Assembly: GCA_051942245.1 (NCBI GenBank)
Contig: JAVECL010000011.1
Span: forward strand, 1 to 64,000
Length of the DNA: 64,000 nucleotides
Direction of reading: 5' to 3'
Origin: Trypethelium eluteriae
Taxonomy: Eukaryota
The notes under the pieces were generated by a model. It saw only the letters and a program-made list of their open reading frames with translations. It did not search any database and was not told where the DNA came from. Below, piece by piece: positions 1 through 64,000 of the stretch; the first letter of the stretch is position 1; every line of letters begins with the position of its first letter. A program made the position numbers and the translations under genes.

Positions 1-328
1 GAAGGAGGCTGAGGAGGAGAATAGGGCGTTGGCGGCGCTGATTCGGTCGAAGCAGCAGTCGCGAGGGGACAGCTTTTTGGCGAATCTGGAGGCGAAGTAT
101 GCTCCGAAAGCGAAGGCGAAGAAGGCTGGGAAAGGAAAGAAGCGCGGGAGCGATGAGATGGATGAGGAGGATGGTGGGCTTGAGGAGCCGCCGGAGGAGG
201 CCTTCGAGGCAATGGGTAGGAGGAAAGGCGGGAAGAGGAAGAAAGGAGGTGACACGGGAGTCCAATACGACGAAGAGTTAGAGAGGAAGAAGATTCCCGG
301 GAGGAAGAACAAGAAGGCGAAGATATGA
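1..328 (+). CDS. 3' end of a DnaJ-domain protein (DNAJC9-like); 5' part lies outside the window
   Basis: Frame reads ALIRSKQQSRGDSFLANLEAKYA...EEPPEEAFEA with a Lys-rich tail, resembling the C-terminus of fungal DNAJC9-type co-chaperones; stop at 326-328. Confidence 0.6.
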   Translation, partial: KEAEEENRALAALIRSKQQSRGDSFLANLEAKYAPKAKAKKAGKGKKRGSDEMDEEDGGLEEPPEEAFEAMGRRKGGKRKKGGDTGVQYDEELERKKIPGRKNKKAKI

Positions 329-849
329 TCATGCATATCCAGATGCAAATGACAACACTGTTACTGTTGGCTAGTACTAAGGCGTTTGAGCCTCTGAGTC
401 TTTTGGGAATCGGGAACAGGAGTTTTGAGGTTCGTGCTGCTCTTGCTTTTGCACTTCACAAACACGGCATGTCATTGGCTCGGAGCACCTAGGCTTTCAA
501 GGGGGCATTTCTGCGGGACATTAGATGGGCGTGGCAGCATAAGATGCGCTGCTTCTAGCGGCTTATACGCAAAATAGGTATCCTACAATATATACAGACT
601 CGTTACAGTATATACGGGATCAGTTATGAGTGGTGATGCCCTCCAATGTCACATACTCGAGCCCCCGAACATATACGATTGTCGCAACCTCTTATGCGGC
701 TGCCTCATGTCGTTGATGAAACGTCATTCCTGTGCAAAACCCCTATGCGCCTGTGAACTCCGTGCGTGACCGTCCCATCTCTGTGAGCCATGACCCAAAC
801 TTTCTGCTTGCAATTCAAGTATATTCACATGATCCAGATATTGCGCCGG

Positions 850-3778
850 TTACCACCAGTTTTCCATGCCGGGCATCGTCCCATTCATGCCGGCAAAACC
901 TCCTTGGCCCGGCGCATAATTTGTTGTAATGCCTTGCCCTGGCTGATCAACATCCATACCGAACTGCCGGACCATGTCGTCAAAATTCGCCCAGGTCAAC
1001 TGCGCGTCCCCATCAATCCATGCGTCCTGACCCGTCGTAATGTCGAAAGGAATTCCCTCAGGCGACGACATTCCATTGCTTCGGCCTGCTACAGGGAAAT
1101 CTGAGGGCGCAGAGGAGACATCACTGGGTCGAATATTACTTGAGGGCGAGGTAAATGAGCCTGTGGTGTTGATGTTGTCGAGCGTATCCATATCGGCTTT
1201 GATATTGGATGTGAGAGTCGAAGGTGATGCAAGACCCAGAGGCGCATCAAATATTTCCGGCTGTTGTGAAGCAGCCACTTGAGAGGGAGCAAATGCGGAG
1301 CCTGATGTGGAGCGTTGCTGCGTCTGTCGTCTCCTTGTTCCATTGACAGCTGAGGATGGCTCTATATCAAACCTGGCTGGGTCGAAAGACATGCTTGTTT
1401 CATGCAGGTCTGTCTGCTCTCGAGAGATTCTTCTCTGCCGATCGTTCAACTCGTCAAGACAGCGCTGGCCTAGTGAATTGGTAGAGGCGGACACACTCGT
1501 TCGTTCACGATCCCAATTCGCCCCGTTACCTGGATCGCTGGTGAAAATTTGTGGATCCAAGCGAACGCTCTGATCAACTAGACTCGCCTGTATATTGGCG
1601 ACATTGTTGTCGTCAAATAATGTCGCCTTCGCTCTTTGCAATGCGATATGCTCCTGCTCCAATTCCCGCGTCCGGACAGATTTGGCCTTTGCCCATAGCT
1701 TCCGCAAAGGCTTCCAGAGGTGTCCACGTTTCTCATCACCCTGAACCAGAACCTGACCCTTCATCGTCCTTTCCACCGCGGCCCAGGCTCGGTCCACCAT
1801 TGGCCCCTTCGTTCTTACACATAGCTCCGTCAGGAGAAAAGCGAGAGCGTGCCATTGTACATAGGTCTTGATCAGCCACCCCCACTTCATTGTCTGAGCC
1901 TCAGTCTCAAGTAAAAGCATGTATTCAATGTTTTCCAGTGAGGTTAGGAATAGCTTGTCTTTAACATCTGGAGGAAGTGAACGGCCTCCATCCTTACGCT
2001 GGAAGGGGTGATAAATCATGAGCCACATTTTAGCCATGATGAGTCGGCAAGTTGTCGCGGTAACCCAATAAAGTGGGACACTCATATCGCAGTACTTTAG
2101 GTATCGCTCCTCGAGTCGTTGATGGCATTCTGTCACCCATCTCTTTTTGTCTTCAAATGTCGCCGAGCTGAACTTTTCGAAGCACATCTTAGGATTGGGT
2201 GGCACGTAATTGAGCCGGCGGAAGGTACTTGTGACTTCACATCTGATCAATGAGAAAGTCATCTCCGTGAAGCCTGCACGTAGTTCGGGAAATTCAGTCA
2301 TATCAGGAGATATCTCGTTATCGTTGACGTTCAGCGGCATCTCCGTATCGAATAGCTGATCAATGACCGAGGGATCGCAGCCGTGATCTTCGGATGCACG
2401 AGAATCTAGAATGCAAATCTGCCACCAAAGTCGTCGTCGAATCTCCGTTTCAAAGGGGGAGAGGTTGAAATGGGAACCATCGCGATGCAATCCCAACGTT
2501 TGCGCAATCCGTACGATTAGACCGGTCAATGTCCAGATTGTCCGCGCGTCGTCATTTCGACGTAAGCAAAGGAGAAACAGCACAAATCCTTGCAAGACAA
2601 CCATTTCTTCCGTAATGAGGAAATTGGCGCGAGCCAAAGCTTGTTGGACCCCGAACTGATACCGTCCCAGTAACACGCTTCTTTCTTCGCCAAAAGTCTC
2701 CATGCATTGTTCTGGGGACAAACTCGTGATCACACAATAATAGATAGCAAAGAAGAGAACTTCCAGACCCTTGGGAAGCTTGTCAAGCTTTTCGGCATGA
2801 GCCAGGAGCAAAGGCTCGGCTGTAGGCATGTGTAGTAGCTTGACGACTGGATCGACGTTCTCTTTGAAAAGTTGTATGTATACTTTTACAGTATGGAAGG
2901 GTGGATGAAGGGGAAACATGTTGATGTTGGAGGAGCTATAGCCAAACATAAATCCTTGGAGATCTGACTGAACCTGAGATTGAGATGTTGGAGACATGGA
3001 GTCTGCTTCGTCCTCAGTGTCTTCATTTAGAATGCCTTTAATGTCCTCGACCTGTTCACAACTGGCATTAGTGAGGGTTACATCAAATTATAAGAGCAAT
3101 AAACAGTCCACAATTAAGCTATCCTTGGCTTACCTCACCGCTCAAGCTCGCCCAAAAACTATTGTTCACGTATCGGCTTTTTCCCTCATGAATGACCAAC
3201 CTGCCGAAGCGGTTTTCAAACTCACGATTTACTGGGTCCTTGTCATTGTCAGGCAAATTAGAGTCGGCAGTTGCATCCGGGCTATCATCCGGCGGGGCTA
3301 CCGGACTCCAAGCCTTCTCCTCGTTCAAAGAATGTATGCTATCCCTATGGTTGAGGACAGGAACATCACTTTTGCTGCCTTGCCGACTGTTCCCATTGAC
3401 GCTGTGGTGCTCTTCAATCTCTGGTTCAAGACTCTTCATGATACCTTCGAGTCGTCTCAGGCGGTCCATTAAGTCTCCATCAGTACTCTTCTTAACCTTC
3501 CGCGGCGCTCGACCCGGAGCAGGATATATGCAGTCGATATGTGCGCGAACACAATTCGAACATGGATGCTTCTTGTCGCATTTGACTTTGCGACGCCGGC
3601 AAGTGACACATGAACGGGGATTCAGAGAACTACTTCCGGACCCACTAGAGCTGGTGGTGTTGGTCGCAGGAGTGCTGACTTGATGAGCTGGAAGAGCCGA
3701 GATGGGTAGCGAGGATGCAGTGGACTGTGGGGACGAGTTCTGTACGCCATGGAAGGCATCGGTAGGCGAAGCTGTCAT
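850..3778 (-). CDS. Zn(II)2Cys6 transcription factor with fungal-specific TF (Fungal_trans) domain
   Basis: SCVTCRRRKVKCDKKHPCSNCVRAHIDC zinc cluster; intron 3052-3133 (GTAAGC...CTAAT...CAG) joins it in frame to an exon with ENVDPVVKLLH, LGLHRDG, PFETEIRRRLWWQ; ATG at 3778. Confidence 0.92.
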
Positions 3779-4463
3779 TTTGGCTCGAGTCTGACAAAAA
3801 GAGAAGCTACCTTGGAGTCTCCATTTTTGATAGAATAATCCTGGCAAAGAAGAGATGCGGTGATGCGGTGACGAAGTGGAATGGCAGTGTTCGAGACGCG
3901 GGTTTGATGGTCAGATAAGATATGGAGCTCGAAATGCAGCATCTAGCCTCAAGAGAGTGAGTCAGCCAACAAGACCTGGGTCTACCCGGCTCCTGCCAGG
4001 GTCGCGCTTACTGGAACCCAACAAAACCAAAAGCATGGTGCATTTCGTCATACCACGCGGGGTACGGAGAAGACCACACGATAATATGGAAGGGTCCCAT
4101 CTCATCTGGCATGTTTCGCGCTTCTCTAGGCGGGCGCTGATGGCGAAATGAAAATGGCGTACCGCAACCTGCAGAAGTGAGGCCGCCATTAGGGTGAGAC
4201 GTGAAAGGCTACTGGTTACCAGCCAAAGCTAAGATCGGCCCCCACTACCTGGGACTGGATACTCTAGACCGTAAGGTAAAATGTCTTATCCCGTAGAGTG
4301 CTTAGACAGATGATCGTCGCCGGGAGGCTTGACAAAACCCAGTCACAAGTACACATATAGCCCGTCTCGGGTCCGACTCGGAATCCCCTCATTGGCTTTG
4401 AAATTCAAATGTTGTATTACTTGCTAAGGAGCCTGAACTCTAGGACCCCATGCTGGTCTCCTC

Positions 4464-5903
4464 TCAATTGCTCCCTCTGTTTGTACTCGTACAGTTGATA
4501 TTCGTCAATAGACTCTCATCCACATCCCCACATGTGAACTCATCCGTGACTCCAGTCGGCGTCGTCACGTCGACCCCATTGACCGTGATATTGCTGCACA
4601 CACTTTCGCTCGAGCAGACCACGTATCCGCTAATTGGGTCGTATTTCTTACTTGTAGTCCCAGTAACACCAGACATCAGAATATTGCTAATGGTGAGGTT
4701 TGAAGGGTACTCGTTGCAAAGAGTCAGGTTCGACTGTCCGTAGCACTGCGTCACTTCGATAGCATAATCGACATTGGTGATATGTATTGTGTCGTACGTG
4801 ACATTGTTGACCATGCCGGTACCGCCACCGCCTTGCAGGTCACCAGAGAGCTCAGCGGGAGAGCCAGGCCAAACTTTGATGCGCGCACCATCCGTGGCAT
4901 TGCTCATGGAGATATTGTAGACGTACACGTTCTCCACAATATCAGTCTCGCCAACGTACTGGCCGAGAGAGCCAACACTGATTCCGTGACTACCGTTGCA
5001 ATGCAGGTTTTGGACGAGCATGTCGGTGCTGTTTGGTTTGAACGAAACGCAGTCATCGCCGTTGTTGATAGTACTGTTCTGGATAATGACATTGCTACTC
5101 CGGTAGCTGAGATGTCGCGTCAGTGAACAGCGCATCCATTATCATCAGAGCCACTCACGTATCCCATCCGTCCGTATTCTTAGCCGTGTTATTGCTCTTG
5201 CTGAACCCACTGATGCTTATTCCCGAGAAAAGCACGTCCGTACTATTGGCGACAAAGTTGTAGTATTCCGGGCTGTATCTCAAGTTCAAGTTTGTAAAGG
5301 ACCCAGTATGGAGGCCGATCGTTCCGAGCAGCACTGGGCGCAAGATGTAGATGTTTTGAGCGTAAAGGTCGTACCACACCTGACCGTTACCATCGATAGT
5401 GCCGCCTCCATAAAAGTTCACGTCGTTGCCACCAAGCTGCCAGAACGTGGTGACGTTCTGAAAAATTTGGCGGAAGGAATTAGCTTGCCAGTAGTCGGTG
5501 TCGTTGGTGAATTGGAGATAACCCTGCAATTCTACATAAGGGTCAGCGTTTTATCACTTAGTCATTCGTTCAATGTAACGTGCATACCAATGTCAATTTG
5601 GTTCAAGAACGTCAAGTTGAGCGCCGTTCCAATAACATATTTCGACTGTGCGGGCAAAAGGACATGGCCACCGTTGTTGCATTGATGTAGCGCATCTAGA
5701 AAGTACTGCGAGTCATCCGTAACGCTGTCGTTGTGACTCTGCACCACGCATGTCTTGTTCCTTGCGGGGCTCTCTGGAAGAGGTCTGTTTGGCTGCTTCG
5801 GTGCGATCTCAAGGCTTGGCCTGCCAATGCTGTGCGGGACCTGAGGTTGCAGAATAGCCGCTTCTGAAATGGCAGCAAAAGTCAAAAGCCAGTTGAGGAA
5901 CAT
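4464..5903 (-). CDS. Secreted exopolygalacturonase, glycoside hydrolase family 28 (PgxB-like), 3 exons
   Basis: Signal peptide [18 protein letters not shown]28 motifs [25 protein letters not shown] across ORF pieces 5562-5903, 5155-5529, 4464-5135 separated by GT-AG introns. Confidence 0.92.
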
Positions 5904-8020
5904 CTTGCCTTGTCCTCACAGTGGGAATCGCGACTGAGGCTCTTGGTGCACCCCAGCCCCAGCAGGAAATCGATGCATATAAATTCCCCATGATTGCGGT
6001 GGATCCAAATTCTCCGCAAAGCGGCCCTGGGATAATCTTCAATATCCTAGTCGCTCTAGTCTCGTCCGAGGAGGTCGAAGAGATGAGATGATACTAAGCC
6101 GGATATAGCTAGCTGTACCTGGAGAACCCCAGACTTTCTCCCAAGGTGGGAATTGAGAATGCGGGATTGGTGGAAGAACCAAGCGTGTTAGGGCATTGCT
6201 TGTTCCGCGCTGATGGACTGAGAAAATTCCTGCGTTTATTCAACGCAGCGACATTGAATCGTATCGAATAGCTACCGAGCGAGGCCTACCCATCCTAGTC
6301 TTGTCGTCAATGAGCTCCTACCCATGTTCTGGTCACCTTCACATACGTACCAAACTTCTGGGCTGTAGATCTGGAATAGGTAGAAACTCTGCTATCTTGG
6401 CTTTTTTGGTGACACGGACTTCCTCGGGCACAAGGGAGAAATTGCCGGATGGAACGAGAGTGCCGTCGGCCTGCTCCATTGAGCGGCCTTGCTCGTGACA
6501 TTTCCTTTGTTGATGCGCTTTTGCTCATCCATGGTCGAAGTTGACATGGTTCATGCCGGCAACGGCACGACGGACCGGTTCCCTACATACAGAAATCAGG
6601 TGTTCCAAATCTCGCTTTCCTTATGCGGATAATAGCACAGTGGCAATCCGAATTCTGTTTTCTCAAATACTTACCGTACGTTATTTCAATCGAGGGCGGC
6701 GGCAGAACGGCCAGCTCAGCTATAGTCAATAATGGACACGCGCTTCGAATGGTAGTGATTTTCCCCCGAATCGTTTCGTCAGACTCAGGTACATAATCTA
6801 GTAGATAAATGTATAGGCTCGACCTCTAAAATTCCAACTTTGTCTCAATCCATTTTGTGTTTCGAATCGAAGCTGTTACCGCGCTTCGATATGGACCACC
6901 CTGATTTGTTTGAAGATATAATTCCAGAAACGAATTCCACGAAGTTAATATACAGACAGAAGCAAGCAGCAAAGGGCCAGCTCCTAAGAAGAAGACTGTG
7001 GCTTCGAAAATTTGGTCCGTTGTGAAAAAATACTCAGGTCTCAATGCTTTGTATCACCAACTGGCTACGATGGCGCCGTGAAGCTCGAGGAAGTAGGCCA
7101 ATCGTGCGAGTGTCTAAGTTCTTGTAGATACAGTTTAGCTCCGCGATTAGAGTAGGAAAGTTGCAGACATCCTGGCTCTTAGTTGCATCCAGTTCAGGCA
7201 CACTGCATCTCATATTTGAAAAAACCAGGGTATTCAACTAACTGGCGAAAGGCTTACCACGGTTCGGTATAGATGATGCTGTCCATGAATTGAGACAAGG
7301 ACCAAGGCAAGATTTCTAATAGTGAGACTTGCATAATACAACTGCAGTGGAGAGCCGTCTGCCTTGCGTTTCAGCATAGAGCCAGAAATACATCCGTCAA
7401 GTCTCAGGCTCGGATCTGAATAGCTTACCCAAATTTTTGTGATACCGTGGTGCGATTTGTCGTGCTGATTGTGTAGAGAACACCATTGGTGAGACATATC
7501 ATCATTAGTTGGTACATCGCATTGCTGCAGAACCAGCCAGAGCAAGCACCAGATTGGCCGATTCGGATGATGTGCGAAGATAATAGACTAGCTTTATGAT
7601 GACCTTATGAAACAGTGATAAAAATGGTTGTACACAGATCTCTTAAGCGTTCTCGCTCAAACTTGCTACCCTCCAATCAAAGATGCAGTCATTTTCCTAC
7701 AGCCCTCTTTTTGAGCGTGGGACTATATCCATTCGTGATGCAGTAGCGCCACAAAACACGAAACGCTATCACAACCTCCACTGAGGTCTTGAAGCCGGGC
7801 ACTGACTCGGTAACAGAGATTCAGCACAAAGAGATCCGAAGAGCATTCATCAACGCCAAGAGATGCGAACTTGAACCGCTCAGACATGTCTATTACATCG
7901 CCTCGTAAGTCGTTTGCTATTCTGTGGATTGAAAGAAGAGGGGGTAAAAAAAATAGAGTGACACGCACAAGGAAACAAGAAAGAGACAAAGATACTTTGT
8001 TAGTGCTGCAAGAGTGCCAA

Positions 8021-9642
8021 TTAGGCAGGAAACATGCTGTTGATAGTACCATACTGCATCTCGAGATCTCCTGCGGAATCTGCAGTCCCCTCAGTGCCCC
8101 AGAAAGGATCAGGCATTCGACCAACACCCATTGACGATGGCGTAATGGGCTCATCACCAGACTCAGCCGGACTGTCATAGAAAAATGGTTCATCCGGACT
8201 TGGAATGGGTTGTCCCGTAAAGCTCATTCCAGGGATGTGGCTAAAGTAACCCATTGTTATGGGGGAGAAATGCGAGCTATTTGTCTGCCTCGTAGGGTTT
8301 TGCTGAGGTGCGCTGGTGGGAATAGTAGGTGTGTATTGCTGTTGGCTGTAACTGACTGGCCCCATATGTGTAACGAAATATGGAGATGTCTGCCTCTCAG
8401 CCCTGTTTTCGGATCCCAGCAAAGGTACATCACCGACAGGAGGTGGCCCTGAGCTCGTCAGATGAGGTATCGTTGTTGGGCTTAGCTGTGAATTATCTCT
8501 TAGCCTCTGAGATCGGCGCTGAGCAGCTTTCTTCGAGGCTTGTCCGCCTTTGGCTCCTGCCTCCATACGCTTTTGGTCCGGATCCCTGGTCCTAGCACTG
8601 CGTTTGCTGGGGGCTTTGGTGCGATAGCGGGTTGTTGATTTGACACCTTCCTTGACTGCAAAGTCGGCCAACTTCCACGAACAGCCCTTTTTCTGCTCTT
8701 CCCCTTGGGGCTGGTTGACTTTAACAAATGCCTGTGCTAATGTCAGTAATCTCTTTACTCGTCAAAGTCTGAGGTTGCTAGACTTACAGCGTTCATGGAG
8801 AGATTATGTCGAATGCTATTCTTCCATGCCGATGCATCTGGCTCTTTGCATTTCTCTGTATTTTGAATGAACCACTCGTAAATGTCACGCAGGACCATCG
8901 TATGCCCGGGTGCGCTGATTAGGCAACGGTGAATCTTTTTGGCATAGGGCTCTTCTTTCATTTCGCTGTCAGGAGTCGGCTCTCGGCTGGCGACAAAATC
9001 CTCGTCTGGTTCAACGAGCATCGTGCTTTGCGTATCGAAATTATTGGAGCTGTACTGAGACTGTGGTGGCATCGTTGAGAATGGACCGCCTGAAAAACTT
9101 GCTACAGCTAATCCATCCGGCTGTGATGCACCTTCCTTCAGCACTTGGGCCGCTTTCGGACTTTGTGTAGCATTGAGTGACGATAGCTGAGGGGGTTGCG
9201 GTGAATCGAGCTCGTAACAGGAAGGAGGAAAGGCGTCCTCGGGGGTGTATAGGCCTTTTGTCGAAGCACGAGGGAAGTTGACATTGGGCAACGTTCTTGG
9301 ACGACTCATCGAATCTTTATCAGGTCCGTACTCCAAGAGATAATTCGAGCTGGATGGTGTCCCGCGACGCATTCTGCTGATCTCAAATTCATTTGGAAGG
9401 GTCTGGGTTGAGGCCATCTGATGATAGGAGTCGCTGTTTTGAAAGACTCCATGACCGTAAGCGTGCGGCGAACAGTTGACGCTTTCATGGCTGCTGGGCT
9501 GCAGGCTGTAGAGGTTCGATCCCTCCGGATTGTACAGTGCTGTCTCCGGATTGAAGACGTTCGTCAGCCATGGGTCGGGATTTGGCTCGATTTCAAATGG
9601 GTCCTTTTGCATGAACAACTGTTGCGACGGATTCCCATTCAT
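8021..9642 (-). CDS. Forkhead-domain transcription factor
   Basis: PYAKKIHRCLISAPGHTMVLRDIYEWF...WKNSIRHNLSMNA|AFVKV...WKLADFAVKEGVKSTTRYR; intron GTAAGT...CTGAC...CAG near 8730-8788; start codon uncertain. Confidence 0.85.
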
Positions 9643-10916
9643 CTCCAATATCAAAGATGGAGTGTGAGGTTTGCAGCAATACTTCTCTTGTACTCAATGA
9701 CAGAAATTATCAGTATTCCTGTTTAATGGAGGGGAGTAAACGAAAGGGGTAGGATACGGGCAATGCCAACAGTGAATGTTCCACGGAAACACACTTTGTG
9801 GAGATGTCAAGTGGGATGATCGAGAGAATTCCCGGAGCGGAGAGGCTTGTGAGACATATTTCTACTGAGCAGTGTCAATGCAGCCTAAGCAGGACCACAT
9901 CACTGCCCTCACATCTTGCCTTTCATATCGGTTGCCAGCGTGGCAGCAGACAGAGGGTTTCTGCGAAGGTCTTTGTGAAGACCAGCAAACACACTCACAA
10001 ATCTCTTGTTCTAAACGACACTTCAGTGTATGACAAAGGGCAGCCCCCGGTGCCGAACAAATGCGCCTAATCACTGAGCAGCCTACTTCTGAGGCTGAGC
10101 GTGCGTGCCCAACGGTCAAGGCGTGACGCATCAGCCGACAAAGTGGGGGGCGGAAGAGAGGCCATGCAGTGAATACGCCTAGAGTCCAACGGTTTCTAAG
10201 AATGATGTTTGAGAATGGCTAGCGGACGGGAGCTTGCAGTGCCGTACGCTGTCTGTCAGCATCTTGGAAAGGTACCTTTGGGGACTGTGCATTCCTTCTT
10301 CGTGTGTTCTAGAACTCCGGCCTAGCAGCGTCACAGATGCATCACGGATGTAAGTCGACGCGGGTCTCACTATATTGTTGAAGAGGAACAGTGCAGAGGG
10401 TGACATTTGACTGGGTTGTTCGGCGCTGAATAGGGACCCTGCAGTTACACAGCTCTGGTACTGACGTGACTGGCATACTACCTAGAAGCGGCGTCATTTG
10501 CAATTCCACGTGCAATGGAGCCAGCACCAATGGCTTGCTGCAAGTAACCGACACACGGCAGTAGGTTCGCGGAGTAGGTGGGAAGCTACCAACCACTCTG
10601 CCTCAGTAAGCCAAGATGGAAACGCCGTGGCATGAAGTATATCATCGACAGACTGCAGAGGCTGCATAAGGCCTCTGCATCAGCATGGTACAAACTGTTG
10701 CATGCCAAGCAGTTTCAAGCATGTCTTCCAAACTACGATAGGTTGGATCGACTCAGATACTACTAGGTACCTAGCTATGCCTGGATTGATTGGCACTGAT
10801 TGGCACTGGGATCAGTCTGGCCGGGTGCATCAGCAAGGGCCCAAGACCCAGAAACGGCTTCGGAGATTATCTGCTGCGTCGATCCTGAGCTCGATCTCGC
10901 TTCCGCATCTCCACGT

Positions 10917-12737
10917 TCATTTTCGGTAGTAAAGCTGAAATCCAAATTAACCCCTGAATAGCTAGGCTTACTGCAGCAGGGTGAACACCAACCTTCTTAA
11001 ACTGGAAATGAAGTTGAAGAACCCCCTAGTCACCTATTCGTCAGCGTGATACATCTAGTAAAATAACCCAGCGGCCCGTCTTTTCCGCAAGACACCACAG
11101 AGTTCGGTACTCGGAGTCCAGCAAAGAAGTTACACAGAGGGACTTACGTTTTCAAAAGCGCTTCTGAATCCATGATCCTTTCGGGCGCTGTAGTCCCACT
11201 GCCTATCCACAATGCGGAAAGCAATGTCTGCATATGGTGCACCCGCTACAAACCTTATAGTACAGTAGTCATCCGCTCCGCGTTCTGCCCGGTACTCGCC
11301 TTTCTTTCTCCCTGCCTCCCGCTCAATGCGGTATGTTGGTGCTTTACTCTTGTCTACCAGGTCCGGATAGAAAACATTGAACTTATAGCCTTGTACAACC
11401 TTTGGGGGAGGGTTTTCGTTATCATAATGGGTTTGGTTGTATTTATTCCATTCATAGCCCATCTGCACTCTGTTCAACGATTTTGGTTTTCTCGGTCGGT
11501 ATTTGCTCGCCCATTCAGGTTGAGATGAAGTGGAGACGTCCTCCTCAGTGCTAAACATCTCCTCGTTGTCGGCCAACCCCCGCTCCAGCTCTCGTTGATA
11601 GAGCATATCCGCGTGCTGGATCAGATCGGCAGATCCTGAGAGTGTTGCATTGTTGCCGTCCAGCCTCTTGGTCTTGTACGGTCGAAGTACAGTCATAGGA
11701 CCGTCCTGGCCGGATTCTCTCTTCGTCATCATAGCTCTGCGAGAAGGCGAAGTAGGGGATTCGGTATTAGAAGAATCTATTTTTGTCGGATGTCGCGGTC
11801 GCTTGGGTTGATATCCAGACTTTTCTAGCTTTCGCCTTTCATCTTGAAGGTTGTCCAGAAACTCCAATTCACCGACAGACTCCAGCATTCTGTCTTCAGA
11901 TCGTATTTTCAGTAGTGGCTCTGGATCAAGCGATTGATTTGAACTTGGCACCATGTCCGATGACCCATCCTGTACCTGCATTGCATTGGCTGGCCAAGGA
12001 ATAGTATTGCGCAGTTCCTCCTGAGTGGCAGTAGCCTCTCGGTATTGTTCTATGCCGAAGGTTTTGAGACGACCTTGCATGACTGACCTGTTCACCGCTT
12101 GGAAATGTGCTTTGGCTTTCCATAAAAGGAGACTCTGTAGGAGTTGCTTCCAGTAATCCATATCACCAGCATCATGGGCCTGAAGCCTCTTGCGTACCTG
12201 ATTCTCCAATGCCTGAAGCTCGTCGAAGGACTTGGGCCGTAGTATCTTGTCGATATCACTTGCGACAGGGTTTGAAGCTCGAGTGACGGAGGCAGCAGGC
12301 CCTGACAGCTCGCATCGGTCGTTGAGGATGAGTTTCATGGTATGCCAGTAGTCCCAATTACTTCGATCAGTTTCGAGAGTGAGGAAGGTCTCAATCTCCC
12401 CGTTAAGTTCACGGGCTTCAACATTACTCAGACCATCCAAAACGATTTCGGGGTCCATGACATCCAACTCGTCATCTGCAATATCCTCATCCAACGGATT
12501 TCGAGAGGGGTCAGCGAAGCGCAGATTGATTGCCAACCAATCAATAGCTCTTGCGCGGCCTTCTCGAACCCGGATTTCTGCCTTTCTCTTTGCCTGGCGT
12601 AGCACGAAGCGGTCTTCGTCGGCGACGTAGGCTTCTTCTGCAGCCTCCATGGCGGTGCGTTTGCGAGGGACAGTAGAAGCCGTCTGCATCGGTCGACGGT
12701 CGGGCATACCTGCAGATTGGGTACGATTTGTCTCCAT
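10917..12737 (-). CDS. Cactin (spliceosome-associated protein)
   Basis: EDRFVLRQAKRKAEIRVREGRA and KYRPRKP...NRVQMGYEWNKYNQTHYD..NPPPKVVQGYKFNVFYPDL; two small 3' exons give GVLQLHFQFKK|LYYRK* (stop 10917-10919). Confidence 0.92.
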
Positions 12738-12924
12738 GGCGGTGACCGTTCAAGGCGTGGTGTGGATGGTTGATGAAAGTTGAGAGCCTCAAAGCAATCA
12801 GAGCGGTGGTCGGCCGTTTGTTGCTCCCGTCCACCGCTGCACCGTTCTCCACGTCCAGCTCTAATACCTAGAGTACCTTCCTACTCTATCACTTAGGGCC
12901 GCGTCAGTTTGGCTTCACCGCACC

Positions 12925-14422
12925 ATGAGCATGGCGCAGTGGGCACGACTGAGCTGTTCCAACCAGGGACTGAGCCTGTTGTATAAATTTGAAGTGTCAG
13001 GGGCCGATTATGCCCTCCTTGTGACAGATCTCAGCCGCATTTTCCACGAGAAGTTGACTAAAAACGAGATCATAGAAAGAGCTCGTGACTCTGAGTGCAA
13101 GATTGACCCAAGCCAGGATGATGGTCAGTTTCGTATTCTTCTAGATAAGATTTGTGCTGCCCTTGAAGGTCAAGATGGCACCAGGGTGACTATGGCTCAA
13201 GACTACAACGGTGAATTCCGCCTCTCCCTTGCGGCACCTCTGCCTCCCCCACTGGAATCTCTTGTATGGGTCATTAAGCTATCTGAGCTTTTACCTGAAG
13301 AGTTACAGTCTCATTTACTCAACCCTCTTATCCTCGCTGCCTCTTCACGTAAGAGCCAGATCGATAACCTTATTGATCAGTTGCACGAAAAAGACCATGT
13401 CATTTCCAAGCTATTGGACAAGCTGGAGACCTCCGGAGCTGACCTCACAACAATCTTTCCTGGGGCCACAGGAGCTAAGTCTTTAAAAAAAGGTGTAACC
13501 CGTGAGAGTGTTGCGAAATACGTCAAAGGTTTTGCTCGTTTCGAGGAGCGGGAATGGGTGAAGCAGTCACGGCTTGCACTAACAAATCAAAACTTGTCCC
13601 AGGATGTGATTGGAAATCTTTCTCAAGCACAGCCTTTACCATCAGGCCAATCCACAGTGTTGCCTCTATCTTTACGACACTGGTTTCGAGATAATCCAGT
13701 ACAAGCTGCTTGTGATTACCCAGAAATGCATCCGGTTAAGAGAAATCAGCAAGACTCAGCCACGCCGGACCATGCAGTTCCTGCACATGATGAGCACCAA
13801 GATGAGTCAGAGGTAAGTCTTCATGTCGAGCAAGGCCGACACTTGAGCGCCACTAACCGGACCCCAGTATCAGGATGATCCCCTCTTCCAGAGACCAACG
13901 TCGTTGTCTCGAGAAGGCATCGATGAGCGACTTCGTGACACGCGAGCGACTAATGATGATGATGATGATGATGATTCAACTGAGGATGAGGAAGATGAGC
14001 CTCGTCTACCAACTGCAACTTCTGGGTCAGTAGCGACCCAGCATGGTGAAAAGGATACCACTTCATCATCGAACACCATTCTACCCATGAAAAAACTTGG
14101 TATGGTTGGAGGTCGCAACAAGGCAACCTCAGAGACCGCCGCTTTGCGATCTTCCCCAATCCCCAAGACTCCGCAGAAGAAAAGGGTTGGTCTCGGAGTA
14201 ATCGGCGGGAAGAGCAAGGTGGATAGCTCATCTGTCACTCCCAAATCAACGCTTGGAACCAATACTGTTGCCGAGAAGGTCGAGAATGAAGGTAAAAACA
14301 CCGTGGAAGACCATGACGTTGAAGTTGAGACCGATGAGCAGAAGGCGGCAAGGAGACGAGATGAATTGAAGCGTTCGCTTGAGTCAAAGTCTAAAGCGCC
14401 AAAGAAAAAGCGCAAATTCTGA
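12925..14422 (+). CDS. XLF/Cernunnos/Nej1-like non-homologous end-joining factor
   Basis: N-terminal XLF-like head (LLVTDL..IFHEKL...IDPSQDDGQFRILLDKI), coiled coil LIDQLHEKDHVISKLLDKLE, basic C-terminus KAPKKKRKF; intron 13813-13873 (GTAAGT...CTAAC...CAG). Confidence 0.82.
13955..13975 (+). repeat. (GAT)7 microsatellite encoding poly-Asp in the XLF-like gene
   Basis: Seven tandem GAT units read directly. Confidence 0.9.
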
Positions 14423-16559
14423 CTGCAATTACTCGGTTCTGTATGGGATTCTTACATCCATTCACTGTAAACTGGCGAGCTTCTCATGGCCGAAAAGTAT
14501 CGGGCTACGTAGGCGTTCGATCGTAGCGATATAATTTCTCTGCTAGACCCATTTTCAGTCACGATTTGGCAACTTCAATGCAGTTGTGAAGAGTGTGAGC
14601 TAACAACAGAGCTAATCACTAAACGTGTGTTGTTCGTACCTGATGGCGAAATCACATTTGAACCAGCAGTACATTAATGACCAGCCCGATTACGAACATG
14701 CTGTCCAAGTGCTCACTCAACTACAGCCCCTTGACATTCCGGACAAGACACATACGGAGGGATTGCCGGCATAGAATTCCTAGGGGAAATGGTGGAGCGT
14801 GCATTAGGGCATACGCAATGTTGAGCCAAAACAGAATGAGAAATGATACCTTATGATTGATAAGAAGGAGTGGCCTTATTTAACTTTGCACTCAACTTCC
14901 TCCACCAGAACTAACGACGATTGAACATCATGATACTTGATAGCCTAGGGGCCGCCAGCCACCTAGCCTCACGTGGCGTCTGCTAGGTGATGCCTTTGCA
15001 ACTGCAGGCGCGCACTCGACCCGTTATTGACAATACTAGAAAGGCCATGCTCCCACCGAGGCTGGTAAATAAGAGATTTGAAGTGCTCATCCTGGAATGA
15101 TATCCCGGTCTTCCCAGTGAGCACTGCGATTACATCAAGTAAACTCCATCAAGTGAAACATGTCATCCTCACATTCAAGAGGAGGTCAATAAATGGCTTC
15201 AAATGATACGCCGCGTTGCGGGTGGAGACTTGGCTAATCGGGCGCAAATGTTTGCACTAGATGCTCAATCGGGACGGGACTGTTTCAAAGAACTGAATTT
15301 TATTGAGCCAAACAAGCTAGCGTAGCAATACTACATCAATCTGTGCTGCTCACCCCAATCGAAGCAACAACCCTCAGCAAAGGTGACATGGAGCGTAAGC
15401 TAGACCCTTCAACGCCAGCACATGAGCCTTTGAGGGGTCTCAGCCACTGGTCCTACCCGTGTGCATGTCGCCGGATACTGCATCATAACAAAGGAGATAT
15501 CTGTCCTTCCTCTGGTGGGTCATGAATGGACCTCACAGCTCGACGGAGAATGCGTTGACGAATGTCAGGTGACTACTTGTGCGGGACCCTTATCAACGAG
15601 CAGAGAGAATTCCCGATGATGACCGAAGACGAGTGCTCGCCGAAGCTGCGTCTGTGGGGTTGGCCGAACTTGCCCTCCTGATCAGCCCATCGACGGCAAG
15701 GGGGAGGAACAAGCGTCTGTAGGTGCTCAAGCAACTCCGGAATGGATGATTGCTGTGCCCAGACACTATGTGAACGCCTTGCTGTTGTGTTGGTAGACTG
15801 AGTAGATCAGATTGTATGAGAGGATTCCGAGCCTTGATCTCACGCATGAGCCGGCCTCAAGTGGGAGCATCTGAGTCTATAGAGACGATGTGGTCGGAGC
15901 CATGAGCAGACCCCACTAGCGTTCGTCGTCTAAGTGAGGTGTGCTCCCTGCTGATAGAGCCGAGCAGCGCGTCACTTGTTGATGTTTGCTTTGACTTCTT
16001 CCTAACCGCGTAGAATTCGTAGTGGCTTCCGTACGACGATGATGTGCCATGATAAGATGTGCTACTTTCCGAACTGCGTACTTCCCGAAAGAGCGATGGA
16101 CCTGTGGTTCGTTCTTGCCTTCACGTTTGACCGCGCTTTCGGTGGTGTGCCGAACTGACTTCAATTCTTCCTCCAGCCATGCTTCCCATCCTCTCAACAA
16201 TCAACATTTCACTCCATCATCAGTTCATTCTTCTTGCATCAACCCTTCAGATTTATCTGTAGACGCAAACACAAGCCCTTCTCAGTATTCCCTTGCACCG
16301 AAAGGTCAGTATTTTCGCGTCCCGGCAGTGGAATCGATGGGGTCCTTCGTCTTCTCTATCTCAGGAGCCAAGTCCACGCAGCCAGACTTGTACTTGATCC
16401 ACGAGATCATTTGTCCTGGCGAGAGCCGAATTGTTTTTCTTAAAACCCTGTATCGCTGACCTCGCTGTCATAGTGTCAACTGTCCTAAGCACACCAACCA
16501 AGGCTGACTCTGTTCCGAAACATCCTTCATCTTCCACGGTCGGTGAAAAAGACGTTGCA

Positions 16560-18926
16560 ATGGCAGATCGAAGCCCTGTAGCTGCTCAAGGCTATAGTCT
16601 CTTCCCAACTCAAGGTAGGCAGAGAGGCCCCAATAGTCTTAATGAACGCACTCGAGCCCCGCCAGCAAATCGGAAGCCACGTCCTTCACCACCCCCTGTG
16701 CCACCAGCGCCGCCCCCAACGCCGGCACCAAGTCCCAGCCCTCCTCCGTCACCACCACCTACCAATGGTATCACTATGACCTCCTTGAGTCAGCCTCCCA
16801 CGCCAAGTACCAATTGGCGGGAGAATAATGCTGATGATCATCAAGGGACAGAGGGTTCGGCCAGGTCGACGTTTGCGGATGGGCAGACCGTAGAGCCAAA
16901 CGAACAAGACTTAAAGGGAGAGGAGGTAGTAAGGTTTCATGCGGAGGAAGTTTTTGGCCCGAGCGAGCAACTCGATGAAAAGCCACTACCACCGCTGCCT
17001 AGTAAACTCGAAGATGATGGGCTTGAGTATCTCAAGCCTACCGTTTATACGGTCTCTAAGAATCGCGGCGGTCCAAAGAAATCGAACCTTGCAACGACGA
17101 CGTCAACGGTAAGGAAGAGTCCACAGACAGTTCAGGACCCACAAGCCGACAAGAAAGAGAACTCGCATTCACGACAAATCAAAAAGTACCCCAGCTCTCC
17201 AGTCTTGCAGACGGAGAAGCGGGCCATAGAACGAGGTGAGAAGAAACTCCGACGAGAGGCGACCGTGCATGTAAAAGAAGGTGGAGACCTGGCCATTACC
17301 GAACCTGCCATTTCTTCTGCATGGAGAAGCGAGACTTCACCAGCCTCCAAGCCAAGGAAAAGGGTTCAGCCGAAGTTCCAGCCTCTTTGTACAGTCTCTG
17401 GTATGGCAAAAGCCCGAGAAGAGATTAGGTTGAAGGCATCCAGAGAAACCCAACTCTCTCCGACGAAAGGCACAACCCTACCAGCATCGCAGGTAAGGAA
17501 AGCGGGACCACCGTTTACGAATGCAAGTCAAATCTCGCCGAAGTCATCTGCAGCAAGTCCGAAGTCGCCAGAGTCCTCCAAGTCACAGTTCTCCACACCA
17601 GATTCGCGTACATCGACCACGACAAAGTCTTCGCCTTCGATGCGAAAGAGGACTCTATCACGGGTCAAGACTTTTTTCGGACTAGATGGGACCATGGAAG
17701 ATAGTCTTCTCGAGCATGTGGACGTAGCTGTTGCACATGCTCTTGATGCAAACGACGATGCCATTGAGGACACCACACACGAGCCTGCCCAATCAGCAGA
17801 GAATGCATCCGAAGAAAAGAAAGTGCACCTCGAGAGCATCGATGGCACCATGAAGACAGAGGGCGTGGCGACTTCAGGTTCTCAACTGCGAGGAAATGCC
17901 AAGCGGTTCAATACCCCTCCTGAGTTCAAAAAAGAGCAGACGTCAAGGTCGGTCTACAATGATCTCAACCCTAAGTCCATGGGTGAGGACTTCATCCTAT
18001 TCGATCCGGAACACGATCGGAATGTATATGGACCTGATAATGCTTTCCAGTTCCCCGCCCCAACACTAGATGAATCCGGGTTTGATAGATACATAAGTCT
18101 TCTTTCGTCTCCAGCATATCCACTGCCACCTGAGACTTATCCGTCTGCCGCGTTCGCAATGAGTACACCAGATGGTTTGCCGTGCGTTGTCAGCTCACAA
18201 GCAGCAAGACCTGGCGAAACACCGCAGATGGGAGTTGAAACGAATCTTCCTTGGGGATCGTCATCATTCGCAAATCCGCAATCGAATTTTGACAGTAGGC
18301 TTCCCGAACGTTCGTTCAACGATTTCTACCAATATGTACCCGCCATCGGCTCGCACATTGGCACGCAGCAACTCTCAGACCAGTTCACTTCGGATCGATA
18401 CAGTAACTGGAGAGAGGCTTCTCCCCCACGCATGAATGCACATCCGTCTTGGAAAAGGCCGCAGGGTAGACGCCGAACGAAGCTTCACGACCCAGAAGTT
18501 GCTGCTAAAGTGAGGGCTGGACAGAACAACAAGAATGCCGCCGTGAGAGCATTGAATGCTGCAATGAATCAAGCGGGACAGGGATCCTCCGTGTTTTCTG
18601 ATGAATATAACCCGAACCGGAAACGCCAGCATCATCCTCGTCTGCAGGGTCCCACGCCATCACCCTCTTACCAGGACCTCAGATATAGCCAGGCACCTTT
18701 CACTTCAGTAGGTCCGAGTCAGCCGAACGATTACTTCGAGAGGTGGGGACAACTGAGGCACGGGGTCTCAGAGCCGAGTTTGGGAACCCTTGCGAGAATG
18801 CAGCAGGTGAGTCCGGTTACATGCAGTCATACATGCATGCTCGACGCGGCAGAGATGGGGGGTGGTTACTGCCCTGGCTGTCTTGGCGTTGGGGCTCTGC
18901 CCACTCAAAGGCCGAACTTATATTAA
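16560..18926 (+). CDS. Hypothetical Pro/Ser-rich low-complexity protein (about 790 aa) with a C-terminal Cys motif
   Basis: Long uninterrupted ORF; poly-Pro stretch; ends VTCSHTC...GGYCPGC; no family recognised; start uncertain (possible 5' intron 16305-16473). Confidence 0.6.
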   Translation: MADRSPVAAQGYSLFPTQGRQRGPNSLNERTRAPPANRKPRPSPPPVPPAPPPTPAPSPSPPPSPPPTNGITMTSLSQPPTPSTNWRENNADDHQGTEGSARSTFADGQTVEPNEQDLKGEEVVRFHAEEVFGPSEQLDEKPLPPLPSKLEDDGLEYLKPTVYTVSKNRGGPKKSNLATTTSTVRKSPQTVQDPQADKKENSHSRQIKKYPSSPVLQTEKRAIERGEKKLRREATVHVKEGGDLAITEPAISSAWRSETSPASKPRKRVQPKFQPLCTVSGMAKAREEIRLKASRETQLSPTKGTTLPASQVRKAGPPFTNASQISPKSSAASPKSPESSKSQFSTPDSRTSTTTKSSPSMRKRTLSRVKTFFGLDGTMEDSLLEHVDVAVAHALDANDDAIEDTTHEPAQSAENASEEKKVHLESIDGTMKTEGVATSGSQLRGNAKRFNTPPEFKKEQTSRSVYNDLNPKSMGEDFILFDPEHDRNVYGPDNAFQFPAPTLDESGFDRYISLLSSPAYPLPPETYPSAAFAMSTPDGLPCVVSSQAARPGETPQMGVETNLPWGSSSFANPQSNFDSRLPERSFNDFYQYVPAIGSHIGTQQLSDQFTSDRYSNWREASPPRMNAHPSWKRPQGRRRTKLHDPEVAAKVRAGQNNKNAAVRALNAAMNQAGQGSSVFSDEYNPNRKRQHHPRLQGPTPSPSYQDLRYSQAPFTSVGPSQPNDYFERWGQLRHGVSEPSLGTLARMQQVSPVTCSHTCMLDAAEMGGGYCPGCLGVGALPTQRPNLY

Positions 18927-19748
18927 CCGAACATGAGAACGAGGTGGTCGTGGTGAACTGAGGATTCACGAAAATGGTGCAAAAGTCCTTTGCTCTTCTC
19001 GATGGTTGAAGACTCGCTCTCATGAGTTCACTTGATGCCGCATTGCTCGACGTTTCTTCTTCTCACTTGCTGAAATCGGAACTATTGCTCAAGACTTGGC
19101 TTGCAAAAGCGTCCTCGGTGTGAAGTTGGAGTCACAGCTGAGTGAGACAACTGAACTCGACTTCCTCTTTGTTCCCTTCAGTAGGGTTATAGCTTTGAAG
19201 TACGTCGATCCGAGGATACGATGGATGACGATTGCTAAACTTCATAGTTGCTCTTCTCGGACGATTGTGCTTCCTTTCTTATCGATGGCGGACGTCTGTT
19301 CTATCTTGCATGGAGTATTTGCTTCTCACTGTCAAGAGCTTTACGTGAATGGAGGTAGTAAAGATGACCGTTGCTTTGTTTTCCTATTGCTTCGACGATC
19401 GACTGCTGTGTGGGTTGGGCCGAGCCATCCAAGGTCATGATGACAGTGGTGCAGGGCCTGGTAGCTGAAGAATGCTCGGAATCGGTGCTTGAGAAGGGTT
19501 CATTGCTCTTGAAGTGTAGTAAGCTCATCGATTAGCTTCAGTTGATACTGAATAGTAGCTTCAAGCTCGTTCACTGATCTGCAGCCTCGGCTACCCCGCG
19601 TGTTCCTTCGGTGCTCCAAAAAATGATGACGGTGACTAAAGCAAAAAAAAGCAAATGGAAGCCATCAAGCTATTTGGATGGAACCTGCACAAGGCTGATG
19701 GTTCTCCAAAAGTTTGGTAGGAATGGTGGTGCCAGTGTCAGGAGGAAA

Positions 19749-21010
19749 ATGACGAGCAGTGCTGGTGGGCAAACCCCACGAGCGACCCCAAAGTCAAAAA
19801 CAACAGCGAAGGTGGCTGCACCAACGATCCCTCGCCCGAGCGCCAGGTAAGGCTCTTGTCACCTCGACCATGCAGTGTCCCCTTTTTTGAGGTCATTAAC
19901 TGTATCCCTGGTTGGCCTCAAATTATTCACCCTCGATTTTGTAGTGTGCTCCTCATATCACCGACGAACCAGATCCTACTCCTTCACCGTGTGCAGTCCT
20001 CCAGTGCCTTTCCCTCTGCCCATGTCTTCCCTGGTGGCAATCTCTCTGCTCAGCACGATGGCCATATACCGGAGCCCAATGCACCGGCGAGGCATCAAGA
20101 CGGAGAAGCGTACAGGCTAGGGGCTATCCGAGAGACTTTCGAAGAAAGCGGCATTCTCCTTGCTCGAAACAATGGGTTCGGAAGATTGCTTGAGGTCCGC
20201 GATGATGAGAGAGAAGAAGGCCGTAAGGCTATTCACCAGGGAGCCTTAGACTTTCGAACCTGGCTGGCTCGGAAAGGGGGAAGGGCAGACACAGGTACGT
20301 ATGCCTTCACACACCCTCGAACCATCATATAGATTTGTAGGATCAAGTACTCATACGATCTATCAGATGGTCTGATTCCGTTCACTCGTTGGATTACACC
20401 ACCGCATCTCCCCAAGCGCTTCACAACCCAAATGTACCTATACTTCCTACCCGTTGCCTCGACTTCTTCCCACGCAGACAATCCCTCCATGGGCCCACTG
20501 TCGTCCAACATGTCCACAGAAGCTATGATACCCTCCCCGACACACGATGGTGGTATCGAGCATACTGCAGCACGCTTCCTCCCTCCCTCTGCGTGGCTCA
20601 GAATAGCCAATAATGAAGAAATCATTCTCTTTCCACCACAGTACTTTCTGCTTCACCTAATTGCGCCTTTCCTAAGTCCAGACAATGCTCCTACACCCAT
20701 GGAGCCGGGTGAATTGTCCAGACAGCGTGGCGCTCTCCTTGAGTTTGTCCGCAATGGGGGAGGGCAGACTCCATGGGCGGAGAAAGCCATCAGTCCTGAA
20801 GTAGTGCTCAAAACAAAGCCAGGTGGCTATGGAGACGGCAGGACCATGCTAGGGCTAGCTAAGCCTGGACCGGAGTTGAGCGGCACAGGTAGGACAGGAG
20901 ATGCGGAACGGATTGTGTATGTGGATTTTAGAAAGGAGGGTACGAGGCGAGTAGAGGTCAGAATGAAGAAGGATGCATTTGAGGATGAGAGAGACATGGG
21001 CAAGCTTTAA
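19749..21010 (+). CDS. NUDIX hydrolase (NUDT19-like acyl-CoA diphosphatase), possibly peroxisomal
   Basis: PRPSAS|VLLISP, HVFPGG, AIRETFEESGILL Nudix box, FTRWITP..PKRFTTQMYLYFLP, LFPPQ; introns at 19847-19944 and about 20294-20367; C-terminal GKL is PTS1-like. Confidence 0.85.
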
Positions 21011-21354
21011 GATATTCCTACTGTATGATAACATTGAGATGGATTGTATCATACACATAGAAATCTACATAATGCCAAACCCCTTAAACAGCATCAGAGC
21101 TCAACTCTGATGAATCAAGAAAAGAAGCGTATGAAAGATGCACCTATCCATTATCAGGAGCGAAAGAAGCTTGATCAAATCGATCTCCCACCTAGCACAG
21201 GTGGTTGACAAGGTTTTGACCAACCCGGACTTTAAGCGACGCACATGGGCTTTTTGTGACAACCAGAACTTCACTTGTTGCCTGCCCCACCACCATACAA
21301 ACAGCCCAATTCTCCCTCAAACACCGCCGTTTTCCCTTCGCGCAACCGCTCAAC

Positions 21355-21791
21355 ATGCAGAACGAGAAAGGAGACGTCGTGGATCTGTAAGCCTTCCCTG
21401 TTTGCAAAGCCCAAGCATTCTAGCCCTTGCAGCTTTTGACCGAGGCTCGAGGATCAAAGACGACTGACGTAGAGCCCAACATCTATGATCTCGAAGTTAC
21501 TGCTAGTTGGACTTTCTTCAACTCTTCTGCGCACACTGCTAATCCCACAAATTTCGCGCTAGTTATGTCCCTCGCAAATGCAGCGCTACAAACCGCATCA
21601 TCAAAGCTAAAGACCACGCATCAGTCCAAATCTCCGTCGGCAAGGTTGACGAAAATGGCCGTTACACTGGAGAAAATCAGACATATGCACTATGTGGGTT
21701 TGTGAGAGCAATGGGGGAGAGCGATGACAGCATAAACCGGCTAGCTCAGCGGGATGGGTACTTGAAAGGGGTCTGGAGTGCGAATCGGTAG
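21355..21791 (+). CDS. RPS21: 40S ribosomal protein S21 (eS21)
   Basis: Exons 21355-21386 and 21563-21791 give [86 protein letters not shown]; intron GTAAGC...GCTAAT...TAG. Confidence 0.96.
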
Positions 21792-23147
21792 GCCAGCTTA
21801 TTTGCTTGCCTACAACCTAGAGTTCTTCTACAGAATGATGTACGGCGGAGGTCATTTGAGAAATGGGAATCGACAATCTCGAATGAGGATATTCATGGAA
21901 TGGAGTCATGGGGATTCGAGCGATTGAGCTTGGTGCTCAGATTTTGAAAATCGCTACAGCATACTCAGTCTGCTTGATACAAACTCAAATCTCATCAATT
22001 TTTACGAGATAATCTGGTGATGTTGTGCTCGTCTGGCCGCTCTTTTTCACCTGCATTGTCCTCCACAGTGACGTCACGTGCCTTCCTGCGCACAGTACGC
22101 GTACAAAAGACCGCGTCGCGGGCAGTCTACGACTTTCTTCCTACAACCTCGACGGTCGAAACCTGCCTCGCGTGTGGTTTCGTCGTCGAGCTGCGGCATT
22201 GACCAATAACTTACCAACTCGCACATTTAATGCGATAGGCATGTTCATCGCCGCTAGACTAAACTTACCACGTTAAAAAGGCTGCCATGACAGAGGAACG
22301 GCATGGCGGGTACAGATACGCGTGGAACAACCAAATCTCAGCCACGAGCATATTCTGTTCATGGGACCTCCTCGCCATCTCGAAATTCTCGCCCATCACA
22401 CTGTGGCTGCACTGTAAGGGAAGATGTCTTTAATCGGAGTAGATGGCCTCGAATTGCGCAATGTGCAAGAGTCGGGCTTCACCTCAAGAACGCTTACGAG
22501 ATACGCCCGATTGATTTTGTTTGCTGGCTCATCTAGATCAAGTCCATTGCCGAGGTCTCTTTCTCAAAGAAGCAACGAGAAAGACGTAGCTTTGCCACTG
22601 GTCCTGACAGACTTCTCTTCCACATGCTTAGCCAGTTTTCTTGTTTCATCTGATTTTGTCAACAGCAGTGTATTCGAAATAGGTCTCAACAGAGCGACAA
22701 GAGCTTACACTTCTCGTGAGTATCTCCTCGATGGTCCTACATAGCCTTCCCCCCCAAGGAAAGACTTCATAGTTCATACAGATGCCGTTGCGATTGGTTC
22801 AAAAAATGACTTGTAGGGAGCATACGAGTAGTACATCGGAGGCGAAGAAAAGTCGAAGATCTTTCGTTGGTATATAGTTCTCACAGTACCATGGTCTATC
22901 ACGTACCATGGAAATCATCTATCTAAGCCGCGTTCATCTTTGCAGATGAAGGCGTTGAAGAAACATTGATATCATCTTCCAGTACAGCTGCCTAGGCTAA
23001 CTTGTAAACCGACAGCACCAAAAAGTAAGACGTCTACTGAAAAACCGTACTTCGGCCAGACCACAAGGAAAATTTGGGCAGGCAGCTCGCCGTTGAATCT
23101 GCATGGCAAACAACCTTGCTACCACCTATTACCACGGCAGAGATTCC

Positions 23148-23408
23148 TTAATAGCGCCATCTCCTATCTTGTCGAAATTGTTGTGGCATCCAAGGCTTGG
23201 TATAGTAACAAGGCGGGCACTGGTAGGTCACTGGGTATGTTGACACGCTTCGGCCAGGTCCACATCTGAATGGAAGCTGGAATGGTACCATAACTGGGCT
23301 GTGACCATGATTGATGCGGTGAAGCTGCTGTCGGAGGTTGGCGCACTGATATTGAGCCGGTCGGGACGTGTGCTGACAAGAGTATCTACAATTGTAACTC
23401 CTACACAT
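23148..23408 (-). CDS. Small Cys/His-rich hypothetical protein (86 aa)
   Basis: MCRSYNCRYSCQH...C...C...CPPC pattern; CT-rich leader upstream; no signal peptide. Confidence 0.45.
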   Translation of the reverse strand: MCRSYNCRYSCQHTSRPAQYQCANLRQQLHRINHGHSPVMVPFQLPFRCGPGRSVSTYPVTYQCPPCYYTKPWMPQQFRQDRRWRY

Positions 23409-25614
23409 GGTCGAATCGACAATGGATAATTCCCGAATAGAGTTCGAGGATGGTGACTGGTATGCTGAATATTTCTGAGCGAAAATTGCCGGTATGGTAT
23501 CGCTCACAGAGAGTTGGAAACGAAGTGCCAGTAATAGCGGACGAGCTCAGGGGACGTTGACTCTGGTATAGGATCTTCTGGCAAGACCATAGACGCAACT
23601 CAATTTGTGCCAGGTAGGAAATTTGACAGGAATGAAGAGAGCAGATACTGATATGGAAGTGGTGAAAGAAGATCTCTTAAGTATCTACGACCTACAGCTA
23701 GGGAAGTGTGTTTTCAATCCGTTTAATCTGCCAGTGATGCCAGAGTGCTGACTAGAAACTGTGCAGAGAACCTACAATGCAATGACACACCAGGACACAG
23801 CCATGTTCTGATGGTGTTGTGGCGAAAAACCCGATTGTCCTACACCATCGCAAGAAGTAGCGACCTGATTGTTTCAACCAGCATGCAGGTATTTGATGGG
23901 ACAGCCGAACAAGTCCGAAGAGACACATCAGGAAACGACCTGGAACACTGGGTATGTGTCTTTAAGAGAGTAGAAGCCGTCCGAGAGGCAAGAAACGGTT
24001 GAACGATAGCCACGACACACGAGAGACGTACAAGGAACAAACCAACCTTGGTAGGGGGTCTTCTCCACCCTGGTTTGTCAGCTGGGATCAAACACGAATG
24101 ACTCGGTGCGATTCAGGCGTTTCAATCTTGAAAGGTACCTAAAGATGTGGTAGCCCTTCTTCAATCGGTGGGAACCTACACTTTGGGGCCAGTGAAACAT
24201 CTCCAATGACCTCATGCTCGCTGCGATATTTTCGGGGCATTTTACTGAAAAGGGTCGATTGATAACTCGTTCAACAGATCCATGTCTGTTCTGCTTTAAG
24301 CTGCCCTCCTTGCAAACATTTGTAGATGCCCAACCCATTTCTGTTTGCCTATCGTGGACGTAGCGTGTACTCTAAGCGAACAAAAATAGCGGGAGATCCC
24401 GGAATCAATGAACATTTTTAGGCGCATCTCTGAGAACATAATGTAGTGGAGCAAGTATGAGAGATTACGCTGGTTTTGAATCAAACTGCGGATCGATCAT
24501 TCTGGTAAAACTGAAATAAGATTTAAGTAGCATTGCTCCAACGTTCTCGGCCATGCAGCAAGATCGAGAAATCTTCTTTCAGAGCTTGAGAATCCAAGAT
24601 GTATCTGATGGATGAAAAAAAGAAGCTCACGTGAATTTAGGGTAGGCAGAGGTGGGAAGCTATCCTGTTAGAACCCAAGGGACTTGGAGGTATCCGGCCA
24701 CTCAGTAGTCGATGAGCAGATAGGAAAGGTCAACAACTCTAAACGTCACGATATGATTCCCATAGATATATCGAAAATCAAATCCAAAGATGATAATTAG
24801 GGAGCACAAGCCCGCCCATTCAGAAGACATCTAGGGGAAGACCGCACGTGGTGAACCTCGTTGCATGGAGTACGACCCCGTGACCTGGGACGACGCTGAG
24901 AAAGAGGCCAAACAAAATACTGGACGACTTTCATGTCGCTAGCCGTTAGGCAGCAAAGGTTGAAGTGATACATATCGAAGGGTAGCACTGGTAAAAATGA
25001 ATGATAGGTACCTTAGGGAATGCCGTGTGTCTGCATCTGTTATGTATTCCGTACCTTAGTCTCGCATCGACGTTTTAGCGTATTGTCATCGTACGCGGCC
25101 GCGGCCAGTTGCCACTGGATTGGCCCAGCCATGCACGCCATGATGAGATTGGCCAATCAGCAAGAGGCTGGCGTGCCGTGGACCCCGAATCTGGCAGCGC
25201 GACCTGCCGCATTCTTTATCTTGGAGGGCTTCCTTTTTGAACGACACCTCCATCTCCACCTCGACCTCTTCCTCGGCCTTGCCTTGCACCTCTTTCCTCC
25301 TCTTTCTTTCGTTGTTAGTCGAGTCGTCGTTGCCTTTGCTGTCGTTTCATCTCCTTTCCCAGGAAACACATTCGCTTGGAATCCGCATTCCCACCCGTCA
25401 CCCCTGACGGAACGGGCAACCCCGGCCACTACTCCGTACCTCACACCCATTCACCTATCCAGTGTTTCAAGTTTGGTGGGCACGAGCTCGCACTCGAACG
25501 TCGTCATCGTTTCCCCCCTACCTTGTTCCTCTCGCCTTCGTCCAGCTTCTGTTGGTCGTAGGGACGTCCTCTTCTCTACCAATATCCCCTTTAATATCGA
25601 TTCTGTTTTTCACC

Positions 25615-27088
25615 ATGCGGTGCGCATTCGGTTACGCTGCCATCACTGCCCTTTCGGCTTCTGTGGCATATGCCGCAGGGCCTACTTGTGGACCTAATAG
25701 CCCTTGCCCTGAGTCCGCCCCCTGTTGTTCCCGTGAGTTTGCCATATGGATATCTGTTCCCTTCACCATACATCAGTGCTAATGCAGAACTCTAGAGTAT
25801 GGCCAATGTGGTGTTGGCGCATATTGTCTCGGTGGCTGCGATCCTCTCTTCTCACACTCGCTCGATTCCTGTGTCCCAGCTCCAGCCTGCAGTTCTCAAG
25901 ATTACAAGCTCACTGGTCTCGACGGAATCGTCGCAGACACGGACTATCTTGGAGACCCATCTACTGCAAATTGGGTTTCTAGCGGCCAACCTGTTGCATA
26001 CGATAATTCTGTCCTCTTGACCATGGCACCAAGCACCGTTGGCACCCTGCTCACAAGCACAAAATACGTATGGTATGGCAAGGTTTGCGCGACTTTGACG
26101 ACGAGCCAGGGAGCCGGTGTTGTCACTGCTTTCATTTTGATGAGCGATGTAAAGGACGAGATCGACTTCGAGTTTATTGGTGTCGATACAGAGCACACAC
26201 AGTCTAACTTTTACTGGCAAGGTGTAGACGACTGTACGTATCGACCTCCCTGCACACCGGCACATTGTCAATTGCTGACGCTTTCTACCAGACAATAATG
26301 AACTCAATCTCTCTGCCTCCAGCACCCAATCTCAAGTCCACACTTATTGCTTCGATTGGCAGCCTGATACTTTGACCTGGTCCGTGGACGGCAACAACAT
26401 GCGTACTCTCAATAAAGCCGATACATGGAACACGACTGATAATGTTTTCCATTACCCGCAAACTCCAGCCCGCATCGAGCTGTCTTTGTGGCCAGCCGGT
26501 CTCTCCTCGAATGGCCAAGGGACTGTCGACTGGTCGGGAGGTCTTGTCAATTGGAACAGCCCCTACATGAAGAACGGCTACTACTACGCCATGTTCAGCG
26601 ACGTCAACGTCCAATGCTACGACCCACCATCGGGCTACAACAACTCCGGCACCAAGAGCTACGTCTACACGAATAACAATGGTCTAAACACCTCCGTCTC
26701 CACCACCAACGAGCTCGATATTCTCGGCTCTTTCTACGCTACGGGTGAAAATCCGAGCTTCGGTGCCCAGCCCTCTGGCTCTGGCTCCTCCACTGCTTCT
26801 GCTCCTACTCCTAGTAATAGCAACGTTCAGACCGTCCCCGGTAGTGACGGAGCGGGATCCCGAGGAGCTAGTGGTGGCTCTCAGGGTGGTTCATCAGGCG
26901 GCTCCAACAGCGGGTCTGGCAGCGGGTCGAGCGGTACGTCCAGCGCTCCAGGCTCCGGCTCGACCAGTTTCAGTCAGGGCACTGGCGGCAGCAGCACCAG
27001 CGAGGCAAACATTGTCAAGACGTGGCGGACTGAGGGCGGCAGTGCGTTCGCTGTTGTCATCGCCATGTTAGGCCTCCTGCTGTTGTAG
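25615..27088 (+). CDS. GPI-anchored GH16 chitin-glucan transglycosylase with N-terminal chitin-binding module (Utr2/Crh2-like)
   Basis: Signal peptide; CPESAPCCS..YGQCGVGAYCLGGCDP; catalytic DEIDFE; YPQTPARIELSLW; Ser/Gly-rich stalk and hydrophobic C-terminus; two introns. Confidence 0.9.
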
Positions 27089-27784
27089 ATCTCTTTTCAT
27101 CGTTCCGGGGTATATAATCAGCATATTGGCAGGAAGATCCGGCTGCATGTAGTGGTGCTTGCGTTTCTAGCGAAAAGATATGGGCTGGGTCAGGTCGGGC
27201 ATCGGCTTTTTGGATAATTCTGCGAGAGCACCCTGAGGAAGGGGGTCGCAGTGGCGCCTGGTGGCATTAAACGTTTTGACTGGCCTTAGACCGATTCGGT
27301 CGGTCCTTTCTCTGTCACATACTTACTCTTCCTAGAGATGATCCTTGGGGTATTTGGGGCTTTTCTACACCTAATGAGCATATTACAAAATCGTTTTTAA
27401 TTTTCACCTACTCTTATCGGCTATGTGATTCCTTTGTGGATACTGACATTCTCGTATCTGAGCTCAAGTTCTCACGGCTACACAATATCGAAGAGAGGAG
27501 TGTAAACCAATTCGGGTCGTGGCCTAGAGCTATGGGACAATGGATTGCCTATCTATAGACAGTAGAATCGTGCCCCATGGCCATGGGCAGAGACGGCGAC
27601 AATGCGTGGCATGACAGCTTATGGGTGTCATGGATGCTGAAGTCGCTGGAACGCGCTAATTGCACTTCCAGATCCAAACCCATGGTTTTACTACTCCGCC
27701 AAAGCTTCACCCAATGCAAGAGCTCCATCTCCGGTCTGAACAATTGATGGCGCAAGCGACTCAAATCCCGTGGTAGCTGACCTT

Positions 27785-28185
27785 TCAGCTGTACGTCCGT
27801 TGAGGCTCTTCTAGTTAATATCGCTTTCACCTGTATCGAGGAGTCATCGAACGACAGCCTCTTTCCCGGCTTCTGCCGCGTAAGGCAGAGCTCTATGTCC
27901 AGTACGATATTTGATTCACATCAGCGTTACCCATGTCCAGCAACAGGTCAACGACCGCAATATTTCCATTTTCTAGTGCGTACATGAGTGGCGTTCGTCC
28001 ACTTCTATTACTCTTTAAGTTAACCTCGGCGCTGTCTGCCCCACGAAGCTGCTTGGTAGACACTTCATGTCCATGCTCTACTGCATAGCAAGGCAGTGTC
28101 GTTCCAGAGAAAGGGTCCATCTCGTTCACGTCGAACTAAACCGACTGGAGCATTTTCCAAACGACTCTATCCATGCCAAGGCCCG
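27785..28185 (-). pseudogene. Ankyrin-repeat gene relic (about 4 repeats)
   Basis: GTTLPCYAVEHGHE, GRTPLMYALENGNIAVVDLLLDMGNADVN, then a frameshift to GHRALPYAAEAGKEAVVR*LLDTGESDIN*KSLNGRTA; several in-frame stops. Confidence 0.8.
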
Positions 28186-28244
28186 TGAATTCTCAAAAAG
28201 CTTTGCATTTTTGGTCGCCGTATGTTATACCGACCATAGCGACT

Positions 28245-30151
28245 TCAGGAGTACAACTTTTTGTCGAAGCTATGCAATCCATGCACATTCCCCTCCGCCT
28301 GCGCGCTCACAGTCCTCAACTCAAACCGTACCTCTCCATCCAGTACTCCCTTCCTCAACTCAGCCAGACTCTTGACCCCAATGTCCTGCAGGCTGTGCTG
28401 CACCCCAGACATCAAGTACGGCACAAACTTCGTCACTGAACCCCGATCCAGTACACTCCCAGACACACCCTGCGCCACAAGCAACCGATCCCCCTCCGAG
28501 AAATACCTCGCCGTGCCCGCATTCCCTGCCTTAGCATCTTGCTTCGCCGCCCCCGGCCCGCCGGCCTTCCGATCCTCCATAGCATCAATAGACCCCATCC
28601 CACGATACGCCTTAACCAGCTGGCCCTCACGACTGACAAAATACTGTCCAGGACTCTCCGTGGTGCCCGCCAGCAAGCCCCCCATCATGACCGTGCTGGC
28701 GCCCAACGCCAGCCCCTTGACGATATGGCCAACATTCTGGATGCCGCCGTCCGCAATACACGGGACGCCGAAGCGAGCCGCGAACTCCGCGGCGCCGAAG
28801 ACCGACGCCGCCTGCGGCCGGCCGACCGCCATGACCTCCTGCGTGATGCACGCCGAGCCGGAGCCCATGCCGATGCGGAGGCCGTCGGCGCCGGCGGCGA
28901 TGAGGGAGGCGGCCTGGGTGCGGGTGACGACGTTGCCGGCGATGACGTCGAGGGCCGGGTGGGCCGCCTTGATGTGCTCGATCATGCGGATCTGGAAGAT
29001 AGAGTTGCCTTGGGAGGAGTCGAGGACGACGATGTCGAGACCGGCGTCGACGAGCTTCTGGAGGCGGTCTTTGTCTGCGTCGCGGGTGCCGATGGCGGCG
29101 GCAGCGATGAGCTGTTTGGAGTGGGGAAGCTTGGAGGCGAGTGGGTAGTGGAGGTTTTTCATGAGGTCGGAGCGGGAGAGGAGGGAGATAAGGTTGTCGG
29201 AGGAGTCGACGATGGGGAGCTTGCCCTTTTTGGAGCGGCGGAGGATTTCGTTGGCGTCGGCAAGGGAGACGCCGGTGGAGGCGGTGACGAGGTCGGTGGA
29301 CATGACGGCGGTGACGGGGTCGGAGGCTTTGTCGTGGAACTGGATGTCTCGTGTGGTGATGATGCCGACGAGTTTAGAATGGAGAGTACCGTTCTCTTTA
29401 GAGGGAAGCACGTTAGCCACTACCAAGTGGTTTCTGCAGTGAAATAATGCAAAAGAAGGTTACTATCTCAGAAATACCACTACAGTCACTCCTCAACGCG
29501 ATTGATCGCTGCGGATGAACGAAAGTTATTTTTGTTTTTATTCATCATATATAAATTCAAGGAACAACGGAACTTAATTTTAGAATGTGGCTTACCTGTG
29601 ACTGGGAAGCCACCGAAACCCCATTTCTCCTTAAGTGCCTTTGCTTCTCCAACCGTGGTATTGGGTGAGATGACTACGGGGTCAAGAATGAAGCCATTTT
29701 CGTAGCGCTTGACTTTGCGGACCATTTCTGCCTGATCTTCTGCAGAACAGTTATGGTGGATGACACCAAGACCTCCAAGAAGTGCCATATGAATAGCCAT
29801 GTTGTGCTCAGTCACAGTGTCCATGGGCGAGGAGATAAAGGGAGTCTTGAGTGAAATACGCTTGGTAACTGGCGTATCCGTGTTCACATCGGAAGCTGGA
29901 AAGCCTGCATCATCTGTGAGAAAGATTCCGTCAACAGGAGGAAGAGGCCTACCAATGAAGCCGGGAAGTATTAGGAAGTCATTGTAAGTCAGGCCGCCAT
30001 GAGTCTTCGAGTCGAGAAGGGCCCTCACATTGAGACCATCTCGCTCTGGATATTCTTCCAGTACTTTCAAAGCCTGGGTGAAATCCAGTGCTTTACCCTC
30101 CTGAATCAAGGGCGCCGAAGCCTCCATGCTGTCACCGTTAACGATTGGCAT
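28245..30151 (-). CDS. imdA: Inosine-5'-monophosphate dehydrogenase (IMPDH) with CBS pair
   Basis: [21 protein letters not shown], catalytic [34 protein letters not shown]; introns 29905-29952 and 29396-29595. Confidence 0.97.
29464..29553 (-). ncRNA. snR54: Intronic box C/D snoRNA, snR54-like
   Basis: C box ATGATGA (29542-29548), D box CTGA (29468-29471), guide TAACTTTCGTTCA (29516-29528) complementary to conserved 18S GAACGAAAGUUA, internal GCGAT-CA-ATCGC stem and C'-like TGAGGA; yeast snR54 is hosted in the intron of the IMPDH gene IMD4. Confidence 0.88.
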
Positions 30152-30641
30152 CTTGAGATTTGCTGGCGGGGTGAGGCAGAAGCCTTTCCCAAGAGAAGAG
30201 AAAGAAATTTTTGGCGACGCGGTCTGTGGGGCATAGATATTCGCGAACGCGGGGTGGCGATATTCTGTCCCGCGCCGCCCCAATATTGTCGCTGCCAAAG
30301 CCGTGCGCGTTTTAAGGTTCAATTACCGTTTTGAGTTAGATGTAAACAGTGGCAGCTGCCTCTTGTGTTTTCTCTCACCACTTCCCCTCCTGCTGACCCT
30401 GCACCGCCATGAATCGCAGCGCTTTGCAGTCTTGACGTCCTACAACAGTCGACTGCCATTCGAGGAACTTGACTTCAATCCCAGATGTCTCGGGCACTTC
30501 AACCCAGCAGCAAAGCGTGCGCACAACGAGGTCGCATTAACGGCCGCTCATCGATACTTCCTCCGTCGCATCCGTCTGCGCCTTCTTGACGGGAAATCGC
30601 ACAATCCTGAGTGACTTCACAGACTACTCCATTTGACTAGT

Positions 30642-33600
30642 ATGTCCTCGCAGTCGCGACAATCTCGCCCCAGATATGGTGGCCATACCGTCTCAACTCC
30701 AAGTCCGCTGAGACATGCGTCCAACGCTTCTACGGATTCATCCGCATATTCCGGCTATTCGAATCCGTATCCCACAAGCAGGACGAGTACTGTATCTTCG
30801 CATGCATCCAATGACCACCAATATCCTGGAGCAGGACACAAGCGTGGGTACAGTGAATCAACAATAGGGCAATCAACCTTCAACAGCAGCGATCGTGGTG
30901 GAAAGGTTATAAGCCCTGATCAAACTTACAAGAGCATGCGACAATCTTTGCGACCACTTCCACAGGCACCTGCCTCTTCTCCACCTCGTGCTACAGAGAA
31001 TGACTTCCACGCCTATTCGCAACATGACCGCACCCAGGGTCTACAAGAAACCGCTCCTCTCCATGACGAGATATCCCAGTCGCCTTCGCACTCAGAGCAC
31101 AGATATACAAGATCTGAAAATAGTCCCATAGGTGATCCAATGGGTTCGCCGCCCGGAAAGACCGCACCACACAAAATGGCGAATTCCATGGCAATATCCA
31201 GATCTGACTCTGTCCGCGCCCCGACTCATAAGAGACCAGGTTTGTCGCGCGACCAGTCTTCGCCTCCTGTTCAACCTGGGCACCTGCTGGAAACTCCGGA
31301 TTTGAAGAGCATGCAAAAGTCGACCACAAGACACCTTCGGACATTATCAAAATTTGCAGAGAATGGGGATGAAGAGGACTTTACCATCAAATCGCCCGAG
31401 CAAGAAGTTGCCGGTCTGCACGGTAGGAGGCGACTGCAACGGACAATGTCAAGTAGAGGCAAGAAAACCTCCACTACGACTGGATGGGGTGGAGCAAAAT
31501 GGATGGATCAACAACGTCAATTTCTGCAAGCTTATGAGTACCTTTGTCATATTGGAGAAGCCAAGGAATGGATAGAAGATATTATCAAGCAACCTATACC
31601 ACCCATTATCGAGCTGGAGGAAGCACTTCGCAATGGTGTGACTCTGGCTGAAGTGGTACAAGCGCTTTATCCAGACAAGCAATTTCGCATCTTTCGAAAC
31701 CCTCGGTTGCAATTCCGCCACTCCGACAATATCGCGCTCTTTTTTCGCTTCTTAGCAGACGTCGAGTTACCCGAACTTTTCCGCTTTGAGCTCGTTGACC
31801 TGTACGAAAAAAAGAATATCCCCAAAGTCATCTACTGCATACACGCTCTTTCGTGGCTCTTATTTCGCAAAGGAATCGTGGATTTCCGTATTGGCAACCT
31901 TGTCGGTCAACTACAGTTTGAGGATCATGAGCTCGAGGCAATGCAAAAAGGCCTTGACAAAGCTGGAATTAGTATGCCAAATTTTGGGGGCATGAGAGAA
32001 GCGATGGGAGCAGAGCCTGAGCCAGAACCAGTAGAGACAGAGGAGGAGCGCATCGACCGGGAGCTTCTAGAGAACGAGCACGTCGTCATTGATCTTCAGG
32101 CACAGATCCGGGCGGGAATACTACGAGCACAACTCGGCGACCTAATGAACGAGTTGTGGGACAATGAGGATTGGCTAGTCGATCTTCAAACACGGATACG
32201 GGGCGGATGGGCACGACAAGTTCTTCAATATAAGATGGATATGCGCAGGTTTGCAATTGAGCTGCAAAGCGTGATCCGTGGCTCTCTAGTACGATCGAGA
32301 TGCCAAAGAAAAGAGCAATCCTGGAAAGATAGCCAGAAGGAAATTGTCACGCTTCAAAGTCTAGTGAGAGCGCGCAAAGCGAGGCACGAAGTCCAACATA
32401 CAAAAAGCCGGATGCAGCGCAATGATCACGGCATACGACAACTACAGGCTGCCATTAGAGGTGCCCTGTCTCGTTGGGACGTTGGAGACCAATACTGCGA
32501 TATCACGCAGCATGAGGCCAGTGTTGTTGACCTTCAAGCCGCAATACGAGGAGCATTAAGTCGCAAGGTAGCCGAAGACCAGTATGTGGAGACACGAGAA
32601 GCAGAGCCCAAGATCCAGCTCCTCCAGTCAGCAATCCGAGGCGCACTGTGCCGGATATCCATCGGAGAGAATCTTTACGATATTCAGCAACATGAGCAGG
32701 CGATCTGTGAGCTCCAAGCTGCAGCAAGAGGAGCAATGGCAAGAGACCATATCTCTCATACCCTGGGGTCTCTGGACGACAATATGCACCAGCTTATTTC
32801 ACTTCAATCTCGTGCCCGGGCCATGCATCAGCGAAAGATCACCGAGCAGCTGCATCAGCAACTGAACCATCATATTGGCCAGGTTGTAAACTTTCAGGCC
32901 GAAGCCAGAGGAGCGCAGCTTCGCGCGAATGTATTCAATACTCGTGCAGCGCTTGCTGAGTGCGAGGATCAGATTCTTTGTTTCCAGAGCACGATCCGAG
33001 GCTACCTTGTTCGAAGACAACATCATTCCGACCTGAAAGCGCTTCGTGCCCAAGAAAAGTCCGTCATTGAATTACAGGCTGCATCTCGGGCAAGTCTACT
33101 TCGTCAAAATATCTTCGAGACATTATCGAAGATCGGTGAAAATGAACCCGAGATCGTTTCCTTACAATCTTTGTCGAGAGCAATGCTTCTACGGTCCCGC
33201 ATAGGCGATTTGTTTGTACAGCTGGAAGCTGAAGAAGACTCCATCGTCGACTTGCAGACTTTTGCACGCGGCAAGCTAGTGCGCAGGCGCTTTGCAGAGA
33301 AGCAGAAACACTACAAGGAGAACATGGAGAAAGTTGTCAAGATTCAAAGTTTTGTTCGAGGAAGGCAGCAAGGCGAAGCCTACAAGAGCTTAACAGGAGG
33401 TAAAAATCCACCTGTCGGCACAGTAAAGAACTTCGTCCACCTACTCAACGACAGTGACTTTGACTTTGACGAGGAGCTTGGTAAGCCCTTGAAGGAAATA
33501 TCACCAGCCATTGGCTTAAACTAACATGCCACAGAATTCGAGAGGTTACGGAAAACGGTGGTACAACATGTTCGTCAAAACGAGATGGCCGAGCAGTATA

Positions 33601-36025
33601 TCGACCAGCTTGACATCAAAATCGCTCTTCTTGTGAAGAATAAGATCACGCTCGATGAAGTTGTGAAGCATCAGAGGCATTTCGGCGGACATGTTGGTAG
33701 TCTCCTCACGAATAAGGAAATCTCATCCAAGGATCCCTTCGATTTAAAAGCGCTCAACAAAAATTCTCGCAAAAAACTAGAGCATTACCAGCAATTCTTC
33801 TTCATCTTGCAAACGCAACCTCAATATCTTGCCCGGCTCTTTAAGAAGGTACGAGAGCAAGGCACAGCTGAAAAGGAAAGCAAACGCCTCGAGTCTTTGA
33901 TGATGGTCCTCTTTGGTTTTGCTCAGAAACGAAGGGAGGAATACTACCTGCTCAAGCTTATCTCGCGCTCCATTAAGGAGGAAGTGGACGGATGCTCGTC
34001 CCTCCAGGATTACCTCCGCAGCAACTTCTTTTGGTCCAAGATCCTCAACAGCTACATTCGCTCCCCTCGTGACCGCAAATATATGCGAGACTTGCTTGGC
34101 CCCATGATCAAGGAGAACATTATCGACAATCAGGGACTTGACCTCGAGAGTGACCCTCTACAGATCTATCGCTCAGCGATTAATAATGAAGAGCTTCGAA
34201 CCGGCCAACGCAGTCACCGACAACCGGACGTGCCTCGGGAGGTTGCCATTAAGGATCCAGAAACGCGACAAACTTTCATTGAACATATGCAAGACCTTCG
34301 TGATATTGCTGATCAGTTCTTCGCTGCCTTAGAAGACACAATGCATCGTCTGCCGTACGGTATTCGTTTCGTTGCCCAGCAGACCTTTGAACTTCTCAGG
34401 CAGAAGTTCCCATATGAGAACCAACAGCATCTTCTCCAAATAGTTGGCCAATGGATATGGAAGACATACCTGCTTCCGCCCTTGACGCAACCCGAGAACT
34501 GGGGTGTCGTTGACCGGGGCCTCTCACCTCTTCACAAGAGGAACCTCGGAGAAGTCGCCAAAGTTCTTGGACAGGTTGCTGCGGCAAGATTGTTTGGGGG
34601 TGAAAACGTATACCTGCAGCCGCTCAATAGCTACATTACTGAGGCTGTCGGCCGTTCGGAAGATATCTGGGCCACTTGTGAGTAGATTACCCTTGTAGCT
34701 TGTCTTGCGGCGCAAAAAGCTAACACTCAACCAGTAATTGACGTTCGAGATGCTGAGGCGCAGTTCGATATTGACGAGTTCAATGACCACTACTCTAGAA
34801 CAAAACCTACTCTTTACATCAAGATGACTGATATTTTTGCAATCCATCAGCTCATCGCATCCGATATTTCCTATGTCGCTCCTATCCAAGATGATGCACT
34901 CCGAGATGTCATCCGGGAGCTTGGTAGCGTCAAATCAAACGAACATGAAATGATGGGCGTTAGCGGGTCGGAAATCAGTCTTCAGCTGAACGCTAAACTA
35001 CATAATGTTGAAGGTCAGTGGTTTCTCTAAAATATGCTTCGCCTTGCACTAACCATTTTGTAGATCCCGACGCTGCCATTAAAAATCTGTTCATGGAAAC
35101 CAAGCGTTGCGTTCTTTATATTATCCGCATTCAATCGGGTGCCAACCTCATGGAAATCATGGTTCGGCCCATCAGCGACGAAGAAGAGCAAAGATGGGAA
35201 GATCTCGTCCACAGCGAACTCCTTAATCCCAGCAATAAACGCCACAATCCTTACACTTCTGATCCCAACAACCCTCTCGAGCCATCAACGCACACCCTCA
35301 TCGACATCACCACCCTCACATACGCCGAACTCAAACGCACTGCTCTCGAAAACATCCTCACGCTCGAGTCCCACGGCCGCCTCACCCGACACAACCACTA
35401 CCAAGACCTCCTCAACGCCATCGCCCTCGACATCCGCACCAAGCACCGCCGACGCGTACAGCGCGCGCGCGAGCTCGACGGCGTCCGCGCCACCCTCAAC
35501 CAGCTCGACCAGAAAGCCGCGTACCTCGACTCGCAGCTCAAGTCGTACAACAACTACATCGAGCAAGCGATGAACACGCTGCAGTCGAAGAACGCGAATG
35601 CGCGCGGCGGCCGCCGCCGCTTCCTGCTGCCCTTCACGCGCCAGTACAACCACGAGCGCGAGCTCGAGCGCAGTGGTCGGAAGCCGAAGTTTGGCAGCTT
35701 TAAATATTCGGCGAGGCAGCTGGCGGAGAAGGGCGTCTTGGTGGAGTGGAAGGGGTTTCCGGAGAGTGAGTGGGGGAGGTGTAATTTGACGATTAGTAGC
35801 GATGAGGTGGGTGTGTTTCATATTGAAGGAAGCAGTGGGAGTATGATGATTCCGGGTGCGAGCGCGAGTGTGCCGTTGGATGAGCTGCTGCAGGCGCAGT
35901 TCGATAATCATCAGTTTATGAATTTGTTTGAGGGTGGTGGGGGCGGACCGGGTCAGGGGGCGCTGAGGCTCAATGTGAATTTGTTCTTGCATTTGGTGTT
36001 TAAGAAGTTTTATCGGGATGAGTAG
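30642..36025 (+). CDS. IQGAP-family cytokinesis scaffold (CH, IQ repeats, RasGAP, RasGAP C-terminal; SepG/Iqg1-like)
   Basis: LQAYEYLCHIGEAKEWIE CH domain, many LQxxxRG IQ repeats, RasGAP-like region, C-terminal FKYSARQLAEKGVL...LNVNLFLHLVFKKFY; introns near 33481-33534, 34678-34733, 35014-35062. Confidence 0.95.
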
Positions 36026-37069
36026 CGGGCCTGGCAGGGCGGGAGATGGCTGAAAGAATCGGTCATTCTGATTATGAGGGCTCCTTTTTCTGTGTTGGTT
36101 CGTGCATTGGAAAGGGAGTATGAGATAATAAGATACGAATACATATTCGAGCGTTGAGATTTCCGTACAATTGCGAGACGCGACACCTTCAGAGCACGTC
36201 TGATACCAACCCAAGACTGTTCCCCAGCAAGGCGCTACTTAGTGCAAGTAGAGCACAAAAGTATAAATTTAATCCTCGGGCCCTAATACTCTATACCTTC
36301 ATCCCGTGTGAACGTGCCCTTCTTTGCCCCGTGTTTTTGGTGGATGAAGACTCGCACGAATCGACAATGACTTGATATTCGACGCTGTACCTCTAGGGCG
36401 AATATCGGACCGAACATACACTGGTCGGCAGTGAAACCCTCCATGGACCTTCATTATTTTTGAAATGAGAAAGACTAGTTCGACCGACATTTAATCCAGC
36501 TTGAGTCCTCTAAGACATTCCATGCAGCAGCTTCTCTGCCTGCTCTCACTACCTGAGCATCTACATGTTATGGCTGCTACGATAATTCGAGGCAGAGATT
36601 GATCCTAGGCACAAGGGAGTTCGTTAATGAAGTCTACTTGAAACAAATAAATTTTCCCAAAAGTTTCGTTCGCTTCAGCTTCCCGCGCATAATCTCTTGA
36701 TTAAGTCTAAACAGACGTATACAAGGGAGCGCTACCATTCGTCTACAGAAGGCCGCTGAATGTGGCAACACCAGCGATGATCGAGTGAGTGATGGCAGGG
36801 ATTGGGGTATCGAATATTGCTCTTTGACGTTGGAGGGCGACACCATGGGTCGCAGCTTTGTCGTGGCACAAATATAAAGTCTAACCCTCCCTCGAGCTTG
36901 AATGTTGAGAACTTCTGCTGCTTCATACCAGTATACAAGCATTTCATTCGTTGAACCTCTGTTTCAGGCAACAACGCACTCCGAGCGCTCTTCCAGCCTT
37001 TCGCCCTCGGTTTGCCCTCCTGCAGCCCAGGCCACCCCTTTCCGCACCCCTTCAAGACGACCGCGAATC

Positions 37070-38735
37070 ATGAGCAACGACGTTCCCCTGAGCGACGACT
37101 TTCTTGATCAGCTATTGGCTGAAGAGATTCCGGTCGCAGCCGGGGAGGGGTGAGGCTTTTTTTTTTGACAAGGGCTGATGAAAGGGCTAAAGTGCAGAGG
37201 AAGGCGAAGGCCACCTTCGGCATTTCGAAAATAAGGGCAGCTTGCGCCTCAACGAGAGGAATTCAGACTCGCTGCATCATTTAGCATCTCCGACTGTTAT
37301 CCTCGCCAATTTCTACGAATCAACTACCCAGGTTACTCCCTCATATGATCTGAACGCTAGCGAGGTCGACAGCCTATTCGCTATTAACAGAGCTGGAATT
37401 ACAGAGCGCAACAATTCACTTGGCTTGATTGACAATGAAAACATACGCAAGAAAGAATCACAAGACAATGCTGATTCAATGGTACCTCAGGAGCGGCGTG
37501 ACAATATCGTGAAGCTTGATGGACCTGAGTTCGACCATGATCATGCTTCCGCAGACCACCTTGAATTTGTTAGCGGTTGTAGACCAATAAATTCTACAGT
37601 TGCGAAGACCTCTGATCCGTAAGTCATGATATTCAATATCGCTTGATCCCTGCACCGGTCCACAGCAGTCATTGACACTCCAGTAGACAGAAATTGGACG
37701 ATGCAGACCCTTCAAAGCTTAGGTGCGACTGGCCAGGTTGTCGTTCATCACGGACATTCTCGCGAAAGTATGAACTTCAAAGGCACATGAAGAAGCATGC
37801 TACTGGTACTCGCTATGATTGCCCAGCGGTGGGGTGCGATCACGTCGGTGCCAAAGCACCATACCGAGCCGACAAGCTGTATAACCACTGTTCCGTGAAA
37901 CACGATCCGGATACCCTCTTCAAATGCCCCTTGGTTGGTTGTGAAGACAAGCAATTAGTCCCCGCATTGTTCATTCTCCATGTGCTGAACCACTCTCAAT
38001 ATGCTCAATCTCCTCAGCATATAGGTTCAGAGCCTTCCATTCATCATCTGAGGGTATCAGCCCAAAGGCTGCTATGCTGCCCTCTTAGGGACTGCAAATT
38101 CAACCATCTAGACATTCACGACGGCATATACCATATTCGTTCACATGATTATGAGGACCGGCTTGAAGGCTCGACCCTTCTGGCTCGTCGAGGTTATAAT
38201 GCTTTCTCCGGCAACATAATTTGTCCGATATGCTTTGAAGAAAGTGCTGAGACGAAAGATTTTGCCGAACACCTCACGTTGAAGCACATGACGCTTGACC
38301 CAGATCACCTTCGAACTTGGAGGCAGACAGTTGAAAGTTTATATCAACATGTGAATGTTGGCTTGTGTGAGTACACGCTACCAACGTTTCGTGCTCCTGC
38401 ATGGCTTCCATGGTTCCATCACGGTCGAGGTCTTACTTGTCCCACTTGTGGAAAATTCGAGGGTCGCCATGGATATCTTCGCCACCAACAGTCCCTTGTC
38501 ATAGACGAATCGGATTCTTTGAAGCAGCATGCAGCCAAGATACTTCAGCTTCTACCGGAATTTGGAGCACATCCCATCTTCAACGATCTCATGCCAGCTG
38601 AATCAAAGACGGTCAGGCATATTGGTAAGATGCTAGGCAGAAGTCCGCGACGTTTGTAAAGCTGACGTAGGTCTCACAGGCTTCTCAGACCATGTACATC
38701 ATCTTATAGCTGTCCAGATGCAGCCCCCCTTCTGA
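37070..38735 (+). CDS. C2H2 zinc-finger protein (exon structure partly uncertain)
   Basis: CDWPGC...FSRKYELQRHMKKH, CPAVGC...HCSVKH, CPLVGC, CPIC..HLTLKH; intron 37619-37686 joins in frame; first and last exons tentative. Confidence 0.65.
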
Positions 38736-39335
38736 TAAATTTGCTTTGGTGCTATGGAAGCCTCGTCATATGTTCAAATAATAAATACCGAAAAGCCGAA
38801 AAAGAAAGACCCGATCCTTCGCATGGAATTCTACTAGTCTATGTCCTCATACTGAGACACTCTTTTTGATCTTTCTCAAATGCAGAAATTTTTGTGTTAT
38901 TCTATAGTATCCCAGAAAAGAAATGAACTCAAGAAACTATTTCGGTCCAAATCGAGCTTAGAGGATTTGATATAGAAAATGCTTGATCAAATGCGTATCT
39001 TGCTCTCTGTTCTCGATGTCTATCAATCCTCCTTCTATAGAATTCAAATCTCCTCTCGCCCTTTTGCTCCCTAGTGTCGCCCCAGGCTATCTGCCATATT
39101 TCCAGCTTTGGTTACATTGACCAATCATAACCTCCAAGAGGGATTCCTTCTGAAATCAGATGTGGGACTTCTTTGAGAGAGCCGTCTATTCGAGAATTGA
39201 GTTATTACCTCCACTTGAGTATGTACCGTATGTCTGATGAAGAGATAGTTCAGAAAAGTTCTATTCGGGGTTCTGAGTAACCTCAACCAGAAGTGCATCT
39301 CATGTTTCCAGATTATTTCAACATCTAATCATGGC

Positions 39336-41280
39336 TCATGCCGTATCTCTTTGTAGTCCAGTTTTATATCTCGCCAGGGCACGATCCCGGCAAACTTTAT
39401 GTTCAACAATAGGCCTCGGATAACCCTTCTCCTTTGCCATCTTCTCTACACCTCTTTCGTAGGGTGCATGCACAGCGTTGCCTTGTACGTTCTCTAGTTC
39501 CTTCACCCATCGCCGAATATATTCACCTTTGGGATCAAACTTCTCACTCTGAAGTAGCGGGTTGAAGATACGAAAGTACGGTTGAGGATCTACTCCTGTC
39601 GAGGCGCTAAACCCCCAACCACCGTTGTTCGATGCAAAGTCGCCATCAACAAGGTGCTCCATGAAGTATCGCTCACCCATGCGCCAATCAATCAGTAAGT
39701 CTTTCGAAAGGAAGGAAGCCACAATCATACGGCAACGATTGTGCATGTAACCCATGTGGTTGAGCTGTCGCATGGCGGCATCGACAATAGGAAAGCCAGT
39801 TCGTCCTTCACACCACGCGGCGAAATGCTCGTCATTGTATTCCCATTCTATATTGGTATACTCGAACTTGAACGGTTTGTTCATGCTTATGTTGTCCGTT
39901 AGGGCAGAGTCACGACAAGGTCATTTCGAAATGGACTTACCAGACGTACGGCCAATGTGCCAGAACATGCTTATAGAAGTCTCTCCATGCCAGTTCACTA
40001 ATCCATCCGGAGATCCCAGCGTTGCCACCATCGAGCTTCTGCGTGCTATTTGCCGACCTTGCCATCCGCACAGCTGTCCTTGCGGCTAGCGTTCCGGCGC
40101 TAAGGTGGACACTGATCACAGCAGTGCTATTCGCGGCCGGGAAATTTCTCGTGTCCTTGTACTTCCCGATCTTTTGTTGGAGAAACTTCTGTAAACGTTC
40201 CTCGGCTTCGTGTTCGCCTGCCGGCCACATGCTTTCGAACCGTGTCCTCTCTTCGCTCGACAATTGCTTGTTTTCTGGCGCAGATGGAATGCTCATCTCA
40301 AACAGATCTTTGAACTTCTTGCGGGCGCTGTCAGGATTCTTTCTGGGACGCTCGTATGTGTCAAGAAGTTCCGGATGTCGGTGGATGTGAGCAACCCATG
40401 CCCTGTACCATGGGCTGTATACACTAAATTGTTTACCTGCGCCTGTCTTCAATTGACCGGGTGCGACAACTACATCGTCGTGTACTGCGGTGAAGTTGAT
40501 GCCTTTCTCTAAACATTTCTGCGTCATCAGGGACTCTCGCCTCAATTCATCAACCTCATACTCGATATTACAAAATATATGGTTTGCTTTCCATTCCATA
40601 CATTTCTCGATGATTTTTTCTGGTATTTCTTTCCGCTTGGGAACAACCATGACGTGCAGCGGTATATCCAACTCTTCCAAATCCGGCTTGAGGGCTTCTA
40701 GGGACCTGAGCTCGAAGTCGACGCGTGCTGCGGCAGTACAATGCGCCTGGTAATCTTGCGGGCTCACAATGAACATGCAAACAAGCGGCATAGACTTGCT
40801 CTTTGCCTTCTCAGACGCCAGATGTAGGGCACGGTTGTCGGCAAGCCGCAAATCTCGCTTGAACCAATGTACTACGGCTTCCCCAGCATTTATCTTTGCT
40901 CTGTCATCCGCAGTATCTTCAATGGTTTTTGCTAAGACCTCAATAGGTCTAGGTATCTCATCATTGTTATATTGTTCGCAGCGCTCATTGGACATTTGCT
41001 GGGGATAGAAGTCTCGCTGTACAATGCCGTAGCGCTCTTCGATGCGCGAATGGTCAAAACGAGGCTCGGGCTGGCGGGAAGAAGTGTCGCCATTGGAAAT
41101 GTTGAGCTTTTTGGGGACTGGGGGAGAGATAGAGGAGGAGGCTGGTGATTTGCGCTTAGCAGTATCCTTGTGAGGCATGGCTTGAAGAAAGCAACGAGCC
41201 TGTTTGATGATCGAAGATCTGGTAGATGGCCGCAACGTGAGACTTGGGAAAGAGAGAGTCTGAAATTTATGTACTTGCAT
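39336..41280 (-). CDS. phr1: Class I CPD DNA photolyase
   Basis: VHWFKRDLRLADNRAL, WISELAWRDFY, WCEGRTGFPIVDAAMRQL..GYMHNRCRM, DGDFASNNGGW, PYFRIFNP; intron 39886-39940. Confidence 0.95.
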
Positions 41281-41999
41281 GAAGAATGTAGACTACCAGA
41301 TAATAATGCCTATTGATGCTGCCCCAGATTCTTGGTTCCTGGAAATCGGGCCAATGACATCACGAAGCGGCCGTAGCGTATAAACTTTAGTATGGAGCCT
41401 CACCTCCCCTCCGAAGCGATCCCATCCCTGACCGGCCTTTAAGGAATGCTGATCGAGTACTTAGCCACACCGTCCTCAGAAAGACCAAGGTCACAATAAG
41501 ACCGACATGCATTCCTGTGCCAGAGCCAGCCAAGTATTGCTCCGGATATGAGGTGCACCTTTGGCCGCCGTATTGCCAGAGATCACAAAGGAGCCACCAC
41601 TTTTCTGTTAACAAGACTGACTTCTAACAAACCGCACGCCCTCGAGATCCATGCGAACAAGATGCTATTTCGGGATGGAACATGATTGTTCCCACTAAAG
41701 GCTGGATTGAGAAGATGTACTTTCACTGCTTTGCTCGTTGACCTAGTATTCGACGAACATCATCTAGAAGACTGATACATTGGCTCATCAATTTGATCGT
41801 GTTGCGCTGGAAATGATCGAGTGATATTCTGCATATAAACTATACAAGCTTGATCCATGAAGATGAACGATGGATGCTTCAAGTCCGGCCCGGCCCATCG
41901 TACTCCAGAAGGTGACATGAATCAATCAGATCTCTGGGAACATGAACTGACTAATAGCTGGGTACGTCTCGAAGATGAGTCGATAGAAAAGCTCGCTTG

Positions 42000-43828
42000 C
42001 TATGGAGCCTTCCTACGGATCACCTGACAACGGAAGTTTGTCTGTTTCACAAACCAGAAATTTTCGCACTGCAATGGCTGGGTCGGATCCTCAAGCTGAA
42101 AATCGAAGTTACGGATAAGTTGTGGGATGACCTTGGACATTTCTAACATCGAGATATTCTTTCCAAGGCAGTTTCGAGCGCCGAGACCGAACTGTACGAT
42201 TGGGGATGAGATCATGCCACCAGATTGCCGAGTGCTGAGGGATATAACTTAGCAGGAAGAACTGAGACCTCACTTACCGGGAAATTGTATTGCTCCATGA
42301 GAGAAAGTTGCCTCGAATCCGCTTCAAGCCAGCGCTCAGGCCGGAAGATGGGAGCATCCGGTCCAAAGGCGTCTTCGTTGTAGTGCGCTACCCAGGTATT
42401 TATACCAACAGTGGCCTAAGTACCTTTCGTCAACACGTATCATTCTTAGACAATGAGGGATCGCATACGCCTTCAGGGAAATATTGCCCAATGATTGAAG
42501 CGCCCCCTGCTGGAACCTTCCGAAAGAGCGGCAAGCCTGTGGCGGGATGGAGACGAAGGCTCTCTGCAATTTCTATGTGAGCTACGCAACATTAAAGACG
42601 ACTTGGATGCCTACCTTTAATGACTGCATTGAGATATGGCATAGACTGGGCCTCCTTGAACGTAAGCGCCTCGGGTGATCGGGTATTTGAGACGTGTCCT
42701 TCAATCTCCGCCCTTAGTTTTTCCACAGTTTCAGGATTACGGCAAAGGTTATTGACAATAGCCGTGAGCGATATTCCAGTTGTATCCGATCCGGCGAAGA
42801 TGTTGCCCATGGAATGTGCTAGCACGGCATGCATCGGAAAACTCTCTGGCTTTTCCGAATGGCCGTTAAGAAATCTATCGACTTGTGGAATTGGACCATC
42901 ATCAGCCTGCAAACTGAGCCCCGCCTTAGCTTTGTGTCGCGCAAGCTCTGCTTGGCCAAACTCAGAAAGATATGCAAACCCTGCTGCTCCAGAGCCAGGC
43001 AGGCGGCTCATGACGCGGAAGGTCAGGCCGTGCAAGAAAGGATAGACACCAGAGAGGTTTGTGAAGACTCGACGCTTTTCCAGGGCTTGGATTAGACCTC
43101 CGATATCCTCTCCGTGGTCGAGGAAACCAAATCGCTTACCAAACTTATCACTGTCAGCACGGATTACGTGTAGGCGTGTAGGCTCACCCTGGAGATCGTA
43201 CTGTAATATTTCCAATCACATCAAACGCGTATTTTTGCAACCAGTCACCAAGATTAACAACAACCCCTGTGTCGCTACTCTCGTCAAGCCGTTGCATCAA
43301 GAGCCGCCCGCAATCATCCACAAAGCTCTCGTAGCCTACCAGCGTGGACATTTGGTAGTAAGCTTGGACAGATCTTCGAAGCGCATTGTGATATGGAATA
43401 CTGCGGGTAGTGAACAAAGCTTCGAACTTATGCGTGGGGTTTGCGAAACCCCAATCTGCATCAAAGGCATCAGTCTTACCCCATAGCTTCCAGAAACTAG
43501 AGAGACATGTCGGAGAAGAGAAGATAAAGAACGACTTACACCAATCAGCTTTTGGAAAGTGTGAGCCTAAACCATATATTGTCTTGACAGCATCCGGGTC
43601 ATCGATGCTGTACTGGTTTGGAGCGATGCGGACAATCTTGCCATATTTTTGATGCAATTCGATATTTGTTGACTGAAAGTTTCCGTTCCAGAGCTTCTTG
43701 AAATACCATGCATTCGTAAAACGCGCTGCAAAAGGACCGGGGACTTGTCGTAATGGGGAAAATAAGTGACGAAACAGGAGCGACAGGAGACAAGAAACTA
43801 CGACTGCGATAACATAGACGTAGTGCAT
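42000..43828 (-). CDS. Cytochrome P450 monooxygenase (pisatin demethylase-like), 6 exons
   Basis: TM anchor and VPGP, I-helix AGSDTT, ExxR (ESLR), FRPERW, heme motif FGLGARNCLG; exons splice in frame. Confidence 0.92.
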
Positions 43829-45786
43829 GTTCGACAAGCTATACTGGGGTAAATCTCATGAATTCTATCAGGTCATCATACAGACAATCTTTTCGTTGCT
43901 TTCAACCCTCTTTTTCCAGCTGTAAAGTTCTCTTCCTGGTACCCTGGATCACGCAGAGATTGGATCGCAGATCATCAATGGGTGAGCATGAGATGAATCA
44001 GGAGTATGCGTAGACAGTATGCTGTTGATCTCGTGTGCTCTCCTCCATTACGGCATAGAAGCTCGGGACAGACGGGTAATCTCCTAGAGTTCTCTATTGC
44101 GGCACGGTTATTCGGTGGCCATTGCCCAATGGAGGTGGAAAACGTTTTGGGAGCTCAGAATTTTAATAATGTACAACATCAAAATTGAAGGGTATTTACT
44201 ATCGCTTCGCGCTAGGCTTGGTGCCGACATAAAATGTCTCATATTCCGCGTGAGCGACGGAATGCAGCATGTTACGGCAAGCATCATTGCTGTTCTCAAA
44301 ATAACGCGTTGTGCACGCGTGCGTCGATGGAGATGTGCGGGGTAAAATTCTGTGCCACTTATTTCGTCGCCCGCTGTATGAAATTAGTGTCGTATACTTA
44401 TCGGGACGTTGCTTGAGCGAATCCCCGGACAGCATTGAGCTCCAGACTGACGCTGTGTTATTAGCCATATAGGCTGGTGTGGCTGGCACCTCACCATGTG
44501 AAGCACAGTACAAAGTCTGATATAGCAACGCTATGTTACATGAGTACAAAAGCAGTAAGCGCCAGAGATGGTGAAGGGTTGCACCAATCTGCGATCGAGA
44601 TGCTCGTAGTAGGCATCTTCGACATGGCCGCGTAAATAAGAGGCATTGTGCCACCGAAAGTCATCTCTGCATTGTGGTTCAGGCTCCCGGACGGTTGTTA
44701 GCATTGTCTGACTGGCGAGCAGCTGGAGGACCTTTGTCTCAGTTTATTGTATGACATTGGACGTAATCAAAAGAAATTAAGGATTGGACCTTGCAAATGG
44801 AGACTTGGATTTGCGGGATAGGAGTTCAAGCTCAAGAGAGAGCGCAGCTACGGCCGCGCCGCAATGAGTAACAGAGGAATAGGCAAGGACGATGAAAATA
44901 TCACGGAGTACGAGTGAAAGACAATACCGGTATTTTGAATGGGTAGAGGTACAGAGATCTATGAAGTGTGGGCTGCAAATCATTATGCTATCAGTATCAC
45001 AACAGCAAGTTACGCAACCCGAGTTTGAAGATGCGGCTGGAAGTTGCCTTGCTGGGAGACACTTTCGTAGACAACTTTGGCGGCAAATTCCCTTCAACTC
45101 TGTTCCGCTTTCGCTGAAGGCTATATTTGTATGAGCCTAGCCCGACACCTGTCCTGTCTATCGAGGAGTAAGCTCTTGTCATCCTAATTTGGGGTAAGAT
45201 GGGCGCCTGCGCTTCACCAAATTAGGTAAGGCACCGTACAAGTCTGTCACGAAGCAGACACGATTCCTTACCTTCCACTGACCGATATCTATACGGCGAT
45301 AGCTTCAAAGTGCAGTGCTTTTATTTAGCTGCCCCTACTTCTTTCTCGGACCTCTAATTGTACGGTGCACTGAATGAGCCAATGATGAGCGCGTACGCAT
45401 ATTGTACCTCTGATCCTATCTATTTTCCACACAAGACGAACGGGGGAGTCAATGTTACTCCTACCTTGAATTTTTGGCGACTGAGCGATGCGGATCTATC
45501 ACCAAATGCCGTAGACTCATCCGTCCCGCTGTCTGTTTGTTCTGTTTAAGTGGAGAATAGTTCCTCAGAGACGGTCACACTGCTGGCTGCGAGACGCCGA
45601 TCTGGTTGCTCATCTTGAAACACATCTGGCCAAATGCCGCTAGCCGCTTGCCTAACTTTATCCCAAGTGTAACATTGAGGATGACGGTGAGACATTGCTC
45701 AACTATCATCTGAACGATGCTCATCACCCATCAACAAAGCCTAGCAAGGAATGCTGCCGGACCGACACTGGAAACTCTCAAATTCA

Positions 45787-48175
45787 TCACGATAGAGGTC
45801 GCATCAGGTTCGAATCGGCAACCCAAGCGTCCCATTGTTCCCACGTGATGGTTTCAGTAGGATTGTCCTTCATATTGTAGTCCTGAGCCAACATCAAGTC
45901 CAGCTCCATATCCAAGTTGCCGACTTGGCAGTCGTCGTACCCATTGAGGAGATAAAATGGGTCGCTCTCAACGGTGCTCCCGGTCTGGGCAAAACTTGGC
46001 GGATGTGACATCGTACTCTGCTGAAGAGAAGCCGATTCCAAGGTATCGCTCACATGGGTAACACCGGCTTCCGAGCTCGGATCAATGTCGTGAGAGCTAA
46101 CAAAATCCTCTCGTCGACTGCTCTTCGCATTTCGGGCTTGCCTCTTCGTCTTTGCGATCTCACGTTGTTGGCGTAGCTGCAATATAAATTCCGGTGTCGG
46201 CGGACGATATAGGTTCCGTCTCTGGAGGGCAGCTTCGCGATCACTGTATGCTTTCAAGCAGAGATTGCCGATGGCCACGTGGATAGGCTTTTTCATGTCT
46301 AAGATCATCCCAGGGGTTGTCTTATACGTATCGCCAATAAGTTGCCATGTTTTGTCAGCATCCGCCTTGACCGGATCGGCTCGGAGGGTATCAAGTATGT
46401 GAATGAAAGCGTGCCATTGCTGGTAAAATGCTCCATGCCACGCAAATCTTCTGAGCAGAGGATTTGATTGTACCATGTTGAACTGCTCAAGGAGCTTGAT
46501 ACTGACTTCCCAAACCAACTGACGCTCTGGAAGCGGTGTCTGCTCTATGCTGGCCCATCTTCGTGGATGATGTGTTAAGAAGCGGACGACATTCATGCCA
46601 TACCGAGCCACCAGCATTGTCAGGAGGTGTAACGGTTGTGAAGGATCACAGTAGCGTAGGTACTTCGTTTCAAGAGCTTCTTCGAGCGCCCGGCAAGCTT
46701 TTTCTACTTCCGCTTTGCCGCCATCTGGGGTATCGAGGTTCCATTCACTGGACCCCTTTCCCTGACGGCGGAACGTGGCGATGCATTGCGCAGCAAAGTG
46801 GGCAAATTCATATCTGAAAGCAACAAAGACCATATCTGTCAACGTATTCGTTTCGGCTACAAGTGAAGGCATGCCTGGATGCAGCTGGTTGTCGTTGACG
46901 TTTGTCGGCCACTTTGTGCTCTCGGTACCCAGATCCAGGTCTCGGAATTTGGCGAGGCCACAAAGCTCAGCGCTACGAAAGTCGTGCAACTTTAGTTGCC
47001 ACCAAACACGTCGCCGCATCTCAGTCTCAAATGGAGGTAGGCCTAAAGATTCTCCATCGCGCTCGAGGCCCATGCCTTGGGCGATACGAATAGCCACGCC
47101 TGTCAAGGTCCAAACAACACGCGGCTCATAGATATCTCGCACCGAGAAGAGATGAAGGACCAATGCTTGAAGAATGACGAGGCTGTTAGTTCCCATAAAC
47201 TCAGCTCGCGACAATGCTACTTCCGTGGCTGATATGTATTGCGAAAGTAGGGTGTTGCGGGGCTCAGAAAAACGCTGTCTGCACTCATCATCTTTCAGCG
47301 AATTGACGGCAGCACCGTAGATAGCAAAAATAAGCGCTTCGAAGCTCCGTGGTATAGTCGTGATGTTGCTCGCAGCTTTCTCAATTACTGGTCGTAATGT
47401 AGGAACATGCACGATCTTCGTCAGAGGATCAACATTATCTGTGAAAACCCCCCATAACTGATGAATCTGCTCGGACGGCGGATGGCCGGGCCTATTGTTG
47501 GACATTGGTCGACTACTGAGCACAAAACTAACATCATCATCCAACGCTTCCGGGTCGCTCGAGTCATTTGTACCTTCCAGAGTATTCTCGGAGTCGTGGG
47601 ACTAAGGGTGCTATTAGTAGTCGTTCACAGAGGAGTCCCCCATCTGCCCATGGACATCAACTCAATCAACTCACTTCTTCTACCAGTCTCGTCCACAAGC
47701 TACTGAGTAGATTCTCAGCGGACAGCCATATAGATTGCGAAAGAACCTACTTTTCAACGAACCTGAAGCATACTTGACCGTTGATTACTTGAGGCTTGTC
47801 AGTATATGGATTTGGCTCAGACTCATTAGAGGAAGGAGTCTGCAGCTGAGAATCTTTGGGGTCTGCTGTCACTGTGTGGCTCGAATCGCTGCGTGGCTTA
47901 GAGCTGGGAGTATCCGGTAGCTTGCTTGGATCGATGCCTCGCTCTTGAAGTAAAGTCTCATAGTGTTTGAGCCGATCGGTGAGGATCTGAACTTTAACGC
48001 GTTTGTGTCTCTTCCGAACTGGCTGTGAGGGATTAAAGACGCAATCAACGTTATGCTTGACACAAGCACTGCATGGCCTTTGTCGGTCGCACTTGACCTT
48101 TCGATTCGCGCAGCGGATGCAGGAATAGGTAGGCCTGCTAGGAATGTTCAAGGAAGAGGAAGCTGTAGTGTTCAT
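45787..48175 (-). CDS. Zn(II)2Cys6 transcription factor (AurR2/Bik5-like type)
   Basis: SCIRCANRKVKCDRQRPCSACVKHNVDC; DNVDPLTKIVHVP, GLERDG, PPFETEMRRRVWWQ; two short introns between about 47605 and 47750. Confidence 0.9.
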
Positions 48176-48318
48176 GACATCCGAATTTGAGCAATGAACC
48201 TAACGAAGAGCTGATGAAAATGGCTGAATGGAGATCATCGAAGATTGTACCTAGTCGAGAGCTCCGCTAGAGTAGAGTAGTCTAACTCTCTAGAGTACTC
48301 TACGTCGTCGCTCGCCGC

Positions 48319-48371
48319 TCGGGCTCAACCATGCCCGAAGTGGACGACGCCCGAAACTCACGATGCCCGAG
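48319..48371. promoter_or_regulatory. Putative Zn2Cys6 binding array: three direct GCCCGA repeats plus one inverted copy
   Basis: GCCCGA at 48333, 48349, 48365; TCGGGC at 48319; lies in the divergent promoter upstream of TATA-like TATAGATATATAG and TATTTAAA. Confidence 0.5.
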
Positions 48372-48565
48372 CTACAGATACATATGCAAGGTAAGACATC
48401 ACTTTGTGCTCCGAATCCGAATTTCTTTTGCGTAATATAGATATATAGAATGTCTGACGGTTATTTAAATGGGACAATGCTCGCCTCTATTTCAGAATAT
48501 CCATATTCTCCATTCCTCAAAGATCTAAACTTTTCATCACACTTACGATCATCTTGAATCTTGTC

Positions 48566-49807
48566 ATGCGCGTACTAATCTGTGGAGCGGGTGTCGCTGG
48601 GCCCACGCTGGCGTGGTTTCTGGCAAAGGCTGGCACGCATGTTACCATCATCGAGAAGAGCAGCACTCCTCCCCATGGACAGAATGTCGATCTCAAGGGT
48701 GGTGCAGTCACACTTATAAAGAAAATGGGTCTTATGGACCAAATTCGACGATTTAACACGACGGAAAAAGGTACAAAATTCGTCAATTCCAAAGGACAAA
48801 CGTTTGCATCCTTTCCTGTCGACGTGGGTACTAGCTTCAGCTCGGAATTCGAGATCCTGCGTGGAGACTTGGTGGCGATCCTCCATGAGGCTACCAAGCA
48901 TCATCCGAATGTCAACTACTTGTTCGGTACCACAATTGAAGAAGTCCTTTCAAATGACGACGACACTGTCAAAGTCGAATTGAGCAACGGGGAGGTGCAG
49001 GAGTTCGACCTCTTGGTCGCAGCAGACGGTCAGTGGTCAAAGTTGCGAAAGCAGTGCTTCCCTCCGGAGGATGTCAAAGTTGTCGATTTGGGAATGTACG
49101 TCAGCTATTGTACAATTCCGCGCCTACCCAGCGATAACGACTGGTGGAACCTCTACATGGCTCTTAACTCAAGAATCGTCTCTACTAGACCAGATCCACA
49201 TGGCACCATCAAGACAATGTTGTCTCACATGCCGTGCAACGATGCTGAAGAAACGGCGTGGCGGAAGGCATTTCAGGGTGATGGGCAGGCGCTGAAAAAG
49301 TTCCTGAAAAAGGAGTTTGCAGATGCTGGATGGCAGGCGCAGAGAATTTTGGATGCCATGGATGAAGCGTCCGACTTCTACTTCCATGTGATCCAACAGA
49401 TCAAGATGTCCAGATGGTCCAACTCCCGCATCGTCTGCCTAGGCGATGCAGCCTACGCTCCGTCGCCGCTCTCCGGTATGGGCACTTCGCTGGCCATAGT
49501 TGGTGCCCATATCCTTGCAGGCGAACTGAGCAAGCTCGATGACGGTGACAATCCTTCCAAGGCACTTGTGACTTACGAGAGCAAACTTCGCCCGTTTGTC
49601 GAGGAGGAGCAGAATCTTCCTTCCTTTGTTCCAGCTATTGCGCATCCCAAGTCGGCATGGAAGAGATGGCTGCTAAAAGTCTTTGTGTGGGCACTCGCCA
49701 AAATCGCGTCGTTTCCATGGGCAGCAAATATGCTCGGTGATGGGGGCAACGATGACAAATTTCCATTACCAGAATACCCGAGCCTGGATGACGAGGGCTC
49801 TAAGTGA
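48566..49807 (+). CDS. FAD-dependent monooxygenase/oxidoreductase (group A-like), intronless
   Basis: VLICGAGVAG Rossmann motif, EILRGDL, DLLVAADG, LGDAAYAPSPLSGMGTSLA. Confidence 0.92.
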   Translation: MRVLICGAGVAGPTLAWFLAKAGTHVTIIEKSSTPPHGQNVDLKGGAVTLIKKMGLMDQIRRFNTTEKGTKFVNSKGQTFASFPVDVGTSFSSEFEILRGDLVAILHEATKHHPNVNYLFGTTIEEVLSNDDDTVKVELSNGEVQEFDLLVAADGQWSKLRKQCFPPEDVKVVDLGMYVSYCTIPRLPSDNDWWNLYMALNSRIVSTRPDPHGTIKTMLSHMPCNDAEETAWRKAFQGDGQALKKFLKKEFADAGWQAQRILDAMDEASDFYFHVIQQIKMSRWSNSRIVCLGDAAYAPSPLSGMGTSLAIVGAHILAGELSKLDDGDNPSKALVTYESKLRPFVEEEQNLPSFVPAIAHPKSAWKRWLLKVFVWALAKIASFPWAANMLGDGGNDDKFPLPEYPSLDDEGSK

Positions 49808-51379
49808 GGTAGGGATCTGTCATCAGAGTTCTAAACACTCTATAGACAGCTTGGAGTCGGGGTCGGGGTCTGAGAAGGGTTCGTTTCTCCTTGCTATATG
49901 CATAAGCGTTACCATTCAACAAGAAGTGTATTCAATTGAATAACTTGCCAGCAATACCATGGCATTTCCACGAAAGTCATTATATAGCAGTACCTTAATC
50001 TAGATTTCAGTGGCTGATAAAGCACTTTTCCTCTTGACATGGATTCCTATCTCTTGCGAATCTGCCCAGAAAATAGACGGAGCACGCTGGAGTCTAGAGT
50101 ATGAATGAGATCAGGATTCTAAATCAAAAGATGAGGTAAAGGTGAGTAGCAAGAGTAGTGATGGTACAATCAGAGTAGAGGCTGAGTTACCAAAGTTGAA
50201 TCGGGTGAACAGCGTGATAGTGTACGAGACGAGGTACCTCCGTACACTTGGTTAGTAACGTACGAACCCCGAAGCCCCCACTTTGCCTGGATAAGTAAGC
50301 CGTCAATTGTGGTTTCCAGGGATTACCCACCTTAGCCATGTGGTCATCTCGCGCCTGGCACTCGCAATCTCATTGGACAGGTAATTTCGACTATTCTCTT
50401 AATGAATAATGACGGTCTTTTCGCCAAGTAAGGGGCCGAAGGGGAAGAGACGGCAGCGTACTTCGTATGTTGGCCCTTATCAAAACGATTAACCCATTTC
50501 TCTTGCTAGTGGCTTCTGTTGAGCTTTTAGAGTTACTCTGCGATTGAAAGTTATCGAGTTTCCTGTCATGTTGTGCTGTTGCTCTGAAGATGATGGGCGC
50601 AAAACCGATGATTTCATGGGCTTATTTCTTGTACTAACGGCGCAAGATGCCATCACCCCGTAGCTTTGCCTGCGATCCATAAGCTCGCAGGCCCTACTCC
50701 AAAGATCTTGCTTCATGGTACGGCCATCAGAGACGTCATCATGTCCTTCCCCATTATTCGTTTTTGCTGGGTACTTGGGTCGAAGAAAACTGCACCTCTG
50801 GAGCGAGATCAGTTTGTGTGATGGCATGCACTAAAACCACAATGCAGATGCCCAGGCATACGATAAATTGCCTTTTTCTTCCGCCTTTTCCTTTCCCTTC
50901 GAGTACGTACACTTCATAGTCAGGTTTCCCGTGTCTCTCACTGCTCGCTGGTTTTTCGGTGTAGAAGGATTTGGAATACTCCGATCCTGCTAATTCTTCA
51001 GCTCTTGGACCCTTAAAAAAGTGGCTCATTGCTCCAGTGCTGTTCGATAGAATGTCTTTCCCCTTTCCCGGTCGGTGAGGGAGGGGGATGAGGGGCGCCG
51101 TCATGAAACCGATAGTGCTATAACCCAAGCTTCCGGACGCAAGGCTCACGGCAGCCATATTATGCGCGAAAAGTATTTGGAAGCAATGGCGCTATCTCTG
51201 AGAAACGCCCAGCCAATGCTTTCGATCTCTGATTCCAATGGGACCATTGCTCAGTTCTAGACGATAGGCTTTGCCAGTCCATGTGGGGTATTTAAAGTCT
51301 TTGTTGACGCTCTCTTACATCTATGTTCTCACTCTAAAATCTCAGACAAATTGTATCACAAGCCGTGGAAATAATCATA

Positions 51380-52003
51380 ATGACGACCTACCAAGGACAG
51401 TGTCATTGCGGTCAGACCCAATGGGAGGCTACGCTGAATAATGATCAGACCAACCATGTTCTATGGTGTGTTCTTTCTACAAGATGCTTTATTCCTGAAG
51501 TCTGAAACTGACCTTTTGTTTTCCATCGCAGCCATTGCGACACTTGCAAAATTCTCGGAGGCGGCGCTTTCACTCTGAACCAAATCATTCCCAAGTCCGC
51601 GCTCAAGTTCACGAAAGGCGGTGACAGTCTAAAGGCCTACTCGTATAAGGGCGACTCTGGTAAGCAGACCTGGGCGGCTTGTTGTCTTGGCCTCTCGTAT
51701 TTCGCCGATTCTTCGACCACATCGTTTTTGCGACGGAGTCTTTTTATCTGATCCAATATTCTTGAATGCTGACTGAATCTCAACTGTTCAGGGAAATCGG
51801 TCAACTGCTACTACTGTCCGAATTGCACTACGCACGCATACCATCACCAGGAAGTTATGGGACCGGACACCATTATCCTGCGAACCGCTGTCTTGCCCAA
51901 AGGTCGCGCCGACTTCAAGCCTTCCGCGGAAATTTGGGGCAAGGCAAAGATGCCTTGGGAGAAGGAGGTGGCCCAGACGTTTGAGGTAATGCCACCATCT
52001 TAG
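51380..52003 (+). CDS. GFA/CENP-V (Mss4-like) zinc-binding protein
   Basis: Exons 51380-51465, 51532-51659, 51792-52003 give MTTYQGQCHCG...LCHCDTCK...GDSGKSVNCYYCPNC...PSAEIWGKAKMPW; absent from the ORF track. Confidence 0.9.
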
Positions 52004-52310
52004 GCGATCTAAAGCGGAGCAAATATCATGCGACTGGAAAGCTGTAGAAATGTGAAGTGAAAGCTGGAATGATTTCAGGCGGACAATCTTTAGTGTAACC
52101 AATGTAAATCCAAAATCGTCCCGATCCTCTTGCCAGGTTCGTTGAAGATGAAAATCTCTGATCGCTTATGGTTAACTCCCGTCTCGGCGCATCTAGGAAT
52201 TTAGACATTTTCTGGTGTGGTATTCAGATGGCTCTCGGATGTCAATGTCAATTTAACCTAGGTTGTTGCGGCTGGCTTCCTGTTCTGCCCAATCAGTGGA
52301 TAGACAGTGC

Positions 52311-54113
52311 CTACTCACACTGTGCTGCTCCATCCAAGAGCTCATACACAACCCCCAGGTTAGCTAAACCATCTTCCACGCGCTCCATTACCCCTAGCAC
52401 CTTTTCCTCTTCGAGCCTCCTGCCTACAACCTGGACCGCTACTGGTAGACCGTGCATATCATCAACATCGTAGTGACCGTTTTCATATGCTCCTCTTGCC
52501 ACACCGTTCCACGACTTTATCTTCTTTCCCTCCAACAAGCCATTCACCAATCTGTCCTTCCCAGCATCAACCTTGGTAACTGGGAGGATGCCGGCCGTGT
52601 AATCAAGCAAATTCCATAAGAATGTGTACCCGCAGCTACTCACCGCCTGACCCATTCCCCTATGCGGCACTGCCGGCGTAGCATTCGGAGGGCAGAGAAT
52701 TACGTCAAAGGCATTGGAAGGATCATTCCACCAGCTGAACCACGTCGCTCGGAACGCTTCGCGCTTCGCGACAAGCTTCCACTGCTCAGATGCGTTACAA
52801 CCATGCCAATTTCGTAGCAGACCTGCCCACAGCGAATCGCGTCGGATATATTTGACATAGAGGTAATGGAGATACTTAATGAAGCGTGGTAGACGCATGT
52901 AGCGACGCATCACTCTCGCTCCATCATCGTCTGTTTCGCCGGTTCGGAAAAAGGAACGAAAGGTCTCGCAGCCGTCAGAGTTGAGGAGTTGGGAAGCTAG
53001 GACTAGTCCGTCGTACGGAGTTGCGGTAGGCGGTGGAATGACGTCGATAATGTCGTGGCCTTGCTTTTGGAGAGCAGCGACGGCGAGATTCAATGCGCGG
53101 GTGCAAGCTGGAGAGGGAGGCACGACGCCATCCGATGCCATAATGCCAATACGCAGTTTTGAGGACCTGGTTGTGGAAGAGAAGGAATCCTCGATATCCT
53201 GGCGCCAAGCGATTGGATGCACTGAACAGTCATACTCCCATGGCTTCATCGAAATCAAACTTTGTGTGAAATATGTAAGATCACTGAGAGTCCTGGCCAT
53301 TGGACTAAAGACACTGGCCACGCCCTCTTGTCCTGGCATACTCGTGCTGAAACCCGCTTTTGGCCATCTTCCTGTGCTACAGCGCAAACTGTAGCAGCCG
53401 GAGAAGTGTGCTGGTGCACGCACGCTCCCAGCCACATCTGAGCCAATGCCAATGCGCGAGCCTCCAAATGCCAGCAGCGCACCTTCACCGCCAGTGGAAC
53501 CGCCAGGGGAGTATCTGGTGTTGTGCGGATTGAGGGTCCGTCCCCACACATCATTGAAAGACTCGAAGCTAAGGAGGGTAATGGGTAGGTTCGTCTTAAC
53601 AAACGGTATCGCACCAGCATCTTTCAAAATTCTGACCATAGCCCCATCTTTTGCATAAGGTTTTCCCGTATTGCGTGAATAGCCAACTGTGGTATCGAAT
53701 CCGCCAACAACAATGGAGTCTTTCAGTGACACAGGTATTCCCGCGAGAGGGCCTCTTAAGTTTACATCCGTCTGAGCCCAAGCTTCGGCTTCAGGGAGCA
53801 GGACCTCCGTAAGGCAGTTGGTCCTTTCGTGGGCTTTGATTGAGACCTTGCCGTAGGCACGAAGCACGTCGACCGGAGATGTGATTTGCTTGTGGACATC
53901 TTGAACAAGCTCGTCAATGGGTTTTCCAAGGATACTGCGTTCGTTGGAGGAAAGAGGAGATTTGTAAGGAGCTGGGAGATTGGCAATCCTATTAGAACGT
54001 TCTGCTTGCTTGAATTGGCTTGACAATCGTAAGCTATTGAGAAGTAGGAAGCTGAGAGTTCTTGGGGCTCACCACGCTCGACGATGCTCCAGGTAATCAA
54101 AAGGCGGGATCAT
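52311..54113 (-). CDS. Amidase-signature family enzyme (acetamidase/fatty-acid amide hydrolase-like)
   Basis: GIPVSLKD, PGGSTGGEG, GIGSDVAGSVR (Lys-Ser-Ser triad); first exon MIPPFDYLEHRRA; intron 54019-54072. Confidence 0.92.
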
Positions 54114-55243
54114 GGTTGCTGCTGCGGTCTCCCTAACAGTCAAGAGTGCTGCAGCATCGCGGCTCTGAGAAGTTGAAGTCAGAAGACCTTATCTCAGTAG
54201 ATAGTCGGGCACATTTCTGGTATCTGTAGGGTGGGGCGTAGCATTCATCTCCACGGCCGCAGCTAGCCGTGAGTGCCGGATGCGGGAGCTTGCAAAGAAG
54301 CATCTTGCAGCTGCAGGCTCGAAAAATTTGGCCCATCATCCTTTTCTCAATCGAAGAAAAGTGCGCGACTTAGGAAGACAGGCGTCGACAAGACATTGAG
54401 AAAAGCATTGTTGTGATTGGAGCTTGGGCCGCTAGGATACTTTGAGGGTCGTCCAAGTGCTGCACTCCATCTGCCCATAAGCACGTCCGACTGCCCTGTT
54501 TCCTTCCCTCCTCCAGGAAGAAGCCATAACACGCCCAAGAACACATTGTGTCAAAGGCTTAACAACATGAGTTTGACGTCAGACTGCAGCCTACAATCCT
54601 CATGCCTGGATCTTGGTGCGCGCGCCTGGAAGGTGGCTGAGTCGATCTGGATCCTCTTTCTTCAACGAGAGTTATCCAAACAAAGTCTGAAAGGCGCGTC
54701 TCAGGACGTCCGACAACTCTGTTGAGAGCCTCATCGTTAGTGCGAGCCGAGACTGTCTTCGATCTTCGTCGTTTCATCGTCTTCAATGGCTGTCGTTCGT
54801 GCGTTGAGACTATTTCTGCTAAGCGCCTGGAGTGTATCCTTGCGCTCTGGTTCGGCAAGAGCCGCAACCACTGTCCTGGGGCTCCATTGGGCGTTGTCAG
54901 CGCCTACTATAATCGTCATGAAACTTGCAGCAATAATAGAGAAGGTTGGTATTCTATCTTGCGATCTTGGCATGGCGTTTTTGAGGTACTTAAGAAGACA
55001 CGGTCTCGAACTTCTTTGAGCATTACACAAACACATCTCCACGAGTTTCCTACAGTCTTTCTTAGGTGTCTTTCTGCTTGTTTCCACGGCTCGGGTTATT
55101 ATTATCGTCATTCTTATCACTTAACTCATCGATATCCACTGGCAGATATCTTTACGCTCTCTTACTGCTCATAAGCACTCATCAATCATTGCCCATTACT
55201 CATTGACCATTTCAACTCTCATTATTTCGTACCGTTGCCCAAT

Positions 55244-55944
55244 ATGCCTGTCCCTAGCTATGGTGCTCCCCCACTTGCGAAGTTCTTCCTCATGGTCCGA
55301 GGCCTCGAGCTCTTCTGTATGATCTTCATCATCGGATTCACAGCCAATTTTGTTGCAGAAATCAACTCGCAGAATGCTATCCCACCTCAGGAAGTCGTGG
55401 GTACACTCAGCATTGTAAGAAGCCGCACACCGAAATATTGGTTTGCCGCTGCTAACCTTTGTCAGACTTCACTGGCTGCTCTCTACTGTCTTGTGTCCAT
55501 CGCCTTCTTCTGGGCCCAAGCCAACCTCGGCCTCTTCATCATGACCGCCATCGATTTCCTCATCCTTATCGCCTTTATTGTCGTTTCCGTTGTTGTTGGC
55601 AAGCCACTGTCTGTCCTTAACTGCATTGCTGTTGACAACGCCTCTGCGGCTCAAAATGCGGCCTCGGCAACCGCTATGGCCCAATCGATTGACAGTTCTC
55701 TTCCATTTGGTCACAAGCTCACTCTTTATTACTGGGCTGGAAATACTCGCGTCAACTGCTATGAGACCAAGGCAATCTGGGGCTTCAGCATCGCCCTTGC
55801 GTAAGTAGATTCTGACCTTCATCTATGTGACTAGGTGCTAACTTCTTGTCTCCAAGTATCCTCTTCTTCACCTCTTCCATCCTTCTTCCAACCTTGTGGC
55901 ATAAGGCAAAGAAGGCGGGAGCAGGCTTCAAGCAAATGGCATAG
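55244..55944 (+). CDS. MARVEL-like four-transmembrane protein
   Basis: Four hydrophobic segments; GKPLSVLNC and CYETKAIWGFSIALA motifs; introns 55415-55466 and 55801-55856. Confidence 0.78.
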
Positions 55945-56725
55945 ATGCCACACGAACAAGTAGAGAGACACAGCACATACACTAGCATTGATCCTCAAAA
56001 AGCAGCTCAGGATAGCTCGCAAATATCAGCATTTGCAGGGGTTATCTGGTCTGGGAAGGGTATTGGTTGTTATTGCGTTCAGATCTTGAGGTCTTTTAAT
56101 AGAGTAATACAAAATGACAAATCTACCAGCCGTCATTCGTGCAACTGACACAGATCCTGCATTGTATTCTTGTCGAGTTAGAACCGTGCCACAAAAAGCC
56201 AAACGGAACTACTTTTGTCGCGGGCCAAAGAGCTGGTGAGTCTCCCATCATCAATCTTTTACATAAAGCTGGCGACGGTGGGTACTACTAGGAAATCTGT
56301 ATGTCACCGAATTATCCAAATACTTTTTAGGGAAATTACAGCATTTCCTGTTGTGCCTGTCGAGTAAAAGCTTGGTTCCGATTAGACATTATGCTCTTGA
56401 TAAATGTCATATACTATACATTGGATTCAATATGCAGGAGTCATTTTATCTTAGTTCATTGGCTCGATTTTTATTTCCTTATATCGGCGAGAGTCCAGTC
56501 ACTTGTCATATGGTCGTGCTAATGTATGTCATAGATACCGTACGCGGTAAGTTGCTGTAAATGGCCAAACAGGTCTATACTAATCTCAGGCCAAAGAGTT
56601 AGTCTCTCTAGAAATAATTATCGATGAAGCTGAATCTGTTATCTGAATGTGAGAGATGTGGTCACGAAATTTGAACAGCTTCACAGTATGCTCGACAATC
56701 CATGCTCAACCTCAGAAATAGTGCC

Positions 56726-57733
56726 TCATCTCGAGCGCCCACAATCCCCAGCTACCATAGGGCTGGTTACTTGGAATGGGGAAAAATAACTCCAACTGGG
56801 CAATATATATAGTGATGTGATCCAAATGCACCATAACCTGAACGTTCTCTTGCTTTCAATCTTACTTTGATTCATTTTCATTAGACTTTCCTCCGCAACA
56901 ACAGCCCCCATGACCAGAGTTGGAATAGCCATGAGATAAGAGCTGTCCAATATGTGAGGAGCTCCTACTGATACAACTATGACCACCGTCCCAATCCAAA
57001 TTCTTGTATATTTTGCTCCAAAGGCAAGCGGAAGAGTCAATCTACCTCTTTTCCGATCACCATCCTGGTCATAAAGATCCATAGAATGGATTGTAGTAGT
57101 TATTGCAAATGCCACACAGCTAAGCCAACGCAAGCTTTCTCGGTTGAGTTCAAGATGCTGCGTGCCAAGCGATGCTTCCACAGCTCCGGAGATGAAGCTT
57201 AGGTACCCGCCAGCATTTATCAGGCCACGCAGCGTCCAATGATTTGATCCATTAAGATCGTTGTAACAGTAAGTGAGACTTTGAAGTATAAGACAGGGCA
57301 TAAAGCCTCCGACAAGAAGCGTCATGGTGAGGACTATTGGCAAGAGAGCGTGGTAGATCATCGTAGCCTGTTGCATCGACAGGCGCCCCGAAGCTATAGG
57401 TCTCCAAGGTTTGTTGATTCTGTCTTCTTGAACGTCGTCCGAAGTCCTCTGATTTGATATGTTGAACAAAAGGAGGTTACTCCAGACCCAAAGAAACGCA
57501 CGAGGAATTCGGAGTGACATTTTGCTATGGCAAGCATTTTCTCCGAGCCGAAAAGGTCTACCGGTAGTGCTAATCAACGTAGCGCCGAGCACATTAGGGA
57601 ATAAAATGCTTATGAAATCATCGGCCGTGAATAATATCATTGTATAGATGAAGTTTAGTATTTTTGAAACAATCTTCACCTTGATAAAGGAACTCATTGT
57701 CGTCTGGAATGTAGCCATCGTAAGCAAAGACAT
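56726..57733 (-). CDS. UbiA-superfamily membrane terpene cyclase/prenyltransferase (Fma-TC-like)
   Basis: NQRTSDDVQEDRINKPWRPIASGR, YNDLNG, DLYDQDGDRKRGRLTLP motifs; multiple TM helices; intronless. Confidence 0.85.
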   Translation of the reverse strand: MSLLTMATFQTTMSSFIKVKIVSKILNFIYTMILFTADDFISILFPNVLGATLISTTGRPFRLGENACHSKMSLRIPRAFLWVWSNLLLFNISNQRTSDDVQEDRINKPWRPIASGRLSMQQATMIYHALLPIVLTMTLLVGGFMPCLILQSLTYCYNDLNGSNHWTLRGLINAGGYLSFISGAVEASLGTQHLELNRESLRWLSCVAFAITTTIHSMDLYDQDGDRKRGRLTLPLAFGAKYTRIWIGTVVIVVSVGAPHILDSSYLMAIPTLVMGAVVAEESLMKMNQSKIESKRTFRLWCIWITSLYILPSWSYFSPFQVTSPMVAGDCGRSR

Positions 57734-58309
57734 AGGGTATTGATGTTTCCAAGTACCAAGCGACAGGTATATACGGATGAAAAATGAAAATTGCTTTGCC
57801 TTTTCTGAGACAAATGTCCCTGTTATAAGAGACAAATATTACGAGATCACACTAGCATTGGCATTCATTTCACATGGAATTGCATAGAACCTACACCGAC
57901 TAGGACTTCGCCGAAATACTAAACCAGCCGAGTGCATCGGCAAAGCAAAGCACTGGAAGAATCCAGGGATTAAATCTCACCGCGTCCGTCCCTGAAACTA
58001 TGATATCCCTGTATTAAGGCGCAGTCAAGCTCTGTTATCTGCATGTACTCGCCTCCAATAGGATCAACATCAACATGTGCTGATGGACGGACGATATGCC
58101 TGGTTCTACGGAAATCTCGATGCTCAAGGATCGTTTTCTCGCCGCTTCTACATCTTATATGAACTGTTTCGCCGACTCTCGTCTAATCTGCCTCTACTCG
58201 TGTGACTGAGCGACACCAAAAGATGCGGCTGCAGACATCTGTGCCTGAATATGTCAACTTCGGGAACAGGCCCTCAACACACACATTTCCGGATTTGAGA
58301 CTCCGTCAT

Positions 58310-58607
58310 AATAATCCCAGCAAGTAGGGGCTCAGGGTACGTTCATAAACCATGAAAACAAAAAGCTGATAAATGGCCACACTCATAAACAAGCAGAGCC
58401 GTAAGGAAGTGCCATCAGAGTTGACATCAAATAAGCTCGCATTGCCGAGAGAGTCCTCATCTCAAATGGAAAAAGGAGTAAATAAAAGAAAATGTAGGTC
58501 TTTAATAGTTGAGCAGCGTGCAAATGCCACTCTCCTCGGATGAAAATCAATAGATGGGAAACAAATCCAATTAAGCTGAAAATACACAGATTTTGTGGAG
58601 TGTTCAT
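58310..58607 (-). pseudogene. Truncated cytochrome P450 5' fragment
   Basis: SHLLIFIRGEWHLHA N-terminus typical of a fungal P450 subgroup, then frameshifted MSVAIYQLF and HGL*TYPEPLLAG (decayed PGP hinge); no catalytic domain follows. Confidence 0.65.
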
Positions 58608-59851
58608 AACCCAAGTAGAAGTGCTGTGCCGCCGAAGTCATTGGACAATATCATAAGATTGCGCGAACCACAATGAAGAAAAATGTTATCAGTATGTGTA
58701 GCTAGTCTAGTCAATACTCCCAGGCGAGTTTCGCAGAAGACAGATTTAACCAAAATTTAGGGATCACGTTGGTGGTTCAACAAGAGCGTCTTCGATAAAC
58801 GCATGTATCCTTGCCTACTCTACTGCACGATATCGTATGCTATCGTATCGTACTCTATCGTATGGTGGAAAAGGGCAAGGTGCAACACGTCTTTTCCCTG
58901 CAGTCACCCAACCATCATATTTGCGCTGAACTCGAAGAAAAACTTTTGATAACCCAGTTTTCCCGCAGGTCACCGTATCTGGAATGCGGCGTCTCACGGG
59001 CTAAAATCGAGACAAGCAGGCTACACGGAAGCTGTCGGAATGGCTCTACTCAGGCACTAAAGGGCTAGTACATAGTGAAGGCATGTGACCTCACGACTGC
59101 ATACTCGCAGCCTTGGTAGCACTCGCTTGGAGGAAGTTTGCTTTTTGCTCAATGCGAGTTCAATGCGGACTCATTGCCGATTTATCGTACCGCACTGGAC
59201 GCTCCTCAGACTGGGAAAACGCCGCTATGGGTGGATATGGTATTGGCTGCTAGGATGAGATATTGGATGTCTGGTCTCATTGTGCCGGAACTTTTAGCTG
59301 CATGCCGTATCGTACGTGCCGTGCAGAAACGGCACCTCCAACCACGAGCCGTGCCGTGATCAACCTGTTGGTGGCACAGAAAATACGTGTACGATACTCC
59401 ACATACGGTACTCCCTACATTCCCTACGCGATCCTCTCGCCCTACAGTGCCGGCGCCCTGCTCTGCTTTAAGATGCTCTACAGTGCCCATAGAATACACT
59501 GATCACCTCTTCATGCTAAAGTGGCAGAACATATGAGCTCTGGCGGCTTTAATATTGGAATTCCCGGATACTTTGGGCGATTCCCGAACGTGTCTGGGGA
59601 ACTTGGATCATCATTGGGGGTAGACTTCGATTTGTCAATAAGCCACGGTTTGGGTCCTCTATCACATTGACTCATTTCTGTTGAGGGAGACTTTAATCAA
59701 AACTTCAACAAAAATATGGCTTTTTATACAGACAATATCTCAGGCTAGCAATGCTTTGTATTCCATTGAGATTCAATTCATGTATGACAGATTAGCAAAG
59801 GAAGCTTCCGTATTAGAAGAGAAGGCATAGACAAACCCAACATTTTCGCAT

Positions 59852-60923
59852 TTAGTCGATTTCTGTCTCGATTTCTACAGTCCTCCGAATCCCGATGTCC
59901 CCCGAGTAAGCTGCCTCGATGTCGGTGAGCGGTATCTGGTCATTATTTAATTCGACTTCTTCGCCATATACCCCAGTTCTCCGCATTTTGCCATCATTGG
60001 ATGGCTTATATGCTGCGCGTGTTTCTTTTACACCATATTTTGAAGCTGGAGAACCTCCTGAATACAATTCTGTAACTTTCGCTCTACTTCGAATGATTTT
60101 TATAAAGCCTGGGACTATTGGAAAGCACGTACAAAGAATTATGCTGGCAATTTCTGCAAGACTGAACCATCGTTAGCCTGCAACCTTGACGTGTACAGAT
60201 GCTGGTACTGGAACCATACCTCCACATGGCAATTTGTGCAACAACGTAGGTTGAGTCCAGACTGCTAAATATGCGTGTTGTGAATCCAAGGCGGCAATGG
60301 TGAATGCCAAATTACCCCAAATCAGAGCGTGAATAGTATGATAAATGATGCCGGTTTTCGTTGGAACAAATATACGCAGGAGCTGCACTAAGAGGCACAC
60401 TTTCGACGTCCAAATAAGACATATGTACATGAGTTCAATAATACAACTATCCTGCACGAGATTAGCAACGCAAGTCTGCAATGAGACTCAAGTGATTGGC
60501 AGTCACCTGGGCAATCGTCGAAGCATTCGCAGCAGGAACGTCCCAGATATGTCGACCAAGGCCGAACTTTCCTTGGTCTATGATCAGGGCATTGTATGCC
60601 ATGAATTGCATCTATCTTGCATGAGCGAGACTGTCAGAATTGAATGAACTCAAATGCGAACCCAAACGAGGATCGAAAGGTCTGGGGTTCGGTAGTTAGC
60701 GATGCAGGTGGAGATACCTGATTCGAATCGACCTACAATCTTCAAAGGCAAAAGAACCTATTGCTTGCTTGGAATACAGTCTTACTACAGTAAATAACGT
60801 TGTCGATGTCATGCAAAGGACAGCCGTTGCAACAATGGCTGGATAGAGTGAACCCGGAGGATTGTTGTAATTTGGCTCAATGCCATCAGGAGGGATGCTA
60901 GCAGGGTCAAAATTACTCGCCAT
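59852..60923 (-). pseudogene. Pth11-like / fungal rhodopsin-family integral membrane gene with internal deletion and frameshift
   Basis: PPDGIEPNYNNP, RLYSK..FED, GLGRHIWDVP, SKVCLLVQLLRIFVP, then a frame change near 60288 to LDSTYVVAQIAMWS|LAEIASIILCTCFP; middle TM helices missing. Confidence 0.75.
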
Positions 60924-62182
60924 CCAGATCAAAGGGGCTTTGCGTTTAGAAGAAAAAGTACAGTAGTGGGTTGTTTGAAATGATGTCTGGCTGGAATGAG
61001 AGTGTCCGGATATGCCTCCGTTTTCAAGGCTTTGTACCTTCGAACCTCGGCCAGGTTGTGCCGCATGTTGGGTGAATTAAAGGGCTCTGGGCTGCCACCG
61101 GGGATCTTCTTTCGAGAATGGACTAGGCCAAGTAACAATGTCGTCACATCTCACCCCGCGTACCGACAGTCCAAGCACGCGCAAATGCGTTGGGATGAAA
61201 AGTAAAAGGTTGGCACATGCTGATTTGGGAATTGTACGTGAGTGGAAAGGTAATGATCGTGGTACCGTGGTGCTGTGGGGCCAAGGCCAGTAGGCAACAT
61301 CACACCACTATGCCAAGTCAAGGCGGGAGAGTCGCGCCTCACATATCCTGGCTTACGATATTTAATTTGCTTATTTCATGTAAGAGCGTTGCTTCCTTAA
61401 GGACGCTTCCGACTGTTACGATCCAGGCTCTCTAAGGGGCTTCTAAGAGTTCCGTTGTGTTGAGCTTCCGAGTATCGTAAAGCTTGCGGTCTTGCACCTT
61501 GGCAGTCGAGAAGGTCTTGCCTGCCGGTAGGCTGAAAGGGTCATGATGTTTGGGGTATCCTTGCTGCATGTTCGATAAGGTAAGGTGTCGTAAGGTAGCC
61601 GTAGCTGCGGTAACCTGCCTGCGGCCAATCGTCGAGACAGAGTACCACTATCCTAGAGTACTCTACGTACTCTACCAAAGGCCCGATGCACGCCAGAGAC
61701 CCATATTACCGCGTTGTCCCATTCCAACTGGCCTTAGAGCAGGCATGCTTAGACGAAAGGAGCGACCAATAATTATCTTCAAAGGCAACAGTACGTAGGC
61801 GCCAGACTATGCGGGATTATAAAAACCGATCTGCGGAATGCATGAGCCAACCATCCACCCACCCATGACTTCAGCTGTGCCTTTCGACTACACGACCAAT
61901 AACTGAATACGTACACCATGCCTTTTAAGCCTGTACAAAGCCGTGAATGCGGTTATTGCCGCAGAAATTGTGGATCGATCGGAGGGGTATCATCTGCCCA
62001 CTCGTTCGCAACCTGGCGGAATCTTTTCCCTCTATGGAGTTCATGGCACATGACCGTAACGCTTCTTAGCCCTGACTCCACAACTATCAGCTACATTTAT
62101 CCTGGCATTCGAAGAAAGACACTCGCTTCAGAGAGTGCTCTGGGAGCTTTGCTAAGATCTTGACATTTCTGAAGCAGATTCA

Positions 62183-64000
62183 ATGGATAATTATACTTCC
62201 GAACCATTCGGGCGACGGCTTATGCCAAAGCTTCTTGACGCTATAGCACATCGGGATCCCCACCGCACTTTTACGAGCATTGCAAACTCCGGGAAGCTTG
62301 AAGATGGCTTCACAGACATTACATTCTCTCAGCTTGCAAAAGCCGTTGACTATCTAGCGCACCAATTCAAGTCCTTTTTCGGTACCTCTTCCCATGGCTC
62401 GGACACATTGACCTATCTTGGAGTCATCGATATACGGTATATCATGGTTTTTCATGCTGCTGTGAAGTGCGGTTACAAAGTGAGCTCGCCTACTTCAGGA
62501 AATCGTTCCAGTCTCTCGCTGACAAGTGCCAAAAAGTCTTCCTCCCATCGCCCCGCAATCCTGCTGCTATAAATATTTCCCTTATGGATCAGATCCAGAG
62601 CACAAAGTTGGTTCATTCTGAGGAAGTCCTGGCAACGATACATGGAATTTGCGATAAAAAGTCGGGGCTGAAATGTCTCCAGCTCGAAACGGTAGACGAG
62701 CTTCTCGAACACCGGGCAGATCGTTTTGAATGGGCTCCCTCGTTCGAGCAGGCTAAAGATGATCCCATCCTGGTTCTCCACTCGTCGGGCTCAACAGGTT
62801 ATCCGAAACCAATCATCTCAACGCACAGGTCCTTCACTGTCATTGACAATGATCACAAGTTTCCTGGTGTGGCAGGTCGAATTAACAATGACTTTTCACT
62901 CTGGGATTTCAAAGTTGAGAATGCACGTATGTACGACGCTTTCCCGCCATTTCATCTTGCTGGTTTTGCTGCTAAAGTGATGGTGCCGCTCTACTTTAAT
63001 GTTTCTAACGTTTTTGGTCCTTCTTTAAGGCCACCTTCCGGTGCCTTGACCATTGAAATTATACAGACGCTTGATGTAATCGGTGCTTATCTTCCACCAG
63101 TCATTGTTGAGCAAATCTTCCGCGAACCAAATGGGCTTAGTGTTTTGAAGAGACTTCATGTGCTGTGTTATGCTGGTGGGCCTTTATCGCCAGATGTGGG
63201 AGACGAACTTGCTAAAAGCATCACCATCTGCCAGTTCTATGGCTCCGCAGAGGTGGGACAGGTCAGACAATTAGTACCTGAGCAGGAAGACTGGTCGTAC
63301 TTGGAATTCAACCCCCATAATAGTTTGGAATTCCAGCCTGGCGATGACGACGCATTTGAGCTGGTCGTTTTTGCGGACGAGACAACCAAAGATTTCTGCG
63401 CTTTAGACCACAATGTTCCTGGAGTGAACGAATGGAGAACCAAAGACCTCTTTAAACCTCACCCAACGAAAACCGGTTTGTGGAAGTTTCATGGGCGTAA
63501 AGATGATATCATAGTCCTCTCAAGTGGTGAAAAGCTCAATCCGGTACCTATGGAGATGATTTTAAATGGCCAAGATTCTGTTACTGGTGCAATTCTGATC
63601 GGGAAAGGTCGTCATCGACCGACCCTAATGGTTGAGCCAAAGTTGGCCGATGAGGATCCAGGTACATTCATCGAGGGTATTTGGAGTGCCATTGAAAAGG
63701 GCAACGCGCTTTTTCCTTCGTTCGGTCGTGTCCTGCACTCTCATGTTATAATTGCGAAACCCGACAAGCCATTTGTTAGAGCTGGAAAAGGTACCGTTGT
63801 ACGGAGATTGACAGAAGTTGCTTATGCCGACGAGATCGAGGCGCACTATGCCACATCAGGTGTCGTTCCTAGCCAAATCAGTGGAACCGAACTGGAGTTG
63901 ACAGCTACTCCCTATTCGAAAGAACCTGTAATGAGGTCTGTCCGCGTACTTCTACAAAGAGTCGCTCCAGGGATTCACTTTTCGGACCAAGAGAATTTCT
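62183..64000 (+). CDS. NRPS-like carboxylic acid reductase (adenylation domain; T and R domains expected beyond the window), partial
   Basis: GRRLMP, AVKCGYK|VFLPSPRN, LHSSGSTGYPKP, FPPFHLAG, YAGGPL, WRTKDLF, GRKDDIIVLSSGEKLNP, RAGKGTV; frame stays open from about 62536 to the window end. Confidence 0.85.

Follow-up and report, generated by a model that had tools for sequence, protein, structure and literature searches.

The window, that is, the whole 64,000-nt stretch of DNA analysed (Trypethelium eluteriae, assembly GCA_051942245.1, contig JAVECL010000011.1, positions 1 to 64,000), carries a gene for IMP dehydrogenase (IMPDH) at 28245-30150, with its reading frame on the minus strand. Intron 1 of this gene is 48 nt long and is followed by exon 2 (29596..29904, minus strand), which belongs to the host gene and is translated in the frame FPASDV...GFPVT. 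Intron 2 (29396..29595, minus strand), 200 nt in length, starts with GTAAGC, contains the branch site CTAAC at 29416-29412 (minus strand, located by reading the sequence) and ends with AAAG, exon 3 coming next; the protein frame is restored across intron 2 on splicing. Inside this intron we identified a box C/D snoRNA (29463..29553, minus strand) by a custom covariance model, R1, and by its motifs. The snoRNA has its 3′ end 50 nt 5′ of the branch A; the distance from this end to the 3′ splice site is 67 nt. A snoRNA in the 200-nt intron had been proposed earlier from the letters of the DNA; all of the motifs named in that original prediction are present on the minus strand where it put them.

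The outer boxes of the window snoRNA are canonical (all snoRNA features given here are on the minus strand). Box C, AUGAUGA (29542..29548), has the RUGAUGA form and is situated near the 5′ end, its GAT being invariant among 56 aligned homologues; box D, CUGA (29468..29471), is read directly from the sequence near the 3′ end. The terminal stem around boxes C and D is made of 3–4 A-U pairs with an energy of +0.3 kcal/mol. Among 56 distinct flank pairs, one of them that of the window, its energy ranks 43rd, and 13 of the other 55 are weaker; the stem is weak yet inside the family range.

The inner boxes are variants: CCGC for box D′ (29511..29514), aligned to CUGA of the Rfam snR54 consensus, and UGAGGA for box C′ (29490..29495), whose G..GA columns are invariant in the alignment. 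The two are separated by a hairpin, GCGA-UCAA-UCGC (29498..29509), identified by covariation in the 56 homologues. Compensatory changes were observed at all four of its pairs, and 95.2% of the hairpin cells are paired versus at most 54% with the partners slid. The original prediction had drawn this element as a GCGAT/ATCGC stem; the hairpin is there, but only 4 bp are possible, as 5 bp would leave a 2-nt loop. Two antisense elements, both recognized by matches to rDNA, complete the structure. The D′ guide (guide 1), TAACTTTCGTTC, is 12 nt long (29517..29528), forms 12 bp with 18S GAACGAAAGUUA and ends 2 nt before box D′. The D guide (guide 2), GTAGTGGTATTT, also 12 nt (29472..29483), forms 12 bp with large-subunit (LSU) AAAUACCACUAC and adjoins box D without a gap.

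A scan of the whole 64-kb window with Rfam models gave no match at gathering thresholds. At a relaxed threshold two models aligned to the snoRNA end to end: plant snoR23 with 37.4 bits (E=0.0039), short of its gathering score of 70 bits, and yeast snR54 with 27.8 bits (E=0.057), short of 50 bits. To put homology to a proper test, we used the exon 2 protein to search metagenome contigs; among 478 pattern matches 318 encode relatives, and the best 80 of the 318, fungal IMPDH loci with 85–92% identity to the exon 2 protein, were retained. The position of intron 2 is occupied by an intron in 77 of the 80 related loci and empty in three (L070, L078 and L089 have no intron after exon 2). In 75 of the 80, the intron directly after exon 2 contains a box C/D snoRNA whose guide core is A[AC]TTTCGTTC; in addition, L087 stops 22 nt into the intron and L093 stops within the snoRNA element. 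In the alignment of the 56 distinct homologues, box C, the 18S guide, D′ and C′ each contain invariant columns.

Covariance model R1 was built from the 56 distinct fungal IMPDH-intron homologues, with the window left out. In the 64-kb window R1 produced a single match, at 29461-29554 on the minus strand, with 66.4 bits and E=2e-13 (by a rough calibration). Given this single match, the covariation of the hairpin and the recurrence of the snoRNA in 75 of 80 loci, the window element is an orthologue of the fungal IMPDH-intron snoRNA designated snR54 in yeast and Nc CD49 in Neurospora crassa. Yeast snR54 is described as residing in the intron of IMD4; this parallel, together with the R1 match and the 18S guide, agrees with the snR54-type assignment made originally.

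To characterize the targets we used as rDNA reference a complete fungal unit (L153), a contaminant contig in a prokaryote assembly, in which Rfam confirms SSU, 5.8S and LSU. A 15-mer scan of viral contigs had given 44 loci, none of them rDNA as judged by three universal motifs. Over its 12 nt, guide 1 is perfectly antisense to SSU positions 971-982 of the L153 unit. The 13th base beyond it, an A, has no pairing with 18S; copies of 18S were located by the pattern of the guide 1 12-mer, while the 13-mer pattern with the unpaired A matched none. Position 5 counted from CCGC is the second A of GAAC in 18S, and guide 1 predicts an 18S Am at the equivalent of yeast A974 and N. crassa A971. In the yeast modification table snR54 is assigned to 18S Am974.

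The core of guide 1 is kept in all 75 snoRNA-bearing homologues. Among the same 75, box D′ reads CCGC in 42, CCAA in 16 and CCGT in 5, and only 5 have the canonical CTGA. These counts speak against two further parts of the original prediction, which had regarded CCGC as a decayed D′ and had raised the possibility that the LSU guide is now the main function. CCGC is the commonest D′ of the family; the N. crassa D′ is CCAU, and the C′/D′ motif of yeast snR54 is described as non-canonical, with no Snu13 binding in vitro. With the 18S guide retained in every snoRNA-bearing homologue, nothing suggests that the 18S function is fading.

In the fungal rDNA unit guide 2 is perfectly antisense to a single site, which lies in LSU, and the match extends to a 13-mer when the C of box D is included; the original description of the second element as a perfect complement of a conserved L1-stalk LSU sequence is accurate. 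The duplex of guide 2 has an energy of −15.0 kcal/mol versus −14.0 for the conserved 18S guide, and its length falls in the range of the N. crassa guide duplexes, 10–17 bp without mismatch (Liu et al. 2009, PMC2780460). The 12-mer itself occurs once in the 64-kb window, with 0 copies expected from shuffles. We estimated the chance level in two ways. Among 2,000,000 random 12-mers of snoRNA composition, 566 were antisense to the rRNA of the rDNA unit (2.8e-4); among the 127,978 12-mers of the window, 42 were, which puts the chance rate at 2.8e-4 to 3.3e-4 per 12-mer. The window has 1,629 12-mers adjacent to a CTGA, two of which are antisense to rRNA, guide 2 being one. In total, 27 maximal rRNA matches of at least 12 nt were found in the window; those other than the guides are scattered and have no box context.

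In the 55 distinct homologue sequences we measured the longest perfect rRNA match adjoining CTGA at an offset of 0–2. Such a match reaches 12–13 nt in one other guide type, which is conserved; in all remaining sequences it does not exceed 10 nt and is mostly under 8 nt, and in seven sequences (11 loci) no CTGA lies within the range. Guide 2 is real at the sequence level: it is far beyond chance and canonically placed. It probably directs one extra methyl mark on LSU rRNA.

The D+5 rule applied to guide 2 selects the A of AAAU[A]CC, so that the nucleotide named in the original prediction is reproduced by the pairing register. The target AAAUACCACUAC is E. coli 2169-2180, and GAAATACCAC is 2168-2177 in E. 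coli K-12 rrlH, which makes the predicted A equivalent to A2173. This site is within H76-78, the L1 stalk, in a conserved loop that presumably contacts the elbow of the E-site tRNA. The name L1 stalk is given to H77-78 in the literature. In the Rfam eukaryotic LSU consensus the stretch is UGAAAUACCACuaC; there AAAUA is left unpaired in a loop, and CCACu forms the 3′ strand of a helix. The guide 2 duplex would extend over H77's 3′ strand and the loop preceding that helix. Of 25 eukaryotic LSU fragments found as contaminants, 23 contain GAAATACCACTAC; since the search pattern required GAAATACCAC and so fixed the first 10 nt, conservation is freely tested by the last three bases alone.

The U targeted by Nc CD2/snR66 (U2379 in N. 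crassa and U2417 in yeast; Liu et al. 2009, PMC2780460) served as a reference point: in eight of nine fungal-like LSUs the predicted A is located 71 nt 3′ of it. By this spacing, the predicted A would correspond approximately to N. crassa A2450 and to yeast A2488. The yeast modification table has nothing between Um2421 and Gm2619, so the equivalent site is unmodified in yeast, and the N. crassa guide table has no guide between Um2383 and Um2682 (PMC2780460). With the site unmodified in the one species and without a listed guide in the other, the modification is not needed in those fungi. A search of both strands of the LSU target stretch against Rfam for snoRNA families sharing the guide returned the LSU model only. 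Literature searches for the guide 12-mer gave 28S probes and primers and no methylation data, and those on the L1 stalk in connection with snoRNAs or methylation gave nothing on the predicted site. The possibility that the site is near the targets of human U79/U30 (28S A3804/A3809) was ruled out, since in N. crassa numbering the estimated A2450 comes 162 nt after Am2288.

The original prediction had called for an alignment of IMPDH introns as a check on the conservation of both guides. In this comparison guide 1 is kept in 75 of 75 homologues and guide 2 in 0 of the 80 related loci; even GTGGTATTT is found in none of the 80. Guide 2 is a singleton in the sample because the nearest relatives are only ∼84% identical to the window in exon 2 DNA (∼73% in exon 3), and with relatives this distant the 80-locus sample is uninformative on retention of the guide among close relatives. 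When the antisense ORF spanning the snoRNA was used to look for relatives, one match resulted, to the exon 2 antisense only and likewise uninformative on the guide.

Guide 2 occupies the C′-D spacer, the most variable part of the snoRNA family in the 56-homologue alignment. The spacer is 18 nt long in the window, 17 nt in the other guide-bearing group and ∼10–14 nt in the guide-less nearest relatives. A motif GAG-N-ATGTAT(TTC) precedes box D, in variable register, in the nearest relatives L072-L074, L084, L088, L123 and L132, and GTATTT in the spacer is common to the nearest relatives. The window spacer, GAGTGACTGTAGTGGTATTT, resembles the spacer of the nearest relatives with ∼7 extra bases, and this resemblance suggests that guide 2 has grown from a short seed. 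About half of the guide 2 match could have been inherited by descent rather than selected.

The other guide-bearing group just mentioned has a third type of D guide in the family, (T)GGAGATTTCTGT, kept in 11 of the 75 loci, which are otherwise diverged. It is aimed at an A located 46 nt 5′ of the equivalent of yeast U2724. We considered U2724 itself as the target of the GGAGATTTCTGT guide and rejected it, since the N. crassa supplement draws a different guide for U2724.

Among characterized snoRNAs, S. cerevisiae snR54 resembles the window snoRNA in its position in an IMP dehydrogenase gene intron, its box C/D type, its D′ guide to the 18S Am974 sequence and its C′/D′ motif, described as non-canonical. 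It differs in the second half: no element complementary to LSU precedes box D in the Rfam snR54 consensus, as the original prediction had supposed for yeast, and the 25S site carries no modification. Nc CD49 is listed as an intronic snoRNA homologous to snR54/U59 and is coded as experimentally detected (Liu et al. 2009, PMC2780460). Nc CD49 is a double guide, directing 18S-Am971 through D′ and 26S-Um2682 through D; its D′ duplex on 18S is identical to that of guide 1, its D′ (CCAU) is degenerate, and its D duplex comprises 12 bp without mismatch (PMC2780460). Unlike in the window, the D guide of Nc CD49, ACACUGAAAAUC, is directed to 26S-Um2682, which is yeast Um2724, a site normally guided by snR67 (PMC2780460). 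The window D guide is not complementary to LSU GAUUUUCAGUGU, the sequence of the yeast Um2724 site; its own LSU site is ∼230 nt upstream (2913 versus 3148 in the reference LSU). Plant snoR23/U59 and human SNORD59 have the 18S guide in common with the window snoRNA, and U59 and U59A/B are listed as homologues of Nc CD49 (Liu et al. 2009, Table 1, PMC2780460). The snoR23 model is the best Rfam match, although under its gathering score of 70 bits, and its consensus has no LSU guide before box D.

The gain of second targets by single-guide snoRNAs has been described. According to the main text of Canzler et al. 2018 (PMC5824354), single-guide families gain lineage-specific targets on the ‘non-functional’ antisense element, and for the snR54 family (CD_49) a D target at 25S-3941 is given in Sordariales. 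No target near the L1-stalk site appears in that main text; Supplemental Table S14 of the same paper may add more. With Nc CD49 and the snR54 D target of Canzler et al. 2018 in print, the concept of a dual guide is not new: second guides in the snR54 family are already published, and only the L1-stalk target is new.

Taken together, the data favour a model in which the snoRNA would be freed from the spliced-out IMPDH intron 2 and assembled with fibrillarin into a snoRNP. Its D′ guide would direct the ancient 18S 2′-O-methylation, the equivalent of yeast Am974. In this lineage the C′-D spacer would have grown into a second, canonical guide able to form 12 perfect base pairs with LSU AAAUACCACUAC in the L1 stalk, and methylation at D+5 would fall on the A of AAAU[A]CC (E. 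coli A2173, approximately yeast A2488). We consider it fairly probable that the element is an snR54/Nc CD49 orthologue with its 18S guide and an added methylation guide to the L1 stalk; here the accumulation of the RNA and the methylation are both inferred. We regard as evenly balanced the more specific proposal that the guide is recently born, i.e. that an idle C′-D spacer with a 6–7-nt seed became a 12-nt guide in one Pezizomycotina lineage, adding a 2′-O-methyl at the A2173 equivalent.

The snoRNA could instead be a single-guide snR54 orthologue in which the LSU match is an accident of a fast-evolving spacer, with no methylation of consequence. Such an accident is unlikely in our estimate, although several observations are in its favour. 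The match lies in the family's most variable part, where most homologues have no rRNA match of at least 8 nt, and is shared by 0 of 80 relatives; fewer bases would have been needed by chance, as GTATTT before box D was already present in the nearest relatives; and both yeast and N. crassa do without the modification. On the other side of the scale, the chance of a match is ∼3e-4 per 12-mer, and this one is in the exact functional register beside a canonical D box. Even if the 6-nt seed was inherited, the remaining six bases would still have a chance of ∼2e-4, and all other matches of at least 12 nt in the snR54 family are conserved guides. Furthermore, a perfect 12-bp duplex beside box D is normally enough for methylation, as known from engineered yeast snoRNAs.

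Two other readings concern the fate of the RNA rather than the origin of the match. If guide 2 bound the L1 stalk of pre-25S rRNA mainly as a folding or timing contact, H77 would be kept open until release of the snoRNP, and the methyl group would be absent or incidental. The placement of the duplex on the 3′ strand of H77 and the preceding loop (in the Rfam LSU consensus structure) is compatible with such a role; folding of the L1-stalk head is a late event of pre-60S maturation, and pairing alone is the mode of action of some C/D snoRNAs (U14, snR190). We nevertheless assign a small probability to this role, as guide 2 has the standard geometry of a methylation guide, adjoining box D directly and placing an A at position 5, and the sequence gives no hint of pairing that is longer or bipartite, as is typical of chaperone snoRNAs. 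It is very improbable that the intron segment is a decaying relic, not processed to a stable snoRNA. The weak terminal stem and the Rfam family matches under gathering would fit a relic, but boxes C, D, C′ and D′ and guide 1 all agree with the family consensus, the R1 score is as high as 66.4 bits, the D′-C′ hairpin is intact in the window and covaries in the family, guide 1 is perfect and the 18S Am974 guide is kept in 75 of 75 homologues.

If guide 2 works, this fungus has an L1-stalk rRNA methylation missing from model fungi. The snR54 snoRNA would then be a compact example of new targets arising on the unused half of a single-guide snoRNA, as at least three different second targets are found on it in different lineages; a second target would have been gained three times independently on one scaffold. 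The general understanding of box C/D snoRNAs is unchanged, lineage-specific second guides being already known.

The target region has counterparts among human guides. Human SNORD102 (28S-Gm4020) and SNORD75 (28S-Cm4032) are existing guides with assigned sites, and these two nucleotides presumably flank the same GAAAUACCACUAC stretch; if they do, snoRNPs act on the same part of the L1 stalk in vertebrates. SNORD102 and SNORD75 belong to snoRNA families unrelated to snR54 and modify a G and a C, whereas the window guide predicts modification of an A.

Besides the other D guides of this IMPDH-intron snoRNA, a third D-guide type, (T)GGAGATTTCTGT ahead of CUGA, was present in 11 of the 75 snoRNA-bearing homologues among the best 80 of 318 relatives (loci L094, L096, L097, L102, L113, L127, L137, L138, L140, L143 and L145). 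In these loci the element lies within the snoRNA of the IMPDH intron, immediately 3′ of the exon 2 match, and it is conserved across 11 loci that are otherwise diverged; another locus, L139, carries a 10-nt degenerate form. When compared with the reference fungal rDNA unit (L153), the third D guide is antisense to the LSU sequence ACAGAAAUCUCC(A) over 12–13 nt with no mismatch. The predicted target is an A located 46 nt 5′ of the equivalent of yeast U2724; this A has no entry in either the yeast modification table or the N. crassa guide table.

Two more conserved C′–D spacers, AGCAACTTGCTTAACGT and CTAGACTCCTTGT, each precede CUGA (L106, L107, L111, L116–L119, as well as L121, L126, L129, L130 and L133). 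Neither has a match of 10 nt or longer to rRNA in the reference unit L153; these spacers may serve as guides for non-rRNA targets.

One group of homologues (L080, L081, L083, L085, L086, L091, L098, L110, L114 and L120) has AUGAUUA as box C and lacks a CUGA box D. In place of CUGA these snoRNAs have a conserved ATCTTCAACCCTATGA, after which TTTC/GAAA forms a sound terminal stem, an arrangement that implies a predicted D box of AUGA type. The conserved spacer of this group is likewise free of rRNA matches of at least 10 nt in L153.

In three of the 80 related IMPDH genes (L070, L078 and L089) the intron is missing at the snoRNA-bearing position, exon 2 being continuous with exon 3; their snR54 equivalent must have been lost or be encoded elsewhere.

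In the window segment 29472–29484 (minus strand), the second guide includes the 7-mer GTAGTGG, which is repeated 50–60 nt downstream in the same intron, in GGTAGTGGCTAAC (29412–29430, minus strand). The downstream copy overlaps the branch site and lies within a small CCAC/GTGG hairpin; the recurrence could be due to chance or be a remnant of local duplication.

The reference unit L153 has a group I intron in the LSU gene at 4954–5296 (Rfam Intron_gpI, 109.5 bits). The contig carrying this fungal rDNA is catalogued with a bacterial MAG, so the rDNA is a eukaryotic contaminant there. Eukaryotic LSU rDNA is also borne by at least 25 contigs filed as bacterial or archaeal genomes (L045–L069), and these contigs are contaminants of public prokaryote assemblies.
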